A stretch of DNA of 64,000 nt from Promethearchaeota archaeon. GTDB taxonomy: Archaea > Asgardarchaeota > Lokiarchaeia > Sigyniarchaeales > SOKP01. Both the position numbers and the translations under genes were made by a program. The notes under the pieces are model-generated. The model did no database searches and was not told the origin of the DNA. It saw only the letters and a program-made list of their open reading frames with translations. This document shows, piece by piece, positions 1 through 64,000 of this stretch (its first letter is position 1; the number at the start of each line of letters is the position of its first letter). The DNA lies in the NCBI GenBank assembly GCA_030599585.1, contig JAUVNS010000005.1, positions 32,001 to 96,000 on the forward strand, written 5' to 3'.

Positions 1-2
1 TT

Positions 3-212
3 ATCGTTTCTAGTGGAATTGCTATTTATCTCCAACAAGGAATATTCTTGTTTCTATTTCAAGATGGATCAACAGCTTCAATCTACTATATTAAACAAAG
101 CGACATCCTATTATTTCTAGTAATAATCGTTTTTGGAATCGCGATATATGAAATACCAAATCTTGTAGAACTCATCAATTTCATTATAGTCTTTCGTAAA
201 TTTATTCTTTAA
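3..212 (+). CDS. 3' fragment of a probable membrane protein (runs off the window start)
   Basis: Stop-free frame IVSSGIAIYLQQGIFLFLFQ...LLFLVIIVFGIAIYEIPNLVELINFIIVFRKFIL* with hydrophobic stretches, ending 41 bp before rio2; not in the ORF track. Confidence 0.45.
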   Translation: MVSSGIAIYLQQGIFLFLFQDGSTASIYYIKQSDILLFLVIIVFGIAIYEIPNLVELINFIIVFRKFIL

Positions 213-253
213 TTTACAGTTATAAACTAATACTAAAATAAAGTACAAACAAA

Positions 254-1138
254 ATGAGTAAAGCTGCGAAAATTCTCCCTAACATGGAAAAAGAAGACCT
301 TAGGGTTTTAATGGCAATTGAAATTGGAATGCGAAGATCAGAATTTGTTACAATAAATAATATTAAATTCTATTCAAGGTATCCTATGGAAGAGACTTTA
401 TATCGCCTTAAGAAGGTTCATAAACTAGATTTAATAATAAGAGATTCTTCAAAAAGTAAAGTAGGATATACTCTTAATTCAATTGGTTATGATATCTTAG
501 CACTTCATACCTTAGTAGAAAAAGAGATAATTGGGCAATTAGGCCCATTAATTGGTAAAGGAAAAGAATCAGATGTTTATGGTTGTATGGATGATGATGA
601 GAATATTTTCGCATTAAAAATTTATCGAATTGGGAGAACTAGCTTTAAAAGTATTAAAAGGCTAAGAAGTTTCCTTGGAAATCGAAAACATGCATCTTGG
701 TTGTATATAAATCGACTTGCTGCTAAAAAAGAATTTGAAGCACTAAACAAGATTTATGAACTTAAATTAAATACTCCTAAACCAATTGGTTTTAATAGAC
801 ACATAATAGTTATGTCTTACTTAAGAGGAAAAGAATTAGCCTATCATAGCAATATTAAAAACCCAGTCAAATTATTTAACAAAATTATCAAACAAGTTAA
901 AATTATTTACCAAAAAGCAAAAATGATACATGGAGATCTAGGAGAGTTCAATATCGTAGTAGATCATAAAGATAATATTTTAATTATTGACTGGTTACAA
1001 TGGGTTCCTTCAGATCATCCAAATGCAAATTCGCTTTTAGAAAGAGATATAGGAAATGTGTGTAATTTCTTTAAAAAAAAATTCAATGTAGAAAGCAACC
1101 CTTTAGAAATCATTGAATCATTTAAAAAAAAAAAATAA
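254..1138 (+). CDS. rio2: RIO2-family Ser/Thr kinase
   Basis: N-terminal wHTH (DLRVLMAIEIGMR), GKGKESDVY P-loop, IHGDLGEFN catalytic loop, IIDW. Confidence 0.93.
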   Translation: MSKAAKILPNMEKEDLRVLMAIEIGMRRSEFVTINNIKFYSRYPMEETLYRLKKVHKLDLIIRDSSKSKVGYTLNSIGYDILALHTLVEKEIIGQLGPLIGKGKESDVYGCMDDDENIFALKIYRIGRTSFKSIKRLRSFLGNRKHASWLYINRLAAKKEFEALNKIYELKLNTPKPIGFNRHIIVMSYLRGKELAYHSNIKNPVKLFNKIIKQVKIIYQKAKMIHGDLGEFNIVVDHKDNILIIDWLQWVPSDHPNANSLLERDIGNVCNFFKKKFNVESNPLEIIESFKKKK

Positions 1139-1140
1139 AT

Positions 1141-1743
1141 TCATTTTTTTTTCAAAAGAGTTCCCTGAATAATTACATCTTCAACCCTTTCCAACCTTAT
1201 TAAATTTAAATCTACGATTTCTGATTTTAGATACGAATCAATATTGTCTAAATTCAAATTTTTCTTCAAGATTGATAAATTTAATGAGGTTCCTTGCCGA
1301 CCAACGCGAAATAATTCTCTCAACCCTTTCTTAATATCATGTAAATTTTGAAGCGATGTAACAGCAAAAATTTGGTGGATTTTTTCTTCCCTAAAAGGTA
1401 GATTTTCTATATCCCCTAATATTAAATTTGGGTGTTTGATACTTGATACCTTAGTTATCTTGTGTAAGAATTGTTTCAACATTTTCCAAGAAATATCTAA
1501 ACCGATATATTTTAACTTCTCATCATATATTTGCTGATTAGATCTAAGAAAAAATTCAAAAAGAAGTCCCGTCCCACAACCTGCATCCAATAAGATTTTA
1601 TTATCAAATTTAGAATCTCTTAAAAGTAGTTGGAATTTCGAATTTTGGATATTCTTATATCTGTCATCATAAAAGCTTGAGGTTGAATTGTATTTAGCGA
1701 TAATATATTTTTTTTTCTCTGAATCTTTATTTAGAGGGTTCAA
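1141..1743 (-). CDS. Class I SAM-dependent methyltransferase
   Basis: LLDAGCGTG motif I, GLDIS, GDIENLPF. Confidence 0.85.
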   Translation of the reverse strand: MNPLNKDSEKKKYIIAKYNSTSSFYDDRYKNIQNSKFQLLLRDSKFDNKILLDAGCGTGLLFEFFLRSNQQIYDEKLKYIGLDISWKMLKQFLHKITKVSSIKHPNLILGDIENLPFREEKIHQIFAVTSLQNLHDIKKGLRELFRVGRQGTSLNLSILKKNLNLDNIDSYLKSEIVDLNLIRLERVEDVIIQGTLLKKK

Positions 1744-1836
1744 TATTCTTAGAAAGGTTTTAATTGAAAAAAGTTTTTCTTTAAATTATCTTTTTAATAA
1801 TTATAATATAAATGTTTTTTTAATAAGTGATAAAGA

Positions 1837-2091
1837 ATGTCAAGTCAAAATAATAGAAATAAGAACCCTTTACATATATTACAAGCCGCCCAAAACAGTC
1901 AAATCTTGCTTAGATTAAAAGACGGTACGGAATATAAGGGTTTATTAAAAGAAATCGACGCCTACATGAATTTAATCTTAGAAAATGCTACTGAAATCAT
2001 GGAAGGATCTCCTGTGGCTAAATACAACGAAATTTTTATACGCGGTAATAATTTGCTGTTCATAAAGCCAGATGCTTCTCAAATTATGTAA
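1837..2091 (+). CDS. Sm/Lsm-family protein (SmAP)
   Basis: Sm1 YKGLLKEIDAYMNLILENA and Sm2 IFIRGNNL. Confidence 0.93.
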   Translation: MSSQNNRNKNPLHILQAAQNSQILLRLKDGTEYKGLLKEIDAYMNLILENATEIMEGSPVAKYNEIFIRGNNLLFIKPDASQIM

Positions 2092-2104
2092 TTGAGAGCA
2101 AGAA

Positions 2105-2548
2105 TTGAAAAATAGCGACACTTCAGATTCTAATTTCATATCAGTTATAGGTTACGGTACGTTCATCACCCTTGGGCATTGGAAGAATAAATTCAATGTT
2201 GAGGTGTGTACTGTGAATAAATTTACAAGGATTTTCCCTAGAAATAGCTGGTTTCCTTATGCGTTAAAATCATCTGGCTCATTTAAAGCGTTAAAATTTG
2301 ATGTATCTAAAGAAGAAATAAAGATTTTAGATAAAATCGAAGGTGTAGCTGACGGCTTATTTAAGCGAGTTATGGTTGATATTTTATTAAAAAATAATCA
2401 GTCCTCATCTGCTTTTATGTATATTCCTACTGAAGAGACAATAGTTTCTCAAAAACTAACCTTAGAATCAGACAAAATTGATCGATGGAAAGAAGAAATC
2501 AAGAAACTACCCGAAATTGTTAGAAAATTTCCCGATCTATTCACTTGA
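2105..2548 (+). CDS. Gamma-glutamylcyclotransferase (GGCT/AIG2)-like protein
   Basis: VIGYGT motif, LDKIEG..LFKR, AFMY. Confidence 0.65.
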   Translation: MKNSDTSDSNFISVIGYGTFITLGHWKNKFNVEVCTVNKFTRIFPRNSWFPYALKSSGSFKALKFDVSKEEIKILDKIEGVADGLFKRVMVDILLKNNQSSSAFMYIPTEETIVSQKLTLESDKIDRWKEEIKKLPEIVRKFPDLFT

Positions 2549-3445
2549 TTAAGAGATAATCTTAGGTATCACTGTTTTATTTCTTATAATTGCGTATGAT
2601 GCGGGAATGGGGGCTAATGTGCCTCGATAATTAGCAGAAGAAAAAATTGATAACAATCGTTTGTTGAAAAACCATTTATACCCTTCAGGGAACCTTTCGT
2701 GAGCTCTTACCAAGTAATCTAATTTGTTTTCTCGCATAAAATCTGAGAATACATCTTCTCCAAAGAATTTGACCTCTCTTCCTCTAAAACTTTCCGTAAA
2801 ACCTTCTAGATTGGGTTTGGGATCGTTCCACATAATTTGTAGCAAGCTTTTAGCTGTATTTTCATCAATTAAGTTTATTTCTGATGTTTTAATACCTCTT
2901 AATCTATTAATAGCGTTGAATTCTTCTGGAATACCTCCATGAAGACACAATATGGATTCATTTACTAAAGCACTATAAGGAAGAGCGTTATATAATGCTT
3001 TAACCTGGTTAAATTTCTTAGGATCTTTAAACCGATTTAAAAAATCTTGATAAAACCCATAGTTCCGATTAACTTCTAGAGTTTCGTGATTCCCCTTTAA
3101 AAAAAAATATTTATTAGAATCTTTTATTTTTAATGCTAGGACTAAAATTAAGCACTCTAACTGATATGAACCGCGATCGACGATATCGCCTAAAAAGATA
3201 ACATACTTCGAGTTTTCTTTTTTGATGATTTCCATCAATTTCATCAGACTTTTCAAATCCCCATGGAGATCTCCAATTACCATAACTTTATCTTGTGGAT
3301 GTTCTTTCTTTAACTCCAAAATTAGAGTTTCTTCTCTAAATAACTTAACTGCTTCGCGAAAAACTAAAAGAAGTTTTTTAAACTTTAATTTGGCTATTAG
3401 ATATGGATTTTCGATTATTCTATCTAAGAATGATTGTTCTATCAA
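2549..3445 (-). CDS. PPP-family Ser/Thr protein phosphatase
   Basis: GDLHG, GDIVDRG, KGNHE, HGG, WNDP, RAHE, FSSANY motifs. Confidence 0.92.
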   Translation of the reverse strand: MIEQSFLDRIIENPYLIAKLKFKKLLLVFREAVKLFREETLILELKKEHPQDKVMVIGDLHGDLKSLMKLMEIIKKENSKYVIFLGDIVDRGSYQLECLILVLALKIKDSNKYFFLKGNHETLEVNRNYGFYQDFLNRFKDPKKFNQVKALYNALPYSALVNESILCLHGGIPEEFNAINRLRGIKTSEINLIDENTAKSLLQIMWNDPKPNLEGFTESFRGREVKFFGEDVFSDFMRENKLDYLVRAHERFPEGYKWFFNKRLLSIFSSANYRGTLAPIPASYAIIRNKTVIPKIIS

Positions 3446-3608
3446 TTTTCACTATGATTATGTATTGCAAATTTAAAAATCTCTAATAACTATGACACTA
3501 TTTTAAAATTAATACCTTACAGTTTTATAAATAAAGGCTATGATTATAAAAGTAGATATTATAAAAGTCTTTAATGAATTAATTTTTAAATCTGTCTAAT
3601 GAAAAATT

Positions 3609-5636
3609 TTGCCAAATAAAAGCGCTACTTTTACCTTAGAATCGGTAATTAAGAGTTTCGAAGAAAAAAAAATTGCGGAAAAAATCAATAACCGTGATCG
3701 TGGGGTAATATATACGCCTCAACCTATTGCAGATCTAATGGTAGTAAATATTTTTAGAATCTTTGTTAGCGATATTTCAGAAACATTAAATACGGGTGAA
3801 AAGTTCAATACTACTCTTAAGCTTTTAAATTTTTTTATAGAACATAAAAATCTTAAAAATAAGCTTAAAATAAAGCTAAATAATATAAAAATTTTAGATC
3901 CTGCTTGCGGAACGGGAAGATTTTTAACTGCTGCTGCCAATTTGCTTTTAAATTTTTATAAAATATGCGAACCGGAACAAAATATCTACGATCTTAAGAA
4001 GAAAATTATTCAGAATCATATATTCGGAATTGATATTGATAAAACATCAATATTGATGTCAAAATTAATATTAATAAAATGGATATATTCGGAAAACAAG
4101 ATTGAACTGAAGAAAAATAAAGATAATATTCCTAATTTAGGAGAAATTGAAAATTTTATCGATGATATCGATCTAAGCTTTAATCTGTTTAATATGGATT
4201 ATTTGCTCGAGTTTGATCAGCAAGACTTTGATATCATCATTGGTAACCCTCCCTATGTAGAAAATAAAAAAATTGGTAATAAAGAATTTAAGAAAAAGCT
4301 AAAAAAAAATTTTGATTCTGCTTATAGATTATATGACCTCAGTGTAGTTTTTCTTGAAAAATCACTAAAAATCCTAAAAACTGGAATTGGTTGTCTTTCC
4401 TTTTTAACCACCAATAAATTTATATCAGCAGAATATGGTTTGAAAATAAGGGAATTGTTATTGCGAATAACGGAGATTAAGGAAATACTAAACATATCTT
4501 CGTTACCAATATTTAAAAACACGGCAGCCTATCCCATAATTCTATCATGCAAAAAGAACAACAACGTCAAAAATACAGTTATTATTAAAAATTATGACAA
4601 TATCACCGATTTTAAACAACTTCACAGCAAGAATCTAATTAAATTTCCTCAAAGCATAATCCATTCTTTGCCTTCATTTATAATCCCTTTAAATTCTGAT
4701 GCCAATTTAATTAATTTCCTTTATGCAAACTTTAAACCTTTATCAATTGCAATAAAGGATCTTAATATTCTATATCGGCCATTTGGATTTATTAAATGGG
4801 CAGAAAATTTTAAATATATGAATAAGAACAAGGTATCTGATAAAGATCTCATTTTATTGGGGACAGGAAATGTAGGTAAATATTTCATTAATTTTAATAA
4901 GCGAATAAAAATTGCCAAAGTCGATAAAGAGATATCTTATTTTAGCTATCAACCAGCATACAAAGAAGTTTGGAGCAAACTTTCAAGTGAAAAATTAGTT
5001 TTTAGAGAACTTTCAAAAGAGATTACTTTCGTATACGATCCAGGAATTTTTGCTAATTTAACAGGGTTGTATTTTTTGAAGGTACCGTCATTTACAACAA
5101 ACGATTATTTTTGTTTGTTGTCGATACTGAATTCAGATATTATTAATACCGTATTTAATGCATTATACGGAACTCTTCATATGTCTGGAGGGTATTTAAG
5201 GTATAACGGAAGCTTTATAAAAAACCTACCCATGCCAGATCGTTTTCCCATATCGCTTTCTTATCTAGGTAAAATAATTCAATTTTTATCACAATTAAAA
5301 TTTGAACTTCTCCAAGAACCTATCGATGAAATTAAATTATTAGAAATCGAAAACTTCTTAAATTTTTATCAGAGTCTATCAAATTCTTTAGTTACTCAAC
5401 TGTATTTACAATTCGAACCTTATAATGAATTAAATAAATTATTAAATTCTCCTAATTCGATACCAGATATAAAAATTAATAATTTTAAATGTCGTTTTGA
5501 TCTACCGAAATATAATACTTATTTAAAGGAAGAATTGAAGGAAAACCTAAATCAAATTAATAATTCATTTAATTTTTTAAATGAAAATTCGAAATTGGTG
5601 CATCAAATAAACAAATGTTTAGTGTATAAATTCTAA
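3609..5636 (+). CDS. N6-adenine DNA methyltransferase (Eco57I/TaqI-like, gamma motif order), no adjacent endonuclease
   Basis: YTP, ILDPACGTG (motif I), IGNPPY (motif IV), C-terminal TaqI-C-like LLSILNS. Confidence 0.88.
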   Translation: MPNKSATFTLESVIKSFEEKKIAEKINNRDRGVIYTPQPIADLMVVNIFRIFVSDISETLNTGEKFNTTLKLLNFFIEHKNLKNKLKIKLNNIKILDPACGTGRFLTAAANLLLNFYKICEPEQNIYDLKKKIIQNHIFGIDIDKTSILMSKLILIKWIYSENKIELKKNKDNIPNLGEIENFIDDIDLSFNLFNMDYLLEFDQQDFDIIIGNPPYVENKKIGNKEFKKKLKKNFDSAYRLYDLSVVFLEKSLKILKTGIGCLSFLTTNKFISAEYGLKIRELLLRITEIKEILNISSLPIFKNTAAYPIILSCKKNNNVKNTVIIKNYDNITDFKQLHSKNLIKFPQSIIHSLPSFIIPLNSDANLINFLYANFKPLSIAIKDLNILYRPFGFIKWAENFKYMNKNKVSDKDLILLGTGNVGKYFINFNKRIKIAKVDKEISYFSYQPAYKEVWSKLSSEKLVFRELSKEITFVYDPGIFANLTGLYFLKVPSFTTNDYFCLLSILNSDIINTVFNALYGTLHMSGGYLRYNGSFIKNLPMPDRFPISLSYLGKIIQFLSQLKFELLQEPIDEIKLLEIENFLNFYQSLSNSLVTQLYLQFEPYNELNKLLNSPNSIPDIKINNFKCRFDLPKYNTYLKEELKENLNQINNSFNFLNENSKLVHQINKCLVYKF

Positions 5637-5700
5637 TTTTTCCTATAAAAAAAACCGTTAAAATAGATGCTAATTATAATATAATATTTAACTACAATTT

Positions 5701-7164
5701 ATGAAAAAAAAAGGGATTTATAAGATGGAAAACTCTACATCAGAAAAATTAAGTTTGGCACCTCCAAAATTTAATACAAAACAACGTATACATTGGGGTT
5801 TAGCAAGTTTTGGCGGATCATTAATAAGTGGAACTTATGGTTCGCTTTTGTCGATTTTTTATGTCGATTATTTAGGTCTGGTTGGACCTTACGCCTATTT
5901 AGTAGTTATTATGAGTGTAGCTTACGCTGTTTGGAACGCTTTTAACGACCCTCTTTTTGGGTTCTACTCTGATCGGTCAAAATCAAAAAAAGGAAGAAGA
6001 ATTCCATTCATGCGGTATACAGCGCCGTTTCTTGGTTTAACTTTTATTATTGTTTGGTTTGCCCCGATTAGTCCTGACAAAATATTTATTTTTTGGTGGA
6101 TGCTAGTAACAACATTCCTGTATGATACTGCCTATACTATCGTGTTCCTAATATATTCAGCGCTTCCTCCTGAGCTAACTGAAGATGAACAAGAAAGAAA
6201 TAAATTATCTTTATTTGCCTCTTTTTTTAGTCTAATAGGGATGATTTTAGGATTCTTAATTCCAGACTTCTTCCGACAAGAACAAGGAATATTTCCTCTA
6301 CAAATGGCCATGATAGCAGTTGGAATCGTTGGAGCTCTTTTTATATTATATACTACATTTAAGTTTAAAGAGCGTCCAGAATTTACAAAAGTAGATGAGC
6401 CTCTCAAAATTAAAGATGCTATAAAATATACTTTTAAAAGCAAATCGTTTATAGTTCTTGTTTTAGCCAATTTTATGAGCGTATTTATGCAATCGCTGAT
6501 TATTGGTTCGATGTTTTATTTGGCTGATTATGTAACGCAATCATCTACTATCCTGTTGCTTGTAGCTGTATTCGTTCCGCTTATATTAGGAGTATGGATA
6601 ACCCCAAAATTGATTGCCAAATTTGGAGTTGTACGGGCCGATCAAATATTATTGACAATAGGAGCTACGGGTTTACTGCTTTTAACATTTGTTCCGGTTA
6701 CAATGATATATCTTAGCTTTATTCTTGCAGGTATGGGGCTTGTAGGACCATTAGTTTTGACTAATGTAATGTTCGCTCAAGTGATCGACGAAGATGAGTT
6801 AAAAACTGGAGTCAGAAGAGAAGCAGTTTATTTTGGCATGAATGCTTTTATTACTAAACCGGCACAGAGCATCGCACTTGCTCTTCCAGCTATTTTGTTG
6901 TCTTTAGCTCACTTCGTTCCCAGAAATGCATTGGGGGAGATTCAACCCCAAACACATCCGACTGAAGTAGATTTCGCAATAAGAGCTTTTATGGGGTTAA
7001 TTCCAGCCATAGTATTGTTTATTGAGGTTTTAATTCTGCAGCTTTATCCGTTAAAGGGAGAATATTTGGCAAAAGTTCAAAAAGAAATTCTCGTTTTACA
7101 CAACAAAAAACATGCTAAACTGATGGAATTAGAAAAACAACAAAAGCCAGATAGAAATCAATAA
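5701..7164 (+). CDS. MFS/GPH (MelB-like) transporter
   Basis: About 12 hydrophobic segments, NDPLFGFYSDR..GRRIPF, IDEDELKTGVRREA; start may be the second Met (5725). Confidence 0.88.
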   Translation: MKKKGIYKMENSTSEKLSLAPPKFNTKQRIHWGLASFGGSLISGTYGSLLSIFYVDYLGLVGPYAYLVVIMSVAYAVWNAFNDPLFGFYSDRSKSKKGRRIPFMRYTAPFLGLTFIIVWFAPISPDKIFIFWWMLVTTFLYDTAYTIVFLIYSALPPELTEDEQERNKLSLFASFFSLIGMILGFLIPDFFRQEQGIFPLQMAMIAVGIVGALFILYTTFKFKERPEFTKVDEPLKIKDAIKYTFKSKSFIVLVLANFMSVFMQSLIIGSMFYLADYVTQSSTILLLVAVFVPLILGVWITPKLIAKFGVVRADQILLTIGATGLLLLTFVPVTMIYLSFILAGMGLVGPLVLTNVMFAQVIDEDELKTGVRREAVYFGMNAFITKPAQSIALALPAILLSLAHFVPRNALGEIQPQTHPTEVDFAIRAFMGLIPAIVLFIEVLILQLYPLKGEYLAKVQKEILVLHNKKHAKLMELEKQQKPDRNQ

Positions 7165-7352
7165 TAATTCGAATATATAGCTAAAAATTAATTTTTTTTT
7201 CTTTTTTACATATAATATAAGCATTTTAGGTTTTAACACCAAGTACGAATTGAACTAAATATTCACTTCTCCAAAATAAAATAATAAAATCTAAATTTTA
7301 TATTAACCATTCATTTCTATATTGATATTAAAATATAAAAATAATATTACTC

Positions 7353-7679
7353 GTGAAATCAATGGCTAAAAAAAAGAAATTACCAGATGAAACTGAAGTA
7401 GAAGATGTTCCTGTTGGGAACGTAGATGAAGACGGAGATGAAATTTTAGATTTATACGATGAAGAGGATAATCTCGAAGAGGATATCGATTACGATCTGA
7501 GCAAAGTCGAGGACGATATGCTAGCAGACGAGACCGAAGACGAAGAATTCGGGATGGAAGTCGATGCAGTAGTAACAATGCTAAGAAAAGTTAAATGCGA
7601 CCCTTGTCCGGGTTTAAAAAGTATACCTGGATGTAAAATAGCGCACGATTACGGTTGTCCAAAACCTAACAAGCCATAA
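7353..7679 (+). CDS. Small highly acidic protein with C-terminal 4-Cys cluster
   Basis: Long D/E-rich tract, then CDPC-x8-C-x7-C; start probably ATG at 7362. Confidence 0.7.
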   Translation: MKSMAKKKKLPDETEVEDVPVGNVDEDGDEILDLYDEEDNLEEDIDYDLSKVEDDMLADETEDEEFGMEVDAVVTMLRKVKCDPCPGLKSIPGCKIAHDYGCPKPNKP

Positions 7680-7738
7680 TTAACCTAAATTATATCCTCT
7701 TATTTTTTATTTAAATTTTACTATGTTTACATGTAAAA

Positions 7739-8740
7739 ATGCTTTCTAAAAATCACAAACGTGTTATACTTATCTTTTTTGATCTCTTAATTAGTGCCTA
7801 CATATGGAATGTAAATGCCTCGTGGGGGAATCCTTTTAACACATGCCTAGTTTTGTCAACAACGACTTTTTTAATCATTTACACACCATTTGAAATATAT
7901 TGGAGCTTTAGGGATATTTATTTTGATCGGTGGATTCCAATCAAACATAATAACTTGAAAACATCTAAAATAAAAATCAAGGTCGATCAAAGCAAAAAAG
8001 GAAAAAGCGAGTATCTAGGAGGGCTTCTAATCTCATTTGATGAAATTAATAAAGATCGATTGAATGACACTGTTGTAATTGTGTGTCACGGATTTTCAGA
8101 TAAAAAAGAAACCCTCGAATATTATTATTTACCTTTAGCTTACCAAGGATATACTATTCTCGTATATGATGCCCGAGGTACTGGAGATTCTAAAAAAGTT
8201 GGAAAAAGAAGTCAGTTTATAAAAAGAATAGATGATTTCAAAAAAGTAGTTAGTTGGATTGAAAATAATAACGAACTTAAATCATATAAAATTTATGCCG
8301 TTGGATTCAGTATCGGAGCTATTACTGCTCTATGTGGTGGGTTTTCAAGTGATAATATAAAGAAGATTATTGCGATATCGGCTATGTCTTATTATAAACA
8401 AAATTTACCAAAATATAATTTAATTGTTATGCTCAGCTATTTAATGAAGGGAGTTAAATTGTTTCCAAATATAGAAGAAAACAAAAAAATCTCACCGTAT
8501 ATCGTTATTGAACAATTCAAGAGTTTAATTTCAAATGAAGAATGGGAGAATTACTCTCGAAGGGTGTTTCTTATTCATGCTAGAGATGATAGAATAATTA
8601 AATTCAAAAACTTCAAAGAAAATGTTTCCCTACTTGGTACCACAGAAAAAAATACATTAATCCTTAAAAAAGGAGGTCATACACAAAAGAAAAATGAATT
8701 ACTCTTAGTTGCAGCCACATTAGATTTCTTTAAATCTTAA
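7739..8740 (+). CDS. Alpha/beta hydrolase with N-terminal membrane anchor
   Basis: CHGF, YDARGTG, GFSIG nucleophile elbow, DD..GGH. Confidence 0.85.
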   Translation: MLSKNHKRVILIFFDLLISAYIWNVNASWGNPFNTCLVLSTTTFLIIYTPFEIYWSFRDIYFDRWIPIKHNNLKTSKIKIKVDQSKKGKSEYLGGLLISFDEINKDRLNDTVVIVCHGFSDKKETLEYYYLPLAYQGYTILVYDARGTGDSKKVGKRSQFIKRIDDFKKVVSWIENNNELKSYKIYAVGFSIGAITALCGGFSSDNIKKIIAISAMSYYKQNLPKYNLIVMLSYLMKGVKLFPNIEENKKISPYIVIEQFKSLISNEEWENYSRRVFLIHARDDRIIKFKNFKENVSLLGTTEKNTLILKKGGHTQKKNELLLVAATLDFFKS

Positions 8741-8824
8741 ATACCACATTTCATAGACTTTTTAATACGTTTACTTTAAATAAGCTACCTCTCAAATATT
8801 CTATATTAAGCATAATGATTTTAA

Positions 8825-9010
8825 ATGATAAATTGCCCCCATTGTTCAGAGGAGCTAAAAGAACAGAACCTGTATAAATATTTTCAAATTTCTTTAGGTG
8901 ATTTCATAAATGGCGTGTTTAAAGGTGACAAAATTCTTTACTTTCATCCAGAATGTCTTCGTAATTCAGAGCTTAGTAAAAGTCCGCTTTTAACTCCAGT
9001 ATTGGAATAG
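8825..9010 (+). CDS. Small zinc-finger-like protein (CxxC...HxxC)
   Basis: CPHC-x33-HPEC; fills the intergenic space. Confidence 0.6.
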   Translation: MINCPHCSEELKEQNLYKYFQISLGDFINGVFKGDKILYFHPECLRNSELSKSPLLTPVLE

Positions 9011-9041
9011 CTATTTGAGCTTACATATAATTAAATTGAAT

Positions 9042-10481
9042 CTAGTTCAAAAAATTACTCCAATTTGAAAAATGTATGATCTCATTGTAATTCTCGATCA
9101 TACTTCTAAATATTAAAGCTCCAATGCAAAATAAGTTAGTAAAATCTGTAGCTTTTAAATTTAATACATTACTGTTGTCCTCTGATAAACCGATTCCACG
9201 ATTCACTTCTATTCTTCCATCGTACCCTGATAAATTTACAACAAATTCTTCTTTGTTTAAACCCTTAAGATATCGACCCTTTGCGATACGAGCTAATCCT
9301 CCGATTGGAATAATTTGGTTTTTGTGCAGAGCATAATATAACCGTATGTCAAATGTATGCTTATAACCTTCCCATTTAATAAGAGAAAAATTGACCTTTT
9401 CTTGAATTGTGTAAGGGAAAGGATTTCGCTTTCTTGAGAATTTTACATAGAACTCTTTTTTGCTCTCCTCTAATCTCTTCATAATCTCAATCGGCTTATG
9501 ATTTTTAAGAATTTGAATTACCCCTGCTCCTCCAGATCCTCCGCTTGGTTTAATTATAAATGATTTCTTAAAGGTTTTTATCATTATGGTTACTTTTTCG
9601 ATTAAATCCTTCTCATTGTAGGCTTTGGCAAAAACTAAACTTTCTAAATTATAGGCTTCAAGTCGATTCTTTATTAAATGGCTCGCTAAATATGTGAGGG
9701 ATTTATCATCCGTTATTTTAAAGATAGGGTTTACGATTGTGGAATTAATTTGACGATAATCTTCTCGAATCATATTATTAAATTTTTCATCGATAAATCT
9801 CCTAGCTATGCCATCTCCTATCAAAACGCTTACTTTTTCACCTAGATATCTCATTTCTGTGTCGGTAAAAGACAAAGTTTTACCTAAATGTTCATAATCG
9901 CATATCAGAAATACAATTTTTGCTTCGTAATTCTTGTCATAAGTATCGGAGTTAAAAATTTTTAGTGACAATCCTAATGATCTAATTTTCTTCCTAAAAT
10001 ATTCAACCATTATTACCTTTTCGTGAATTAGAGCATCATTTACTGGGACTCCAATTAACACTAAAATTTTTAAATCTTTATTAAACGATTTTTCTATCGC
10101 TTGAGAAATCGATTCAAAATATCCATCATATATTAAAGCTTGTTGTTTTTTGGTAAGTATTGATAGCCCTCGGTTTGAACCGCCATTGGCTTCAAGAAGA
10201 AAGAAACTTTTACTATGAGGGCTTCCACCCACCATAAAATCTATACTACCCGCATAAAAAGAAACATTATTAGGCATATAAATATCATTATGCTTAGTTA
10301 ATTTTCTCAACGCATGTTCTCTAATTCCATCTACAAAATTATCATCTTGTGATGCTCGGAGCTTAGCAAAAGAAATTAAATCAAGGCCTAGTGCTTTACC
10401 TAGTGGAATTAGTTTTAAATCAGAGTCGGTTATGTCTTTTGACATTAATTTAAGGAATTTGGTTAATAAATTTTCTTCCAA
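9042..10481 (-). CDS. Circularly permuted ATP-grasp family protein
   Basis: N-terminal IDF...LLEANGG, central IIKPSGGSGGAGV, IQE, C-terminal DIRLY..IGGLARIA..VVNLS. Confidence 0.72.
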   Translation of the reverse strand: MEENLLTKFLKLMSKDITDSDLKLIPLGKALGLDLISFAKLRASQDDNFVDGIREHALRKLTKHNDIYMPNNVSFYAGSIDFMVGGSPHSKSFFLLEANGGSNRGLSILTKKQQALIYDGYFESISQAIEKSFNKDLKILVLIGVPVNDALIHEKVIMVEYFRKKIRSLGLSLKIFNSDTYDKNYEAKIVFLICDYEHLGKTLSFTDTEMRYLGEKVSVLIGDGIARRFIDEKFNNMIREDYRQINSTIVNPIFKITDDKSLTYLASHLIKNRLEAYNLESLVFAKAYNEKDLIEKVTIMIKTFKKSFIIKPSGGSGGAGVIQILKNHKPIEIMKRLEESKKEFYVKFSRKRNPFPYTIQEKVNFSLIKWEGYKHTFDIRLYYALHKNQIIPIGGLARIAKGRYLKGLNKEEFVVNLSGYDGRIEVNRGIGLSEDNSNVLNLKATDFTNLFCIGALIFRSMIENYNEIIHFSNWSNFLN

Positions 10482-10556
10482 TTATATCACTCACTCGTGA
10501 TTTAATACCAGTTAGCCCATATTCCAATTATACTTACAATTTTTTAAAGCTTTAAA

Positions 10557-11774
10557 TTATAAATAAAGATAACCTTGGTGATTTCCTTTTATACTTAATC
10601 TGAGACTACCTAGTAGGATTTTTCTAATGCTAGTCTGCTCTTTAAAATTTAAATCCGAAAAAAGAAGAATGTACTTTTTCTCCAAATTAATTACGAAAAG
10701 TAGACATATTCTAATAAGCTTCGAATCCTCTGTTAATAGCGCAGAAATCACGTAATGGTAAGGGAGAGTCCTTAAGTCATTGATATTGATTTCTTCTTCT
10801 GTGACTTTATCTTCCTCTTGGTTATACCCTGCTTTAATGAATTTAATTCCTTCTAAGGGTATCGATATTTTTCTAAAATTTTCTAAAACTTTTGCGAATT
10901 GACTCTGCCGTAAAAACCTTCTTTCTTCCTTATCTTTTTCGTAGAAATATTTATTTTCTTCCTTTAAATAGAATATCGTTCTTTTCTTCGATTTAGATGC
11001 GTTCTTTTCAATTTCTCCTAACTCTTCGATAGTATCATCGTGAAATACAATTAAAATATCAGGATCAACGGTGTTTATAAAAAAGTTCTTATATATTACT
11101 CCTGCCTCAGTTTTTATCCATCCATCGCTATCAATAAGTACGATATCTACATTTTCATGCTTGGATAAAAATTTATTTATTAATTCAACACACGAATGAG
11201 CTATAATAAATTTGAAATTTGCCTTTGGGAAGGTGCTTCCAATAAATACTGTTTCTTCAGCAAGAATTTCAGCGCTCGAAACGATGTCCTTATTAACTTC
11301 TCCAATGTTAAGAGTTGTAGGAAGGTATAATAATTGCTGTCCTAAATCAGAATCCAGGAAACCTGCTTTCATTCCTTCTTTATGGATGTTATTTGCAAGG
11401 TATTTGATGAGAGTCGTTTTACCACTGCTCAAGCCTAAAACCATCAGTTTTAAGGGGTTTTTTCCCTCATTTTTCCGAATCGCATTAATAACGGATTCCT
11501 TAATTTTAACCCATTCTTTGTTAATGGTGTTTCCTTCAATTATTTCTATATTATCTCTACTATTCGTAAAAATTTCTAATTTCGATGGCTCCAGTGCAAA
11601 TAACGGATAACTATTAGCACTGGGTACAATAATAGTATTTTCTACCTCACTTTTTTTTGGTGAAAACTCCTTTCCAAACACTTCAACCTTTCCTTCTAAT
11701 AAAGTAACTCTTGAAGGTCCTTTTACCAAAAGAGTGTGATCTTTTTGCACTTCTTGAATCATAATTTTCCTCAA
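10557..11774 (-). CDS. Clp1/Grc3/Nol9-family polynucleotide 5'-kinase
   Basis: TLLVKGP N-domain, SSGKTT, DSDLGQ, IDSDGW, RRFLR. Confidence 0.85.
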   Translation of the reverse strand: MRKIMIQEVQKDHTLLVKGPSRVTLLEGKVEVFGKEFSPKKSEVENTIIVPSANSYPLFALEPSKLEIFTNSRDNIEIIEGNTINKEWVKIKESVINAIRKNEGKNPLKLMVLGLSSGKTTLIKYLANNIHKEGMKAGFLDSDLGQQLLYLPTTLNIGEVNKDIVSSAEILAEETVFIGSTFPKANFKFIIAHSCVELINKFLSKHENVDIVLIDSDGWIKTEAGVIYKNFFINTVDPDILIVFHDDTIEELGEIEKNASKSKKRTIFYLKEENKYFYEKDKEERRFLRQSQFAKVLENFRKISIPLEGIKFIKAGYNQEEDKVTEEEININDLRTLPYHYVISALLTEDSKLIRICLLFVINLEKKYILLFSDLNFKEQTSIRKILLGSLRLSIKGNHQGYLYL

Positions 11775-11907
11775 ATCATCCCATATGATATGATAATTAT
11801 TTCTCTCCTTACATTTTATACTTATTAACTAAAAGAAATATACTTTTTCTTTCCTACTGAAATTTTTAGTTATATATATGTATCATTTTCGTAAAGACAA
11901 TGGATTT

Positions 11908-12435
11908 TTACTTCTTAAATTCTTTATAACAAGGGATGCACATATTTTTGTCTTGATAATTCATCATCCGGCTGTCCATTGTAAGTTCTCCGCAAATCTC
12001 GCAAAGTACTGATTCTTCTATTTGAGCCATCATAGGAGGGTCATATTCAATATTTCTAATTTCAAAAACATCTTCAGGTTTCAAACCAAGAAACTTCTGA
12101 ATTTTCTCATCCCTTGTCAATTTATTATTATTTAAAATAGACTTTTTTAAAGCTAACCTAACCCCTTTTTGGTTTTTTCTACTGTAGATGCTATAGTTGT
12201 TTTTGCCATAATCTTTATGAATTAAATTGCCTTTACCATAGGTGGTACCTAACAAAACTTGGAGCGCATCAACGCTACAGTTGTCAGTTTCGACAACAGC
12301 TACTAGTTCTTCATCAGAGGAGTGCTCAAATCCATGTTCTAAAGCATATTTAGCAACCAACACGCCAATAGCAATTCCAGGACAAATATGTCCATGAAAT
12401 ATCGTAGCTTTTTTCATTAACTCTTTAATTTCCAC
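11908..12435 (-). CDS. FmdE/FwdE-family protein with C-terminal Zn finger
   Basis: FHGHICPG, ETDNCSVDALQ, CEICGE...CIPC. Confidence 0.87.
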   Translation of the reverse strand: MEIKELMKKATIFHGHICPGIAIGVLVAKYALEHGFEHSSDEELVAVVETDNCSVDALQVLLGTTYGKGNLIHKDYGKNNYSIYSRKNQKGVRLALKKSILNNNKLTRDEKIQKFLGLKPEDVFEIRNIEYDPPMMAQIEESVLCEICGELTMDSRMMNYQDKNMCIPCYKEFKK

Positions 12436-12519
12436 TTTAAATCAGTATATTATTTTAGATTTAAAAAAAATATCAAATATATTAATTTATTTTATGACTT
12501 AAATATAATTGTACTAGGT

Positions 12520-13011
12520 ATGAAATTTCTTGCAGATGCAATGTTAGGAAAACTCGCGCGATTCTTACGAATTTTTGGATACGATACAATTTATGCGAGT
12601 GATCTAATAGATCATTATCACGCTAATCCCGTTCCGGATAAAAAAATAAATGAATATGCTTTATGGAGCAATAGAATTGTAATAACTAAGGATTTACAAT
12701 TCTATAAAGAAATTAAAGAAAACGCAATAATATTAGAAGGGGAAGGCGTATATAATTACTTAAATCAACTTAAACGTAAGTTAAATTTAGATTATGATTT
12801 TAACATGGAAAAGACAAGATGCTCTGTTTGTAATACAACGTTAAAGAAGGTAAATAATAAGAATTCGATAGAACAATTTGTTAAATGTGAAACTTTTAAA
12901 AACTATAATGAGTTTTTTCAATGCACTAATAAAAGATGTCAGAAAGTATTTTGGAATGGACCACATATAGCGGATATTATTAGAAAAATACAGAATATGA
13001 CCGAAAACTAA
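12520..13011 (+). CDS. Mut7-C RNase (PIN-like) domain protein
   Basis: FLADAMLGKLARFLRIFGYD, RCSVCN, C..C.KVFWNGPH. Confidence 0.88.
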   Translation: MKFLADAMLGKLARFLRIFGYDTIYASDLIDHYHANPVPDKKINEYALWSNRIVITKDLQFYKEIKENAIILEGEGVYNYLNQLKRKLNLDYDFNMEKTRCSVCNTTLKKVNNKNSIEQFVKCETFKNYNEFFQCTNKRCQKVFWNGPHIADIIRKIQNMTEN

Positions 13012-13253
13012 GTCTTAGTGCTTGTGAAGAAGTTCTTTTTTATGTCATCAAACTTAACTTTTACTTTCTCAGCTTCATCTTTTGCGCCTCCTTTTTTAAA
13101 CAATCCGTGTGCTTGCGAAAGTAGCTCAAGACTTTTTTTGTATTCTCTATTCTTAAAATGGTTTTCTGAAAGTTCAACTAAATATTGCCCTTTCTTAACA
13201 TAAAACGCTAGGAACTGGGCAGATGTATCTATTTTCCGACTCAAATTAAACAC
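13008..13253 (-). CDS. Small helical (TPR-like) hypothetical protein
   Basis: Helical pattern YKKSLELLSQAHGLFKKGG; co-oriented downstream of the oxidoreductase. Confidence 0.55.
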   Translation of the reverse strand: MFNLSRKIDTSAQFLAFYVKKGQYLVELSENHFKNREYKKSLELLSQAHGLFKKGGAKDEAEKVKVKFDDIKKNFFTSTKT

Positions 13254-13317
13254 TTTTTTTTTTTCTAAGTATATTTATCTAATAAAGCTAGAGTAATTAA
13301 AAATTTGCATTTTCCGA

Positions 13318-14748
13318 TTAAATTAATCTCATTCGGAACTCATTCATCTCAATGACTGAATTTTTAACTCTGGCTTTATTTGCAGCAAACGCCATGAGAT
13401 GACTTTCAATAGTCTCGTTGGCGTTTGTTAGAGGTTGAGATTTTTCTGGGTTAGTAAGCGTTTCTAAAAAAGAATCTACTAGAGAAAAATCTCCTCCTCC
13501 ATGACCAGAATAATCAATTGATAGTTTTTCAGAAAAAATCTCCTTAGATGTGCCTGTAAAATGATTATAAATTGTAATTTTTTGTCCAGAATCAAAGAAT
13601 TCTCCAATTAAAGTAGCTTTAGTTCCATCAATTCGCAGAGTCCTCCCTTCTCTCTCACTAAATCCATGAACTATAAGATTTGCTGTAACATTATTTTCAA
13701 ACTCAATATTTACTACTTGATGGTCAATTACATTATTATCGCACTTATATACACATCTTCCATAGGGACTCGTTCTTAATATTCTCATTTTAGTTTCGTC
13801 AGAATAATCTTCACTCGCCTCTTCAGGCAATCCCGAATACAGCGGTTCTACTGGCCAATCTCTCCAATATCTCAAACTTTGTAATAATTTGATTGGTTTA
13901 CTTAGTACGGCTAATATTTTTTGATGTTTTTTTCTTAAATTAGCAAGAATTTTAAACTTTTTTATTTCACTTTTTTCTAAGATTTGAGTTATTGGTACAA
14001 TGTTAATATATATTCTTGGAGCGTAATACAAACAAGTATCTTCTATAGGACACCCTTCCACACAATAATCGGGAGAACTTATAGGTGCGTTTATCGATTT
14101 AAAATGTAGAAGACTTCCAAATGAACTTATTCTTTTTGGTAAAGCTTCTACCATCCAATAAAGCAAATCTAAATCGTGGCAACATTTTGCAAGTATCATA
14201 GGGGATGATTCATTCACATTCCGCCAGTTGCCCCTAACAAAACTATGGGCGAAATGATACCAACTAACATTTTCCCTGTGTGAAATGTTAATAATATTTC
14301 CTAATGACCCTTCACTTATTGTTTTCTTAATTGTAGAAAAAAATGCTGTGTATCTTAATACGTGGCAGACTCCTAAGATTCTCCCTGTCTTTTTAACACC
14401 TTCTATGATTTTATAGCAACCTTCGAGAGTGTGTGCCATAGGTTTTTCCAATAAAATGTCATAACCTTTTTCGAGAGCATTTAAAGTAGGTTCTACATGC
14501 ATTTGGTCTTGAGTACAGACGAAAACCACGTCAGCAAATTTGGCCTCTTGTAATAAGGGCTCCCAACTATCATAACAACGCTCTGAAGCAATATTATGAA
14601 GTTTTGCAAACTTATCTCTCCTATAAGTAATTGGCTCTGCGACAGCTATAAAATTTAATTTGTTAGGATATCTTAAAGCGTAATTACCGTAAGCGGTCAT
14701 TCCTCTATTTCCGGCTCCAATTAAAATCGCTGTGGTTTGTTTTTCCAT
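13318..14748 (-). CDS. Gfo/Idh/MocA-family oxidoreductase
   Basis: GAGNRG, EKPMA, KCCHDLD, GHGGGD. Confidence 0.9.
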   Translation of the reverse strand: MEKQTTAILIGAGNRGMTAYGNYALRYPNKLNFIAVAEPITYRRDKFAKLHNIASERCYDSWEPLLQEAKFADVVFVCTQDQMHVEPTLNALEKGYDILLEKPMAHTLEGCYKIIEGVKKTGRILGVCHVLRYTAFFSTIKKTISEGSLGNIINISHRENVSWYHFAHSFVRGNWRNVNESSPMILAKCCHDLDLLYWMVEALPKRISSFGSLLHFKSINAPISSPDYCVEGCPIEDTCLYYAPRIYINIVPITQILEKSEIKKFKILANLRKKHQKILAVLSKPIKLLQSLRYWRDWPVEPLYSGLPEEASEDYSDETKMRILRTSPYGRCVYKCDNNVIDHQVVNIEFENNVTANLIVHGFSEREGRTLRIDGTKATLIGEFFDSGQKITIYNHFTGTSKEIFSEKLSIDYSGHGGGDFSLVDSFLETLTNPEKSQPLTNANETIESHLMAFAANKARVKNSVIEMNEFRMRLI

Positions 14749-14763
14749 TTTTCATCAAAAGTG

Positions 14764-15885
14764 TTAATTCTCTAACACGCTCGGTATTTTTCCTTCAATT
14801 AATAATTGATCTAAAAATACTATCGCTAATATTGATTCTACTACTACGACTGCTCTTGGAACTATGCAAGGGTCATGGTCCCCTTCTAATTCGATTTCAG
14901 TTTCTTTCATTGTTCTAAAATTGACAGTTTTTTGCCGCATTCCTATAGATGCCGTTGGTTTTATAGCGACTCGTAAAGTTATAGGCATTCCTGTAGAAAT
15001 GCCCCCAATTATCCCTCCTGAATCGTTTTTTAAGGTCGATATCTCCCCATTTTTTATAATCCAAGGATCGTTGTGTTCTGATCCCTTCATATTCGCAACT
15101 TTAAAACCAGCGCCAAATTCTATACCTTTGATTGCCGGGATCGCAAAAATGGCTCTACTAATCTTAGCTTCAAGGCTATTGAAGACTGGCCCACCAATAC
15201 CCGGTGGAATATTTTTAACAACACACTTTATACTTCCACCTACTGAGTCCTTCAAATTTTTAACGGATTCGATTTCATTTTCCATTTTTATTGATAATTT
15301 CGCATTTAGAGATTTTACAAGAGATTTTTCCCTTATTTTAACAAGTTGCTCAAAATTATCTTCAGAATACTCAGTTGGGTCTGTTATTTTTCCAATACTC
15401 TCTGTATATGCAAATGTAAAGATGTTGAATTTGTTTAAAATCAATTTCGCGATTGCACCTGCCATTACAAATCCAGCAGTTATTCTCCCTGAAAACCTTC
15501 CTGATCCACGATAATCCGCAAATCCCCCATATTTCTTTATTGAAACATAATCTACATGAGAAGGTCTTAAAAATTCTTTAAATTTATCGTATTTTGTTGA
15601 ATCAAATGATTGGTTTTTGATAATTAAACAAATTGGAGCTCCAGTTGTTTTATCTTTAAAAATTCCCGATAGAACCTCAACTTTGTCTGATTCTTTACGG
15701 GCTGTAGCCAAGTGCGATTGCCCAGGTTTTCGTTTATCTAATTCATGTTGAATAAATTCTAAATCAAAATTTAATCCCGCGGGTGTACCATCAATCAAAA
15801 CTCCAATTACTTTACCATGACTCTCTCCAAAAGAAGAAATTTTAAATCTTGTTCCTAACGTGTTATCTCCCATTATAACCATCAT
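14764..15885 (-). CDS. aroC: Chorismate synthase
   Basis: NTLG, FGESHG, RPSHVD, SGRITA, GGIIGGISTG, KPTASI, HDPCIVPRA. Confidence 0.95.
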   Translation of the reverse strand: MMVIMGDNTLGTRFKISSFGESHGKVIGVLIDGTPAGLNFDLEFIQHELDKRKPGQSHLATARKESDKVEVLSGIFKDKTTGAPICLIIKNQSFDSTKYDKFKEFLRPSHVDYVSIKKYGGFADYRGSGRFSGRITAGFVMAGAIAKLILNKFNIFTFAYTESIGKITDPTEYSEDNFEQLVKIREKSLVKSLNAKLSIKMENEIESVKNLKDSVGGSIKCVVKNIPPGIGGPVFNSLEAKISRAIFAIPAIKGIEFGAGFKVANMKGSEHNDPWIIKNGEISTLKNDSGGIIGGISTGMPITLRVAIKPTASIGMRQKTVNFRTMKETEIELEGDHDPCIVPRAVVVVESILAIVFLDQLLIEGKIPSVLEN

Positions 15886-16080
15886 AGATGTAATATATTT
15901 GAACCATATTCATTACATAGGTCAATTAATATATAATGAGTAGTCTGCGCTTATTATGTTTTGTGAATCTTATAATTTATGTTATCCATATCTATTTAAA
16001 CTTAATATACTAATAAAAACAAAATTATATTGAAAGCCTTCATTTATTTTTACTTAGCATCCATTTAAATCAATCAGAAT

Positions 16081-17415
16081 ATGAAAAAAATGAAACTTAG
16101 AATAGCTCCAACAAAAAAACTTAGTGGTACTATAAATGCTCCACCATCTAAGAGTTACTCTCATCGTGCTTTTATCGCTTCTAGCTTAACAAAGGGAGTT
16201 TCAATTATTAAAAACCCTTTAATTTCTGGTGATGTTGGTGTGACGATTAAAATTTTAGAAGCGTTAGGCAATAAAGTGTCAAAAGCATCAAACAATTCCT
16301 TTATTGTTAAAAGCAACTATAAAAATTACAAATCAATTAAAAATTTGTTAGATTGCGGGAATTCTGGTACGTCTATCAGAATATTTACTGCACTTGCAAT
16401 GTTAATTGATGGTGGGTTGTCTTTTACCGGGGAATTCATAAAAAGGAAGCGACCGATTATTCCCTTATTGGATGCATTAGAAAATATTGGATGTGATTAT
16501 AGATTAACCGAAAAAGAATTAAAGGTAAAGCGTAAAGGAAAAAAATGTGATGTTATAAAAATTCCTGGAGATATTAGTTCCCAGTTTGTTTCAGCTCTAC
16601 TTATGATGTGTCCTTTGTTAGATTGCAAGAAAAGAAATTCAATCATTGTAGAAGTTACATCTCCCATAACTTCTTATCCATATGTTAAAATCACTTTGGA
16701 TGTATTAAGCTCATTTGGTATTAAAGTTCAAGAGAAAATAAACGATGAGAAAGTAGGTTCATATTTAATTGCATGTCAGCAAAACTATAGAGCCCAAACG
16801 TACGAAATACCTGGTGATTTTTCTTCGATTTCGTTTATACTAGCCGCCACAATATTAACTCCTGAAGAATCACAGGTTGTTATAAAAAATTTAAATTTCG
16901 AAAAACCTCAAGGAGATCAAAGAATTATTGAGATTTTACAAGAAATGGGTGCGAATATCAAGACTATGAAAGAAAATAATTGTCTTATCGTAAATGGTGG
17001 TATTAATCAGAATCCTTTGACTGGTATAACGATAGATATCAAAGACACTCCCGATTTATTTCCAATATTATCGATTATTGGAGCATATGCTAAGGGTAAG
17101 ACAGAAATATACAATGCGTTAAATCTTAGAAAAAAAGAAAGCGATAGAATTTCGATAATTGCTAAAGAATTAAGTAAAATGGGTGTCAAAGTGATTGAGG
17201 AAAATGATAAGATCACAATTTATCACTGCAAGGAATTAAGAGGAACTTCCTTTAATCATGAAAATGATCATAGAATTGCGATGTCTTTAACCATAGCAAG
17301 CTTATTTGCTCAAGGCACATCCTTAATTGAAAACATTGAGATTGTGGAAGATTCATACCCGAATTTCGTAGATCACATAAAAAAATTAGGCGCAAATGTA
17401 AACTTGGTAGAATAA
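16081..17415 (+). CDS. aroA: 3-phosphoshikimate 1-carboxyvinyltransferase (EPSP synthase)
   Basis: PPSKSYSHR, GNSGTSIR, SSQF, KESDRI, DHRIAM. Confidence 0.95.
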   Translation: MKKMKLRIAPTKKLSGTINAPPSKSYSHRAFIASSLTKGVSIIKNPLISGDVGVTIKILEALGNKVSKASNNSFIVKSNYKNYKSIKNLLDCGNSGTSIRIFTALAMLIDGGLSFTGEFIKRKRPIIPLLDALENIGCDYRLTEKELKVKRKGKKCDVIKIPGDISSQFVSALLMMCPLLDCKKRNSIIVEVTSPITSYPYVKITLDVLSSFGIKVQEKINDEKVGSYLIACQQNYRAQTYEIPGDFSSISFILAATILTPEESQVVIKNLNFEKPQGDQRIIEILQEMGANIKTMKENNCLIVNGGINQNPLTGITIDIKDTPDLFPILSIIGAYAKGKTEIYNALNLRKKESDRISIIAKELSKMGVKVIEENDKITIYHCKELRGTSFNHENDHRIAMSLTIASLFAQGTSLIENIEIVEDSYPNFVDHIKKLGANVNLVE

Positions 17416-17431
17416 TTCACATTAAAATAAA

Positions 17432-17848
17432 TTATCTAAACGATTTTTGTCGTCTAGCCCTTGCTTTTTTTCCCCCAAAATGTTTAGGTTCAGTTCTTCT
17501 TGAATCTCCTGAGAGAAGAGATTCATCGTATTCTCTGAAAGATTTTTCAATTGTTTTCGTTCCAATAAATTTATTTAACGATTTAGCGATTGCTATTCGA
17601 ACCGCATCAGTTTGTCCCATTTTTCCACCGCCTCTTACTCTAACCGAAATGTCACATTTTTCTATTTTAGGGTGGTCGATAACATCTAATACTTCTTGAA
17701 TGCGCATTCTTCCTATATCCGGTTCATAATTTTCTAAAGGTACATTATTTATCTTTATTTGTCCTTTAGCCGGATACTTTAAAACTGCTCTAGCGATCGC
17801 TGTTTTTCTCTTACCCGAAGATTGTATTACTTTTGTTCTTTCAGACAT
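17432..17848 (-). CDS. rps9: 30S ribosomal protein uS9
   Basis: GKRKTAIARA, GGGKMGQ, KARARRQKSFR. Confidence 0.97.
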   Translation of the reverse strand: MSERTKVIQSSGKRKTAIARAVLKYPAKGQIKINNVPLENYEPDIGRMRIQEVLDVIDHPKIEKCDISVRVRGGGKMGQTDAVRIAIAKSLNKFIGTKTIEKSFREYDESLLSGDSRRTEPKHFGGKKARARRQKSFR

Positions 17849-17853
17849 AATTT

Positions 17854-18324
17854 TTAGGCCTCAATTTCTAATTTATTCCATCCTATTCTCAAACAAAGAT
17901 TTTCTAAAGTAATAAATTTGTTGTAATAAGAAAGTCTTTTCTTTTCTGAATTCGGTATATCTGTTGGTATTAAATTCTGATACCTCTTTTGGAAGCGATC
18001 AGGAATTCCTTCGATATATATATGAACTCTTTTTAATGCATCCTTACCCCTAATTTTTTTTGTAGGGAGCATTTTTTTTATTACATTCCTCATAAAGGTA
18101 TCAGGGCGTCTAGGCCAGAAAGGACCACGCCTTGGATTAGTTGCTGTACTTATATTCAGCTTTTCTAGATATTTATTGTGAATATTTTGCTTAGTACCAC
18201 TTATGATTGCATCTTTAGCATTAATAATGACAATTTTTTCACCAAGTAATGCCTTTTTTGCTGCTTGGCTACAAAATCTTCCTAAAATTTTATCCTTAGC
18301 ATCCAATAAAAGATATTCCTGCAT
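17854..18324 (-). CDS. rpl13: 50S ribosomal protein uL13
   Basis: DAKDKILGR, GPFWPRRPD, MLP; conserved operon position. Confidence 0.95.
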   Translation of the reverse strand: MQEYLLLDAKDKILGRFCSQAAKKALLGEKIVIINAKDAIISGTKQNIHNKYLEKLNISTATNPRRGPFWPRRPDTFMRNVIKKMLPTKKIRGKDALKRVHIYIEGIPDRFQKRYQNLIPTDIPNSEKKRLSYYNKFITLENLCLRIGWNKLEIEA

Positions 18325-18346
18325 CTATTCTCCACCCCATTTTTTA

Positions 18347-18703
18347 CTAATAAAATACTTTAACATCTTTACCTTCAGGATTTTGTTCAAGTAATTCCTC
18401 TATTGATAATAGCTTACTTCCTGAAGTTTCTATTTTTTTTCTAGCAGTTTTGGAACAAGTTAAACAAGCTATAGTTAACTTATGGTCAATTTCGCCAATC
18501 CCTAATACTTTGCCTGGAACTACAATAACATCATTTTCTTTGGTTTTTTTGTTAATTCTATAGAGATTTGCTTCAACTTTCTCTCTTCGGGGACCTGATA
18601 ACTTTTTTGAAACCTTCTTCCAAATTCTCTGCTTAGTTTTCCATAATTCTCGGATCAGTTTTCTATTGTAATAGTTACTTGGTCCTGTAATGCGATGGCT
18701 CAT
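18347..18703 (-). CDS. rpl18e: 50S ribosomal protein eL18
   Basis: VVPGKVLGIG; position between rpo3 and rpl13. Confidence 0.95.
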   Translation of the reverse strand: MSHRITGPSNYYNRKLIRELWKTKQRIWKKVSKKLSGPRREKVEANLYRINKKTKENDVIVVPGKVLGIGEIDHKLTIACLTCSKTARKKIETSGSKLLSIEELLEQNPEGKDVKVFY

Positions 18704-18781
18704 ACTACTAAATCATTTGATTTTTTAATTTTAAAATTATAAACATTAAAATTTTTAATATTTTAATAAATTTGCGGTTGA

Positions 18782-19621
18782 TTATGATTCTATATCGAGT
18801 TCATCTAATTCTGTAACAAATTCATCGATCTTTTCGTTATAGACTTCAAAAACTTTTTTAATTAATGCGTTATATTCCAGCACACCATCACTTTCAATAG
18901 AAAAGATATAAGAATCCTCTTTTGAACTTACGCTTATCTTTTCACCAGAGTTTTTCTCACAAGAATTGCATAAAGTGCAATATTTCCAATATTCGTTCTT
19001 TAATTTGAGTGATCCATTACTAGCTAATTCGAATAATTTCTCAGGACACATTTTAATTATTAAATCATTCTCTTCTGCGTCTTTAAGTGCGCTCGCATCG
19101 AATTTTACCTCGGGATAATGTCTAAATGCCACATTCGATACAGCCTGCCATTTTGCATGGTCTTTTGCCAAACCTAAGATTGCATAGGCTTCGATAATAA
19201 CTTTATCATTTTTATCAATTTTGACGATCGGGATAAAATCGTCAACTGGTACTATTTTTGGGTCATTAGATTTCAAATCACCGGAGTAGATTTCTAATGA
19301 AGCATTGGTAGTGTTAGTAATTTCGCATGTTAAGGAAACTTGGCAGAGTGGACACCCATAACCTGAACACTCGCACTCCTTAGGGAGTTTGTACACCTCT
19401 AAATCAGTTTTAAGGGGTATTAAACCAAGTCTATGACTAATAATTTCATCATATAACGGAGAATCATTTTTCAAAATGATTACTTCGTCAATAGCCATTA
19501 CAGGTACTTCTGTAAGTATTATTCGCCTTATTGCATTTAACATTTCAACAGAAATTCCTTCAACTACTAAAACTAATCTATGTTCACTCTTTTCAAGAAT
19601 ATCAAGTTTTAAGGGTATCAT
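18782..19621 (-). CDS. rpoD: DNA-directed RNA polymerase subunit D (Rpo3)
   Basis: NAIRRI..EVP.MAID, DEIISHRLGLIPL, HAKW. Confidence 0.96.
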   Translation of the reverse strand: MIPLKLDILEKSEHRLVLVVEGISVEMLNAIRRIILTEVPVMAIDEVIILKNDSPLYDEIISHRLGLIPLKTDLEVYKLPKECECSGYGCPLCQVSLTCEITNTTNASLEIYSGDLKSNDPKIVPVDDFIPIVKIDKNDKVIIEAYAILGLAKDHAKWQAVSNVAFRHYPEVKFDASALKDAEENDLIIKMCPEKLFELASNGSLKLKNEYWKYCTLCNSCEKNSGEKISVSSKEDSYIFSIESDGVLEYNALIKKVFEVYNEKIDEFVTELDELDIES

Positions 19622-19731
19622 TTTACTTTATAACTCATTAAATAGGATATAATGCATTAACTACTTGTTAAAACGTGTAATTTAAGAAAAACTTTACTAT
19701 TTAAAACTAAGAATAATTTTAGAAAAAGGTT

Positions 19732-21060
19732 TTAATAAAACTTCAAATATTCATACGCTTTGTTAGGGGTTTGAAAACAATATTTAATTTCTTGAAAATC
19801 CTTTTTAAATTCAGCGACGTCTTGTTTAACTTTCTGAGGATCTTTTTTGTCGATAAGTAATTCTTTAAAGAATTCTGCAATATCAACCATTTCGCTTCTT
19901 CCCATTCCAAGTCGGGTGATTTCAGAGGTGCCTAATCGTAAACCACCAGGATTCATATAATGTCTTCCTTGAGTAATATCCCATGGTAAGAGGTTTCTGT
20001 TTATAATGATATTTGCTTCCTCTACTAATCTTTCAATATCCCCGCCTAGGCCGATGGTCTTTTCGAAATTTGTAATATCAACAACAATCTGATGAGATTC
20101 TGTAAAATTTTTATGTTCCATCAGAGCATTAATACCCCTTTCGTAAAGAGCTTGACCTAACGCTTTAGCATTATCTATCACTTTTTTGTGATAATCTTTC
20201 CCAAATTCTAACATTTCAGCATATGTAACGGCCAATCCTGCAACGTGATGTAAGTGATGGTTAGATAACAAAGCTGGAAACACATTGGGTCGTAAAGTTT
20301 CAATTAAATCCTCTCTATCTGATAAAAGTGTTCCATGTTGGGGCCCTGGAAGCGTTTTATGCGTGCTTAGTGTCATTACATCTGCTCCTTCTCTTAAAGG
20401 GTCTTGAAAATAACCAGAACCTATTAGCCCAGCCACATGTGCTGCGTCGTATCCCACACTTGCTCCTACATCTTTTGCTACTTCACTAAGTTCACTAACA
20501 GGGTGAGGAAAGAGAAATACGGAACCTCCAAATAAAACTAATTCAGGTTTGAACTCCCTTATAATTTTAGCTGTAGCATCCGGATCGATATTCATCTCGT
20601 CATTATCAAACGCCATGTATCCGATATTCAATCCACGTACGGTTCCAGCAGTTCCATAAATCGCCATACCACTTTTTGTGAATTTAGGTGCGTGAGAAAT
20701 GTGTCCACCCTTTGGTATAGGCATTATCAGCATTTTGCCATTATTTTCTGATGTAAACGCATTATACATTGCTAAATTTGCTACAACCCCAGAAATGGGT
20801 CGCACATCTGCGTGAACACATTTAAAATACTCTTTTGCAAGGTCCATACATATATCTTCAACTAAATCAATATACTTGCATCCAGCATAAACCCGTTGTC
20901 CAACCCATCCTTCTGCGTATCTGTGAGAAAAATCGCTATTACAAGCTTCATCTACAGCAGGACTGGTAATGTTTTCTGACGCTATAAGTGGGATTGATTT
21001 ACTAAATAATTCATTATGTTCGATGAGTATATTTCTAATTTCTTCTACTTTCTTATTCAA
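19732..21060 (-). CDS. glyA: Serine hydroxymethyltransferase (archaeal type)
   Basis: LIASEN, YAEG, GGHISH, DAAH, STHKTLPGPQ, GLRLGT. Confidence 0.95.
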   Translation of the reverse strand: MNKKVEEIRNILIEHNELFSKSIPLIASENITSPAVDEACNSDFSHRYAEGWVGQRVYAGCKYIDLVEDICMDLAKEYFKCVHADVRPISGVVANLAMYNAFTSENNGKMLIMPIPKGGHISHAPKFTKSGMAIYGTAGTVRGLNIGYMAFDNDEMNIDPDATAKIIREFKPELVLFGGSVFLFPHPVSELSEVAKDVGASVGYDAAHVAGLIGSGYFQDPLREGADVMTLSTHKTLPGPQHGTLLSDREDLIETLRPNVFPALLSNHHLHHVAGLAVTYAEMLEFGKDYHKKVIDNAKALGQALYERGINALMEHKNFTESHQIVVDITNFEKTIGLGGDIERLVEEANIIINRNLLPWDITQGRHYMNPGGLRLGTSEITRLGMGRSEMVDIAEFFKELLIDKKDPQKVKQDVAEFKKDFQEIKYCFQTPNKAYEYLKFY

Positions 21061-21314
21061 AAAAAAATCAACACTTTCTCTATTTTAAATTCAATTCTTA
21101 AAAAGAAATAAAATTTCAATGGTTTTAAACCTTTTGACAAATCCCTAGGTTGCCAGAAGCGGAGTAGGTAAAATTTAACGTTATTTAATTGGAATGTTTT
21201 AGAGGAAATGGTGACTTTTATTTTACAATTCGCATTGAAGCGATATAATTAAGGTTAAAAAGCTTTATTTTCCCTCAAAATTTTTAAAAACAATAGAATA
21301 ATCAAAACTTGTGG

Positions 21315-22241
21315 TTATGCATCGTAATTCTTAGAGCTCTCAAGGATTAATCTAGCTTCATACAAGTTTAGTTTTCTGCCTGATTTTTGTTTTTCAAGAG
21401 CAACAGCGAGTTTTTCTTGTTTCAATTTTTCCAGCTGAGAATTTCTATGAGTGAACCGTTTTTGAGGGGGTCTCGGTTTTTTGGACGAATAATTAGATTG
21501 TTTCCCTTTAGATTCTTTTTTCCTCTTATTCATAACTTGAAGGAATTTTTCATGGTAGACGTCAGCCGCTTTTTTGTTTTCAATCAAATTTTCTTCAAGA
21601 ACTTTCTTTTCCTCTCTTAGTTGGTTCACAGTTTGATAAATTTCAAGCATTTTAGCGTGATAATCTTGAGATTTGCTTGACCATTTATTTAATTGCTCAT
21701 AAATCTTGTTTAAGTTAATTTTAACAATTTGAATCTTGCGTTCGATTTTATATACATCAGTATCTTCTTGTTCAGCTAAAAAATCTACTTTAATTTTCGC
21801 TAAGTCTCTAATTTGATCGACCATAGCGTTTTCTTCCAGTATATCTAAATTTTCGATTTCAATCCGCCTTTCGAGATTGTCGATCTTCTTCTCTATCTGT
21901 CTAACAGACACAAAACTTTTAGAATGACTACCTTTTTTCCTCTTTCCAAGAATTTTTTTTTTCTCTTCAAGAAATTTATCTAAAATCTCTTTGTACTCAT
22001 TTTTTTTGTCTTTTAGTTTTTTTACTTTAGTATTCCAATAGTCTCTTTTTTTTTTGTAGTCTTGTTTGGCAGTGTTTAAGTCTTTTTCAATTTCAATATC
22101 AATAGCTTGTAATTTAGTAATGAAGTCTTTAGTTTTTTTATTTAAATCATCCCGTTTTTGCCTAAATTCTTCGATTTGAAGTTGCAATTCTCGAAAGGAA
22201 TTCCTTGAAGTTTGAGGGGTATTTGTGTTTGCTCTACTCAT
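21315..22241 (-). CDS. Archaeal coiled-coil protein (COG1340-like)
   Basis: Continuous heptad K/E-rich sequence, KRDDLN repeats, C-terminal G.KLNL.E. Confidence 0.7.
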   Translation of the reverse strand: MSRANTNTPQTSRNSFRELQLQIEEFRQKRDDLNKKTKDFITKLQAIDIEIEKDLNTAKQDYKKKRDYWNTKVKKLKDKKNEYKEILDKFLEEKKKILGKRKKGSHSKSFVSVRQIEKKIDNLERRIEIENLDILEENAMVDQIRDLAKIKVDFLAEQEDTDVYKIERKIQIVKINLNKIYEQLNKWSSKSQDYHAKMLEIYQTVNQLREEKKVLEENLIENKKAADVYHEKFLQVMNKRKKESKGKQSNYSSKKPRPPQKRFTHRNSQLEKLKQEKLAVALEKQKSGRKLNLYEARLILESSKNYDA

Positions 22242-22415
22242 AGATTAATTCATTAACGAGTATTTATAAAAAAGGTTTCAATATAGCATTTAATATAGCA
22301 TTTATTTTATATTTTGCTCAAACTCGTGAAAAAAAATTACAATTTTGTAAAATTACCCCTGCTAATTTATTAAAATAAATATAATTGCTAAATTAAAACT
22401 ACAGATTTATTAGAA

Positions 22416-23300
22416 GTGATGGAAATGGAAGATGGTTTAATAAAGCCAAACGATTTAATTTATTTAATTCTTGATGCAAGAAGAAGATGGTTAGTAAAGG
22501 TAGAAGAAGGAAGAGAATTCCAAACTCATAAAGGAACAGTGAAATTTGACGAAGTTATAGGTAAACCGTTTGGATCTGTAGTATTTTCTCAACCCTACGA
22601 AACTCAAGGATATAAATTCTATGTTCTTAAGCCTTTACCTTCTGATTATGTAATTTATATGAGTCGTAAAACTCAAATAATCTATCCAGAAGATGCCGGA
22701 TTAATTTTGATTTATACGGGGATTAGCCCTGGTAGCGTAGTCATTGAAGCTGGTTGTGGTTCTGGGGCATTGACGTGTATTTTAGGAAACTATGTTAGAC
22801 CGAATGGGCACATTTTTTCGTACGATATAAGAGAACAAAGTTTAAAAAAGGCTAAAAACAATGTTCTTAAGGCGGGGTTAAGTGATTTCGTATCAATTCA
22901 ATATGGCGACATAACAAATGACGACTTGGGACATAAAAATGTTGACTCAGTTGTTTTAGATATGCCGCAACCGTGGATGGCAATTGAGAAAGTCAAACAA
23001 TATCTCAAACTTAGCGGAACTTTAGTATCGTTTTCACCAGCGATAGAGCAGGTGAAAAAAACAACTATTGCCCTGAGAGAGAACGACTTTTACGAGATAA
23101 ATACTTACGAATTAATAAAAAGGAAATATCAGGTGAAAAGTAACGCGACTCATCCCGAAGTAAGAATGATTGGTCATACAGGTTATATGACTTTTGCACG
23201 AAAGATTCAGGACGTTAAAAATCCATATAGAGCGCGGACACCAAAACAGAAAGAATATGTGACGATGAATGGAATGCCTTTAAGTGGTGAGAATTTGTAA
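22416..23300 (+). CDS. trmI: tRNA (adenine-N1)-methyltransferase (TrmI/Gcd14)
   Basis: FQTHKG, RKTQIIYPED, EAGCGSG, LDMPQPW, GHTGY. Confidence 0.93.
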   Translation: MMEMEDGLIKPNDLIYLILDARRRWLVKVEEGREFQTHKGTVKFDEVIGKPFGSVVFSQPYETQGYKFYVLKPLPSDYVIYMSRKTQIIYPEDAGLILIYTGISPGSVVIEAGCGSGALTCILGNYVRPNGHIFSYDIREQSLKKAKNNVLKAGLSDFVSIQYGDITNDDLGHKNVDSVVLDMPQPWMAIEKVKQYLKLSGTLVSFSPAIEQVKKTTIALRENDFYEINTYELIKRKYQVKSNATHPEVRMIGHTGYMTFARKIQDVKNPYRARTPKQKEYVTMNGMPLSGENL

Positions 23301-23635
23301 TGATAGAATACAGTGATTTTGCAAAATTAGATATGAGGGTTGGTCTAATAATACATTGTGAAAAGGTGCTAAGATCTAAAAATCTTTTCAAGCTAATGAT
23401 TAATTGCGGAGAGAAAGAAAAAAGACAGATTATTACTGGCATTTCACAATTTTATTCACCAGAGGAACTGGTTAATAGGAAAGTTGTTGTTCTAATAAAT
23501 CTTAAACCAAAAAAGATTATGGGATTAGAAAGTCAAGGGATGCTTTTAGCTGCTGATTTGAATAGCGAACCGTTCTTGTTAAAAATAGATGAAAGAAACG
23601 GTAAAAGTATCCCTCCTGGAAGTATTATAAAATAA
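23300..23635 (+). CDS. tRNA-binding OB domain protein (Trbp111/MetRS C-terminal-like)
   Basis: FAKLDMRVG, NLKPKKIMGLESQGMLLA. Confidence 0.9.
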   Translation: MIEYSDFAKLDMRVGLIIHCEKVLRSKNLFKLMINCGEKEKRQIITGISQFYSPEELVNRKVVVLINLKPKKIMGLESQGMLLAADLNSEPFLLKIDERNGKSIPPGSIIK

Positions 23636-24055
23636 TTAGAATCCTTTTAACTTAACGCCGGTTTGCATTATCTTCTTTTTCTTATACCTTTCCGTCATAA
23701 AATAATGCTTTTTTTTATCTGGTAAAATGTTAATATATTTCCTTAGGATATCCTCAACGAAAACTCTTGTCGTTTTATTCGGTATTTTATTCGGATTTGA
23801 GAGGTTTGCTAGAATCTCCTTGTTTTTGGCTTTAGGTGCTAACCCAATGTTTTTTATTGGAATGTGAAAGGAATGAACAAACCATCCTGCAGTTTTCTCT
23901 TCGTGAACAATTACTCGTAGAATATTCGCCTCTTCTTTTTTAATCTTAATATCTACTACCTTTTTCCCCGGTCGTACGATGATAGTTGCATAAATAGGGA
24001 GATTATTTTTAGGATCGTGAATCTTCTTTAAGAATTCCTTTAACTTTTCACTCAT
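23636..24055 (-). CDS. Hypothetical basic protein
   Basis: 139-aa ORF filling the gap, no recognised motif. Confidence 0.65.
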   Translation of the reverse strand: MSEKLKEFLKKIHDPKNNLPIYATIIVRPGKKVVDIKIKKEEANILRVIVHEEKTAGWFVHSFHIPIKNIGLAPKAKNKEILANLSNPNKIPNKTTRVFVEDILRKYINILPDKKKHYFMTERYKKKKIMQTGVKLKGF

Positions 24056-24125
24056 TTTACTTTAAAAAGGCTGTGTAATATATAGCATTAAAGTAGGATA
24101 ATTAATTAAATTTATTGTGTAAATT

Positions 24126-24548
24126 ATGACAGTTATTTTAGAAACATTTTCCATAAACACAAAAAAAAATTGCGATGTAATTAATATAACATCACAAGTT
24201 CAAAATGCGATCGAAAGAAGCGGGTTGAAAAATGGGATCGTTAATGTTCATGTTGCGGGATCTACTGGCGCAATATCAACTGTCGAATACGAGCCCGGAT
24301 TAGTTCAAACAGATATAAAGGAATTCTTGGAAAAAATCATTCCTTATGAAAAAGACTATGCGCATCATAAAACTTGGCACGATTACAACGGAGCGGGGCA
24401 CCTAAGAAGCTTTCTCATTAAAACTTCGCAAACATTCCCATTTCACAATAAGAATTTAATCCTTGGGAGCTGGCAAAACATCATATTCATCGAAAACGAC
24501 GAAAAACCTAGACATCGTAAAATTTATGTAACCTTGATAGGCGAATAA
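24126..24548 (+). CDS. YjbQ/UPF0047 family protein
   Basis: GSTGAI...EYEPGL, NGAGHLRS, LGSWQ.I. Confidence 0.9.
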   Translation: MTVILETFSINTKKNCDVINITSQVQNAIERSGLKNGIVNVHVAGSTGAISTVEYEPGLVQTDIKEFLEKIIPYEKDYAHHKTWHDYNGAGHLRSFLIKTSQTFPFHNKNLILGSWQNIIFIENDEKPRHRKIYVTLIGE

Positions 24549-24651
24549 AGCAATTTTCTTTTAATGTCTGAATCAAACGAAGTTATTTGAAATTGTCGAG
24601 ACGGATTATACCTATTCTAATCTTATTTTAAAAAGAAAATGAGTAAAAAAT

Positions 24652-24873
24652 TTAGATTCTTTCGGAAAATTTATTAAATTCATGGACTAGCAGTTTATAG
24701 ACTTCTCTACGGCGAACATTTTCGAATTTATCTATCATCTTTAAGATTGTTTTGTGCCGTTCTTGTATCATACTTTTAAAAATGGGAATTTTACGAACTA
24801 CATCTTCAAATTTATTTTTCTGGATAATTTGATAGTTTAGATATTCCAAAAAATTGTTTTCTTTTTCTGTCAA
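24652..24873 (-). CDS. Small hypothetical protein
   Basis: 73-aa ORF preceded by a GAGGA-like element; no motif. Confidence 0.45.
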   Translation of the reverse strand: MTEKENNFLEYLNYQIIQKNKFEDVVRKIPIFKSMIQERHKTILKMIDKFENVRRREVYKLLVHEFNKFSERI

Positions 24874-25127
24874 TTAAATCCTCTTTTTTAGATTACTATA
24901 TTTACCAAATTGAAATAATAATCTATAAAAAATAGTAGTGTCATGTATGTATTTTTCAAGTAATATCAGAGGATTTAGATATTCGGATGTATAGTAGAAA
25001 AAGAACAAAAAATTAAAAATAATGAACTTCACTTACAATATAAAAATTTCATTAAATTAAGTTTAAAAGTAATAGAAGTTTTTTTTTTAAATTTTAGATT
25101 ATCATCAACTTAGAAAGTATTGATATT

Positions 25128-26063
25128 ATGCAACAATTTATTAAAATCATCATTGCAGGTTTGGATAACGCAGGAAAAACCTCCATTTTAACCGCTTTGA
25201 ACAAAAAATACAACTTCCAAAAAGATATAATCTCTCTTACACCAACTATTCGAGTTGAATATCAAGCGACAGAATTTCTAAAAAATCGCGTAGTTTTCTG
25301 GGATATGGGTGGTCAAGAGAAGTATAGGAAAATGTATCAAGAAAAGCAAGATCTTTATTTTTCTGACACAGATTTATTAGTATATGTCATCGATATTCAA
25401 GATCATGAAAGAATTGAAACTTCCTTGGCTTACTTGGCCATGATCTTAAAATATTTTAAGAAGCATAAAATGGATGTTCCACTTATAATTAGCTTTCATA
25501 AATTCGACCCCGAATTCATAGGAAATGAACAAATGGTTGAGCAAATAGAAGATTTGAGGAAGCATATACTTAAATTATACCCTTCTTTAAGAATTTTATT
25601 TCAACAAACCTCAATTTACGATATCATATCAATAGTGCAGCTCATATCATACGGATTATCAGTGTTTAATAAAAAATTCTTCGATCTCTCAGAATTCCTA
25701 GAGAAATATCTCAAAGAATTCGATAGCGAGTCCTTAATCTTATTTGACAAAAATGGGATTATCATAAGTGAGTATTATAGGGAAATTATTGGACCAGAGA
25801 TTTATGTAGAACTTATAGAATCAATAAAAGAGCACTTGTTTTTACTGAAAAGAATGCAAGAAGAATCTCACGAAACAGATTATTCGTTTTCGTCGATAGG
25901 AGATGAGTTATTATCTTACTTGCATCGAATTGAAATCAATAACGAATCCATGTTCGTGTCTGTGGTTATTAAAGAAAAATTAAAAGAACTGCTTTTAGAA
26001 AAATTTTCAGAATTTATGCTTGAAGTAAGAGAGTTAATCGAACCCTTAATTGTAGGAAAATGA
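25128..26063 (+). CDS. Rag/Gtr-like small GTPase with C-terminal roadblock/longin-like domain
   Basis: GLDNAGKTS, WDMGGQ, HKFD (G4), TSIYD (G5), then LILFDKNGIIIS-type C-terminal domain. Confidence 0.82.
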   Translation: MQQFIKIIIAGLDNAGKTSILTALNKKYNFQKDIISLTPTIRVEYQATEFLKNRVVFWDMGGQEKYRKMYQEKQDLYFSDTDLLVYVIDIQDHERIETSLAYLAMILKYFKKHKMDVPLIISFHKFDPEFIGNEQMVEQIEDLRKHILKLYPSLRILFQQTSIYDIISIVQLISYGLSVFNKKFFDLSEFLEKYLKEFDSESLILFDKNGIIISEYYREIIGPEIYVELIESIKEHLFLLKRMQEESHETDYSFSSIGDELLSYLHRIEINNESMFVSVVIKEKLKELLLEKFSEFMLEVRELIEPLIVGK

Positions 26064-26070
26064 AATTCAA

Positions 26071-27159
26071 CTAATCGATTTTTAAAAGCTCTCGAGCTTT
26101 ATCAATTAGTTTCTCCTTCTTTTCTTGATGGTTTTTTATAAATTTTAATACCTTTTCCACGCATTGAGCTTTATGTTCCCCACAAAGTAAATCTCCTTTA
26201 ACGCATCTTTCGAATTCATCGGCTAGAACATCATCATTCTCTTCAAAATGATACATTAATATTTTGTAAATCATACACTTTTGAGGTTCACCACCAAGTT
26301 CTTGTTGTTCTTTCTTATTTTTACGGCCACCAGTAAGAGCTCCTTTTACTTTTTTCTCGATAGAATCTAATGTTTCGTTAAAAGTAAATGAACTATTGGG
26401 ATTTCTTTTAGCCATTTTATCTGATCCATCAATCCCTGCTAATAAATAGTGATAAGTAGCGCCAGGTAGGAAAAATTTCTTGTAATACCTCCGTGTGAGG
26501 TCTCTTGTAAGTCTTATGTGTGGATCTTGATCTATACCGACGGGAACTACAGTTGGTTGTGGACCTTCTCTAACTTGGGGGAGAACTATGTCGCCTACTT
26601 GAATAAGGGCTGCTAGATAGAGGCCGAATGTTTTCTCTCCATAGATTGCATTTAACATGTTTTGGGTCACTAATCTACTTACCTTAAAGCATATATCTTT
26701 CACAATAGGCTCTTTTGATTGCCTCCAAATATAAGTTTTATCAGGAGAAGGGTCTAAGCCGAATGCTAAAATATCTGCTACATTATCTATCGCATTTGGT
26801 TCTGCTTCATCGTAGGGTATTCCATTATCTTCCCAAGATTCTATATCTGCGACACCATAATAAACTTTCCCTCCCATTTTTTGAAACTCGACAATTTCTA
26901 AAGCAGTCGTTGAGGTTCCTAAGTGGTAAGGCCCAGAAGGTTTTATACCGCTCATTACAGCCCATGGTTGATTATCTTCAATTGCTTTAAACACCAATCC
27001 TAAATCTCTATGGCCAAAAATGATTTTCCTTCTGAAAAATCGATTTTTTAACAATTTTTGTCTTAAACTTTCGTTTATATCTTCGATACCAAATTCTCTC
27101 TTTATTCTCTCGTAATCCTCATCTTCTACAGGATTAGAGGAACCCCAAGGATCAAGCAT
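26071..27159 (-). CDS. trpS: Tryptophanyl-tRNA synthetase (archaeal type)
   Basis: DPWG, RRKIIFGHRD, GIKPSG..HLG, VPVGIDQDPHIRL, ALTGGR, LLCGE. Confidence 0.92.
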   Translation of the reverse strand: MLDPWGSSNPVEDEDYERIKREFGIEDINESLRQKLLKNRFFRRKIIFGHRDLGLVFKAIEDNQPWAVMSGIKPSGPYHLGTSTTALEIVEFQKMGGKVYYGVADIESWEDNGIPYDEAEPNAIDNVADILAFGLDPSPDKTYIWRQSKEPIVKDICFKVSRLVTQNMLNAIYGEKTFGLYLAALIQVGDIVLPQVREGPQPTVVPVGIDQDPHIRLTRDLTRRYYKKFFLPGATYHYLLAGIDGSDKMAKRNPNSSFTFNETLDSIEKKVKGALTGGRKNKKEQQELGGEPQKCMIYKILMYHFEENDDVLADEFERCVKGDLLCGEHKAQCVEKVLKFIKNHQEKKEKLIDKARELLKID

Positions 27160-27383
27160 TTTTTACTATTACCTCTTTTATATCGTAGGTACAATTTTAT
27201 TGATTAATATAAAGTAATATCCCAATTAAAAATTTGGGTTCATATTAAGGCTATATAAGTGGTTGAATAATAATATAAACACTAAAGTTATTTTTTAGCT
27301 TCTATTTGTTAACGATATTTAGTTTTACTTGAAAAGTTATAAAGATAACATATAATAAATCTTTTGACCTTCTTTCTATTAAG

Positions 27384-27794
27384 ATGACTGAAAACGATGC
27401 GCTACAAGAAGAGGAATGGAAGGAAAAACTAACCGAAGAACAATATCGCGTTTTAAGACTGAAGGGGACTGAACGCCCTTTTACTGGCAAGTATTGGGAC
27501 AACAAAAAGAAAGGCATATACTATTGTGCTGGTTGTGGAACGCCATTATTTGACTCAAATTCGAAATTTAAATCAAGATCTGGGTGGCCTAGCTTTTCTA
27601 CTCCTGTAAAAGATTCTAAAATTAAAGAAGAATCCGATAATAGCTTCAGTATGAGAAGAACGGAGGTCTTATGCAAAAATTGTGGAGGTCATTTAGGACA
27701 TGTGTTTAAGGACGGTCCTAAACCAATTGGTCTACGATACTGTATTAATTCGATATCTTTAGATTTTAAGTCTAAAAATAAGGACGAAAAGTAG
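27384..27794 (+). CDS. msrB: Peptide-methionine (R)-S-oxide reductase
   Basis: GTERPF, CAGC, GWPSF, RTEV, GHLGHVF.DGP, RYCINS. Confidence 0.96.
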
Positions 27795-27811
27795 AGGAAC
27801 GACTAATTTTT

Positions 27812-28267
27812 TCACAAAATGATAATCGAGGAATTTTTATATTCTTTTAAAACCATATTAGAATTAGTTTTGGTTATGAATTCTTTCTCGTTTAATTCTC
27901 GAATAAAATTGTGCACATCCTGAGCTTCTTTAAAACGACATATTAGTGCTGCAGACTGTTCTCCCGTTGTATGAAATACTGAACATACTTCTGGTTTGAG
28001 TGATATTTCGTCTAAGATTTCCTGCGTGTGTTTACCATCAATATTAATTCTTATTAAAAATGTTAATTTATATCCCAATTTCTCGTTATTAAGTTTAAGG
28101 GTATATCCTTCAATTATCTTATTTTTCTCTAATTTCGAAATTCTATTATGAATGGTTCCAATCGAAATATTAAGTTTATCTTGAATTACTCGATAGGATG
28201 TTTTAGCGTTTTCCTGTAAAATTTTAATAATTTCTTCGTCAATTTCGTCCAAAGTTTCTTTTTTCAT
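27812..28267 (-). CDS. Lrp/AsnC-family transcriptional regulator
   Basis: LDEIDEEIIKILQENAK HTH, RISKLEK..II.GY, TGE RAM domain. Confidence 0.92.
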   Translation of the reverse strand: MKKETLDEIDEEIIKILQENAKTSYRVIQDKLNISIGTIHNRISKLEKNKIIEGYTLKLNNEKLGYKLTFLIRINIDGKHTQEILDEISLKPEVCSVFHTTGEQSAALICRFKEAQDVHNFIRELNEKEFITKTNSNMVLKEYKNSSIIIL

Positions 28268-28311
28268 ATTTCATAAACCAGAAAAGTAAGATATTCTTTA
28301 AAATTTGTTAG

Positions 28312-28336
28312 TTTGTTGAACAAATTGTTGAACAAA
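28312..28336. promoter_or_regulatory. Tandem near-palindromic TTGTTGAACAA sites (candidate operator) between divergent lrp and thermosome
   Basis: TTTGTTGAACAAA followed immediately by TTGTTGAACAAA. Confidence 0.5.
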
Positions 28337-28481
28337 TTAAATAAATTTGAAATTTATTTATAATTTTTGAATTTCAAGTTTTTTATTTTTAAATGATCTC
28401 CAAATCAGAAAAATTCTTATAAATTGAGTCATTAAAAAATTCAAGAATTAAAAATTTTTAAAAACAAAAAAAGGTAAAAAT

Positions 28482-30068
28482 ATGTCTGTACCGATTATAA
28501 TTCTCAAAGAAGGAACGGAAGAAACGAAAGAAAAAGAAGCTCGCATGCAAAATATCAATGCAATCAAAGCCATTACAGAAACAGTGAAATCTACTCTTGG
28601 ACCAAAAGGCATGAATAAAATGCTGGTGGATTCTGTAGGAGATGTTACAATTACTAACGATGGTGCCGAAATACTTAAATTACTTGATATAGATAATGTT
28701 GCCGCAAACATGATGGTCAATATTGCTAAATCTATAGATGACGATATTGGTGATGGCACCACAACTGCTGTCATCTTCTCAGCAGCCTTATTGGAAAATG
28801 CTCTTGAACTTATCGAACAAAATATTCATCCAAAACCCATTACTCATGGGTACAAGTTAGCGGCAGATAGAGCTTTAAAACTTGTGAACGAAATGGCTGC
28901 CAAAATCTCTCCCGACGATGATAAAATTCTTATTGCTGCAGCTAGAACTGCTATGAATGCTAAGGACATAGTAGGTGTAAAAGACTATTTTGCTGAACTA
29001 ACGTTAAAAGCCATCAAACACATACGTGGAGACGATGGTAATACGTTCTCGAAAGTTGGAAATGTTAAAATTGTCAAAACACCTGGAAAATCCTTAAGAG
29101 AGTCAGAGTTAATTAATGGAGTCTACATCGAAAAGGATAAAGTCAATTCAGCAATGCCAGAAGTAATTAAGAATGCGAAAATAGCAGTCATAAGGAGAAA
29201 ATTAGACGTCGTTAAAACAGAATTCGACGCCCAAATTCGAATAACGAACCCCGCGGACATTCAGAAATTCCTCGATCAAGAAGAAAAGATTCTGATAGAC
29301 TACTTGAAGATCTTTAAAGATTTAGGAGTTACTATGATAGTCAACAATAAAGACATATCTGACAAGTTTGGAGCTTATTTGGCTAAAGAAGGAATTGCCG
29401 CAATAAAAAACCTCGGCGAATCTGATATGAAAGCGGTAACGAAAGCTATTGGTGCTAGTACAGTTGATGATCTACATTCCTTATCTGAGGCCGATCTAGG
29501 TTTTGCAGAAAAAGTCAAGTTCGAAAAACTCTCTAGAGATGATTACGTACTCTTTACAGGATGCAAAAATCCTAAATCCGTGTCAATACTGCTTAAAGGA
29601 GGTTTAGAAAAAATCTTAAACTCAGCAGAAATTACGCTGCATGATGTACTTTCAGTTGTTGCTAAAGTTATGGATACTGAGCGGGTAGTAGCTGGTGGTG
29701 GAGCAATTTACATTGAATTAGCAAAAAAATTAAGAGAATATGCTAACGAAATTAGCGGGAAAGAACAACTAGCTGTAAACGCTTTTGCAATTGCATTAGA
29801 AGAAATTCCTAAAACATTGATCAAAAATGCAGGGTTAGATGAAATCGAAAATATGACAGAACTGCGTGCAGCCCACAAGACTGAAAGTGATAAGTGGCAA
29901 GGGATTGATACTATTACTAACGAGATAGGAGATAATTTCGAGAAAGGTATAATAGAACCAGCAGCATTAATTAATCATGTTATTAAAGCAGGAAGCGAAT
30001 TAGCAAATCTTATTTTAAGAGTAGATAGAATTATCAGTGCTAAAGGTAGTAGACCTCCTGGATTATAA
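28482..30068 (+). CDS. Thermosome (group II chaperonin) subunit
   Basis: STLGPKGM.KM, ITNDGA, GDGTTT, VAGGGA, GIIEP, ILRVD. Confidence 0.96.
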   Translation: MSVPIIILKEGTEETKEKEARMQNINAIKAITETVKSTLGPKGMNKMLVDSVGDVTITNDGAEILKLLDIDNVAANMMVNIAKSIDDDIGDGTTTAVIFSAALLENALELIEQNIHPKPITHGYKLAADRALKLVNEMAAKISPDDDKILIAAARTAMNAKDIVGVKDYFAELTLKAIKHIRGDDGNTFSKVGNVKIVKTPGKSLRESELINGVYIEKDKVNSAMPEVIKNAKIAVIRRKLDVVKTEFDAQIRITNPADIQKFLDQEEKILIDYLKIFKDLGVTMIVNNKDISDKFGAYLAKEGIAAIKNLGESDMKAVTKAIGASTVDDLHSLSEADLGFAEKVKFEKLSRDDYVLFTGCKNPKSVSILLKGGLEKILNSAEITLHDVLSVVAKVMDTERVVAGGGAIYIELAKKLREYANEISGKEQLAVNAFAIALEEIPKTLIKNAGLDEIENMTELRAAHKTESDKWQGIDTITNEIGDNFEKGIIEPAALINHVIKAGSELANLILRVDRIISAKGSRPPGL

Positions 30069-30088
30069 TGATTTGATTGAATATTCTA

Positions 30089-30105
30089 TTTTTTTTATTT
30101 TTTTT
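30089..30105 (+). terminator. Oligo-T archaeal-type terminator after the thermosome gene
   Basis: Two T8 runs separated by one A, about 20 bp after the stop codon. Confidence 0.5.
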
Positions 30106-30237
30106 AATTTTAAATCCTAATATTTGTGAACATTTTTTAATAATGCTAGGATTTAGAAAGACTTTTAAAAATTTTTTCACTTTTAAACCTATTGACCTAT
30201 TTTATTTTCAATAAAAAATTTTTAGATTTATAAATTT

Positions 30238-32130
30238 ATGAAATTTAATGAAGAATTCGCACAATCCATGGATAAAGATATAATATCTCAGCAAGATATT
30301 AAAAAATTATTTGCTTTAAAGAATGATCATGTTTTAAAAATTATAAAGCAATACGCAGATTTGTGTAAACCTAGCAAAATAACCGTAATTTCTGACGCTG
30401 AAGAGGATATTGAATATGTTTTCCAAAAAACTCTTTCTATTCGAGAAGAATGTACCCTCAATATAAAAGGACACACAGTTCACTATGATAGCTTCTATGA
30501 TCAAGCAAGAGATAAAGGAAATACTAAAGTTTTAATCCCAAAAGGAGAATATCGGAGTCCTTGGATTAACACGATGGATAGAGAGGAAGGACTTGAAGAA
30601 ATATTAGAAATTATGGATGGGTGTATGAAAGGGAAAGAATGTTTAGTAAGATTTTTTTGCCTTGGACCTATTAATTCAAAATTTACTATAGGAGCTTTAC
30701 AACTTACAGATTCATTCTATGTCGCTCATTCTGAAGACCTTTTGTATAGAAAAGGATACGAGGAATTCAAAGAATTAAATGGATCTAATAATTTCTTTTA
30801 CTTTGTCCATTCTGCTGGAGAGCTTGTTGGTAATCCTCCTGTTACTAAAAACATTGAAAAAAGGCGAATATATGTCGATCTCCAAGAATCACGGGTTCTA
30901 TCTGTTAACAATCAATACGCGGGTAATTCCCTTGGATTAAAGAAGTTAGCTTTAAGATTAGCAATATTTAAAGCAAATAACGAAGATTGGCTAACGGAAC
31001 ACCATTTTATATTAGGAGTTCGCCCGAAGGGTAAAAATCGGGTAACTTATTTTACCGGTGCTTTCCCAAGTGCATGTGGAAAAACTTCTACTGCGATGCT
31101 TCCTGGTCAACTAATTGTTGGAGATGATATCGCATATTTACGAGCTTGGGACGATGGTTTTGCACACGCTGTTAATATTGAGAAGGGAATTTTTGGAATT
31201 ATAAAAGATGTAAATGCGAAAAACGATCCTCTAATTTATGAAACTCTCACAACCCCAAGAGAATTAATTTTTTCTAATGTTCTCGTAAAAGATGGGAAGC
31301 CTTACTGGCTCGGTATGGGCGTTGAGCATCCTAAAGATGGTTTTAACCATTTCGGACAATGGAACGATGGAATTTCTGATAGAGAAGGAAAGTTGGTAAC
31401 TTTTGCTCATCCGAACGCAAGATATACAATTAACCTCAAGGATCTTTCAAATTGTGATCCTAAATTAAACGATCCTGATGGAGTACCAATCCACGGGATA
31501 TTCTATGGGGGAAGAGATTCTGACACAATGCCTCCTATTGTAGAAAGCTTAAACTGGGAACACGGGATTTTTTTAGGCGCTTCTATAGAATCTGAAACGA
31601 CTTCAGCAACTCTTGGGGAAACAGGCGTTAGAAAGGCTAGTCCTATGGCAAACCTTGATTTCTTGGTAGTTCCTCTGGGGAAATACTTAAACAACCACAA
31701 TATTTTTGGAAAAAAATTGAAGCACTGCCCACAAGTATTCTCTACTAACTACTTTCTTAAAGGTAAAGGCGGGAAATATTTAAATGCTATATTAGACAAA
31801 AAAGTTTGGGTTATATGGGCGGAAGGGCGTACTAGAGGAGATTTTAACGCTATTGAAACACCAATTGGTTATTTGCCTAAATATGAAGACCTTAAGATGT
31901 TATTTAAAATAGAGTTAAATAAAGATTATTCCAAACAAGAATATATTGAGCAATTTACAATAAAAATCAATTTTTTACTCGAAAAACTAAATCGCATTGA
32001 GACAATGTATAAAACAGAAAAAGAAATTCCTAAATTTTTCTGGGATACTCTTTTTATGCAACGCTCAAGATTGAATGTTTTGCTAAAAAAAACGAGTAAA
32101 GAAGAAATTAATCCCTTTGAACTAGTCTAA
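30238..32130 (+). CDS. pckG: Phosphoenolpyruvate carboxykinase (GTP)
   Basis: YAGN..GLKK.ALR, WLTEH, AFPSACGKT, VGDDIA, HPNARY, YGGR. Confidence 0.95.
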   Translation: MKFNEEFAQSMDKDIISQQDIKKLFALKNDHVLKIIKQYADLCKPSKITVISDAEEDIEYVFQKTLSIREECTLNIKGHTVHYDSFYDQARDKGNTKVLIPKGEYRSPWINTMDREEGLEEILEIMDGCMKGKECLVRFFCLGPINSKFTIGALQLTDSFYVAHSEDLLYRKGYEEFKELNGSNNFFYFVHSAGELVGNPPVTKNIEKRRIYVDLQESRVLSVNNQYAGNSLGLKKLALRLAIFKANNEDWLTEHHFILGVRPKGKNRVTYFTGAFPSACGKTSTAMLPGQLIVGDDIAYLRAWDDGFAHAVNIEKGIFGIIKDVNAKNDPLIYETLTTPRELIFSNVLVKDGKPYWLGMGVEHPKDGFNHFGQWNDGISDREGKLVTFAHPNARYTINLKDLSNCDPKLNDPDGVPIHGIFYGGRDSDTMPPIVESLNWEHGIFLGASIESETTSATLGETGVRKASPMANLDFLVVPLGKYLNNHNIFGKKLKHCPQVFSTNYFLKGKGGKYLNAILDKKVWVIWAEGRTRGDFNAIETPIGYLPKYEDLKMLFKIELNKDYSKQEYIEQFTIKINFLLEKLNRIETMYKTEKEIPKFFWDTLFMQRSRLNVLLKKTSKEEINPFELV

Positions 32131-32177
32131 CTATTATTAGAAGGAAAATAAATTTCAATAAGAAATAATAGAAAACT

Positions 32178-32858
32178 CTATATCAAGAGTTTTAATCCCT
32201 GTTTTACTTTGTAGCTCCTATTTAATCGATCTACTTCGATGAATCTCTTAATTTCTAGATTATTTAATAAATCTCTCATTTCAACAGGGTTTTTACTAAG
32301 TTTTGCTGCTAATCCCTCAATATCCGTTTCATATGAGCGAAGCACCGTAAGGAGAGATGAGTAATGATCAAAAATTTGATTCACAATATATTTGAGAGCT
32401 TCATTCAAATTCTCTCCCGTCCGTGTACTTGTTGGAAAAATCATTGCGTCGTCTCTTAAATAGTTTTGAGATCTTACTATTTCAGTATGCCTGGCCCCAG
32501 CCTTATCTTGTTTATTTGCCAAATAAACTATAGGAGTGCCAAGCCCTATCGTTTTTCGAAGAGAGTTTAGAATAATTATTGCGTCCTCATCTTTTTCTGG
32601 GTGGGCCGCATCAAATAAAAAAACAAGACCATCAGAACCTCGGACTACTACATCTCTCATAACATTAAACCTTAATAAACCGGGCGTGCCAAACAGAAAG
32701 ACATCAAATCCATTTAATTTTACGCTTCCTAAGTCCATTCCAACGGTGTAATATTTATTATCTCTGGCTTTTGCTTCTACATTTAATGCCTTGTCATCAA
32801 AATATTTAATAAAACTCGATTTACCGCTTTGGGTTGGACCTGATACTGTAATTTTCAT
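32178..32858 (-). CDS. Small GTPase (MglA/CvnD-like) with C-terminal wHTH-like extension
   Basis: GPTQSGKSS, TVGMDLG, FGTPG, ANKQD; C-terminal helix-turn-helix plus beta-hairpin pattern. Confidence 0.82.
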   Translation of the reverse strand: MKITVSGPTQSGKSSFIKYFDDKALNVEAKARDNKYYTVGMDLGSVKLNGFDVFLFGTPGLLRFNVMRDVVVRGSDGLVFLFDAAHPEKDEDAIIILNSLRKTIGLGTPIVYLANKQDKAGARHTEIVRSQNYLRDDAMIFPTSTRTGENLNEALKYIVNQIFDHYSSLLTVLRSYETDIEGLAAKLSKNPVEMRDLLNNLEIKRFIEVDRLNRSYKVKQGLKLLI

Positions 32859-33131
32859 GATTGTTAACTCTACTTTTAAACAAACGATACCAAATGAAGC
32901 TTTTGTCGGTATATAATTGAAAGTGTTTTTATTACTTGATTATTAACTTAATTAGCTTTTTATTTAGCATTAATATATAGATAATATAATTTTATGTTTT
33001 AGGAAAAATACTGCAACAATATTAAATTCAATAATGATAATTATAAAGCTCGTTTCCTTTAGCTCTTATCACTAAAGGTAGTTATAATCCTTGAAAAATT
33101 GACGAATAATCACTTGTAGGATTTAAAGATT

Positions 33132-33190
33132 TGCTACTAAAGATCAAAAAGAAATATTTAATAATGCTAATAAAAGATCAAAAAGAAATA
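33132..33190. repeat. Direct repeat pair upstream of the oxidoreductase-metV-metF operon
   Basis: Exact 18-mer AAAGATCAAAAAGAAATA at 33139 and 33173, each preceded by TGCTA. Confidence 0.6.
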
Positions 33191-33342
33191 ATTGATATTG
33201 AAACTGATATTATTCGTCATGGAATTTTAGAAAAAATAAAGAATAAAGGTATATTATCAAACAAAAACTAAAAAAACTAAAAATAAAGGGATTATAACTG
33301 TTCCAAATATAATTTGAACAAGTATAATTAAATATTAATAAA

Positions 33343-36075
33343 ATGAGTAAAAAAAATTCTGTTTTAGTTGTAGGTAGTGGTATAGACGGTATACAAGCTT
33401 CTATCGGTTTAGCAGACTCTGGGTTTAGAGTATATTTAATAGAAAAAGCCCCTCTAACAAGAATCAATACAAATCAAGAAAAAATCTTAGTTAATGATTG
33501 TACTACATGCCTCATTCCCCTAAAATTTGCTGGCCTTAATGGATATGATAATATAGAATTGATAAGAAACGCAGATATCATAAGTTTAGAAGGAGAACCC
33601 GGGAAATTCAAAGCAACCATCTATAAGAAGAGTCTTAGTCAGGTTGAAACTATTAATCCTGAGGATAAAGATTGCATAAAACAGTGTCCGTTTATAGATC
33701 TTTTAAAGAATAGAGATAAAATAAAAGAATTGGATGGCAATAATTCTCAATTTTCAGCAATTGCTCCATTGAAAATTCTAATTGAAAAACGAAGGATTCC
33801 ACCATGTGAAAACGCATGCCCTGCTCATGTTAAGAGTCAGGATTATGTTGATTTAATCATCAAAGGGCAATACCAAGAATCCCTCAATGTCATTCGAGAA
33901 AGATGTCCGCTCCCTTCTGCTATTGGGAGGGTCTGCCCTCATCCATGTGAATCAGCTTGCAATAGAGGGGAAATAGAAGAACCCGTTAATATCTGTGGTT
34001 TAAAGAGGTTTGTTGCTGATTATATAAGAGAAAATTCAAATGAAGAGATTAAATACTTAGAAAATAAGAAAGAAAAAAAGGTAGCTGTTATAGGCTCTGG
34101 TCCTGCAGGTTTAACCGTAGCATATCATCTGGGAAGGTTGGGTTATCCAGTTACTATCTTTGAAAAATCTCCAGTTGCTGGTGGAATGTTAAGATTAGGA
34201 ATCCCAGATTATAGACTACCTCCCGAAATTTTACAAGCAGATATCGATCATATCAAAAGGTATGGTGTTGAAATAAAACTAAACTCTCCTATCGGTCCAC
34301 TTGGACCCACTATTGATGATCTCCTTAAAGATTTCGATGCGGTCTTTATTGGCGTGGGATTACAACTTGCCAGAGAGCTAAAAATTGAAGGAAATGATCT
34401 TGAAAATGTTCTTTACGGAATAGATTTTCTTAAAAAATGTGGTTTGGGGGAAGAGGTTACTGTAGGTAAGAATGTTTTAGTGATTGGAGGTGGAGACGTT
34501 GCTGTCGATGTAGCACGAACTGCATTAAGGAAAGGAGCCGAGGAGGTTCACATGGTCACATTAGAATCCGAAGAGATTCTTCCTGCCCATCCATGGGAAG
34601 TAACAGAGGCAAGGGAAGAAGGAATTGTATTTCACACTAGTTTAGGTCCAGATAAATTTGTAGGGGAAAATGGTAAAGTTATCGGTTTAGAAACAGTTGT
34701 TTGTGAGTCGGTTTACGATGACAAGGGCCGTTTCAATCCTGTATTTGGAGCATGCTCAGAAGATATGCTTAAGTGTGATATGGTCTTTGTTACTATTGGT
34801 CAAGCTGCTGATTTATCGTTTTTAGATAAGGACATAAATGTTGGTAGGGGAATAGAGATAGATCGTGGTAATTTTCAAACCTCAAAAGATGGTGTATTTG
34901 CTGGAGGTGAAGTTGTTACTGGCCCTGGTGCGGCTATTGATGCAATGGCAACTGGTAATAAAGCTGCAATTGTTATTAATCAATACCTAAAAGGAGAGAA
35001 ATTATCATTTGTAGAGACAATTCCGGATTATAATGAGGAAGATTTAGTAACATTTGAGGAGTTGAAAAGAAGGGAACGAATAGAACCAGAACCTCGGAAA
35101 AATCCTGAACACATACCTCCAGATGAAAGAAAAACTAATTTTAAAGAATTTGCACTAGAATGGGATGAGAACCTTGCTATCGCGGAAGCGAATAGGTGCC
35201 TTAGTTGTGGGATTTGTACTGAATGCTCCGAAAATGTGAAAAAATGTGTTGCTAATTCTATTGATAGTAGTCAATTTAGTGAAACGATATCTATTGACAT
35301 TGATAATGTAATTTTAACTCCAGGTGAGTGGTTATCATGTTTTGATCTTCGAAAATTAACTGACTATAGATGGGAAATCGTTAATCCAATTGCACATGTA
35401 GATACTGCATTATGTATTGGTTGTAATAGATGCGCTGATACTTGTAACTATAATTCTGTAGGTGTAAAATATGAAGCTGGCTTAAATGTTTCGAAGGTGG
35501 ACCCTCAGCTATGTAAGGGTTGTGGCGACTGTGTCGCAGAATGTCCTGGAGAAGCCATAACCATGAGCCGTTTTGGTAGGGATCGAATAGAACAAATCAT
35601 CAATTACACTCCACAGGATAAAAAAGATGAACTGCATCCTAAAATCCTAGCGTTTCTATGCAGCTGGTGTAGCTACTCTGGAGCAGATTTAGCAAGTCTA
35701 TACCAATTTCAAAGTTCGCTTAATGTGCAAATTATTCGAGTGATGTGCTCTGCAGCCATAAGTAAAAGTTTTATACTCCAAGCTTTTTTAAATGGAGCTG
35801 ACGGAGTGATAATAGGAGGATGTCATCTTGGTAAATGCCATCATGTTGAGGGTAATTTGGATACTCAGAGGAGATTCAGACAAATTGCCAAAGGATTAAG
35901 AGAAATTGGAATCAATCCTGAACGATACAATTTAGAATGGTTCTCTCCTAGTGAAGAAAAAGTATTTTCAAAAATTATGAATGATTTTATTACTAAAATT
36001 AAAAATTTAGGATCAATTGAAACTGATTTTAAGTCAATAAACACGTCGCCTAAAAGGGCAAGTGCTAAAAATTAA
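33343..36075 (+). CDS. HdrA/HdrL-like fusion: degenerate HdrA N-terminus + GltD/NfnB-like FAD/NAD(P)H domain + 2x[4Fe-4S] ferredoxin + MvhD
   Basis: CENACP, GRVCPHPCE..CNR, GSGPAG, GGML..GIP.YRLP, GGGDVA, EANRCLSCG, CIGCNRC/CKGCGDC..CP, FLCSWCSY.GAD, RVMCS, GADGV..GCH.G.CH. Confidence 0.88.
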   Translation: MSKKNSVLVVGSGIDGIQASIGLADSGFRVYLIEKAPLTRINTNQEKILVNDCTTCLIPLKFAGLNGYDNIELIRNADIISLEGEPGKFKATIYKKSLSQVETINPEDKDCIKQCPFIDLLKNRDKIKELDGNNSQFSAIAPLKILIEKRRIPPCENACPAHVKSQDYVDLIIKGQYQESLNVIRERCPLPSAIGRVCPHPCESACNRGEIEEPVNICGLKRFVADYIRENSNEEIKYLENKKEKKVAVIGSGPAGLTVAYHLGRLGYPVTIFEKSPVAGGMLRLGIPDYRLPPEILQADIDHIKRYGVEIKLNSPIGPLGPTIDDLLKDFDAVFIGVGLQLARELKIEGNDLENVLYGIDFLKKCGLGEEVTVGKNVLVIGGGDVAVDVARTALRKGAEEVHMVTLESEEILPAHPWEVTEAREEGIVFHTSLGPDKFVGENGKVIGLETVVCESVYDDKGRFNPVFGACSEDMLKCDMVFVTIGQAADLSFLDKDINVGRGIEIDRGNFQTSKDGVFAGGEVVTGPGAAIDAMATGNKAAIVINQYLKGEKLSFVETIPDYNEEDLVTFEELKRRERIEPEPRKNPEHIPPDERKTNFKEFALEWDENLAIAEANRCLSCGICTECSENVKKCVANSIDSSQFSETISIDIDNVILTPGEWLSCFDLRKLTDYRWEIVNPIAHVDTALCIGCNRCADTCNYNSVGVKYEAGLNVSKVDPQLCKGCGDCVAECPGEAITMSRFGRDRIEQIINYTPQDKKDELHPKILAFLCSWCSYSGADLASLYQFQSSLNVQIIRVMCSAAISKSFILQAFLNGADGVIIGGCHLGKCHHVEGNLDTQRRFRQIAKGLREIGINPERYNLEWFSPSEEKVFSKIMNDFITKIKNLGSIETDFKSINTSPKRASAKN

Positions 36076-36099
36076 GATATCTAAGAGGGATTAAACAAA

Positions 36100-36795
36100 A
36101 TGATAATTACAGAACTTAAAAATATAGAAGAAATATACGATATGGTAAAACAATACTCAAAAATTTTAGTTGCTGGGTGTGATGGATGTTGCCAACCCCC
36201 AAGATCTATAGCTGAAGCGAAAAATCTTGGTCAGATGCTCGAATTAAAAGCAAAAGTCGAGGGTAAAGAGTTAAAATGGAAAGCTATAACAGTACTTAGG
36301 CAATGTGATGATAGAATTGCAGCAACTACCGTTCAACCTTTTATTGAGCAATACGATGCGATAGTATCGTTGTCCTGTGGATTAGGTGTCGTCATGATGA
36401 ATCGAATATTTGAAAATATTCTTACCTACCCTGCTCAAAATAGTATGTTTGGAGGGGCAGAAAATAATGCAGAAAATAGTTTTGCTGAATATTGTGAAAC
36501 ATGCGGGGAATGTTTACTTGGTGCTACTGGTGGAGTGTGTCCTATGGCCGGATGTGCTAAAAACTTGAGTAATGGACCATGTGGTGGGACCGTTAACGGT
36601 AAATGCGAAGTTGGTGGATATATACACGAATGTGCTTGGATAAAGATATACGAACGCTTAAGAAAATTTAATAGAATGGATCTTTTTACTAAATACCGTC
36701 CACCAAGAAACTACAGACTTTGGTCAAGTCCACGGTTTATTGAGATTAATAAATCTTATACGAACGAAGAAGAACCAATAAAGGAGGAGAAATAG
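36100..36795 (+). CDS. metV: Methylenetetrahydrofolate reductase Fe-S/Zn subunit (MetV)
   Basis: GCDGC, RQC, SCG.GV, CETCGEC.L..TGGVCP...CAK.L.NGPCGG...GKCE, CAW; directly upstream of metF. Confidence 0.88.
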   Translation: MIITELKNIEEIYDMVKQYSKILVAGCDGCCQPPRSIAEAKNLGQMLELKAKVEGKELKWKAITVLRQCDDRIAATTVQPFIEQYDAIVSLSCGLGVVMMNRIFENILTYPAQNSMFGGAENNAENSFAEYCETCGECLLGATGGVCPMAGCAKNLSNGPCGGTVNGKCEVGGYIHECAWIKIYERLRKFNRMDLFTKYRPPRNYRLWSSPRFIEINKSYTNEEEPIKEEK

Positions 36796-36798
36796 AAA

Positions 36799-37737
36799 AT
36801 GGTAAAACGACCAGCATATAGTACTTTAGTAAAAACTATGAGGGAAGGTAAATTTTTATTCACTGGTGAATTAGAGCCAAAAAAGATGATTGATTTGTCT
36901 TCTATCCTACATTCTGCGGAAGAAATGAAAAAAACGGGAAAGATTGTTGCTGCTAATGTGACAGATGGACCACAAGGAGATGCTTACACTTGTTCCATGG
37001 TTCCTTGCTACTTAGTTCAAGAAAAAGTTGGCTTGGAAGCGATTTGGCAGATGACTGTTCGAGATAGAAATCGAATTGCTTTATTTGGCGATATATTAGG
37101 TGGAGCGATACTTGGCCTAAAAAATTTACTTGCTTTAACTGGAGATCATACTGCTCTTGGAGATCATCAAAATGCGAGGCCTGTATTCGATTTAGACTCT
37201 ACACAGTTAATCGATCTCGTTTCTAAAATGGTAGATGACGGTACGGATTTAGAAGGAAATGAAATTGAAGGCGGAAAAATCGAAATGAATGTGGGATGTG
37301 CCGCTAATCCAAATTCAAACCCAAGAGAGCCCGAAATCTTAAAAGTAGGAAGAAAAGTAGAAGTTGGCGCCGATTTCATTCAAACTCAAACATCTTTTGA
37401 TATAGATGATGCCAAAGAATTCCTAAAAGAATTAGAAAAATTCAATGTTCCCGTATTGCTAGGACTATTTCCTATAAAAAATTACGGCATAGCTTGGTAT
37501 TTCAATGAGTATATCCCTGGCGTTTCAGTTCCAAAGGATCTCTTAAAAGCTTTAAAAACTGCAAAAAAGGAGTACAAAGATGATAAAAAAAAGCGGAATG
37601 AAGTTATCGATAAGATTAATATTGACTTTTATGAACCATTTATCAGGGAAATTCAGAAAACCACTAAAGCTGCGGGTATTCATTGCATGGCTGTACATTA
37701 CGAAAGACTATTTGAGCCTTTATTAAAGAACTTCTAA
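36799..37737 (+). CDS. metF: Methylenetetrahydrofolate reductase
   Basis: GELEP, NVTD, RDRNRIAL, LTGDH, GADFIQTQ, GIHCM. Confidence 0.92.
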   Translation: MVKRPAYSTLVKTMREGKFLFTGELEPKKMIDLSSILHSAEEMKKTGKIVAANVTDGPQGDAYTCSMVPCYLVQEKVGLEAIWQMTVRDRNRIALFGDILGGAILGLKNLLALTGDHTALGDHQNARPVFDLDSTQLIDLVSKMVDDGTDLEGNEIEGGKIEMNVGCAANPNSNPREPEILKVGRKVEVGADFIQTQTSFDIDDAKEFLKELEKFNVPVLLGLFPIKNYGIAWYFNEYIPGVSVPKDLLKALKTAKKEYKDDKKKRNEVIDKINIDFYEPFIREIQKTTKAAGIHCMAVHYERLFEPLLKNF

Positions 37738-37839
37738 CAGTAATGAGGAAAGCAATAACATGAAAAAATTTTTCCAAAAAATTTTATTTATTTAATAAAA
37801 CTTACATTTATTCTATTTTTTAACTATCCGCTTAATTTC

Positions 37840-38862
37840 TTAACTTGTATAAAAAAAATGTCCGTTCTTTTCAAATTTCTGTACTTTTCCTTGATGTTCC
37901 AGAAATAGTAAGTGTCCTAGAATTTCACTTAAAGCCATGAAAGAGTTAATTTCGTCTAATTCAGTTCCAAAATGAATTTGAGAAATTTCAAAGGGGGTCA
38001 TAGGTTTTTCTTTGATTAAATTTGAAATTTCAGATAGTCTATTCTCGTGATGCTTCTTTATTTCTAAAATCCGTTCATGTGGATTATATATTATGTCTTG
38101 ATGAGCAGGAAAAATTATCTTTGCATTTAACTTATCAATTCGATCTAGCGAGTTTAGATAATGGTCTAAAATGTTATTAAAATCGTACTTCTCATATTCA
38201 TCCTTAAGAGTATTGGGGATTAAAAAATTCCCGATATGGGGCGTAATTCTCGAAAGGATGTGATCTCCAGAAAAAAGATATTTCTTTTTAGCATCAAAAA
38301 TGGCTGTATGGCCAAAACTATGACCTGGAGTCCAGATTACTTCTAAATCGTTCAAAAACGTGTCATTATCGCGCACAATTACATCTGGTTTTTGGTAGCG
38401 CAAAAGTCTTGGCCAAAAAGTGAAGAATTGAACCATCTTTTTCCCTTCTTCTTCGCTAATTCCATATTTTATCATCAGATTCGCAACTTTTTTCGCTTCA
38501 GTTTTTATTTCTTCCATACTTGAATCGTGTGTTTCCCATCTCAAAATCTTATGGGTTATATCGTTCATCACTATTTTCAAGTTTGGGTTTTTTCTTTTAA
38601 GCGTTTTTACTAATCCCATGTGATCTAAATGAAGATGGGTAATAAAACAATAATTAATATCTTCAATGGGTATATTTATATCATTCAACGCTTTAAAAAG
38701 GAGTTTACTCCAATTTCCCATATTTAAACCTGCATCTATTAGAATATATTGATCATTAAATTTAAAAAGGTAAAGACAAACGAACTTTACGGCAAATGGA
38801 ACGTCAATTTTTATTCGGTAGACATCGTCAATTTTATTGACTTCAGATTTAAATTTATACAA
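37840..38862 (-). CDS. MBL-fold metallo-hydrolase
   Basis: LIDAG, THLHLDH, TPGHS.GH, SGDH, PAH. Confidence 0.9.
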   Translation of the reverse strand: MYKFKSEVNKIDDVYRIKIDVPFAVKFVCLYLFKFNDQYILIDAGLNMGNWSKLLFKALNDINIPIEDINYCFITHLHLDHMGLVKTLKRKNPNLKIVMNDITHKILRWETHDSSMEEIKTEAKKVANLMIKYGISEEEGKKMVQFFTFWPRLLRYQKPDVIVRDNDTFLNDLEVIWTPGHSFGHTAIFDAKKKYLFSGDHILSRITPHIGNFLIPNTLKDEYEKYDFNNILDHYLNSLDRIDKLNAKIIFPAHQDIIYNPHERILEIKKHHENRLSEISNLIKEKPMTPFEISQIHFGTELDEINSFMALSEILGHLLFLEHQGKVQKFEKNGHFFYTS

Positions 38863-38971
38863 TAAAAGTACCTAGCTCCCAAATTTGATTCTTATTTGAA
38901 AAAATAAATAAAACCATTTTTAATTTATTATTTGAAAAAAAAAAATGAAAAAAAAGATTTTTAATATAATT

Positions 38972-39676
38972 CTAATCTTTTAAACCATAATACATAAACC
39001 AGAAGCTGCTTAAATAACCGATTCTAACAAATATTACGGTGAATCCCGGAACAATTAAGCCTTCTAATAAGCCAAATATACAAAAACAAATCGCTCCCAT
39101 TGATAGAAGGAAAAATTTTTTCTTTAAAATCCCTGTAGACTGAAAACTCTTTATTAAAAAGCCAAACCCAAGGAGAATTATAATGAGTATTAAGAATATC
39201 CCCATTATCATACCAGCTAAAGAGAAAATATTTAGGTTGTAATCAATTAATCCATCTCCTGATACAGGAGGAGGGTTAAAATTAAATGCACTAAATGGGT
39301 CCATAAATATGATGATGTAAAAAACTATGCTTAGGGCTATAAATACTGAGACTATATACCATTTGGCTTTAGGGACCAATAATGCTCCACCGATATAAAT
39401 CGCAGTTACAACAGCAGGAGCCAACCAAATGTAGCTTAAAATACCCACCATACCATATGTATTATCAAAATTAGTGCTGGTAAATATAACGAGAAAAAAA
39501 TCTAAAAAAACTCCTAAAAATGTTAATCCTGCGAATAAATTTGCCAATCCTAGAGTTGTCAGCATTTTAGCTCCAGTTTTTTTCGATTTATAGATAAAAA
39601 ACAACCCGAATAAAAACCCGAAGATTACTACTCCCGAGGCAGTAAGGCCGTCAATCCAAAAAATTAAATCTACCAT
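38972..39676 (-). CDS. Multi-pass (about 7 TM) membrane protein of unknown function
   Basis: About seven hydrophobic segments, no soluble domain. Confidence 0.75.
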   Translation of the reverse strand: MVDLIFWIDGLTASGVVIFGFLFGLFFIYKSKKTGAKMLTTLGLANLFAGLTFLGVFLDFFLVIFTSTNFDNTYGMVGILSYIWLAPAVVTAIYIGGALLVPKAKWYIVSVFIALSIVFYIIIFMDPFSAFNFNPPPVSGDGLIDYNLNIFSLAGMIMGIFLILIIILLGFGFLIKSFQSTGILKKKFFLLSMGAICFCIFGLLEGLIVPGFTVIFVRIGYLSSFWFMYYGLKD

Positions 39677-39706
39677 TCCATAATCACTCTTCGTTTTTAA
39701 TTTTCA

Positions 39707-39753
39707 AAAACTAATAATAAAACTAATAATAAAACTAATAAAAAAACTCTAAT
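39707..39753. repeat. 12-bp tandem repeat (AAAACTAATAAT) x about 3.5
   Basis: AAAACTAATAAT AAAACTAATAAT AAAACTAATAAA AAAACTCTAAT directly upstream of the membrane-protein gene. Confidence 0.7.
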
Positions 39754-39903
39754 ATAAATTAGCTCCATCACCTTATAAATGAAAGTGATAATCGTTTGTT
39801 AACACAATAAAATTAATGAATAAATACTACGGAATTTATATAAACAGATTGGGTTCGAGTGATAATATATGTCTGCTTCTCCTGCATTACAGCAGAACGG
39901 AGC

Positions 39904-40170
39904 CTATATTTTTTTCATGATATTCTTCTTCATATCAAATTCTAAATCCCGCAATTTGATCTTAATTTCTTTTGGATTATAGTCTTTTTTTAGCAAATCA
40001 ATTATTGTCTCTTTCAAAGACTCTAGATTATCAACTGCGCATTGGTAAAATATGTTATCTTTATCCAAATTCATATTCAAAATTTCATACAATCCGTTGA
40101 GAGAATCACGAATCTTTTCGTAGTGCTCCCACGCTTTATCTAAATCAGACCCAGTTTCTTGATTAGCCAT
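39904..40170 (-). CDS. Small helical hypothetical protein
   Basis: 88-aa ATG ORF with amphipathic helices. Confidence 0.6.
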   Translation of the reverse strand: MANQETGSDLDKAWEHYEKIRDSLNGLYEILNMNLDKDNIFYQCAVDNLESLKETIIDLLKKDYNPKEIKIKLRDLEFDMKKNIMKKI

Positions 40171-40315
40171 TACTATAATAAAAAAAGAAGTAAAATAAAA
40201 CTTTTTCCTTATGAGGTTATAACACCTTTTTTGAAAAAATGTAAGAAAAAAAGAATTATCTACTCCAAAAATGTAGGTGAAAATCTAAAAAGAATTCATA
40301 AATTATTGAATTAAA

Positions 40316-41434
40316 TTAAATCAATTCAAGAAATGTTTTCGTTCCAATTTTAAACTTTTCTGTGGGAATATTGTCTCTGACTTTTACTAATTTTATAGCA
40401 TCATTAGGGCAATTAGCTGCGCAAACTCCGCACCCCAAGCAATAATCTTCGTTTATAAACATGTGTTCATCAGAAGAATCTGGTTCGTTAGGAAGTTTAT
40501 GATAAATAACACCCATTGGGCATTTATTTAAACAAATTTCGCATTTTGTACATAAATCATTATTTATTTTAGGTGTATAGTTGGATGCTAAAGTGGCATA
40601 GTATTTATGTTCTTTGGCGGCTACAAGGGCTCCACAATGGCAGCTACAACAATTACATACGAATAAAGTGGATTCAATGCTACTGTCGGCAACACAATGG
40701 TGAATCAATCCTGCCTTCTCTGTTTTTATAAGATATTCAACTGCTTCTTCCTTATTAAGCTTTGGTGCTCCTCGTTCGATACTTGACCGAGCTCCTTCTC
40801 CCGCTAAAAAGCAACCCATCTCTGGTGATGCCACCTGACATGAGTCTCCAGTGTACTCGGCAATTAAGCGGCATTGACATGGAATGACCGTGAAAATGTC
40901 GTAATTATCAATTAATTGAGACATTAATTCATATGGTAAAATTTGAGATTCGACATCAAGAGATTTATCAATTTTAATTAATTTTTCCTTTGCGTTAATC
41001 GGTAACCGCGGTCTAAAAAATTTTAAATTTGTTTCAACTAAGAATGGTGGTAGAAAGCTCTTAAAAAACCATCTGAATATTTCCGCTACTTTTGTTAAAT
41101 TTTCCTCAGAATCGTTCCTCCTAATAAAATATCTTTCAAAGATGCCTGGAAGAATTGGGACTAAACCATACCCATCAACTACTTTAGCAATTGTACCTTT
41201 GGCGTATAATCTATCTAAAATAGATATCAATTCATCTTTTGAAATTCCTGTTGATTCTTCTAAACTTTTAAGCGAAGTATATTTATCAGCGCCTTCAAAC
41301 TTGGAAATAATTTCAATCTCCTCTTCATTCCATAAGACTTTCATCAGTTCAAAGATTTTCTTATGTTTTGGTGCGTATAATGACCCGAGACTTAATTTTT
41401 GTCTTACAATCTCATAATTATCAATTTCCAACAT
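40316..41434 (-). CDS. 4Fe-4S ferredoxin-domain protein with N-terminal wHTH-like region
   Basis: CQCR, CNCCSCHC, CTKCEICLNKCP, CLGCGVCAANCP. Confidence 0.88.
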   Translation of the reverse strand: MLEIDNYEIVRQKLSLGSLYAPKHKKIFELMKVLWNEEEIEIISKFEGADKYTSLKSLEESTGISKDELISILDRLYAKGTIAKVVDGYGLVPILPGIFERYFIRRNDSEENLTKVAEIFRWFFKSFLPPFLVETNLKFFRPRLPINAKEKLIKIDKSLDVESQILPYELMSQLIDNYDIFTVIPCQCRLIAEYTGDSCQVASPEMGCFLAGEGARSSIERGAPKLNKEEAVEYLIKTEKAGLIHHCVADSSIESTLFVCNCCSCHCGALVAAKEHKYYATLASNYTPKINNDLCTKCEICLNKCPMGVIYHKLPNEPDSSDEHMFINEDYCLGCGVCAANCPNDAIKLVKVRDNIPTEKFKIGTKTFLELI

Positions 41435-41448
41435 GATTTTATAAAAGG

Positions 41449-43050
41449 ATGTCTTGTTTAATTATTAATCGAAAATCAAATAGAATGTTTACATCAAAAT
41501 TTTATATCACTATTTCTATTATTCTAACTATATCTTTATTAAATTTTACAGAAAACGAACGGATGAAATTTAACATGGTAAAAGATTTAGAAAAAGACTT
41601 ATCTAAAATAATTAAAAAGGAACGGTTCCAAGGGAAAATGGTCAAGTATGTCAGTGGCGTTGGTAAAGTTCTATTATTCGTACTTCCTATTCTACTATTA
41701 ATAGTAACCATCCTAGCTTTTATATCAGTATTGGACTTCACGTTAAAAATTGTATTCTTCGTAATCTTAGGATTATATGCCTTCAATTCAATAATGCTAT
41801 TTCTAGGAGCAAATTCTACAAATTCTTCTCTTAAATTACGATTAAAAGTTGAAAGAAAAAGAGGAAGGCCAATAGACAGCCTTGATGGTTTTGAAATGTT
41901 ATTTTCTAGCGTGAAAAGAGTTGTTAACTTGCTAAAAATTATTGCCACAATATGTTTTGTAGCACTTATTTTGTTCGTAGTAATGTTATTACAGGGAGAT
42001 TTAAACTTAGGATTCGCAGCAGCAGGATTTGCACTAATTGGGTTAGGTTTAGCAATTATTATTCGTAGCCTAAACCTCAATATTCACGATGTCAACGGTC
42101 TTCAAGATTTTTATAAACCTACTACGCACCAAATTTTCTTAGACAATTTTTTTGGAGAAATATTTTCGGATCATTTAGATCCTATTACATTTCTTAAATG
42201 GGACGAATACTTAGCAGGGATAGATAAACTTTTAACGCCAACCTTTATTCAAAAGGTTAAAGAAGCCGAGGAAGATGAATTACCAATAACTTTTGGAATT
42301 GAATCAATATTATTCTTATACTATTTACAATACCAAGGCGTTTTAACTGAAGAACAATTTACTCGTGAATTAAAAGAAGTAATTAATGTAGATTCTGCTT
42401 CTTTTGATATCAAAAGAGGTTTGTTAATTGATGGTATGTGGTATTTCTCTACTGCTGATATCTATAAATTATTCAATTACATTAAAAAATACACCCCTGG
42501 CTTTTTTAACATTATAGACCGCTTACAACTTGAATTGGCAGATAACATTACCCGACTGTCTAAGGATCCTATTTACATGGATTCTTCAGCCCAAGAAGTA
42601 GTATTTTTGAATGCGGAACTCAATATTTTGATCTTTCTATATAATAATGCCCCAGATGAAAAAAAATACACTATAAAAGTAGTTGCCCCGGGATTTGAAC
42701 CTAGCAAATTGAAGTTAGATATCAAAGTTGAAGGAAGAGGAAGCTTTTTAATTCCAAATAAACCCATTCCTCTAATTTCTTCTGGAAGTACTGATATTGC
42801 AGGTGTATTATCAACAATGTTAGAAAACGGAGATACAACTTGGTTAACTTTAGAACCAAGAGAGACGGGAGAACAGACGATTCAAATTTTCTTGATGTCC
42901 TCTGATGGAACTATTATCGAAGGGAAAACAAGAACTATAAAAGTTACCAAAAACATGAAGACCTATTTAAAAAAACTTACTTCTATTGGCTCTCTACTTG
43001 GTGGGTTGGCCGTTCCATTAGCAAAAATCCTTCCTACTTTACTACAATAA
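41449..43050 (+). CDS. Membrane protein (4 N-terminal TM, large soluble domain, C-terminal hydrophobic tail)
   Basis: Long ORF; true start probably downstream (MKFN/MVKD, about 41563-41575). Confidence 0.72.
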   Translation: MSCLIINRKSNRMFTSKFYITISIILTISLLNFTENERMKFNMVKDLEKDLSKIIKKERFQGKMVKYVSGVGKVLLFVLPILLLIVTILAFISVLDFTLKIVFFVILGLYAFNSIMLFLGANSTNSSLKLRLKVERKRGRPIDSLDGFEMLFSSVKRVVNLLKIIATICFVALILFVVMLLQGDLNLGFAAAGFALIGLGLAIIIRSLNLNIHDVNGLQDFYKPTTHQIFLDNFFGEIFSDHLDPITFLKWDEYLAGIDKLLTPTFIQKVKEAEEDELPITFGIESILFLYYLQYQGVLTEEQFTRELKEVINVDSASFDIKRGLLIDGMWYFSTADIYKLFNYIKKYTPGFFNIIDRLQLELADNITRLSKDPIYMDSSAQEVVFLNAELNILIFLYNNAPDEKKYTIKVVAPGFEPSKLKLDIKVEGRGSFLIPNKPIPLISSGSTDIAGVLSTMLENGDTTWLTLEPRETGEQTIQIFLMSSDGTIIEGKTRTIKVTKNMKTYLKKLTSIGSLLGGLAVPLAKILPTLLQ

Positions 43051-43102
43051 TCATTTATCTCTTTTTTTTATTTTATTTGTGTCTTAAAAGTTAAATGATT
43101 CA

Positions 43103-43894
43103 CTAACTAACTTTTGGGAAGTAATCATTGTCTCTTCCAGGCTTAAAGTGCGATGTAAATTTGCTAAACTCTAAATATGAAAGCCTATCTGTGTTAATTG
43201 TAATGGTCCATAAATTTTTTAAACTCTCGTAATTATCTATTTTTTCAACAGGATTATTCAGTACGTTTAATTCCTCTAATTTCACGAGTTTTTCGAGACC
43301 TTTAACTACTTTAATCTGGTTTTCGTATAAATCCAGTCGTTTAAGGTTCGACAAATCTTGAAGTCCACTCATATCTTGAATCTGATTATTGGATAAGTTT
43401 ATTTGGATAAGCTGCTTCAAATTACTAAGATTTTTTATTTCCTTTATCCTATTACAAGAAAAGTCTAAATCTTCGAGCTTATGTAACGAATCCAGTCCCG
43501 ATATTCCACTGATTTCGCCATTTCTTAAAAATAAATTTCTTAAATTCCCCAATGAATTAAGCCCTTCAATTTTCTTAATACTTTTACACTCGTTTAAGCT
43601 TAGAATCTTTAACTTCTTGAGATTGTCTAAACCTTCAATTTTCCGAATGTTATTTCCATTTAAAATCAAATATTCCAGGTCTATTAGGTTTCCGAGGCCT
43701 GCGATTTTGGTTATTTTATTACTCTTTAAATTCAATGAATTCAGGTTTTTTAGCTTTTCTAGGTTTTTAATCTCTGTGATATCTTCAATCCCTACTCCAG
43801 AAAGATTTAAGTAATCCATGTGGCCTGAATCGCTTAAAATCTCATATTGAACGCCTTTATATTCAACAAATCTAATATCCGACATGATAGACAC
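43103..43894 (-). CDS. Leucine-rich repeat protein (SDS22-like 22-aa repeats)
   Basis: About 9 repeats of LxxLxLxxNxIxxIxGLxxLxx. Confidence 0.92.
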   Translation of the reverse strand: MSIMSDIRFVEYKGVQYEILSDSGHMDYLNLSGVGIEDITEIKNLEKLKNLNSLNLKSNKITKIAGLGNLIDLEYLILNGNNIRKIEGLDNLKKLKILSLNECKSIKKIEGLNSLGNLRNLFLRNGEISGISGLDSLHKLEDLDFSCNRIKEIKNLSNLKQLIQINLSNNQIQDMSGLQDLSNLKRLDLYENQIKVVKGLEKLVKLEELNVLNNPVEKIDNYESLKNLWTITINTDRLSYLEFSKFTSHFKPGRDNDYFPKVS

Positions 43895-44209
43895 GTTAAA
43901 TGGTTTTTACCATCAAAAATATTTATAGATTTCATATTAAAGAATGTTAGGTTTTGATAGGAAAGAATCAAAATAATTTTAAATAAAATACTATATCTAA
44001 TTTAGGACAAATTCAGTTATACATTTTTTAAAAACAAATTCTACCATCTGTAACTACAATAAGCACAAAAAAACATTTTGAAGCAGTTCTTGAAGCGATA
44101 AATCGGATAAATCATCGGTTTCCGTTCTAATCCTAAAAAATTTTCATATTATGGCTTTTTTTAACTCATTAGTAAAAACTTTAAAAATGATAGATGTAGA
44201 ATTGAATTT

Positions 44210-45736
44210 ATGGAGAAATTTGATTTAGTAGTAGTTGGATCTGGAGCGGGGCTAAATGTCCTTAATTATGGACTTCAAATGGGGTTAAAATGCGCTTTAG
44301 TTGAAAACGCGAAACTTGGAGCAACATGTTTAACTCGCGGTTGTATTCCATCAAAAGTATTGGTTCACCCTGCAGACTTAATAAGAGAAGCAGAGCATGC
44401 AGCTAAGGTTGGGATAAAATTTAGACTCGAAGGCATTGATTGGGAATTAATTGGTAAAAGAATGTGGAGTCAAATAGATGAAAGCAAAGAAATGGAAGAG
44501 GGGCTATCACACGTACCAAACTTAAAACTTTATAAAGGCGTAGGTGAATTTATTGGAGATTATGAAATGCTGGTTAAATCTGTAGGGTCTGATAAAATTA
44601 TCGGTCACTTTAAAGGAGAAAAATTTGTCTTAGCTTCTGGTGCGCGTTCTTTTATTCCTCCTATACAAGGATTAGACGAAATCGAATACATAACAAGTGA
44701 GAATTTCTTTGATGATAAATTTCCTAAGAAGCCGTGGGAAAGTCTAATTATTATTGGAGGTGGAGTTATTGCCGCTGAATTTGCCCATATTTTTTCCGCT
44801 TTTGGCACGAGAGTAACTATTGTAGAAATGTTACCTCGTCTAGTCATGACTGAGGAACCAGAAATAAGCGAATTACTGGAACGTAATTTTAAGAAAAATA
44901 TGACTGTGTTTGTAAACCATAAGGCGATTAAAGTAGGTGCTAAAAAGAAATTGAAAACGGTTACAGTTCAAGATGTTGAGAGTGGAAAAGAAATTGAATT
45001 ACAAGCAGAAGAAATTTTAGTTGCTGCGGGGCGTCGTTCTAATGCTGATTTATTAGCGGTCGAGAAGACTGGAGTTGAAACTGATGAAAGAGGTTGGATT
45101 AAAACCAATAAATACTTAGAAACTACAAAGTCGAACATCTGGTGCTTTGGGGACGCTAATGGTCTTTATCAATTCAGACACAAAGCCAATTATGAAGCGG
45201 ATCTTTGTGCTAACAACATTTTCGGTCCTGAAAGCGATAAAAAGGAAGCTGATTATTCAGTAATACCTTGGGCTATATTTACATCACCTCAAATAGGTCA
45301 CGTCGGCATGACAGAGGCAGAAGCTATAGAGAAGGGTCACGAGATATTCGTTGCTGTTAATCATTACTCTGGAGTAGCGAAAGGATTTGCAATGGGCTAT
45401 GAAAGTGAGGATGTAGACGATGGTTTTGTTAAACTAGTCATCGATAAATCATATAAATTATTAGGTGCACATGCAGTTGGGCCTCACGCTGTGATACTTG
45501 TTCAACCCTTTGTATATTTAATGAATGCTGGATACACTTGTGATTCTCCCGATTTTCCTGCAAGAACGGGCGCTAATAAGTTGGGTAGAGCTTGTCCTGA
45601 GGCAGGATCTTTTATGCCGGTTTATAAATCGATGGTGATTCATCCCTCCCTTAATGAAGTGGCTGGCTGGGCTATTGGTAAAATGCGACCTGTAAATATT
45701 AAATCTCACGGCCATGAACATCAACACGAGCATTAA
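44210..45736 (+). CDS. Pyridine nucleotide-disulfide oxidoreductase (dihydrolipoamide dehydrogenase/mycothione reductase-like)
   Basis: GSGAG, TCLTRGCIPSK, GGGVIAAE, FGDA, IHPSLNE. Confidence 0.9.
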   Translation: MEKFDLVVVGSGAGLNVLNYGLQMGLKCALVENAKLGATCLTRGCIPSKVLVHPADLIREAEHAAKVGIKFRLEGIDWELIGKRMWSQIDESKEMEEGLSHVPNLKLYKGVGEFIGDYEMLVKSVGSDKIIGHFKGEKFVLASGARSFIPPIQGLDEIEYITSENFFDDKFPKKPWESLIIIGGGVIAAEFAHIFSAFGTRVTIVEMLPRLVMTEEPEISELLERNFKKNMTVFVNHKAIKVGAKKKLKTVTVQDVESGKEIELQAEEILVAAGRRSNADLLAVEKTGVETDERGWIKTNKYLETTKSNIWCFGDANGLYQFRHKANYEADLCANNIFGPESDKKEADYSVIPWAIFTSPQIGHVGMTEAEAIEKGHEIFVAVNHYSGVAKGFAMGYESEDVDDGFVKLVIDKSYKLLGAHAVGPHAVILVQPFVYLMNAGYTCDSPDFPARTGANKLGRACPEAGSFMPVYKSMVIHPSLNEVAGWAIGKMRPVNIKSHGHEHQHEH

Positions 45737-45831
45737 AAAAACTCCTTTTTTTTTATCATTTCTTTAATGAAGAAAATTAAATCTATGTAAAAACTTCAAA
45801 TATTTAGCTTCTTTCAACAATCTAGAAAATA

Positions 45832-47763
45832 ATGGATTTGCATAAAAATCGATTAAGCCAAATTTTTACACCTGATTATATAGCGGAGTTTATGGTTAAA
45901 AACATTAAGCAACATTATTTGTCCACACATAATGAGGTTTCCATTGATAAGATTAAAATCCTTGAACCTAGCGCAGGTAAAGGAATCTTTCTTAATTATA
46001 TCTTAGACGAAGGATTTACTGATGTTATTGCTTATGAATTAGATCAAACTTTAAAAATTTCCCTTTTAAAACATTATCCGAATATAGAGCTTAAATTTGA
46101 AAATTTCTTAGGATCAGACGCTAACGAAAAGTTCGATATCATTATAGGAAATCCACCTTATTTAGGACAAAACTATAACGCCGTAATTTTTCAAGAGCTT
46201 GTAAAGAACTATTCGATTTGCAAAAAATATTTCGTTGGAAATATGGATTTATTTTATTTTTTCATTCATTTAGGAATAGAAAAACTAAAACCGGGAGGGT
46301 TATTATCTTTTATAACTACCAATTACTGGTTAACTAAATCTAAGAAGACAGGGATAAAGTATCTTAAACCTCACATCACAAACGATTGCTTCATGATACA
46401 ATATATTGATTTATCAAAAATTAAAGTTTTTAAAGATGCTAAAGGTCAACATAATTGTATTTTTGTGCTGCAGAAAAAGAATTCACTTGAAAAAGAAAAT
46501 ATCACTGATAAACACATCCAAATCGTTCAGATAAATAAAAATAAAGATTCTAACTCATTTGATCATCAATATAATAAACTCTTGTTTTCAAAAATCCTTG
46601 ATAATTCTAATTATAAATCTATTAAAAAATACACTTCAGGTTTAACTAATAATGATCTTTCGCTAAAAAGCAATTGGAACCTGTTATATCCAAGAGAGAT
46701 TAAAGAGATCATCATGCAAATTGATCGTTTTTGTATGAAGAATAATAATTTGAATTTATTAGGAGATTATTTCAGTATAAGGAACGGATTAATCCTAATA
46801 AAGGACGAGATTTTTATTTTAAAGGAAAATGAACAAATAAAATTTGATGGGGATGACATTTTAATTAAAATTAATAATAGATTCACCAAATTAAATCCAC
46901 TTGAGAAAAAACAGTTAAAAAAATTTTACAAGAGCCGAGTTATTAAACCGTATGGATATCTACAAGAAGAGCAGGAAGGATATTTACTCTTTTTTAATAA
47001 ATCGAATTTCAAGCAATACGAGATTGGAGAAAGAGATTATCAAATCTCTAGGATATATCCTAACCTTTCTAACTATCTAAAACAATTTGAACTAGATCTT
47101 AAGGAAATATTAAAAAATGCTAATGAAAACCGTCATGATTTCTATTTCCCCCGAAGAGGAAGTCATATTAGGCAGAATACTGATAAAAAATTAGTTAATT
47201 TAGAACCATTATATGATGATGGTCCAAAGATTTTTTTTAAGTTTATTTCGCAGGAAAATGTATTTGGATATACTTCAGACCAATATTATGCAACATCAGA
47301 CACCTATTTTCTGTGGTCTAAAAAACCTACTGATTTTTCTCTCTTATTTTTACTCGCTTATTTAAATTCTAAAATCGTAGCCTTTCTTTTTAAATCGAAA
47401 AGTTTAGCCGTAAAAAGAAGCAAAACAAAAATAGAAAATGGAATTCCCCTACCTGTGCTTGATAAATTCAAGTCTACGGAAAAAAAATCAATTATTGAAT
47501 TGATTCAACTATTAACCAAATGTCTCGTTTATTCCGTAAATTCATTCAAGGGGTCTGATGTTTACAAATTTAGTAGTCAATTAGAGTCTTCTTCTTATTT
47601 ACAAACAGCTGAGACATTAACAAGTAAAGAAATGATTATTAAAGCGATGAATGATAAGAATGATGAATTAATCCAAGAATTCATCAATAACCTTTTTTAT
47701 CAACTATTTGATTTGGATGGAAATCGAATAGATTATTTAATAAAGGAATACTATAATGCTTAA
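45832..47763 (+). CDS. Second N6-adenine DNA methyltransferase (Eco57I/TaqI-like), no adjacent endonuclease
   Basis: FTP, ILEPSAGKG, IGNPPY, DLFYFF, LLAYLNS. Confidence 0.88.
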   Translation: MDLHKNRLSQIFTPDYIAEFMVKNIKQHYLSTHNEVSIDKIKILEPSAGKGIFLNYILDEGFTDVIAYELDQTLKISLLKHYPNIELKFENFLGSDANEKFDIIIGNPPYLGQNYNAVIFQELVKNYSICKKYFVGNMDLFYFFIHLGIEKLKPGGLLSFITTNYWLTKSKKTGIKYLKPHITNDCFMIQYIDLSKIKVFKDAKGQHNCIFVLQKKNSLEKENITDKHIQIVQINKNKDSNSFDHQYNKLLFSKILDNSNYKSIKKYTSGLTNNDLSLKSNWNLLYPREIKEIIMQIDRFCMKNNNLNLLGDYFSIRNGLILIKDEIFILKENEQIKFDGDDILIKINNRFTKLNPLEKKQLKKFYKSRVIKPYGYLQEEQEGYLLFFNKSNFKQYEIGERDYQISRIYPNLSNYLKQFELDLKEILKNANENRHDFYFPRRGSHIRQNTDKKLVNLEPLYDDGPKIFFKFISQENVFGYTSDQYYATSDTYFLWSKKPTDFSLLFLLAYLNSKIVAFLFKSKSLAVKRSKTKIENGIPLPVLDKFKSTEKKSIIELIQLLTKCLVYSVNSFKGSDVYKFSSQLESSSYLQTAETLTSKEMIIKAMNDKNDELIQEFINNLFYQLFDLDGNRIDYLIKEYYNA

Positions 47764-47798
47764 TTAGAAAAACCAATAATTCAAGGTCTTACAGTTAA

Positions 47799-48851
47799 AT
47801 GATAGAGTTTCCAAAATTCGATGATGTTGGTAGTTTTCCATTACCGGATTACATTGATTTTGACAAGTTCAACCAATTCTATTGGGTAGGATACAAGGGA
47901 ATTATTAATAAGGCTGATATTTTTGAGAATAGGGGAATTTACAATTTTTTCATCCATCCGTTTCTCCAATCGTTTCAGTTAAAATTAAACGCTGGGGTAG
48001 AAGTAATCAATTATCCCCAACATATGGATATGTATACCCAATTTTTAAAACCTATCGAAGATTATGCAATAGAGCCTTCTCTGATTGACTCCAAAAAAGG
48101 AATTATTCCAGAACTCTTCATATTAGACTCTTTTGCGAAAGATTATTATGAAAGAACTGGAAATGCCCTTAAAATAAAAGTATGCATTACTGGACCCATA
48201 GAATTATACATAAAAAAGCATGGTTTTACTTTATACCCCGATATTGTCTTCAATTTTGCTCAGTCTTTAAACAGAATATTGAAAAATTCAATAAAGAATA
48301 CGAAATATCTTCAAAATTCCATCATCTCGATTGATGAACCATCATTTGGGTATGTTGACATGTTTAATGTCGAAGAGGATGATTTGATTAAAGCATTTGA
48401 TAAAACTGTGGAAGGGATAGATAGTCTTATTCAAATCCACCTTCATACTTTAAAAAAATTCATAATTCCTATTCAAACAAAAAATATTGACATACTCACA
48501 TGTGAATACGCCTCTGATCATTCTAATATCATTCCAAAAAATGACTTAGAAAAGTATGATAAATACATCCGTGTTGGCATCACGAGAACGAATATAAACA
48601 GTATCTTGGCTGAGAAATTGGACGCGGGGGCTTCACTTGATGAATTTAAAACGTTTGAAGGCACGATGAGCTTAATTGATTCAGAAAAATTCATCAAGAA
48701 GAATTTGCTTTTTGCTCTTAAGCATTATGAAGATAGGGTTAAATTTGTAGGCCCTGATTGTGGACTCAAAGGATGGAACCCCCCTCAAGTTGCTTACGAA
48801 TTGCTAAGAAGAACTTATAAAGTCATTAAGGATGTTAGAAATACTTTGTAA
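47799..48851 (+). CDS. Short single-barrel cobalamin-independent-type methionine synthase (MetE C-terminal family, MesC-like)
   Basis: DDVGSFPLP, ITGP, IDEPS, IHLH, E, GPDCGL; no N-terminal folate-binding barrel. Confidence 0.75.
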   Translation: MIEFPKFDDVGSFPLPDYIDFDKFNQFYWVGYKGIINKADIFENRGIYNFFIHPFLQSFQLKLNAGVEVINYPQHMDMYTQFLKPIEDYAIEPSLIDSKKGIIPELFILDSFAKDYYERTGNALKIKVCITGPIELYIKKHGFTLYPDIVFNFAQSLNRILKNSIKNTKYLQNSIISIDEPSFGYVDMFNVEEDDLIKAFDKTVEGIDSLIQIHLHTLKKFIIPIQTKNIDILTCEYASDHSNIIPKNDLEKYDKYIRVGITRTNINSILAEKLDAGASLDEFKTFEGTMSLIDSEKFIKKNLLFALKHYEDRVKFVGPDCGLKGWNPPQVAYELLRRTYKVIKDVRNTL

Positions 48852-49043
48852 GCAAATTTTAATTATTTTGATTAAGATATTTGTAATAAAAATTATAAAT
48901 TATCTATTTATTGAAGCAAAACTCTGTTATGCTCAATTCCTTGCGTATACTTCTTATTATTCTTATAATTTATTTGGAAAAAAAAAATCGAAATTAATAT
49001 ACTTCTAATTAAAATATAAGACAAAATCGCAATATAATTAAAA

Positions 49044-49637
49044 ATGATAATAGATCATTTGAACCAAACTATTCAATTAAAAATTTGCTATTTTGGACCG
49101 GCACTTTCAGGTAAGACTACAACTCTAAAAGCCTTATTCAAACACTTTGGAAAAGAGGATAAAGTATTAAGTATTGAAAGTAGTATAAGAAGAACTCTAT
49201 TCTTTGACTACGGTACGATCTCATTCGAAAATAAGCAATGGCGGCTTAAGATTCACATATACTCTACGACTGGTCAAGATTTCTACATAATCACCAGGCC
49301 TGTTACACTACAAGGGATAGATGGAATTGTTTTCGTTGCTGACTCTCGACAATCAACCTATTATCGAAATTTGACCTCATGGAATGAATTGGGTAACTAT
49401 TTCGAAGAGTATTTCATTGATTTACCGAAAATTTTAGCTTTTAATAAACAAGATTTGCACGAAAAGTTTAATTCAACCGATTTCTTAGAAAATATCAATT
49501 CTTTCAAATTTAAGAATTTTAAAACTAAAAAGACTGTAGCAACTCACGGGTATGGCGTTGTAGAATCTTTTGAACAGCTTATGGAACTTATCTTGGAAAA
49601 AATATACAAATCACAAATTGTGTCAATTTTCGATTAA
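49044..49637 (+). CDS. MglA-like small GTPase
   Basis: KICYFGPALSGKTT, RTLFFD, STTGQ, DGIVFVADS, NKQD. Confidence 0.88.
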   Translation: MIIDHLNQTIQLKICYFGPALSGKTTTLKALFKHFGKEDKVLSIESSIRRTLFFDYGTISFENKQWRLKIHIYSTTGQDFYIITRPVTLQGIDGIVFVADSRQSTYYRNLTSWNELGNYFEEYFIDLPKILAFNKQDLHEKFNSTDFLENINSFKFKNFKTKKTVATHGYGVVESFEQLMELILEKIYKSQIVSIFD

Positions 49638-49782
49638 GTAGTTAATCATTCTTAAAACATATCCATGTTATTAATTTAAGGATAATTCATTTCAGAATCT
49701 TATTTTAAATTATTATTGAAAGAATAAAATGATTGAAATTCAATTTTAAAGTGTACACAGCTTATTTTTAAAAATCAATAAG

Positions 49783-49838
49783 TTTTTATAGCTTTTTTGC
49801 CATATTACTAATGTCAATTGTCAATTGTCAATTGACAA
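49783..49838 (+). promoter_or_regulatory. TATA box plus triple TGTCAAT/palindromic operator upstream of the hsp20-cdc48 cluster
   Basis: TTTTTATA at 49783-49790; (TGTCAAT)x3+TGACA at 49812-49837, including the perfect palindrome TTGTCAATTGACAA. Confidence 0.65.
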
Positions 49839-49857
49839 AAATAAAAAGGTGATATTC

Positions 49858-50481
49858 GTGTCAGATGAGTATGATGATGATTATAATGATTTTTTAGAGC
49901 GAATTAAAGAATATCTTAATTTAGATCAAGGAGCTTTTGATGTGGATTTTTTATTTCTACCTGAACCGAATTTTGGTCCAAAAACAAATCGTAATGATGA
50001 TAAGTTTAAAGGGTTTAAAGTAAGTTATCATTTTGAATCTGGAATGAATAAACCAGAAATAAAAATTGAAGGTAATTTTGATGAAAAAAGGCTTCAGGAA
50101 TACATTAAGAAAATGAATCTTTCTAAACATTCACAACTTAAACGGTTAAATCCTTCAAGGGATAGGCAAGCTATTGATGTAAGTACGCTTTCCTTACAGC
50201 CTAATTACGAAAAAAGAGATAATATAGCAAAAGATCATTATTTTGAAACAATTTTTTATAAAGATTCTGCTGAGATTATTATCGAAGCTCCAGGAATTGA
50301 AAAAGGGCATATTTTGCTAAGTTTAACTGAAGATGGAAGAACTCTTAGAGTATCAATCGAAATCAATTTTAATAATATAGAAAAAGAGATATTATTACCT
50401 TTTGAATCTACAATGGACGATCACATTTTAGAATTTAATAACGGAATAGTAACAATTATAATGCGAAAGAAATATATTTGA
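49858..50481 (+). CDS. Hsp20/alpha-crystallin-like small heat-shock protein
   Basis: IIIEAPGIEK..I.L, LPF, FNNGIV; start moved from 49825 to the in-frame GTG preceded by the AGGTGA Shine-Dalgarno. Confidence 0.75.
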   Translation: MSDEYDDDYNDFLERIKEYLNLDQGAFDVDFLFLPEPNFGPKTNRNDDKFKGFKVSYHFESGMNKPEIKIEGNFDEKRLQEYIKKMNLSKHSQLKRLNPSRDRQAIDVSTLSLQPNYEKRDNIAKDHYFETIFYKDSAEIIIEAPGIEKGHILLSLTEDGRTLRVSIEINFNNIEKEILLPFESTMDDHILEFNNGIVTIIMRKKYI

Positions 50482-50494
50482 GTGTGGTAATTAA

Positions 50495-53116
50495 ATGAGT
50501 GAAATTTATAGAGGGGTAGAAGGAAGAGATAAGCGCTTGCGGGTTAAAGATGCATTTAAAGATGACAGTGGGCTCGGTCGAATTAGGATTGACGCTGAAT
50601 TCGTAAAAAAGTTGAAATTAAAAAACGGTGATGCAATAGAAATATCTAACCCTATTTCAAAATTAAAAACTGCTGCATTGTTATTTCCAAGTAAACCTGA
50701 AGATACTGGGACTGGTGTAATTCGGCTAGATCCATTTCTACGAAGAAATATCGATACTGCAGTGGATGATTCTGTTGAGATTCGTAAAATTAAAGTTTCT
50801 TTAGCGGAAAAGGTAGTATTCGCAGGATTAACAGAATCGGTTGTAATTAGCCCGAAGCGACTAAACTCCCTTTTAGAGAATAGAGTCCTTACTAAGAACG
50901 ATATATTAAGCTTTTACTCGTACAATAAGAAATATGATTTTATAGTTATTGATTTTTTACCAAAAACTGCCGCAGTAAGAATTCATGCTGATACGGAGAT
51001 TAAATTAAGTGAAAAAACCCATAAAGAAATTATAGAAAGAGAAAAATCAAGGGTAAGCTACGAAGATATAGGAGGATTAGCAGATGAAATTCAGAGAATT
51101 CGTGAGATGATCGAATTACCAATAAGACATCCAGAAATATTCAAAACTATCGGAATCGATCCCCCTAAAGGTGTTTTATTACATGGTCCTCCTGGAACGG
51201 GAAAAACTTTGTTAGCCAGAGCAGTTGCATTTGAAACTGACGCCCACTTTATAACTATTAGCGGTCCTGAAATCATGAGTAAATTTTATGGACAAAGCGA
51301 ACAAAATTTAAGAGATATTTTCGAGGATGCTAAAAAAAATATGCCTTCAATTATCTTTATCGACGAATTAGATTCAATTGCTCCAAAAAGAGGCGAAGTG
51401 ACTGGAGAAGTAGAAAGAAGGGTAGTAGCTCAGTTGTTATCTTTACTCGATGGATTAGAAGGGAGAGGCGAAATTATCGTCATCGGAGCTACGAACCGAG
51501 TTAATGATATAGATATCGCATTGAGAAGACCTGGTAGATTTGATAAAGAAATTGAAATAGGGGTTCCAGATACTGATGGTAGGCTAGAAATCTTGCAAAT
51601 TCATACTCGGGGTATGCCATTATTTGAAGATGTTGATTTAAGAACATTAGCAGAGAAAACCCATGGTTTCGTTGGTGCTGATGTTGAAGCATTAGCTAAA
51701 GAAGCAGCGATGTTAGCCATTAGAGAAATGCTGCCAAAGATCGATTTAGATAAACCGATTCCTTTTGAAATTTTAAGTGCTTTAAGAATTAAAATGGAGA
51801 ACTTTACTTCTGCGTTAAATAGTATCGAGCCTTCAGCATTAAGGGAAGTAGTAATTTCTCAACCCAAGGAAACATGGGAAGACGTAGGTGGGCTGGAAGA
51901 TGCTAAATTACAATTAAGAGAAGTTATCGAGTGGCCTTTTAAGTATCCTGAATTGTATAAACATTTATCTTCAAAACCTCCAAATGGAATACTACTATAT
52001 GGACCCCCTGGAAGTGGAAAAACTTTATTAGCTAAAGCACTAGCCCATGAAAGTGAAATTAACTTTATCTCAGTAAAGGGACCAGAATTTCTCTCCAAAT
52101 GGGTTGGAGAGAGCGAAAAAGCTGTAAGAGAAACCTTTAGGAAGGCAAGAGCTGCGGCTCCATGTATCGTATTCTTTGATGAAATTGACGCGATCGCAGG
52201 AATGAGAGGCAGATCTGCAAGCTCCGAGGTTACTGATCAAGTGATTTCTCAATTATTAACCGAAATGGACGGTTTAGAAGATTTAAAAGGCGTAATTTTA
52301 CTTGCAGCTACTAACAGACCTGATATGTTAGACCCTGCTTTACTTCGATCCGGCAGGTTTGGTAGGCATATCGAGATTTTTATACCTGATTTTGAAACAC
52401 GGAAGGAAATATTTAAGATTCATCTCAAGAATAAACCTTTGGCAAAGGATGTAAATTTTGATAAACTCGCTGAAGCTTTAGAAGATTATACAGGGGCAGA
52501 TATCCAAGCAATTGCTGAAGAAGCTACTTTATTAACAATTCGAAAGGCAATCCCCATTGTTAATAAGAAGAAGGTAGAATTACAAGAGCTCATGGATCAT
52601 CTGGAGCAATTAGAATCAGACTATCAAGAGCAGTTAGAGCAACATCAATTAAAGCAATCACAACTAGAGAAAGGCTATCAAGAGCAATTAGAGCAATATC
52701 AATTGAAGCAATTACAATTAGAGAAAGACTATCAAGAGCAATTAGAGCAATATCAATTGAAGCAATCACAAGTAGAGAAAGACTATCAAGAGCAATTACA
52801 ATTAAAGCAATTGCAATTAGAGAAAAACTATCAAGAGCAATTAGAGCAATTACAATTAAAGCAATCACAATTAGAGAAAGACTATCAAGAGCAATTAGAG
52901 CAATTACAATTAGAGATAATACAATTAGAGAAATCTAGTAAAGATATCAGCGAGTTAGAAGATAAAATTAAGAATGCTCGATCCAAGCTCGTAGCTAAAA
53001 TCGAGATTAAACAAGCAGAGTTCGACGAGGCAATTGATAAAATAATTAAAGGAGCAAACAGGGCGAAAAAAGTTCACGATCAATATTCAAAAGAGTCAGA
53101 GGAAATGTATAGGTAA
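50495..53116 (+). CDS. cdc48: Cdc48/p97/VAT-family AAA+ ATPase
   Basis: N-domain, two AAA modules ([13 protein letters not shown]; [13 protein letters not shown]), [10 protein letters not shown]-terminal MYR (HbYX). Confidence 0.96.
52610..52933 (+). repeat. In-frame 54-bp tandem repeat (6 units, one shortened to 45 bp) within cdc48
   Basis: Units start at 52610, 52664, 52718, 52772, 52817 and 52871; consensus [18 protein letters not shown]. Confidence 0.93.
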
Positions 53117-53140
53117 TAAAATTTAATAACCGAAAATGAA

Positions 53141-53935
53141 GTGATGTATATGGAAATAGAAGAAAAAAATCAAAACAAACAATTCATAAGTTTAGATAAT
53201 CTATTAGAAATTTTAGGTAATCCAACTAGACGGATTATATTGTCTAAATTAGCAAAAGTTCCACATTCCGCTTCAGAATTATCTAAAATTTTAGGCATTT
53301 CGAGACAAGCCGTACACAGTCAGTTAGAAATTTTAGGTTCAAGTAATATTCTTGAGAGAATTGGAGATGAAAAGCGAGGGAGCAAATTTCGAATAAAAAG
53401 TAATCTTTCTATAAGGATTGATATTACTCCAGATTATTATAACATCCAATACAGCATGGCTCAAATCGACAGCGACGCAAAATCCATCAATCTTAAAGAC
53501 ATTGGATGCTCTATCAAATACGAAAATATTAAAACTCCAGATAATAAAATTAGATTTTTGGGGGAACAGATTAGAGATATCGAGCATAATATTAGGGATT
53601 TAGAAGGAGATAGACGTAAATTACTGCAGAATAAAGAGTGCTTTATAATCGAACTTAAGAGTATCATTAATCGAACTTACCAAAAACATTTCCTAAAACC
53701 AAAAGCTGAGGTCGAAAATTTAGAACGGGAAATTTTCTATACATTATTTTACAATCCAGTACAATTTCGTAAAAGAATTAGCATAGATAATCTCATGGAT
53801 AGATTATTCTTTTCAGATCTAGATCCGTTTACCAGAGAATCTAAAATAGGAGACGTTAAAAGCCTTCTAAGGGATATGTCATCATTCATGGATTTTCTTT
53901 GGGAGGATGATGATGATTGGTTCTTTGATTTTTAA
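53141..53935 (+). CDS. ArsR-family wHTH regulator with coiled coil (candidate heat-shock regulator)
   Basis: ILGNPTRRIIL..L, ELSKILGISRQAV..QL; directly downstream of cdc48. Confidence 0.82.
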   Translation: MMYMEIEEKNQNKQFISLDNLLEILGNPTRRIILSKLAKVPHSASELSKILGISRQAVHSQLEILGSSNILERIGDEKRGSKFRIKSNLSIRIDITPDYYNIQYSMAQIDSDAKSINLKDIGCSIKYENIKTPDNKIRFLGEQIRDIEHNIRDLEGDRRKLLQNKECFIIELKSIINRTYQKHFLKPKAEVENLEREIFYTLFYNPVQFRKRISIDNLMDRLFFSDLDPFTRESKIGDVKSLLRDMSSFMDFLWEDDDDWFFDF

Positions 53936-54001
53936 AGCCGGATTAGTTACATTATTTGTTTTTATTCAATTTTAAAAAATAGTATCATTAGGAAGAGATA
54001 T

Positions 54002-54502
54002 ATGAACCTTAGGGATCTAAAGCAGGAAATGCCCGAAATATTTGAAACCGTTAAGAAAGATGTTAGACAGATATTAGGGCGTCATCGTGCGGGTTTGAGT
54101 TTAGGACTTGCCGAAATGGGAATGTTCCAAGGTGGATTTATAGGAGGAATGCATTTTCACCCTGGCACAGATATAGTAATGAATACTTCTCCTTTGAAGA
54201 TCATTTTAAAAACACAATCAGACGATATTGTTTGGGCATACACTTATCACATTCTACTTCACGAATACATCCATTCCCTTGGTGTTATTGATGAACGGCA
54301 GTGTAGAACTATTACGCTTAATATTAGTGAGGAAATTTTTAAAGACAACGACCATCCTGCACTAATACTCGCAAAAAGCGGAATTGGCGTATTTATACCC
54401 GATTTGAAAATTGTCTTTGTACCTCCTGAACGGCGTCCAGATGGTATGCTTATTGAATATGTATATGGTTTTGATAGAGAAAGTCAATCTTATTTTTCTT
54501 AA
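54002..54502 (+). CDS. Putative zincin-like metallopeptidase
   Basis: ILLHEYIHSLG (HExxH). Confidence 0.65.
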   Translation: MNLRDLKQEMPEIFETVKKDVRQILGRHRAGLSLGLAEMGMFQGGFIGGMHFHPGTDIVMNTSPLKIILKTQSDDIVWAYTYHILLHEYIHSLGVIDERQCRTITLNISEEIFKDNDHPALILAKSGIGVFIPDLKIVFVPPERRPDGMLIEYVYGFDRESQSYFS

Positions 54503-54598
54503 ATTATATTGCTAATTTTGTTTAAGAGTTAAAATTAATTAATCAGCACAATTTAAATTAATTAGAAAAGTTTTAAATACATTCTCGGGAGAATCAAA

Positions 54599-55672
54599 AT
54601 TACTGAATCTTCAGATCAAGATAAATTAGATCAAGATAAAGAAGAAGAGATAGAAAAAACTTTAGATGTAGCTGGAGATCAGTTAGTTTTAAATTGGCAA
54701 TATAAGGATGTTAAGAAGAAACTAACGTACGATATTAAAAAATGTATCGGGTGCAGTTTATGTAAACTTGTCTGCCCGGTTGACGCCATTGAACTTGGCC
54801 CAATCCCAGAAATTGCCCAAAATATATTGGACGATTCAAACCCTAAACTCTTTATTGATCACGATAAATGTTGTTATTGCATGCTATGCGTCGTTGTTTG
54901 CCCCACCGATGCGTTCCATGAAAATATTGAGCCAGAAGGACAAATTGTTATGGATGAGTTTCCTACTATAGAGAAATTCTATGAAATCAATTTTGATAAG
55001 TGTACAGAAGATAAGGAAAATAAAATTTGTCAATTATGCTTAACAGTAAGGGAAAGGAATCACATCCAAGAGTATTTTAAAATTTCAAAAGAATGCCCTG
55101 CTGATTGTTTTTCTATCAATACTCCAATCGAAGGAGAAGTGGTTATTAAGAAAAACATGTTACATAAATGCGATCCACAAGGTTGTAAAGCTTGCGTTAA
55201 TATCTGCCCCGTAGAATCTTTTTATATTCCTGAGAGTGCTGTAGATGTCCTAAAATATGGTAAGATTGCGTGTAACGAAAAAGAATGTTTTTATTGCGGA
55301 GCATGCGAAAACTCTTGCCCTGACGATTTAATTATTGTTAAAAGGAAAAATATTCAAATTAAAGATCCGAAAAAAAGCGAGCCTTATCCTTGGATAGAAG
55401 GTTGGGTCAAGAATATTGAAGAAGTATTAAGAAAAGCTCTTACTGAAGGAAAAGAGCAAATAGAAATCCCATCTATCGAAGAACATATTAGAAAAATCAG
55501 CAAGTCAAAAATTGAAAAAGTTCCTCAGCTATCTGAGGAGGATAAACTAATATTAAAAGAACTTAATGGTAAAATTCAATCCCTATTACAATCCTCAAAA
55601 ATAAGATATTGGATTAAGGATAAAAAAGTAGATAACATTCTCAAAGAATTAAAAAAAAAAATCCAAAAATAA
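54599..55672 (+). CDS. Polyferredoxin (FwdF-like), probable non-canonical start
   Basis: Frame is open from 54566 and encodes an extra CIGCSLCKLVCP upstream of the ORF-track start 54827; further CxxCxxCxxxCP motifs follow; start position inferred. Confidence 0.78.
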   Translation: MTESSDQDKLDQDKEEEIEKTLDVAGDQLVLNWQYKDVKKKLTYDIKKCIGCSLCKLVCPVDAIELGPIPEIAQNILDDSNPKLFIDHDKCCYCMLCVVVCPTDAFHENIEPEGQIVMDEFPTIEKFYEINFDKCTEDKENKICQLCLTVRERNHIQEYFKISKECPADCFSINTPIEGEVVIKKNMLHKCDPQGCKACVNICPVESFYIPESAVDVLKYGKIACNEKECFYCGACENSCPDDLIIVKRKNIQIKDPKKSEPYPWIEGWVKNIEEVLRKALTEGKEQIEIPSIEEHIRKISKSKIEKVPQLSEEDKLILKELNGKIQSLLQSSKIRYWIKDKKVDNILKELKKKIQK

Positions 55673-55709
55673 TTAATATGCTTAATTATGAGAACTGAGT
55701 GAAAATGGA

Positions 55710-56045
55710 TTGGAAAACATCAACAATAATGAAACAGTCATAATTGAAATACTGGAAACAGTTAAAGGGTTAATTCTAGAACCAAGAACCGACATTTCGT
55801 GGTCAACATTTGACAGTAAAAATGATTTGATTTTTGAAATAGATGCTCATATCCAAAAATTAAAACTCAGAGATTTTTCAAAAGTTAAAGACCTTATCCT
55901 TCTATTTGCACCCACATCAGATTTTCAAGAAATTTCACTGTCCAGTGGATGGAGTAATCATTATTTAAACATTTCTGAGAGATTTGATATTGCTATCAAA
56001 GGTTTATGTAAAAAATATAATTTAAAACCGTTTTTTGGTATATAG
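55710..56045 (+). CDS. Hypothetical protein
   Basis: 111-aa ORF with conserved-looking LFAPT..FQEISLSSGW segment. Confidence 0.65.
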   Translation: MENINNNETVIIEILETVKGLILEPRTDISWSTFDSKNDLIFEIDAHIQKLKLRDFSKVKDLILLFAPTSDFQEISLSSGWSNHYLNISERFDIAIKGLCKKYNLKPFFGI

Positions 56046-56183
56046 ATTTCGTTTTTTTTTGCCCTTTATATTAAAATTTGGAAAATTTTTATCGAAATTA
56101 AAAATATCCTCGTTTTTATAATTAGAGTTAGATGTATGGTTAATTCATAAAAGAAAATAGAAATATATTTCCCGTCAATTAGC

Positions 56184-56471
56184 ATGATACTAAAATTAAA
56201 AATAAAATCAAATAACAAAACAAAAAAGAAGCAAATTTTTGTTTGGATTGAAAAGAATAAAGCGTTTAAAGAAGATGTCCAGCAATTAATAGACTTCTTT
56301 AAAGATCAGATTCAAGTAAAAAAGAGGATTGGGCGCCATGTATATTACAAAATTACATCAGATAATCCCGCAATAATGTTATCTCTTCTTACAACAGTTC
56401 AAGATTTAATTCCTGATATCTATTTCAATAGTAATCAATCTGTCGATGTTGAAGAATTTCCCAAAATTTAA
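56184..56471 (+). CDS. Hypothetical protein
   Basis: 95-aa ATG ORF, no recognised motif. Confidence 0.55.
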   Translation: MILKLKIKSNNKTKKKQIFVWIEKNKAFKEDVQQLIDFFKDQIQVKKRIGRHVYYKITSDNPAIMLSLLTTVQDLIPDIYFNSNQSVDVEEFPKI

Positions 56472-56554
56472 CTCTCTTTCTTTAATGCGAGAATTACCTA
56501 TTTTTTTGAGTGTAGCTTTAGCGTAACTAATCCAAATAAGAAAAATCATAAAAA

Positions 56555-56628
56555 TGGGAGAGGGGGGATTTGAACCCCCGGCCACCTGGTCCCAAACCAG
56601 GAATCATACCAAGCTAGACCACCCTCCC
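56555..56628 (-). tRNA. tRNA-Pro(UGG), intronless, CCA not encoded
   Basis: Acceptor GGGAGGG/CTCTCCC, anticodon arm CCTGG-TTTGGGA-CCAGG, T arm GGGGG-TTCAAAT-CCCCC. Confidence 0.96.
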
Positions 56629-56820
56629 GTTAAATCTGTGAAGGAATTTGATATTTTAATTAAGAAAAATAAGATCAAAAAATATCTAATAAAGATACAA
56701 ATATTTTTTCGATTTTTAATTTTTTTATTTCTTTATTCCATCTATTAGTAGTTTTTGTTAAATCATATAAAGTAGTTTATATTTAAATTCCTTAGGAAAT
56801 CTCTTACACTTAGTTTTGAA

Positions 56821-57387
56821 ATGAAGAAAATAATTTACTTACAGAAAATTGGAGATATTGATCCTGGGATATTAATAGTATTAAAAAAAGATTTGAAGTG
56901 GTTCTTTAAAAAATATAACATCAAAGTTGTTATCCTTCCTGATCAGTTTTCAGTGTTGGCTTCCGAGTATGACTCCGAAGAGAGAAAATACGATGCGATA
57001 CAAGTTAAAAAAAGGTTAATCACTCATGGTAAGAATAAAAATTATTATCGCATTCTGGGGGTTATGAATATTGATATTTCGACCAAAGCTTCTAAGTTTT
57101 TATATGGTGTTGCTGATCTGCCTAAAAATAAGTCTTTTGGAGTGGCACTAATTTCAGTTATTCGTTTAAGAGATGAATTTTATGGATGGACGGAAAATAC
57201 AGCTCAATTTGAGCAAAGGGTCCTCAAAGAAGCAATTCACGAGCTTGGTCACACTTTTGGCTTAAAACATTGCGAAAATCTATGTGTGATGCGATCTTCA
57301 AACTCTTTAGTAGATACTGATCAAAAACCGCCAAAATTTTGCGAAAAATGTGCTAATAGAATTGACATCTTTATAGATAGTTTTTAG
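56821..57387 (+). CDS. Archaemetzincin (M54) Zn-dependent metalloprotease
   Basis: KEAIHELGHTFGLKHC...CVM..S.S..DTD.K...FCEKC. Confidence 0.92.
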   Translation: MKKIIYLQKIGDIDPGILIVLKKDLKWFFKKYNIKVVILPDQFSVLASEYDSEERKYDAIQVKKRLITHGKNKNYYRILGVMNIDISTKASKFLYGVADLPKNKSFGVALISVIRLRDEFYGWTENTAQFEQRVLKEAIHELGHTFGLKHCENLCVMRSSNSLVDTDQKPPKFCEKCANRIDIFIDSF

Positions 57388-58399
57388 TAGAATTTGTTTT
57401 ATATCTCTCTTTGAATTTTAACCATAGTTCTTCCCCAATTTTTAAGATATCTTTGTACCCTCTTACTAATTGTATCAGATCACGGGGTATATTTCCTTTA
57501 CCGAAATAAGCTCCTGCTAAGCTACCTCCTATAGCCCCCACAGTATCACTATCACCGCCTGCGGTCGATAATTGGAAAATGCACTCTTCGAATGAATTTA
57601 AATATTTTAAAAAGATGAAAATTGCGCAAGCTACAGTGCTCAGAGTGTAAGGATGAACAAATGCTTTACCTAAATAGTCTTCGATAAAATAAGGTGATTT
57701 TACGCCCGCTTGAGAGAATTTGATTAACCCGGCTTCTAAAGAGATGTTAAGATTATTCTTTACTTTATTTAAAATCTCTATAAATTCATCCCATATTTCT
57801 TCTCTCGAATTAGAGATAGGAGAAATAATAACATCAAAAAAATTATCAACTGAAAACCCTGTTTCTATTGTTTTATCTATTAAAAAAGCAATTGCTCGTG
57901 CGATCACTATCGCCCCTGCAGAAGCTGCTGGATGAGAATGAGTAATAGTACTTGAATGTAATGCGAAATTCGTTAGATTTTTTATATCTCTATTGTAAAA
58001 TAATCCAATAGGTGAAACTCTCATAGTTGTACCGTTTCCTCCTGAATTTGAAGCGGCCTTTTTCCACGGAATCCCGTATTTTAGTTTTTGAATCGACGAG
58101 ATACATCCAAATCCGGGACCTATAGGAGGGTCTTCAAGCCACTTGACATATTCTCTGATAATATAGTCTTCATTAAAACCAGATCCTTGAATAAGCGCTT
58201 TTGCTGTGTGTAATGTTAATTGAGTGTCATCAGTATAAGTATTAAATAACTTTTTATTACTTATTATAAATTCTTTAAAGTCACTAAAGCGGGAGTATAT
58301 TTGTTCCCTAAGAATCCCTTCAAAAGGATGACCTAATGTATCTCCTACTGCAACACTAATAAGACACCCTTGAAATTTATCTAAATAATCAGTCTTCAT
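57371..58399 (-). CDS. ADP-ribosylglycohydrolase (DraG/ARH family)
   Basis: AVGDTLG, YTDDT, GNGTTMR, THSHP, GGDSDTVGAI.G. Confidence 0.93.
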   Translation of the reverse strand: MKTDYLDKFQGCLISVAVGDTLGHPFEGILREQIYSRFSDFKEFIISNKKLFNTYTDDTQLTLHTAKALIQGSGFNEDYIIREYVKWLEDPPIGPGFGCISSIQKLKYGIPWKKAASNSGGNGTTMRVSPIGLFYNRDIKNLTNFALHSSTITHSHPAASAGAIVIARAIAFLIDKTIETGFSVDNFFDVIISPISNSREEIWDEFIEILNKVKNNLNISLEAGLIKFSQAGVKSPYFIEDYLGKAFVHPYTLSTVACAIFIFLKYLNSFEECIFQLSTAGGDSDTVGAIGGSLAGAYFGKGNIPRDLIQLVRGYKDILKIGEELWLKFKERYKTNSTKNYL

Positions 58400-58625
58400 A
58401 GTTAAAAATGAACTTTATAAAAAAATCATAATTAACTTCTTATTTAATTTTATTCTTAAATTTCAACACTTTCTCTACGGTTGAATTATTAGTATTTGTA
58501 AACGGGATTGTAATATAAGGTGTAGTTTATGACTAGTTTAGCAATAATCCTTATAAATGTCTTTTACCTAATTAAGAGATAATCACTAATTTTTATTTAT
58601 ATTTACAGAACAAGGATATTTAGTT

Positions 58626-59525
58626 ATGAAAAAATTAGATAAGTTACGAAATGTAATTACGGCAATGATTACTCCTTTTAATGAAGATCTAACCATCGAC
58701 GAACCAAAATATCGTGAATTCATCAGATTTCAGATACAAAATGGCTGTCAACCACTAACTATGGGCACCACGGGAGAATCCGCAACCCTTTCTCACAAAG
58801 AACACCATATTGCTATGGATATTACTGTTGATGAGGGCAAAAAGAGCGGAAAAGATCCCTTTGTTTTGGCAGGTGCTGGGAGCAACTCAACTAAAGAAGC
58901 AATTTCTCTCTGTCAATATGCTGAAAATGCAGGAGCAGACGGGTGTTTAGTAGTTGTACCGTATTATAACAAACCTGTCCAGCATTCATTAATCGATCAT
59001 TTTTCTGCAATAGCAGATTCAGTTTCTTTACCGATTATTCTTTATAATGTTCCCGGTCGAACGGGGCGTAATTTGGAACCTGAAACCGTATCCAAATTAG
59101 CTTATAAAAAAGACAACATAGTTGGGATTAAATGTGCGAGTGGGAATATAGATCAAATTACGAAGTTTATAAAAACAACACCAGATGATTTCATAGTACT
59201 TAGTGGTGATGATGGAATGACATTTCATATAATGGCTCTAGGTGGTAAAGGTGTTGTAAGCGTGGCGTCAAATATCATACCTGCTAAGTTAATGGATTTC
59301 ACAAACACAATGCTGAATGGAAAATGGGAGCGAGCGAGAGAAATGCAATTAGAGCTTTTTGATATTTTTAAGATATTATTCGTTGAAACCAATCCCGCTC
59401 CCGTGAAACTTTCCGCTGAATTGATGGGTATAATGAATAAAAGGATGAGATTACCTTTAACGCCACCTTTGGAAGAAAATCAAGAAAAAATAAAAGCAGT
59501 ATTGAGAAGTTTAAATTTAATCTAA
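58626..59525 (+). CDS. dapA: 4-hydroxy-tetrahydrodipicolinate synthase
   Basis: TAMITPF, GTTGES, PYYNKP, YNVPGRTG, GIK, SGDD. Confidence 0.96.
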   Translation: MKKLDKLRNVITAMITPFNEDLTIDEPKYREFIRFQIQNGCQPLTMGTTGESATLSHKEHHIAMDITVDEGKKSGKDPFVLAGAGSNSTKEAISLCQYAENAGADGCLVVVPYYNKPVQHSLIDHFSAIADSVSLPIILYNVPGRTGRNLEPETVSKLAYKKDNIVGIKCASGNIDQITKFIKTTPDDFIVLSGDDGMTFHIMALGGKGVVSVASNIIPAKLMDFTNTMLNGKWERAREMQLELFDIFKILFVETNPAPVKLSAELMGIMNKRMRLPLTPPLEENQEKIKAVLRSLNLI

Positions 59526-59551
59526 TTGCCAAACATAATCGAGTTGTTAAA

Positions 59552-60373
59552 ATGATAAAATTATTAATATTAGGGCCTTCTGGAGCAACCGGAAGATTAA
59601 TTTCTTCATTAGCGTTGACCGACGATGAAATTAATGTAGTAGCGGCGTGTGATCTTGCGCATATAGGTGAAGATCTAGGGTCCTTGTTAGCATCTCCTAA
59701 CCCTGATAATATAAAGATCAAAGACGTAAATCAGCTTCAAGAAATCATTGATGAAACTAATCCAGATGTGGTTGTAGATTTTACAATCGCGAGTGCAACA
59801 GAAAAAAACTGTAGAATCTGCGTTAAGAATGGAATCAGATGTGTAATTGGAACAACTGCCATGTCGAAGGAATTCTTGGAGGATTTTGAAGAACTCGTAG
59901 AAAAGCATAATGCTCCTTCAATAATATCACCAAATATGGCAACTGGAGTAAATGTTCTGTTTAAAATTGCTGGAATTTTGACGAACTATTTAAATGAATG
60001 GGATATTGAAGTAATTGAAGCCCATCATCATAGAAAAATGGATTCACCTAGTGGTACTGCCTTGAAAATTGGAGAAGTTATAAGTAAAGCTCTAGATGTT
60101 GATTTAAATGCAATTGCTAAGTTCGGACGCAATAAAGGTCCAAATAAACGCTTAGTTGGAGCTAAAAACGAAATAGGGATCCATTCAGTTAGGGGTGGTG
60201 ATATTGTTGGCGACCACACTATTTTATTTGCAGGATCAGGGGAACGCATTGAATTAAAGCATCAAGCCCATAACAGAACATGTTTTGCTACAGGCGCTAT
60301 TAAAGCTATTAAATTTATCTCTCAAGCTACAGAAAATAGGATTTATAGTACAAACGATGTATTAGGTTTGTGA
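59552..60373 (+). CDS. dapB: 4-hydroxy-tetrahydrodipicolinate reductase
   Basis: VDFT, IGTT, EAHHHRKMDSPSGTA, RGGDIVGDH. Confidence 0.96.
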   Translation: MIKLLILGPSGATGRLISSLALTDDEINVVAACDLAHIGEDLGSLLASPNPDNIKIKDVNQLQEIIDETNPDVVVDFTIASATEKNCRICVKNGIRCVIGTTAMSKEFLEDFEELVEKHNAPSIISPNMATGVNVLFKIAGILTNYLNEWDIEVIEAHHHRKMDSPSGTALKIGEVISKALDVDLNAIAKFGRNKGPNKRLVGAKNEIGIHSVRGGDIVGDHTILFAGSGERIELKHQAHNRTCFATGAIKAIKFISQATENRIYSTNDVLGL

Positions 60374-60392
60374 GAGAGATAAAATTATAAAA

Positions 60393-60460
60393 GATCAGGG
60401 CAGATCAGTCTTATCATCAATCTATATTATACAGATTTCATATTGCCAACTCTTCATTTA
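60393..60460 (-). ncRNA. Box C/D 2'-O-methylation guide sRNA (candidate)
   Basis: Minus strand: C ATGAAGA - guide GTTGGCAAT - D' ATGA - hairpin AATCTGTA/TATAGATT - C' TGATGA - guide TAAGACTGATCTGCC - D CTGA. Confidence 0.72.
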
Positions 60461-60527
60461 GAAGGTTTAAAGGGTATCCAGTCCTTAAAGCTTCCTTATT
60501 TATAATTCTATCTCGTGATAATAAATG

Positions 60528-61496
60528 TTATAAAAGATTTAATTCTTTTTTCTTTTTCCACATTCGATCAGTTAATATTAGTACAATCATGATTCCTAAT
60601 TGAATTAAATCTGATGCAAGAGTCGAAGGTAAGAATTCATATGTTATATTTCCAATCGTATGCATTAACGCAGTAGCTAAAACGCTTCCTCCAGTACGAT
60701 TATAAAGCCAAGTAAGAATTATGGCTATTTTTATTGTGTTTAATAAAAAAATACCAAATTGAGAACCATATTGAGGTAGGTATATAGGCGCATGCCAAAA
60801 CCCCCATATTAAACCTAAAATTATACTTGCGATAAGAGGTGAAAATTTTGTTTGCAATCTTGGTAATGCAAAACCACGCCATCCAGGTTCTTCGTTAGTT
60901 CCTGCACCATAGAAAAATGTGTACATAAAAGTAATAGCTATTAATCCGATAAGTTCAAGACCAATAGGTAAGCTTATCCAGTAAACATCTTGACCTAGAG
61001 ATAATGTAAAAATAGTACCTAGTAGAAGAGAACTGGGTATCAATAGAATTGCTATGAGATACCAAACAAAGTGTCCTTTTGGCTTTATATATGATCGAAA
61101 AACCATTTTGACATCAGGGTTATTTGAAAAACCAGATGATATCACAAGTGCTGGTAATAACCCTAAAAAAATAGCTCCCACTATGATTACAATTGATAAA
61201 TCCATTGTTCTTATGTTTATGATAAACGTTAGTGTAGCTATTATCCATACTACTGTAAATATAGCCCACTTTAATTTTTTCCTACTGTCATTTTGCTGAA
61301 GACCAGTCATTCTTGAAATAATTAACGCAGTAATTGCAGGTGCGTAGATACCAATAAAAATTAAAAGTTGACTAATTACATTGAGAAATAGTAAATAAAT
61401 GAAGAAAAAGACCCATGAGATTATAAAAGTGAAAAGAAAGAAAGTAAGAAGAGGGTATTTTTTAATATAACTTATTGAATTAGCTATATCTATCAC
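60528..61496 (-). CDS. CPBP/CAAX (Abi) family intramembrane glutamic endopeptidase
   Basis: EEPGWRG, WGFWH, MH...N; multiple TM segments. Confidence 0.92.
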   Translation of the reverse strand: MIDIANSISYIKKYPLLTFFLFTFIISWVFFFIYLLFLNVISQLLIFIGIYAPAITALIISRMTGLQQNDSRKKLKWAIFTVVWIIATLTFIINIRTMDLSIVIIVGAIFLGLLPALVISSGFSNNPDVKMVFRSYIKPKGHFVWYLIAILLIPSSLLLGTIFTLSLGQDVYWISLPIGLELIGLIAITFMYTFFYGAGTNEEPGWRGFALPRLQTKFSPLIASIILGLIWGFWHAPIYLPQYGSQFGIFLLNTIKIAIILTWLYNRTGGSVLATALMHTIGNITYEFLPSTLASDLIQLGIMIVLILTDRMWKKKKELNLL

Positions 61497-61536
61497 ACTT
61501 TTAACATTTTTATTATTCTATTATAATAAATACATG

Positions 61537-62847
61537 TTATAAATGTTCTGGAACTTTTTGACCTTTTAGAAGTTCCTCGAAAGTTTCTGCCTTCCTAATC
61601 TCATAAACTGATTTATTACTAATTAAAACTTCAGCAGGTCTAGGTCTAGAATTATAATTGCTACTCATCGTAAAACCATATGCTCCTACATCGAGAATTG
61701 CAAGTACATCCTTCTCTTCTAACTTATCTAATTCTCTATTCTTGCCTAATATATCACCTGATTCACAAATTGGCCCTGTGACATCATAAGTTAATGTTGA
61801 TGTTTTACCTTTCTTATTACACGCTATAATATGATGATAAGAATTATATAACGTAGGCCTTAATAGCGTATTAAACCCAGCATCAACTCCCGCAAATAAT
61901 TTAAATCCATTGTTTTTGATAGTGTTTATTTGTGTTAAAAGTATGCTTGACTCGGCAGTTAAATACCGTCCAGGTTCAATTTTAAAAATAGGTTTGCCGA
62001 TATCCTCAGAATTTACCAATTGTTTAAAGGGCTTTATCACCACATCTTTGTAGATATCAAAATCTAAAGGTTCCTTTAATGGACGATACGGAATACCCAG
62101 ACCACCACCAAAATCTATAAAGTCAAATTCAATCTCGAGAGACTTAGCAACTTTTTTGATAATACTAATGTATTTCTCTACTGGTTTTTTGAAATCTTGA
62201 GCGTTTAACACTCCTGAACCAATATGTTGATGAATCCCAAACTTCTCAAAACCATGTTCTTTTGCTTTGCTATACGCTTCGATCGCTTGTTCTTCTAAGA
62301 TACCAAATTTAATCGTTTTTCCCGCTGTAATTGTATGAGAGTGGTGTCCAGCACCAAACTCTGGGTTTATTCTAAAGGAAATTATTGATTTTTCCCTCCC
62401 AAGGTCTTCATGAATTTTCACTAATCTTTTTAATTGACTTACGCTGTCAAGATTTATTAGAACTTTATTTTTAACTGCGAACGTAAAGTCTTCATCTGTA
62501 AACATATTTCCAGTATATATTATCTTTTCAGGAGAAATATCTGCTTTAAAACACGTATATATTTCACCCATAGATGTACAATCAAAAGACGCCCCTTCTG
62601 AATGAAGTATTTTTAAAATTGATAAGTTTGAGTTTGCTTTAACAGCATAATGTATTCTATTATTCTCGTATTCTGAATTTAGTAGATTTTTTAAAATTCT
62701 ATACCGTTCTCGTATCGTGTTTTCGTTAATCACATAAATTGGAGTACCATATTCTTTAGAAATTTCTAGTGTATTTTTACCGGCAAAATAAAGCACATCG
62801 TCGCGATACTCTAAAGCTTTCATGGTTAGCCATTCTGAATAATTCAC
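61537..62847 (-). CDS. lysA: Diaminopimelate decarboxylase
   Basis: YGTP.Y, YAVKAN, HIGS, DFGGG, EPGR, GPICESGD, GAYG..MSSNYNSRPRP. Confidence 0.96.
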   Translation of the reverse strand: MNYSEWLTMKALEYRDDVLYFAGKNTLEISKEYGTPIYVINENTIRERYRILKNLLNSEYENNRIHYAVKANSNLSILKILHSEGASFDCTSMGEIYTCFKADISPEKIIYTGNMFTDEDFTFAVKNKVLINLDSVSQLKRLVKIHEDLGREKSIISFRINPEFGAGHHSHTITAGKTIKFGILEEQAIEAYSKAKEHGFEKFGIHQHIGSGVLNAQDFKKPVEKYISIIKKVAKSLEIEFDFIDFGGGLGIPYRPLKEPLDFDIYKDVVIKPFKQLVNSEDIGKPIFKIEPGRYLTAESSILLTQINTIKNNGFKLFAGVDAGFNTLLRPTLYNSYHHIIACNKKGKTSTLTYDVTGPICESGDILGKNRELDKLEEKDVLAILDVGAYGFTMSSNYNSRPRPAEVLISNKSVYEIRKAETFEELLKGQKVPEHL

Positions 62848-62897
62848 TTTTTTTACCTCAAATTTAGCATTACAATTAACATAAATACATTATAGAA

Positions 62898-63779
62898 TCA
62901 AAATTCAATTCTATCGATAACTCCTTTAAACACTTTTACTGCGGGACCTTCCATAAATACTGTTTTGCCGTTATAAGTGATTTTCAAGTCACCTCCGTCG
63001 TTATGTACAGTTACCGGAGTGTTTAGATCAAATAATCCTAAAATAGTTCCCGCTACCACAGCAGCACAAGTACCAGTTCCGCAAGAATTCGTTACTCCTA
63101 CACCTCTTTCAAACACTCTTAGAACTGCCTCTTCTTTGGATATCACTTTTACAAATTCCACATTAGTTTTTTTAGGAAATATCTTATTAGATTCAATTGC
63201 AACTCCATATTTCTTTAAATTCTCATCGTTTATGACATTTTGGGTAAAAATAATCGCGTGAGGATTGCCCATTGACACCGCAGTGAATTTGAAAATTTTA
63301 TCTAATACCACAATGGATTCATTTACACAGCGATTAACAAGGCTATCCAAATTCACTGGAATGTTATCACAATCCAAAATCGGGGGGCCCATATCAATAT
63401 TTACTGTTTCAACTTTATTATTCACTACTTTAAGTTTCGCAACAACGATACCTTTTAGCGTTTCAATTTCAATCTCTTCTTTCGGATAGATACCATTTTC
63501 ATAAATATATTTTGCAAAACACCGTACTCCATTTCCACACATTTCTGCTTGAGAGCCATCAGGATTAAACATCTTAATCCTCACTTCGGTTGATTTTGGA
63601 TGACAGACAAATAAAACTCCATCTGCGCCGATTGAGAAGTGGTGTTTACATAATTTTATAGCTAAATCAGCTTTTTTATCGTCCGGAATACCCCACTTAA
63701 GATTATTTATTAATATATAATCGTTGCCTAAGCCATGGTGCTTCTCAAAATCCAAATTTTCTAATAAAATCTTGCCCAT
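62898..63779 (-). CDS. dapF: Diaminopimelate epimerase
   Basis: HGLGND, GADG, EMCGNG.RC, GNPH, NVEF, ERGVG.T.SCGTG. Confidence 0.96.
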   Translation of the reverse strand: MGKILLENLDFEKHHGLGNDYILINNLKWGIPDDKKADLAIKLCKHHFSIGADGVLFVCHPKSTEVRIKMFNPDGSQAEMCGNGVRCFAKYIYENGIYPKEEIEIETLKGIVVAKLKVVNNKVETVNIDMGPPILDCDNIPVNLDSLVNRCVNESIVVLDKIFKFTAVSMGNPHAIIFTQNVINDENLKKYGVAIESNKIFPKKTNVEFVKVISKEEAVLRVFERGVGVTNSCGTGTCAAVVAGTILGLFDLNTPVTVHNDGGDLKITYNGKTVFMEGPAVKVFKGVIDRIEF

Positions 63780-64000
63780 TTTATCGACACTTGCTAAAAT
63801 TTCTATTTATTATATGTTATTATTTGTTCTTATACATTAATTGTCCCCTTATTGAAAAAAATTACGATTTCAAATTGAAGATAACATAAATTTGCTATAA
63901 TATTAATTCCTATTTTCATTCTTGTAAGCAATTAAAAGGTTAAACCTAACAATTCAATAAAGCTTAATTTAGGTTCAACATTATATCAAAATTAAAATTA

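Follow-up and report, generated by a model that had tools for sequence, protein, structure and literature searches.

The question raised by a compact three-gene locus of a Promethearchaeota archaeon is what donates electrons to MetVF-type methylene-tetrahydropterin reductases, and the locus offers a small system in which this can be tested. It lies within the window, i.e. the whole stretch of 64,000 nucleotides that was analysed (contig JAUVNS010000005.1, positions 32,001 to 96,000).

Organization of the locus

A gene for a 910-residue fusion protein (33343-36075; identified from the open reading frame, its translation, Pfam and NCBIfam) precedes metV (36100-36795), which encodes the Fe–S/Zn subunit of MetVF (231 residues; PF12225, E = 9.3e-30), and metF (36799-37737), which encodes the methylene-tetrahydropterin reductase itself (312 residues; PF02219, E = 1.4e-30). 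All three are on the + strand, separated by 24 bp and then by 3 bp, as the initial annotation had read them. A Shine–Dalgarno-like GAGGG (36085-36089, + strand) is located in the 24 bp spacer, 10 nt 5′ of the metV ATG, and a T-rich run 3′ of metF (37765-37810, + strand) is a likely archaeal transcription stop. The three genes would form an operon for a MetVF-type reductase acting on methylene-H4F or methylene-H4MPT. The metV product shares 67–91% identity with its orthologues across the family.

No gene for a CCG-domain (HdrB) or HdrC-like protein is present among the ten neighbouring genes scanned, which agrees with the absence of adjacent hdrB and hdrC reported previously; the closest CCG hit in the genome scan is about 55 kb away, beyond the window. 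Scanning the neighbouring genes also revealed neither an NfnA/PyrK-like partner nor a ferredoxin gene in the operon, which has no NuoEF-like partner either. The genome contains a single MetF hit and one MetV. Since a second MetVF has been lost and no Mer was found above the cut-off, the MetVF encoded here is the only candidate methylene-tetrahydropterin reductase of this genome, in which CdhC and Ftr are present. The genome also encodes about 20 CCG-domain proteins (37 hits for this domain) and many HdrA/MvhD paralogues, which could act in trans.

The fusion protein has no HdrA flavin core

The fusion begins with an HdrA N-terminal stub, which is followed by an NfnB/GltD-like FAD/NAD(P)H module, then by a 2×[4Fe–4S] ferredoxin domain and, as the fourth part, by MvhD. 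Pfam recognizes Fer4_20 (residues 153-231), Pyr_redox_2 (245-538), a 4Fe–4S dicluster domain (684-741) and FlpD/MvhD (768-890), and the motifs quoted in the initial annotation are all in place: GSGIDG (11-16), NDCTTC (51-56), VTLES (405-409) and DNVILTPG (654-661). The stub (residues 1-98; 33343-33636) aligns with HdrA 146-243 of 5ODC/8RVV. The alignments show next to it a degenerate remnant of the first Cys motif of the HdrA inserted ferredoxin domain (residues 99-143; 33637-33771), with only two of the four Cys left (C111 and C115), an AF2 pLDDT below 50 and the lowest conservation of any segment (67% identity in the 910-residue clade, 25% among short-HdrL proteins). The NfnB/GltD-like module (residues 144-555; 33772-35007), assigned from Pfam, PDB sequence hits and structural Z scores, is prolonged by an extension recognized from alignments (35008-35394), which carries an RCLSCGICTEC..C motif (C619, C622, C625, C628 and C635), the IDNVILTPGE strand leading back to the HdrA fold, and WLSCFDLRKLTDYRWEIVNPIA. 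The C-terminal ferredoxin domain (residues 685-745; 35395-35577; Pfam Fer4_7/Fer4_21) has eight Cys. The fused MvhD domain, of the [2Fe–2S] type (residues 766-893; 35638-36021), covers positions 1-123 of the 123 of PF02662 (E = 1.7e-43) and matches residues 3-132 of 5odc_D (E = 1.3e-37). All of these segments are on the + strand.

We mapped the HdrA-derived parts on the solved HdrA (5ODC chain A). Residues 7-117 correspond to HdrA 146-258, residues 618-661 align weakly with HdrA 292-335, and residues 679-745 correspond to HdrA 572-638. As the C-terminal ferredoxin domain follows VILTPGE after just 22 residues, roughly HdrA 350-571 has no counterpart: about 220 residues of the flavin core are gone. 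The proposal that the HdrA part is reduced, with a near-direct jump from DNVILTPG to the terminal domain, is thus borne out, and no intact HdrA FAD core appears in the alignment. The stub keeps the GxGxxG β–α–β unit with Glu34 and the DCxxC pair, whereas the flavin-contact motif IGG..LDKTFPT has decayed. Over the 74 sequences in which core loss and motif decay were correlated, this motif is missing from every short form and strictly retained in every full-length HdrA or HdrL. The stub (AF2 pLDDT 60–76, below 50 for residues 39-61) has a mean identity of 85% in the 910-residue clade; as it is under constraint and keeps GxGxxG and the acidic residue, it may bind some nucleotide.

The NfnB/GltD-like module is predicted with a pLDDT above 90 and comprises a Fer4_20 domain with seven invariant Cys, an FAD site and an NAD(P)H site. 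Its PDB sequence hits are 9bov, 9n5u, 8oh5, 4ylf and 5jca, with about 40% identity to 4ylf_B, and its structural Z scores are 38–50, the top matches being NfnABC/StnABC subunits (Z 47–50). The single-module matches 9n5v, 9n5u, 5jfc, 5jca, 5vj7 and 4ylf superpose with an r.m.s.d. of about 2 Å over 390–475 residues; in the two top rows, 9bov and 8oh5, 526 residues are aligned at 7.1 Å. The NAD(P)H site contains TLE (406-408) where YRR is usual. This previously noted change is real, as the five closest solved homologues all have V/Y-R-R-T/S opposite VTLES. It may point to NADH as the donor, which a Leu-Glu pair in place of Arg-Arg would fit.

Chimeric origin of the fusion

Sequence and phylogeny show that the chimeric fusion has two sources, a short-HdrL family that already existed and a resident MetVF-linked Fd–MvhD unit. 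Residues 1-682 belong to the ‘short HdrL’ family of other Asgard archaea (760–785 residues, without a complete HdrA core), and the NfnB module is nested in the short-HdrL clade of the tree (SH-aLRT 99). Residues 683-900, on the other hand, descend from the tandem-HdrA–MvhD protein of relatives at the same locus: homology begins exactly at residue 683 and runs ungapped along residues 931-1148 of that protein with 59% identity. In the tree, this Fd–MvhD part, its MvhD domain included, groups with the MetVF-linked clade (support 99/99), on a long branch, and the ferredoxin domain is 66–72% identical to those of the closest relatives' MetVF-linked proteins, compared with 33–44% for short-HdrL ferredoxin domains. 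The junction coincides with the HdrA core deletion at the end of the extension (about residues 680–685).

The relatives' locus is orthologous, with shared flanks that include PEPCK, a GTPase and an MBL gene, among others. It encodes a tandem-HdrA–MvhD of about 1150 residues, mostly with HdrC and HdrB (Moorella-type). The 1150–1190-residue type occurs in about 100 of the 121 family genomes and the 910-residue form in only two; the chimera belongs to a single small lineage among the Loki-type Asgard archaea. The closest relatives have already lost hdrCB from the cluster and keep the tandem HdrA. In the lineage studied here, the whole chain ahead of the C-terminal ferredoxin domain would have been replaced by a short-HdrL front part, HdrC and HdrB being gone; such an ancestry rules out the simple erosion in place that was initially envisaged. 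The Fd–MvhD unit is 59% identical to that of the relatives, whereas their MetV and MetF are at 88–91%, a divergence that may have altered its contacts with partner proteins. The stub–NfnB–Fd short form occurs widely among Asgard archaea; in other Asgard MAGs, the operon order of short HdrL is HdrD-like(CCG), sHdrL, MvhD, tandem HdrA, MvhD, FrhB-like.

Possible electron paths

On balance, we lean towards a rebuilt input subunit that feeds MetVF through a linear NADH-to-methylene path. NADH would reduce the NfnB-like FAD, and single electrons would pass through the two [4Fe–4S] clusters of the module and the cluster of the retained Cys motif, then along the pair of clusters in the ferredoxin domain to the [2Fe–2S] cluster of MvhD, and finally through the MetV clusters to the MetF flavin and the methylene group. 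Gene order and ancestry suggest that the fusion binds MetVF, the retained Fd–MvhD piece being a likely docking adaptor to MetV. Uncoupled transfer from NADH (−320 mV) to methylene-THF (−200 mV) releases 23 kJ/mol (PMC9430772).

The initial annotation deduced a wire from the deleted core. The core is indeed absent, but a wire rather than bifurcation is not established by this loss, because the NfnB FAD is, as quoted in PMC9012536, the flavin thought to bifurcate in NfnAB. We give a smaller, though appreciable, chance to a complex that bifurcates or confurcates at the NfnB-like FAD. Two NAD(P)H would send electrons along a high-potential branch (ferredoxin domain, MvhD, MetV, MetF) to methylene-H4F and, through the module's own two [4Fe–4S] clusters, to ferredoxin; in the reverse scheme, methyl-group oxidation and reduced ferredoxin would together reduce NAD+. 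On this view, one bifurcating flavin, that of HdrA, would have given way to another of the NfnB type, and the lineage would have kept coupling. The homology to NfnB, the best structural matches, which come from bifurcating complexes, an Fe–S content in excess of what a simple wire needs and a presumably bifurcating Hdr-type partner in the relatives all point this way. Yet the operon has no NfnA/PyrK-like partner or ferredoxin gene, coupling is unnecessary for NADH to reduce methylene-THF, and the NADPH-type YRR of bifurcating Nfn enzymes is missing. Moreover, the GltD homologues of glutamate synthase and DPD have the same fold and do not bifurcate.

Two further readings appear improbable. The fusion could work in an Hdr-type complex with HdrA, HdrB/C or HdrD-like proteins from elsewhere, coupling MetVF to a disulfide or another acceptor. 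Short HdrL appears to work in this way in other Asgard genomes, to judge from its operons there, and the CCG-domain proteins and paralogues of the fusion's own genome would allow it. However, none of these genes is within about 55 kb, the closest relatives dispensed with hdrCB while still keeping their tandem HdrA, and the approximately 1.5 kb fetched on each side of the Actinomycetota GltD–Fd–MvhD–MetVF clusters contains nothing that matches HdrA. We find it harder still to see the fusion as a decaying by-product of rearrangement, with MetVF using ferredoxin and no other partner, like that of Clostridium ljungdahlii, even though MetVF alone works in vitro with reduced ferredoxin in several acetogens (PMC8760232; PMC9430772) and the Fd–MvhD branch is long. 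The frame is unbroken, at 910 residues in every orthologue, across eight sequence clusters with 86–96% identity; conservation extends to all domains (90–93% in the catalytic domains, lower only in linkers), suggesting that every one, including the stub, is under selection; no Fe–S Cys and neither dinucleotide motif of the NfnB module has been lost; and the genes are closely spaced, with the Shine–Dalgarno-like element ahead of metV.

Comparison with known systems

The Hdr-type reductase of Moorella thermoacetica and Sporomusa ovata, HdrCBA–MvhD–MetVF (PMC9430772; Mock et al., 2014), is the type carried by relatives at the orthologous locus. It shares with the fusion system the MetV–MetF core, the MvhD adaptor, an HdrA-derived partner and a single gene cluster. 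The fusion system differs in having no HdrA FAD core and no HdrB or HdrC, in the fusion of MvhD, and in the NfnB-like NAD(P)H/FAD module as the only evident flavin-based entry. In Acetobacterium woodii MetVF–RnfC2, an NADH-dependent heterotrimer cited in PMC9430772, a third subunit likewise gives MetVF, itself unable to oxidize NADH, a nucleotide-binding flavin and Fe–S clusters, but the input subunits are unrelated: an RnfC-like FMN protein there and an HdrA-stub/NfnB/Fd/MvhD chimera here.

NfnB (4YLF and 5JCA) and the GltD-like subunits of NfnABC/StnABC (9BOV, 8OH5 and 9N5U) have the same Fer4_20 and FAD/NAD(P)H fold, with 37–42% identity, whereas here the module has TLE for YRR, lacks NfnA/PyrK-like or NuoEF-like partners in the operon, and is set in what remains of HdrA, with a connection to MvhD. 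HdrL of Desulfobacterium autotrophicum (PMC2702500) and HdrA9-11 of ANME-1 (PMC9012536) have an NfnB-like insert of about 500 residues at the same site of the HdrA inserted ferredoxin domain, with MvhD following or fused; for the ANME-1 proteins, a connection with NAD(P)H derived from MetF has already been speculated upon (PMC9012536). HdrL, however, retains a complete HdrA core (about 1475–1650 residues, IGG..LDKTFPT intact), unlike the 910-residue fusion and the short-HdrL family. In Desulfallaceae, HdrL directly adjoins metVF (order HdrL–MvhD–MetV–MetF), an adjacency of which we found no discussion in PMC2702500 or PMC9012536.

A description of the HdrA-stub/NfnB/Fd/MvhD plus MetVF architecture was not found in the literature searched, and it is not among the four recognized MTHFR classes of PMC9430772. 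To this extent it may be called undescribed, as first suggested, but the design is not unique: the short form is widespread, and the synteny survey, while confirming the rarity of the 910-residue architecture, found GltD–Fd–MvhD fusions preceding MetVF in 16 of 18 Actinomycetota loci. What is new is the chimeric ancestry, the rarity (two of 121), the sole-reductase status and the recurrence of the design. These uncharacterized Actinomycetota fusions (L116, L121, L177-L194) combine Fer4_20, Pyr_redox_2, two Fer4 motifs and FlpD on a single chain encoded directly 5′ of MetV–MetF, and in the YRR region they share the variant LE[AS]..PAH.WE. They differ in having no HdrA stub (640–710 residues) and a very divergent MvhD part (24–31% identity). 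Their NfnB module sits in a different clade, which indicates an assembly independent of the 910-residue chimera. Gene order and phylogeny indicate that an NfnB-type input beside MetVF recurs independently, and in all three genomes with this arrangement that were checked the linked MetF is the sole MetF.

The three-gene locus and its domain make-up

Three co-oriented ORFs, separated by only 24 and 3 bp, encode the 910-aa fusion (33343-36075), MetV (231 aa; 36100-36795; Pfam PF12225) and MetF (312 aa; 36799-37737; Pfam PF02219). A GAGGG element lies 10 nt 5' of the MetV ATG and a T-rich stretch lies 3' of the MetF gene. The pairing of a PF02219 MetF with a PF12225 MetV, at 67-91% identity to the family orthologues, is that of a MetVF-type reductase. 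Within the 910-aa protein, Pfam recognizes Fer4_20 (residues 153-231), Pyr_redox_2 (245-538), a 4Fe-4S dicluster domain (684-741) and FlpD/MvhD (768-890); NCBIfam returns partial matches to HdrA2-type models and near-cut-off matches of a GltD-like 'NAD(P)-binding protein' model to residues 138-655. The locus resembles that of an Hdr-type methylene-tetrahydrofolate reductase (MTHFR; HdrABC-MvhD-MetVF) in part, since mvhD, here fused, adjoins metV and metF; the HdrA flavin core is absent, and neither a CCG (HdrB) gene nor an HdrC gene is present at the locus.

The HdrA remnant

We mapped the fusion onto the solved HdrA (5ODC chain A). Residues 7-117 align with HdrA 146-258, residues 618-661 align weakly with HdrA 292-335 (the second Cys motif of the inserted ferredoxin domain and the strand returning into the flavin domain), and residues 679-745 align with HdrA 572-638, the C-terminal 2x[4Fe-4S] ferredoxin domain, with 8 Cys. 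The GxGxxG beta-alpha-beta element is present (GSGIDG...LIEK, aligned with HdrA 146-180) and is kept in all short forms. For the latter half of the thioredoxin-reductase-like domain (about HdrA 350-571) there is nothing equivalent in the 910-aa protein, in which just 22 residues separate the return strand from the C-terminal ferredoxin domain. The motifs quoted in the initial annotation, which had described the HdrA part as eroded, were all found in the translation.

A survey of these motifs in an alignment of 74 sequences, comprising 40 full-length proteins (at least 1150 aa) and 34 short ones (759-785 or 910 aa), gave a clear-cut distribution. The flavin-contact segment IGG.M..LDKTFPT.DC is carried by 40/40 full-length HdrA and HdrL proteins and is missing from 34/34 short forms; in the 910-aa protein it reads LTR--INTNQEKILVNDC. 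The short forms (the 759-785-aa proteins and the 910-aa clade) have lost GG and LDKTFPT; of the four Cys in the first inserted-ferredoxin motif, two or three are gone as well. They retain GxGxxG, the acidic residue following strand 2 and the DCxxC pair. Where the core has been deleted the flavin-contact motif has thus decayed as well, and no other feature of the sequence argues as strongly for a lost HdrA flavin site. Within the 910-aa clade, conservation reaches 85% in the stub, 93% in the NfnB core and 67% in the degenerate linker; the stub is not junk. An AF2 model calculated from the 74-sequence alignment, used instead of one from 20 sequences (pLDDT 53.5), has an overall pLDDT of 78.7, with values above 90 for the NfnB module, a weakly modelled stub and values below 50 for residues 39-61 and 99-143. 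As the NfnB module dominates the VIA structure search, the fold of the stub lies outside what the VIA matches address.

The NfnB/GltD-like module

Residues 144-555 are homologous to NfnB/GltD, with a Fer4_20 domain (PF14691, 2.9e-19) and a Pyr_redox_2 domain (PF07992, 1e-32) and with FAD and NAD(P)H Rossmann motifs. The best matches in both sequence and structure are the GltD-like part of NfnA/StnC from the bifurcating NfnABC/StnABC complexes (9BOV, 8OH5 and 9N5U/V; Z 47-50), followed in structure by NfnI-L, Xfn and NfnB (Z 38-39). The module is flanked by what remains of Cys motif 1 (residues 105-117) on its N-terminal side and by Cys motif 2 (619-635) on its C-terminal side. This is the insert position of HdrL, defined in Desulfobacterium autotrophicum (PMC2702500), and also that of the ANME-1 HdrA-NfnB fusions, for which a speculative tie to MetF-derived NADPH has been put forward (PMC9012536). 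The complete HdrA core of an HdrL (about 1470-1650 aa) is retained by P0021, a full-length relative of 1495 aa, and by the HdrL of the family itself (about 1650 aa), but not by the 910-aa protein.

After the second Rossmann strand, the 2'-phosphate (NADPH) motif YRR(T/S) is absent and VTLES stands there instead, aligned with YRRT or YRRS in 5/5 of the closest solved homologues (9bov, 8oh5, 9n5u, 4ylf and 5jca). The variant LE[SA]....PAH.WE is common to the Asgard short forms, the two Actinomycetota fusions aligned for this region (L116 and L121) and one Desulfotomaculia HdrL. YRR is retained in other HdrL proteins, in one member of the short-HdrL group (P0033), in a Thermoplasmatota fusion (P0069) and in a GltD-like paralogue of the same genome (C26:89064). 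The acidic residue at this position would fit NADH as the nucleotide, as the initial annotation had suggested. Among the neighbouring genes, Pfam identified no NfnA (PyrK-like) or GltB partner. Elsewhere in the genome, outside the window, a 930-aa frame (C26:84030-86477) combines a GltD/NfnB-like module, 38% identical to residues 52-643 of the 910-aa protein, with two CCG (HdrB-type) domains and looks like an NfnB-HdrB-type fusion.

Chimeric origin of the fusion

The C-terminal end is a complete MvhD, matching PF02662 over positions 1-123/123 (E = 1.7e-43) and 5odc_D (E = 1.3e-37), with Cys 773, 776, 801, 827 and 832 as candidate [2Fe-2S] ligands. Residues 683-900 share 59% identity, in an alignment free of gaps, with residues 931-1148 of the protein that relatives carry at this locus, and in a tree they cluster with the MetVF-linked clade (99/99 support) on a long branch. 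Residues 1-682 are 52-62% identical to the short HdrL proteins (760-785 aa; stub, NfnB and Fd), and the NfnB module is nested within the short-HdrL clade, with a Helarchaeota protein as its neighbour (SH-aLRT 99). The trees of the two parts disagree with each other, and the junction falls at the site of the HdrA core loss in short HdrL. Read from these alignments and trees, the 910-aa protein is a chimera of a short-HdrL front and a MetVF-linked Fd-MvhD end.

We rejected the possibility that the protein is the genus's own HdrL-MvhD of about 1650 aa with an internal deletion. These HdrL genes do not adjoin metVF, their NfnB identity is only about 50% compared with 61-70% for short HdrL, and the C-terminal tree places the query in the MetVF-linked rather than the HdrL clade. 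We likewise rejected an arrival of MvhD together with the short HdrL: the separate MvhD encoded downstream of short HdrL in three other Asgard loci (L098, L099 and L108) is 36-40% identical and takes another tree position. The Fd-MvhD part has diverged far more than expected (59%, compared with 86% between two relatives with equally different MetV), pointing either to adaptation once the swap had taken place or to a donor that has yet to be sampled; a closer Fd-MvhD donor was sought in the 121 family genomes and none exceeded 60%. The full-length P0021, with its intact motifs, probably shows the type of ancestor from which the short form arose. The full-length HdrL nearest to the NfnB module of the query (67% identity; L101 7001-7600, equivalent to G156:C11) changes reading frame between stub and insert, through either a frameshift or an assembly error.

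The orthologous locus and the genome

In relatives, the orthologous locus, recognizable by shared flanks (PEPCK, GTPase, MBL and others) and a MetV 67-91% identical, has a tandem HdrA of 1150-1170 aa with a ferredoxin domain and a fused MvhD upstream of MetV. The tandem-HdrA-MvhD gene directly abuts MetV in the five closest loci, and a gap of about 1.5 kb separates the two in 7/12 of the same-family loci fetched. In one of these gaps HdrC (178 aa) and HdrB (295 aa, two CCG domains) were confirmed by Pfam, and ORFs of similar sizes lie in the gap of two further loci. The long tandem-HdrA-MvhD type is the best match in about 100 of 121 family genomes, and the 910-aa form occurs in only 2/121, the genome studied here and one other at 96% identity, which makes the 910-aa form a derived and recent one. 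Its named homologues come from Promethearchaeota and Helarchaeota MAGs. The closest relatives (L077 16760-19949 and L079 992-4730) have three further Hdr-type genes upstream of tandem-HdrA-MvhD, encoding a 431-aa HdrA N-terminal-like, a 555-aa HdrA-like and a 251-256-aa MvhD-domain protein, which the window does not have.

Most relatives also have a second pair, MetV2-MetF2, which lies about 10 kb downstream and follows a conserved gene for a 533-aa protein (41449-43050 in the window). Here its place (43051-44209) is occupied by an LRR gene (43103-43894, - strand), and no remnant of MetV2 or MetF2 was found in the window or the whole genome; the 96%-identical MAG E44_bin85 has a 67-aa C-terminal MetF2 fragment left (L097 15738-15935). 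The genome (4.85 Mb, 52 contigs) encodes CdhC, two Ftr copies and exactly one MetF and one MetV, with no Mer above the cut-off. The three-gene system is its only candidate for the methylene/methyl step.

Other neighbouring genes encode a thermosome, GTP-PEPCK, a Ras/Arf-like GTPase and the LRR protein. The 226-aa GTPase gene (32178-32858, - strand), divergent and upstream of the operon, keeps its position in relatives, with 49-75% identity in the four whose fetched sequence reaches it and 95% in L097. A 372-aa protein (40316-41434, - strand; 96% in L097) combines an N-terminal winged-helix-like match (Sulfolobus_pRN) with 2x[4Fe-4S] at its C-terminus and may act as a redox-responsive regulator in the vicinity of the C1 genes. 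Finally, several MvhD- and HdrA-like paralogues of the same genome were matched in frames interrupted by one or two TGA codons (C50:64999-65394, C26:75997-76440, C24:310464-310901 and C24:250912-251292); these would fit selenocysteine-containing Hdr/Mvh proteins, which have been reported from Asgard archaea (PMC11227280).

NfnB-type proteins in other lineages

The short-HdrL operons of three other Asgard MAGs do not adjoin metVF. In these Promethearchaeota MAGs (L098 5724-14489, also L099 and L108), the order is HdrD-like (Fer4_17 + CCG), short HdrL (782 aa), MvhD, tandem HdrA (about 1025-1028 aa), MvhD and FrhB-like, and the operon may encode an Asgard Hdr complex linked to F420 or NAD(P)H. 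NCBIfam NF045663 (759-aa dicluster/pyridine-nucleotide oxidoreductase) was rejected as a home for short HdrL because the match is only partial and scores 194, below the cut-off of 530.

In bacteria, Desulfoscipio, Desulfotruncus and Desulfallas have a 1473-aa HdrL followed by MvhD, MetV and MetF, and a Deltaproteobacteria MAG (L154) has the same domain set with an extra MvhD-like match between MetV and MetF. Two ORFs 3' of metF in Desulfoscipio, considered as hdrC/hdrB, are an isochorismatase and a PHP-domain protein according to Pfam. Actinomycetota MAGs encode a 640-710-aa fusion of Fer4_20, Pyr_redox_2, 2xFer4 and FlpD immediately 5' of MetV-MetF, without any HdrA stub, unlike the 910-aa protein. 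In a sample of 201 genomes, MetV-MetF lie downstream of this fusion in 16/18 loci, one of the others being at a contig edge and one lacking MetV-MetF. In three genomes with an Actinomycetota- or Desulfallaceae-type NfnB input, the linked MetF is the sole MetF. In the ESM Atlas, 670-aa bacterial Pyr_redox_2+FlpD proteins form a cluster with 152 members. These observations point to GltD/NfnB-type partners of MetVF as a wider and apparently undescribed class; in our full-text literature search neither a core-less HdrA/NfnB fusion nor a GltD-Fd-MvhD partner of MetVF turned up.

Proposed electron input to MetVF and comparison with known systems

The best-supported reading is that of a MetVF reductase whose third subunit would provide a nucleotide-linked flavin and an Fe-S chain to MvhD. 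The initial annotation had gone further, concluding that deletion of the HdrA core leaves a single-chain wire from NAD(P)H to MetVF. Its observation holds, but its interpretation is only partly supported: the step from a lost HdrA core to an absence of bifurcation is unjustified, as the sequence data speak neither for nor against bifurcation at the NfnB-type flavin, the main rival reading. The potential of methylene-H4MPT is about -320 mV, so that the reaction with NADH would be near equilibrium and reversible if H4MPT is used. Reduction of methylene-THF by NADH is exergonic by 23 kJ/mol (PMC9430772). A bolder proposal, which we regard as rather unlikely, is that the locus is the archaeal case of a so far unrecognized fifth MTHFR class, in which a GltD/NfnB flavoprotein-Fd-MvhD feeds MetVF, arisen independently in Asgard archaea (by domain replacement within an Hdr-type partner) and in Actinomycetota/Chloroflexota, and coupling NADH oxidation, methylene reduction and ferredoxin reduction at the NfnB-type flavin. 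If true, the methyl branch would have its long-sought coupling site without any HdrA.

For MetVF-type reductases, it is an open question in Wood-Ljungdahl bioenergetics which electron donor is used physiologically and whether energy is conserved at this step (PMC8760232; PMC9430772). Because the sole evident flavin-based entry is a recognizable NAD(P)H/FAD module, this three-gene system makes donor, stoichiometry and any ferredoxin coupling directly measurable. To our knowledge, the Hdr-type MTHFR complex has so far resisted purification. In this genome the methylene/methyl step has a single candidate, whereas close relatives have an Hdr-type partner and a second MetVF; sister lineages therefore probably differ in the ties of the C1 branch to the NADH and ferredoxin pools and in its possible direction. 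The locus is also a clean natural case of modular evolution, in which the likely docking end (Fd-MvhD) was retained and the input end exchanged.

Four MTHFR classes are recognized, namely MetF, MetVF, MetVF-RnfC2 and Hdr-type (PMC9430772), and hdrA-mvhD-metVF clusters appear in several genome papers (PMC5736913; PMC7325909; PMC9586279). Against this background, the 910-aa system is a lineage-specific chimeric variant of the MetVF-partner system, built from known modules, and the logic of its third subunit is analogous to that of RnfC2 of Acetobacterium woodii.

What the first reader, a model, noticed from the sequence alone, without database searches (positions are those of the whole stretch)
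60393..60460. Hidden box C/D guide RNA that may specify the eukaryote-conserved SSU rRNA Gm1428/Gm1490 methylation
Seen: the dapB-CPBP gap, read on the minus strand, has all four boxes in the correct order: C ATGAAGA (60457-60451), D' ATGA (60441-60438), C' TGATGA (60419-60414) and D CTGA (60398-60395). An 8-bp stem joins D' and C', which is longer than the short loop of most archaeal sRNAs and more snoRNA-like. The D guide ACUGAUCUGCC is complementary, with one G-U pair, to GGCAGGUCAGU. From recall, not verified here: archaeal 16S helix 34 often reads GG(C/U)AGGUCAGUAUGCCCC, and the eukaryotic equivalent AACAGGUCUGUGAUGCCC carries yeast Gm1428 (snR56) and human Gm1490 (SNORD25). Inference: the D+5 rule selects the first G after CA, which would be the same position, making this a functional counterpart of a eukaryotic snoRNA in a probable Asgard archaeon. 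The target of the D' guide (AUUGCCAAC) is unknown.
Basis: partly seen in the sequence, partly recalled or inferred. Interest (0 to 1): 0.82.

Follow-up and report, generated by a model that had tools for sequence, protein, structure and literature searches.

The report
Extended Asgard rRNA methylation guide RNA
This is a real, conserved small RNA gene of Loki-type Asgard archaea that most likely directs a sugar methylation onto the same small-subunit rRNA guanosine that yeast snR56 and human U25 mark; that job is ordinary and also known from a non-Asgard archaeon, but the RNA is twice the usual size and carries an extra hairpin that may grip a second site on the rRNA.

Summary
Confirmed, and larger than reported. 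The boxes sit in a ~140-nt RNA (60514-60376, minus strand) that fills the gap between dapB and the CAAX-protease gene. It has a 16-bp terminal stem, a hairpin 5' of box C, and the C/D core. All three stems covary in 37 homologues. About 100 of 134 genomes of the host's family match the guide pattern. The host 16S has the predicted site. The D guide pairs 11 bp (one G-U) and selects G1158, the column of yeast Gm1428 and human Gm1490, in the same register as Rfam snR56. Fibrillarin, Nop5 and L7Ae are encoded. Corrections: box C' is 60417-60411; the site is not Asgard-specific (Pyrobaculum sR32 has the same guide); descent shared with snR56/U25 cannot be shown; no copy was found in the genome matching cultured MK-D1. 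New here: the hairpin loop GGAUACC is nearly invariant, and its only conserved rRNA complement is 16S 1032-1038, next to helix 34. That suggests an extra, eukaryote-style contact, but there is no compensatory change to prove it. The D' target is unresolved. No expression or methylation data. This scan found the same RNA earlier in other genomes.

The parts
60376..60514 (-). Whole predicted RNA (~139 nt), filling the gap between the CAAX-protease gene stop (60528) and the dapB stop (60373, opposite strand)
   Evidence: Fold z = -3.15; covariance model R1 hit 60373-60520 (self-match by construction); covariation
60499..60514 (-). P1, 5' strand of the 16-bp terminal stem
   Evidence: The inverted repeat occurs only here in the genome; 11 of 16 pairs show changes on both sides, 93% of cells paired; strongly rewritten but still paired in L061, L064, L117, L119
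60483..60495 (-). P2 hairpin, 5' arm
   Evidence: 9 of 13 pairs with changes on both sides; coordinates
60473..60482 (-). P2 loop (10 nt); 3' part GGAUACC (60479-60473) complementary to 16S 1032-1038 at the h36/h37 junction: candidate extra pairing element
   Evidence: GAUACC in all 48 homologues tabulated (it anchored that extraction) and invariant in the alignment of sequences found by the D guide alone; 16S site invariant in all family 16S read; rival 23S sites not conserved
60460..60472 (-). P2 hairpin, 3' arm
60451..60457 (-). Box C (AUGAAGA)
   Evidence: AUGA and the next-but-one G invariant in 37 homologues
60442..60450 (-). D' spacer/guide (9 nt, core UGGC); target unresolved, best prior 16S 1012-1022 (h34 5' strand)
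   Evidence: the homologue in L004 pairs 10 bp with its own 16S at this segment
60438..60441 (-). Box D' (AUGA)
   Evidence: GA invariant
60419..60437 (-). P3 stem-loop (8 bp here, variable length), closing the internal kink-turn
   Evidence: 5 of 6 counted pairs with changes on both sides
60411..60417 (-). Box C' (AUGAUAA), corrected register
60399..60409 (-). D guide; D+5 (60403) pairs with 16S G1158
   Evidence: (rank 1 of 7425 sites)
60395..60398 (-). Box D (CUGA)
   Evidence: one homologue (L114) has CUAA
60376..60391 (-). P1, 3' strand of the terminal stem, U-rich (possible terminator role, inferred)
59552..60373 (+). dapB (flanking gene, convergent)
   Evidence: Pfam DapB_N/DapB_C; synteny with dapB and lysA kept across the family
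60528..61496 (-). CAAX-protease (Rce1-like/CPBP) gene, upstream on the same strand; absent at this spot in most relatives

Best explanation
A box C/D methylation guide RNA of Lokiarchaeia. L7Ae binds the two kink-turns (C/D and C'/D'), Nop5 and fibrillarin join, the D guide pairs with the 3' strand of 16S helix 34, and fibrillarin methylates the ribose of G1158 (E. coli column 1197, yeast G1428, human G1490). Shown here: boxes, stems, conservation, complementarity to the host's own 16S, column equivalence, presence of the three proteins. Inferred: transcription (probably read through from dapF-lysA and trimmed at the long P1 stem), protein binding and methylation. Add-on, about 45%: the P2 loop pairs with 16S 1032-1038 and the D' spacer weakly with 1012-1022, so one RNA holds both strands of helix 34 and the h36/h37 junction during head assembly, which could offset the G-U next to the target.
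For: Target present once in host 16S. Rank 1 of 7425 rRNA/tRNA positions averaged over 42 homologues. D+3 to D+5, D+7 and D+8 are Watson-Crick in 48 of 48 homologues. D+6 alternates U/C across Asgard lineages (C in G194, G157-G162, G119, G166, G168), which fits a G partner (16S) and not an A partner. 25 of 48 extend the duplex to D+12. Target motif invariant in 30 Asgard 16S. Structure: 25 of 35 pairs change on both sides, 0 of 500 shuffles reach it, slid controls lower. Fibrillarin and Nop5 adjacent on C32, L7Ae family present. Same register as Rfam snR56 and Pca sR32. Duplex energy -19.3 kcal/mol.
Against: A G-U pair sits directly beside the target in 47 of 48 homologues; I could not retrieve the paper that tests such pairs. 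No intact copy was found in three single-contig genomes of the sister family, including the 4,324,194-bp one matching MK-D1 (the model search scored only 150 candidates per genome). Homologues are kin, so counts overstate independence. The P2-loop contact has no compensatory change.
Confidence: 0.82

Rival explanations
1. Pairing-only chaperone: the RNP binds helix 34 (and h36/h37) to help folding but methylates poorly or not at all, because of the conserved G-U at D+6 and the short, degenerate D' spacer.
For: U at D+6 is kept in 47 of 48 homologues although C would pair better (-19.3 against -21.9 kcal/mol). Conserved mismatches at the target are described for Pyrobaculum sRNAs (PMC6009581), and chaperone roles for long-range guides (PMC4644070).
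Against: D+5 is a strict C-G pair in 48 of 48, at the register used by snR56 and Pca sR32; box D is canonical.
Confidence: 0.08
2. The D guide also (or instead) targets G10 of tRNA-Ala, whose D arm is complementary; the U at D+6 is kept so that both RNAs can be read.
For: 10-11 bp with host tRNA-Ala, -15.2 and -18.7 kcal/mol; rank 2-3. The A11 tRNA-Ala type occurs in the two families with U-type guides (f1, f19), and G168 (C-type guide) lacks it.
Against: C at D+6 in several lineages breaks this pairing. D+3 is always G, a wobble with tRNA U8. tRNA position 16 varies (U, A, C) within the family while D+11 stays A in 46 of 48. G089 has a U-type match but a C11 tRNA. From my own knowledge, G10 carries base methylation by Trm11, not ribose methylation.
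Confidence: 0.07
3. For the P2 loop only: it is a protein-binding loop that resembles the 16S helix-24 (790) loop, not an antisense element.
For: The loop and its flanks match the host h24 sequence at 16S 738-750 in 11 of 13 positions; GAUACCC is invariant.
Against: Covariation fixes a register that leaves a 10-nt loop with both Cs unpaired, whereas h24 has a 9-nt loop (columns 48-49 with 60-61; h24 geometry from my knowledge). The 5' loop positions vary freely.
Confidence: 0.15
4. Not an RNA gene: the inverted repeats are promoters or terminators, or ends of a mobile element, and the boxes are chance.
For: The P1 strand looks like BRE-TATA; partial duplicates of the 3' half flank inserted genes in G016 and G020.
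Against: P1 is rewritten without a TATA-like sequence yet stays paired in L061 and L064; one copy per genome at a fixed locus; guide and boxes are invariant while loops vary.
Confidence: 0.02

Closest known systems
Pyrobaculum calidifontis C/D box sRNA sR32 (Dennis et al. 2015, PMC4644070, additional files 1 and 3)
   Same: Nearly identical D guide, same 16S column, four boxes; sequenced RNA with a predicted target
   Different: About 50 nt as listed, no long terminal stem, no 5' hairpin, perfect Watson-Crick guide, unrelated D' guide
Yeast snR56 (Rfam RF01188) / human SNORD25-U25 (RF00054), clan CL00049
   Same: [quoted passage not shown]
   Different: Guide sits before D' in snR56, before D here; no Rfam match for this RNA, even weak; no P1/P2 equivalent in the consensus; likeness confined to the guide
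Eukaryotic box C/D snoRNAs with extra base-pairing elements (van Nues et al. 2011, PMC3116282; e.g. snR70, snR75, snR87/U16)
   Same: A conserved non-guide segment complementary to rRNA, 4-11 bp, that can raise methylation
   Different: There the element lies between D' and C', in the second guide region or in a spacer, and pairs next to the site in sequence. Here it is in a hairpin loop 5' of box C and pairs ~120 nt upstream, near only in the folded head domain. Untested here.
Long-range double-guide archaeal sRNAs Neq sR15 and sR17 (PMC4644070)
   Same: Two contacts on opposite strands of one 16S helix, proposed folding chaperones. Asgard families f19 and f21 show this for helix 34 with the same guide.
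   Different: In this RNA the second guide is short and degenerate, and a third element is added

Membership tests
Archaeal box C/D sRNA | Boxes C, D', C', D in order with conserved GA dinucleotides | tested here: met
   C and C' deviate from RUGAUGA by one base each
Archaeal box C/D sRNA | Guide of 10-12 nt before D or D' complementary to rRNA with a Watson-Crick pair at +5 | tested here: met
   D guide, 11 bp, C-G at +5
Archaeal box C/D sRNA | Second functional (D') guide | tested here: inconclusive
   9-nt spacer; three candidates (16S C1016, 16S C471, 23S U2753), none with 9 Watson-Crick pairs; the 23S one has G-U at +5 in 41 of 48
Archaeal box C/D sRNA | Length about 50-70 nt (PMC7994747) | tested here: not met
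   Core C-to-D is 63 nt, but the covarying structure spans ~139 nt; the mature ends are unknown, so this is a deviation of the predicted fold, not of a measured RNA
Archaeal box C/D sRNA | Host encodes L7Ae, Nop5 and fibrillarin | tested here: met
Archaeal box C/D sRNA | Expressed, bound by L7Ae, directs 2'-O-methylation | not testable with these tools
SNORD25/snR56 (Rfam clan CL00049) | Targets the SSU Gm1428/Gm1490 column | tested here: met
SNORD25/snR56 (Rfam clan CL00049) | Scores above the Rfam gathering threshold | tested here: not met
   No hit at gathering or at E<=10; other Asgard guides reach only 15-25 bits against 54
SNORD25/snR56 (Rfam clan CL00049) | Common descent (similarity outside guide and boxes) | tested here: inconclusive
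   The snR56 consensus has a 9-mer complementary to the 18S column that the P2 loop would bind, but it lies at the C' position and is absent from the Dictyostelium DdR1 and Plasmodium snoR25 consensus
snoRNA extra base-pairing element (van Nues 2011) | Conserved non-guide segment complementary to conserved rRNA near the site | tested here: inconclusive
   Conserved 7-bp complement at 16S 1032-1038, 23S rivals lost in relatives, but no compensatory change and not adjacent in sequence
snoRNA extra base-pairing element (van Nues 2011) | Stimulates methylation when paired | not testable with these tools
   needs loop mutants and rescue

The most novel reading that the evidence does not exclude
An archaeal box C/D RNA with a third rRNA contact: a hairpin loop 5' of box C pairs with the 16S h36/h37 junction while the two spacers hold both strands of helix 34. 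This would be an archaeal case of eukaryote-style auxiliary pairing that chaperones the small-subunit head; I found no such archaeal architecture in the papers searched. A stronger version, shared ancestry with snR56/U25, is not excluded but is less likely (about 0.15) and hard to test.
Probability: 0.45. Interest if true: 0.65.

Novelty: new variant of a known kind. Interest (0 to 1): 0.45.

Why it matters
Asgard guide RNAs appear undescribed in the papers I could search, and Rfam misses this one. It gives a concrete, testable prediction that Loki-type archaea methylate a decoding-region nucleotide that yeast, humans, plants and Dictyostelium also methylate, and whose loss in yeast raises -1 frameshifting about 1.2-fold (PMC2794176). 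Because a Thermoproteota archaeon targets the same site, this points to an old or repeatedly chosen site, not to a special Asgard-eukaryote link. If the hairpin loop is a true extra contact, then the added pairing elements and larger size typical of eukaryotic snoRNAs also arise in archaea, and this 139-nt RNA is a small system in which to test that in vitro.

Tried and rejected
Rfam at gathering and at E<=10: no meaningful hit. Promoter reading of the inverted repeats: rejected by covariation; the motif is absent upstream of tRNA genes. SECIS reading of the AUGA-stem-GA part: rejected by inspection, since the stem is short and boxes C and D and the guide are conserved around it. Acetylation-guide (snR4/U13-like) reading: the CCG between the P2 and D' sites is CUG in eight relatives, several of which carry the RNA. 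23S targets for the P2 loop (positions 400 and 3326): not conserved in relatives that keep the loop. A parallel with the second guide of Dictyostelium DdR1: dropped, since CD1's other 17S target is U1456 (PMC8817022). TnpB insertion at the duplicated loci (lead e1-5654311): in G016 and G020 the gene between the copies is a 4Fe-4S protein. Search for copies in the sister family, hoping for a compensatory GACACC loop where 16S has G: candidates were coding-sequence chance matches. Genome-collection pattern scan gave only four bacterial chance hits. One 23S pattern was ill-chosen and uninformative. A relaxed scan for other host sRNAs stayed at chance level. The paper on guide-duplex rules was not held.

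Full report
Observation. The four boxes and both spacers are at the stated coordinates on the minus strand, in the 154-nt gap between dapB (+) and an Rce1-like CAAX-protease gene (-). Rfam finds nothing here at gathering thresholds or at E up to 10 that is meaningful. The host is an Asgard archaeon: it has four actin-family genes, and a genome of the same order is a single 4,324,194-bp contig, which fits the 4.32-Mb chromosome of Promethearchaeum syntrophicum MK-D1 (PMC11316595). That identification is by size and is an inference.

The target. The host 16S contains the predicted 11-mer once, at 1154. The D guide forms 11 bp with one G-U at D+6, and D+5 pairs with G1158. In eukaryotic 18S from metagenomes the first G after CA falls at position 1428 in four full-length sequences and aligns with host G1158. 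Gm1428 (snR56) and Gm1490 (U25) are listed as equivalent helix-34 marks (PMC2794176). The Rfam snR56 consensus has its guide in the same register relative to its box. By my count on the alignment of Dennis et al. the E. coli column is A1197.

Chance. In one genome a guide-like match means little: a relaxed scan gives 37 hits against 34-60 for control targets. A strict four-box pattern gives 10 hits, two with a 10-bp rRNA match. The decisive evidence is comparative. A C'-guide-D pattern matches 23 of 41 relatives with no control hits. A looser one matches 100 of 134 genomes of the host's family, a few by chance, against one control hit there. The locus stays between lysA and dapB. Averaged over 42 homologues, 16S 1155-1166 is the best of 7425 rRNA and tRNA positions. 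These genomes are kin, so the counts are not independent.

16S or tRNA. The same guide also pairs 10-11 bp with the D arm of tRNA-Ala and would select G10. The guide keeps U at D+6 in 47 of 48 homologues, which suits tRNA A11. But C occurs at D+6 in G194 of the same family and in four other Asgard families. U/C alternation fits only a G partner. D+3 is always G, and many homologues extend the 16S duplex at D+12 and D+13. So 16S is the main target. A second tRNA target remains a minor possibility, with a partial lineage correlation.

The RNA is larger than reported. It folds into a 16-bp terminal stem (P1, 60514-60499 with 60391-60376), a 13-bp hairpin 5' of box C (P2), and the D'-C' stem (P3); z = -3.15. 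On 37 homologues 25 of 35 pairs change on both sides, no shuffle of 500 reaches this, and slid registers score lower. P1 looks like a TATA element, but it is rewritten and still paired in L061, L064, L117 and L119, so it is an RNA helix. Fibrillarin and Nop5 are neighbours on contig C32 and L7Ae-family genes are present.

The P2 loop. Its 3' part, GGAUACC, is nearly invariant. Complements in host rRNA are 16S 1032 and 23S 400 and 3326, with similar energies. The two 23S sites are lost in relatives that keep the loop, whereas the 16S site is invariant in every family 16S read. It lies at the h36/h37 junction, 10 nt 3' of the helix-34 5' strand, in the antiparallel order expected if loop and D' spacer bind one rRNA segment. 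A given 7-mer in a 60-nt window has a rough, post hoc chance of 0.004 (my arithmetic). There is no compensatory change, because the site does not vary where the RNA was found. The loop also resembles the h24 loop, a rival reading. I put the antisense contact at about 45%.

The D' spacer. It is 9 nt and degenerate. Three readings compete: 16S C1016, 16S C471 and 23S U2753. None has nine Watson-Crick pairs. The homologue in G039 pairs 10 bp with 16S 1012-1021 of its own genome and would select G1015. Unrelated-looking RNAs in families f19 and f21 join the same guide to a second guide for 16S 1000-1008. Both favour the helix-34 5' strand. In the host family it probably pairs weakly and may not methylate.

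Comparison with what is known. It works like an archaeal box C/D sRNA and meets the testable membership features except size. The closest described RNA is Pyrobaculum calidifontis sR32, with the same guide and site, so the site is not an Asgard-eukaryote exclusive. It is a functional counterpart of snR56/U25 but fails the Rfam test, and likeness is limited to what the shared target forces; PMC3511168 makes the same point for other pairs. Extra pairing elements are known in yeast and human snoRNAs, snR56 among them, but they lie inside the boxes and pair next to the site (PMC3116282). The snR56 consensus does hold a 9-mer complementary to the 18S column matching 16S 1032-1040. It sits at the C' position and is missing from the DdR1 and Plasmodium snoR25 consensus, so I do not count it as evidence of descent.

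Limits. No intact copy was found in three single-contig genomes of the sister family, including the one matching MK-D1; the searches were filtered, so this is 'not found', not 'absent'. The full architecture was seen only in the host family and in one genome each of two neighbouring families (G026, G039). Earlier notes of this scan describe the same RNA in other genomes; they gave me the sR32 and snR56 leads, which I checked, and are not independent support.

Verdict. Real feature; a methylation guide for the predicted site with about 82% confidence; a new structural variant of a known kind; interest 0.45.

Noticed in passing
L009:1423-2996 / L027 (G016); L010, L028 (G020); also G250, G269: A second, partial copy of the RNA's 3' half (D' to the P1 3' strand) lies 1.1-1.5 kb away. 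In G016 and G020 a 367-372-aa 4Fe-4S protein gene sits between the copies, as if inserted with duplication of the RNA's end, like integration at tRNA genes.
   Followed up: partly
L123:1501-1647 (G177), L120:1501-1647 (G174): A divergent paralogue with the P2 hairpin but no clear P1 and a 1-nt insertion in the guide; in G177 it lies 385 nt from the canonical copy, whose box D reads CUAA.
   Followed up: partly
L048-L050, L052 (family f19); L053-L058 (family f21): Other Asgard C/D RNAs carry the same guide plus a second guide to 16S 1000-1008, selecting the column of yeast G1270 or Gm1271: both strands of helix 34 on one RNA. The f19 RNAs also have long terminal stems; in f21 the two guides are swapped.
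   Followed up: partly
L059 (G166), L126 (G168), L077 (G119): Further Asgard C/D-like RNAs with the Watson-Crick version of the guide and no P2 hairpin.
   Followed up: partly
G000:C3:16415-16517 and C11:145554-145626: Host tRNA-Ala genes have an A11-U24 pair and GC in place of the usual GG in the D loop; their D arm is complementary to the D guide.
   Followed up: partly
window 60528-61496: The CAAX-protease gene sits between lysA and the RNA here but not in most relatives, so this spot takes up genes.
   Followed up: partly
G000:C3:65805-69172: The 23S rRNA spans 3368 nt against 2987 model positions, with lineage-variable insertions, and is unlinked from the 16S (50 kb away).
   Followed up: no
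window 56555-56628: A tRNA-Pro gene on the minus strand, the only Rfam hit in the window.
   Followed up: no
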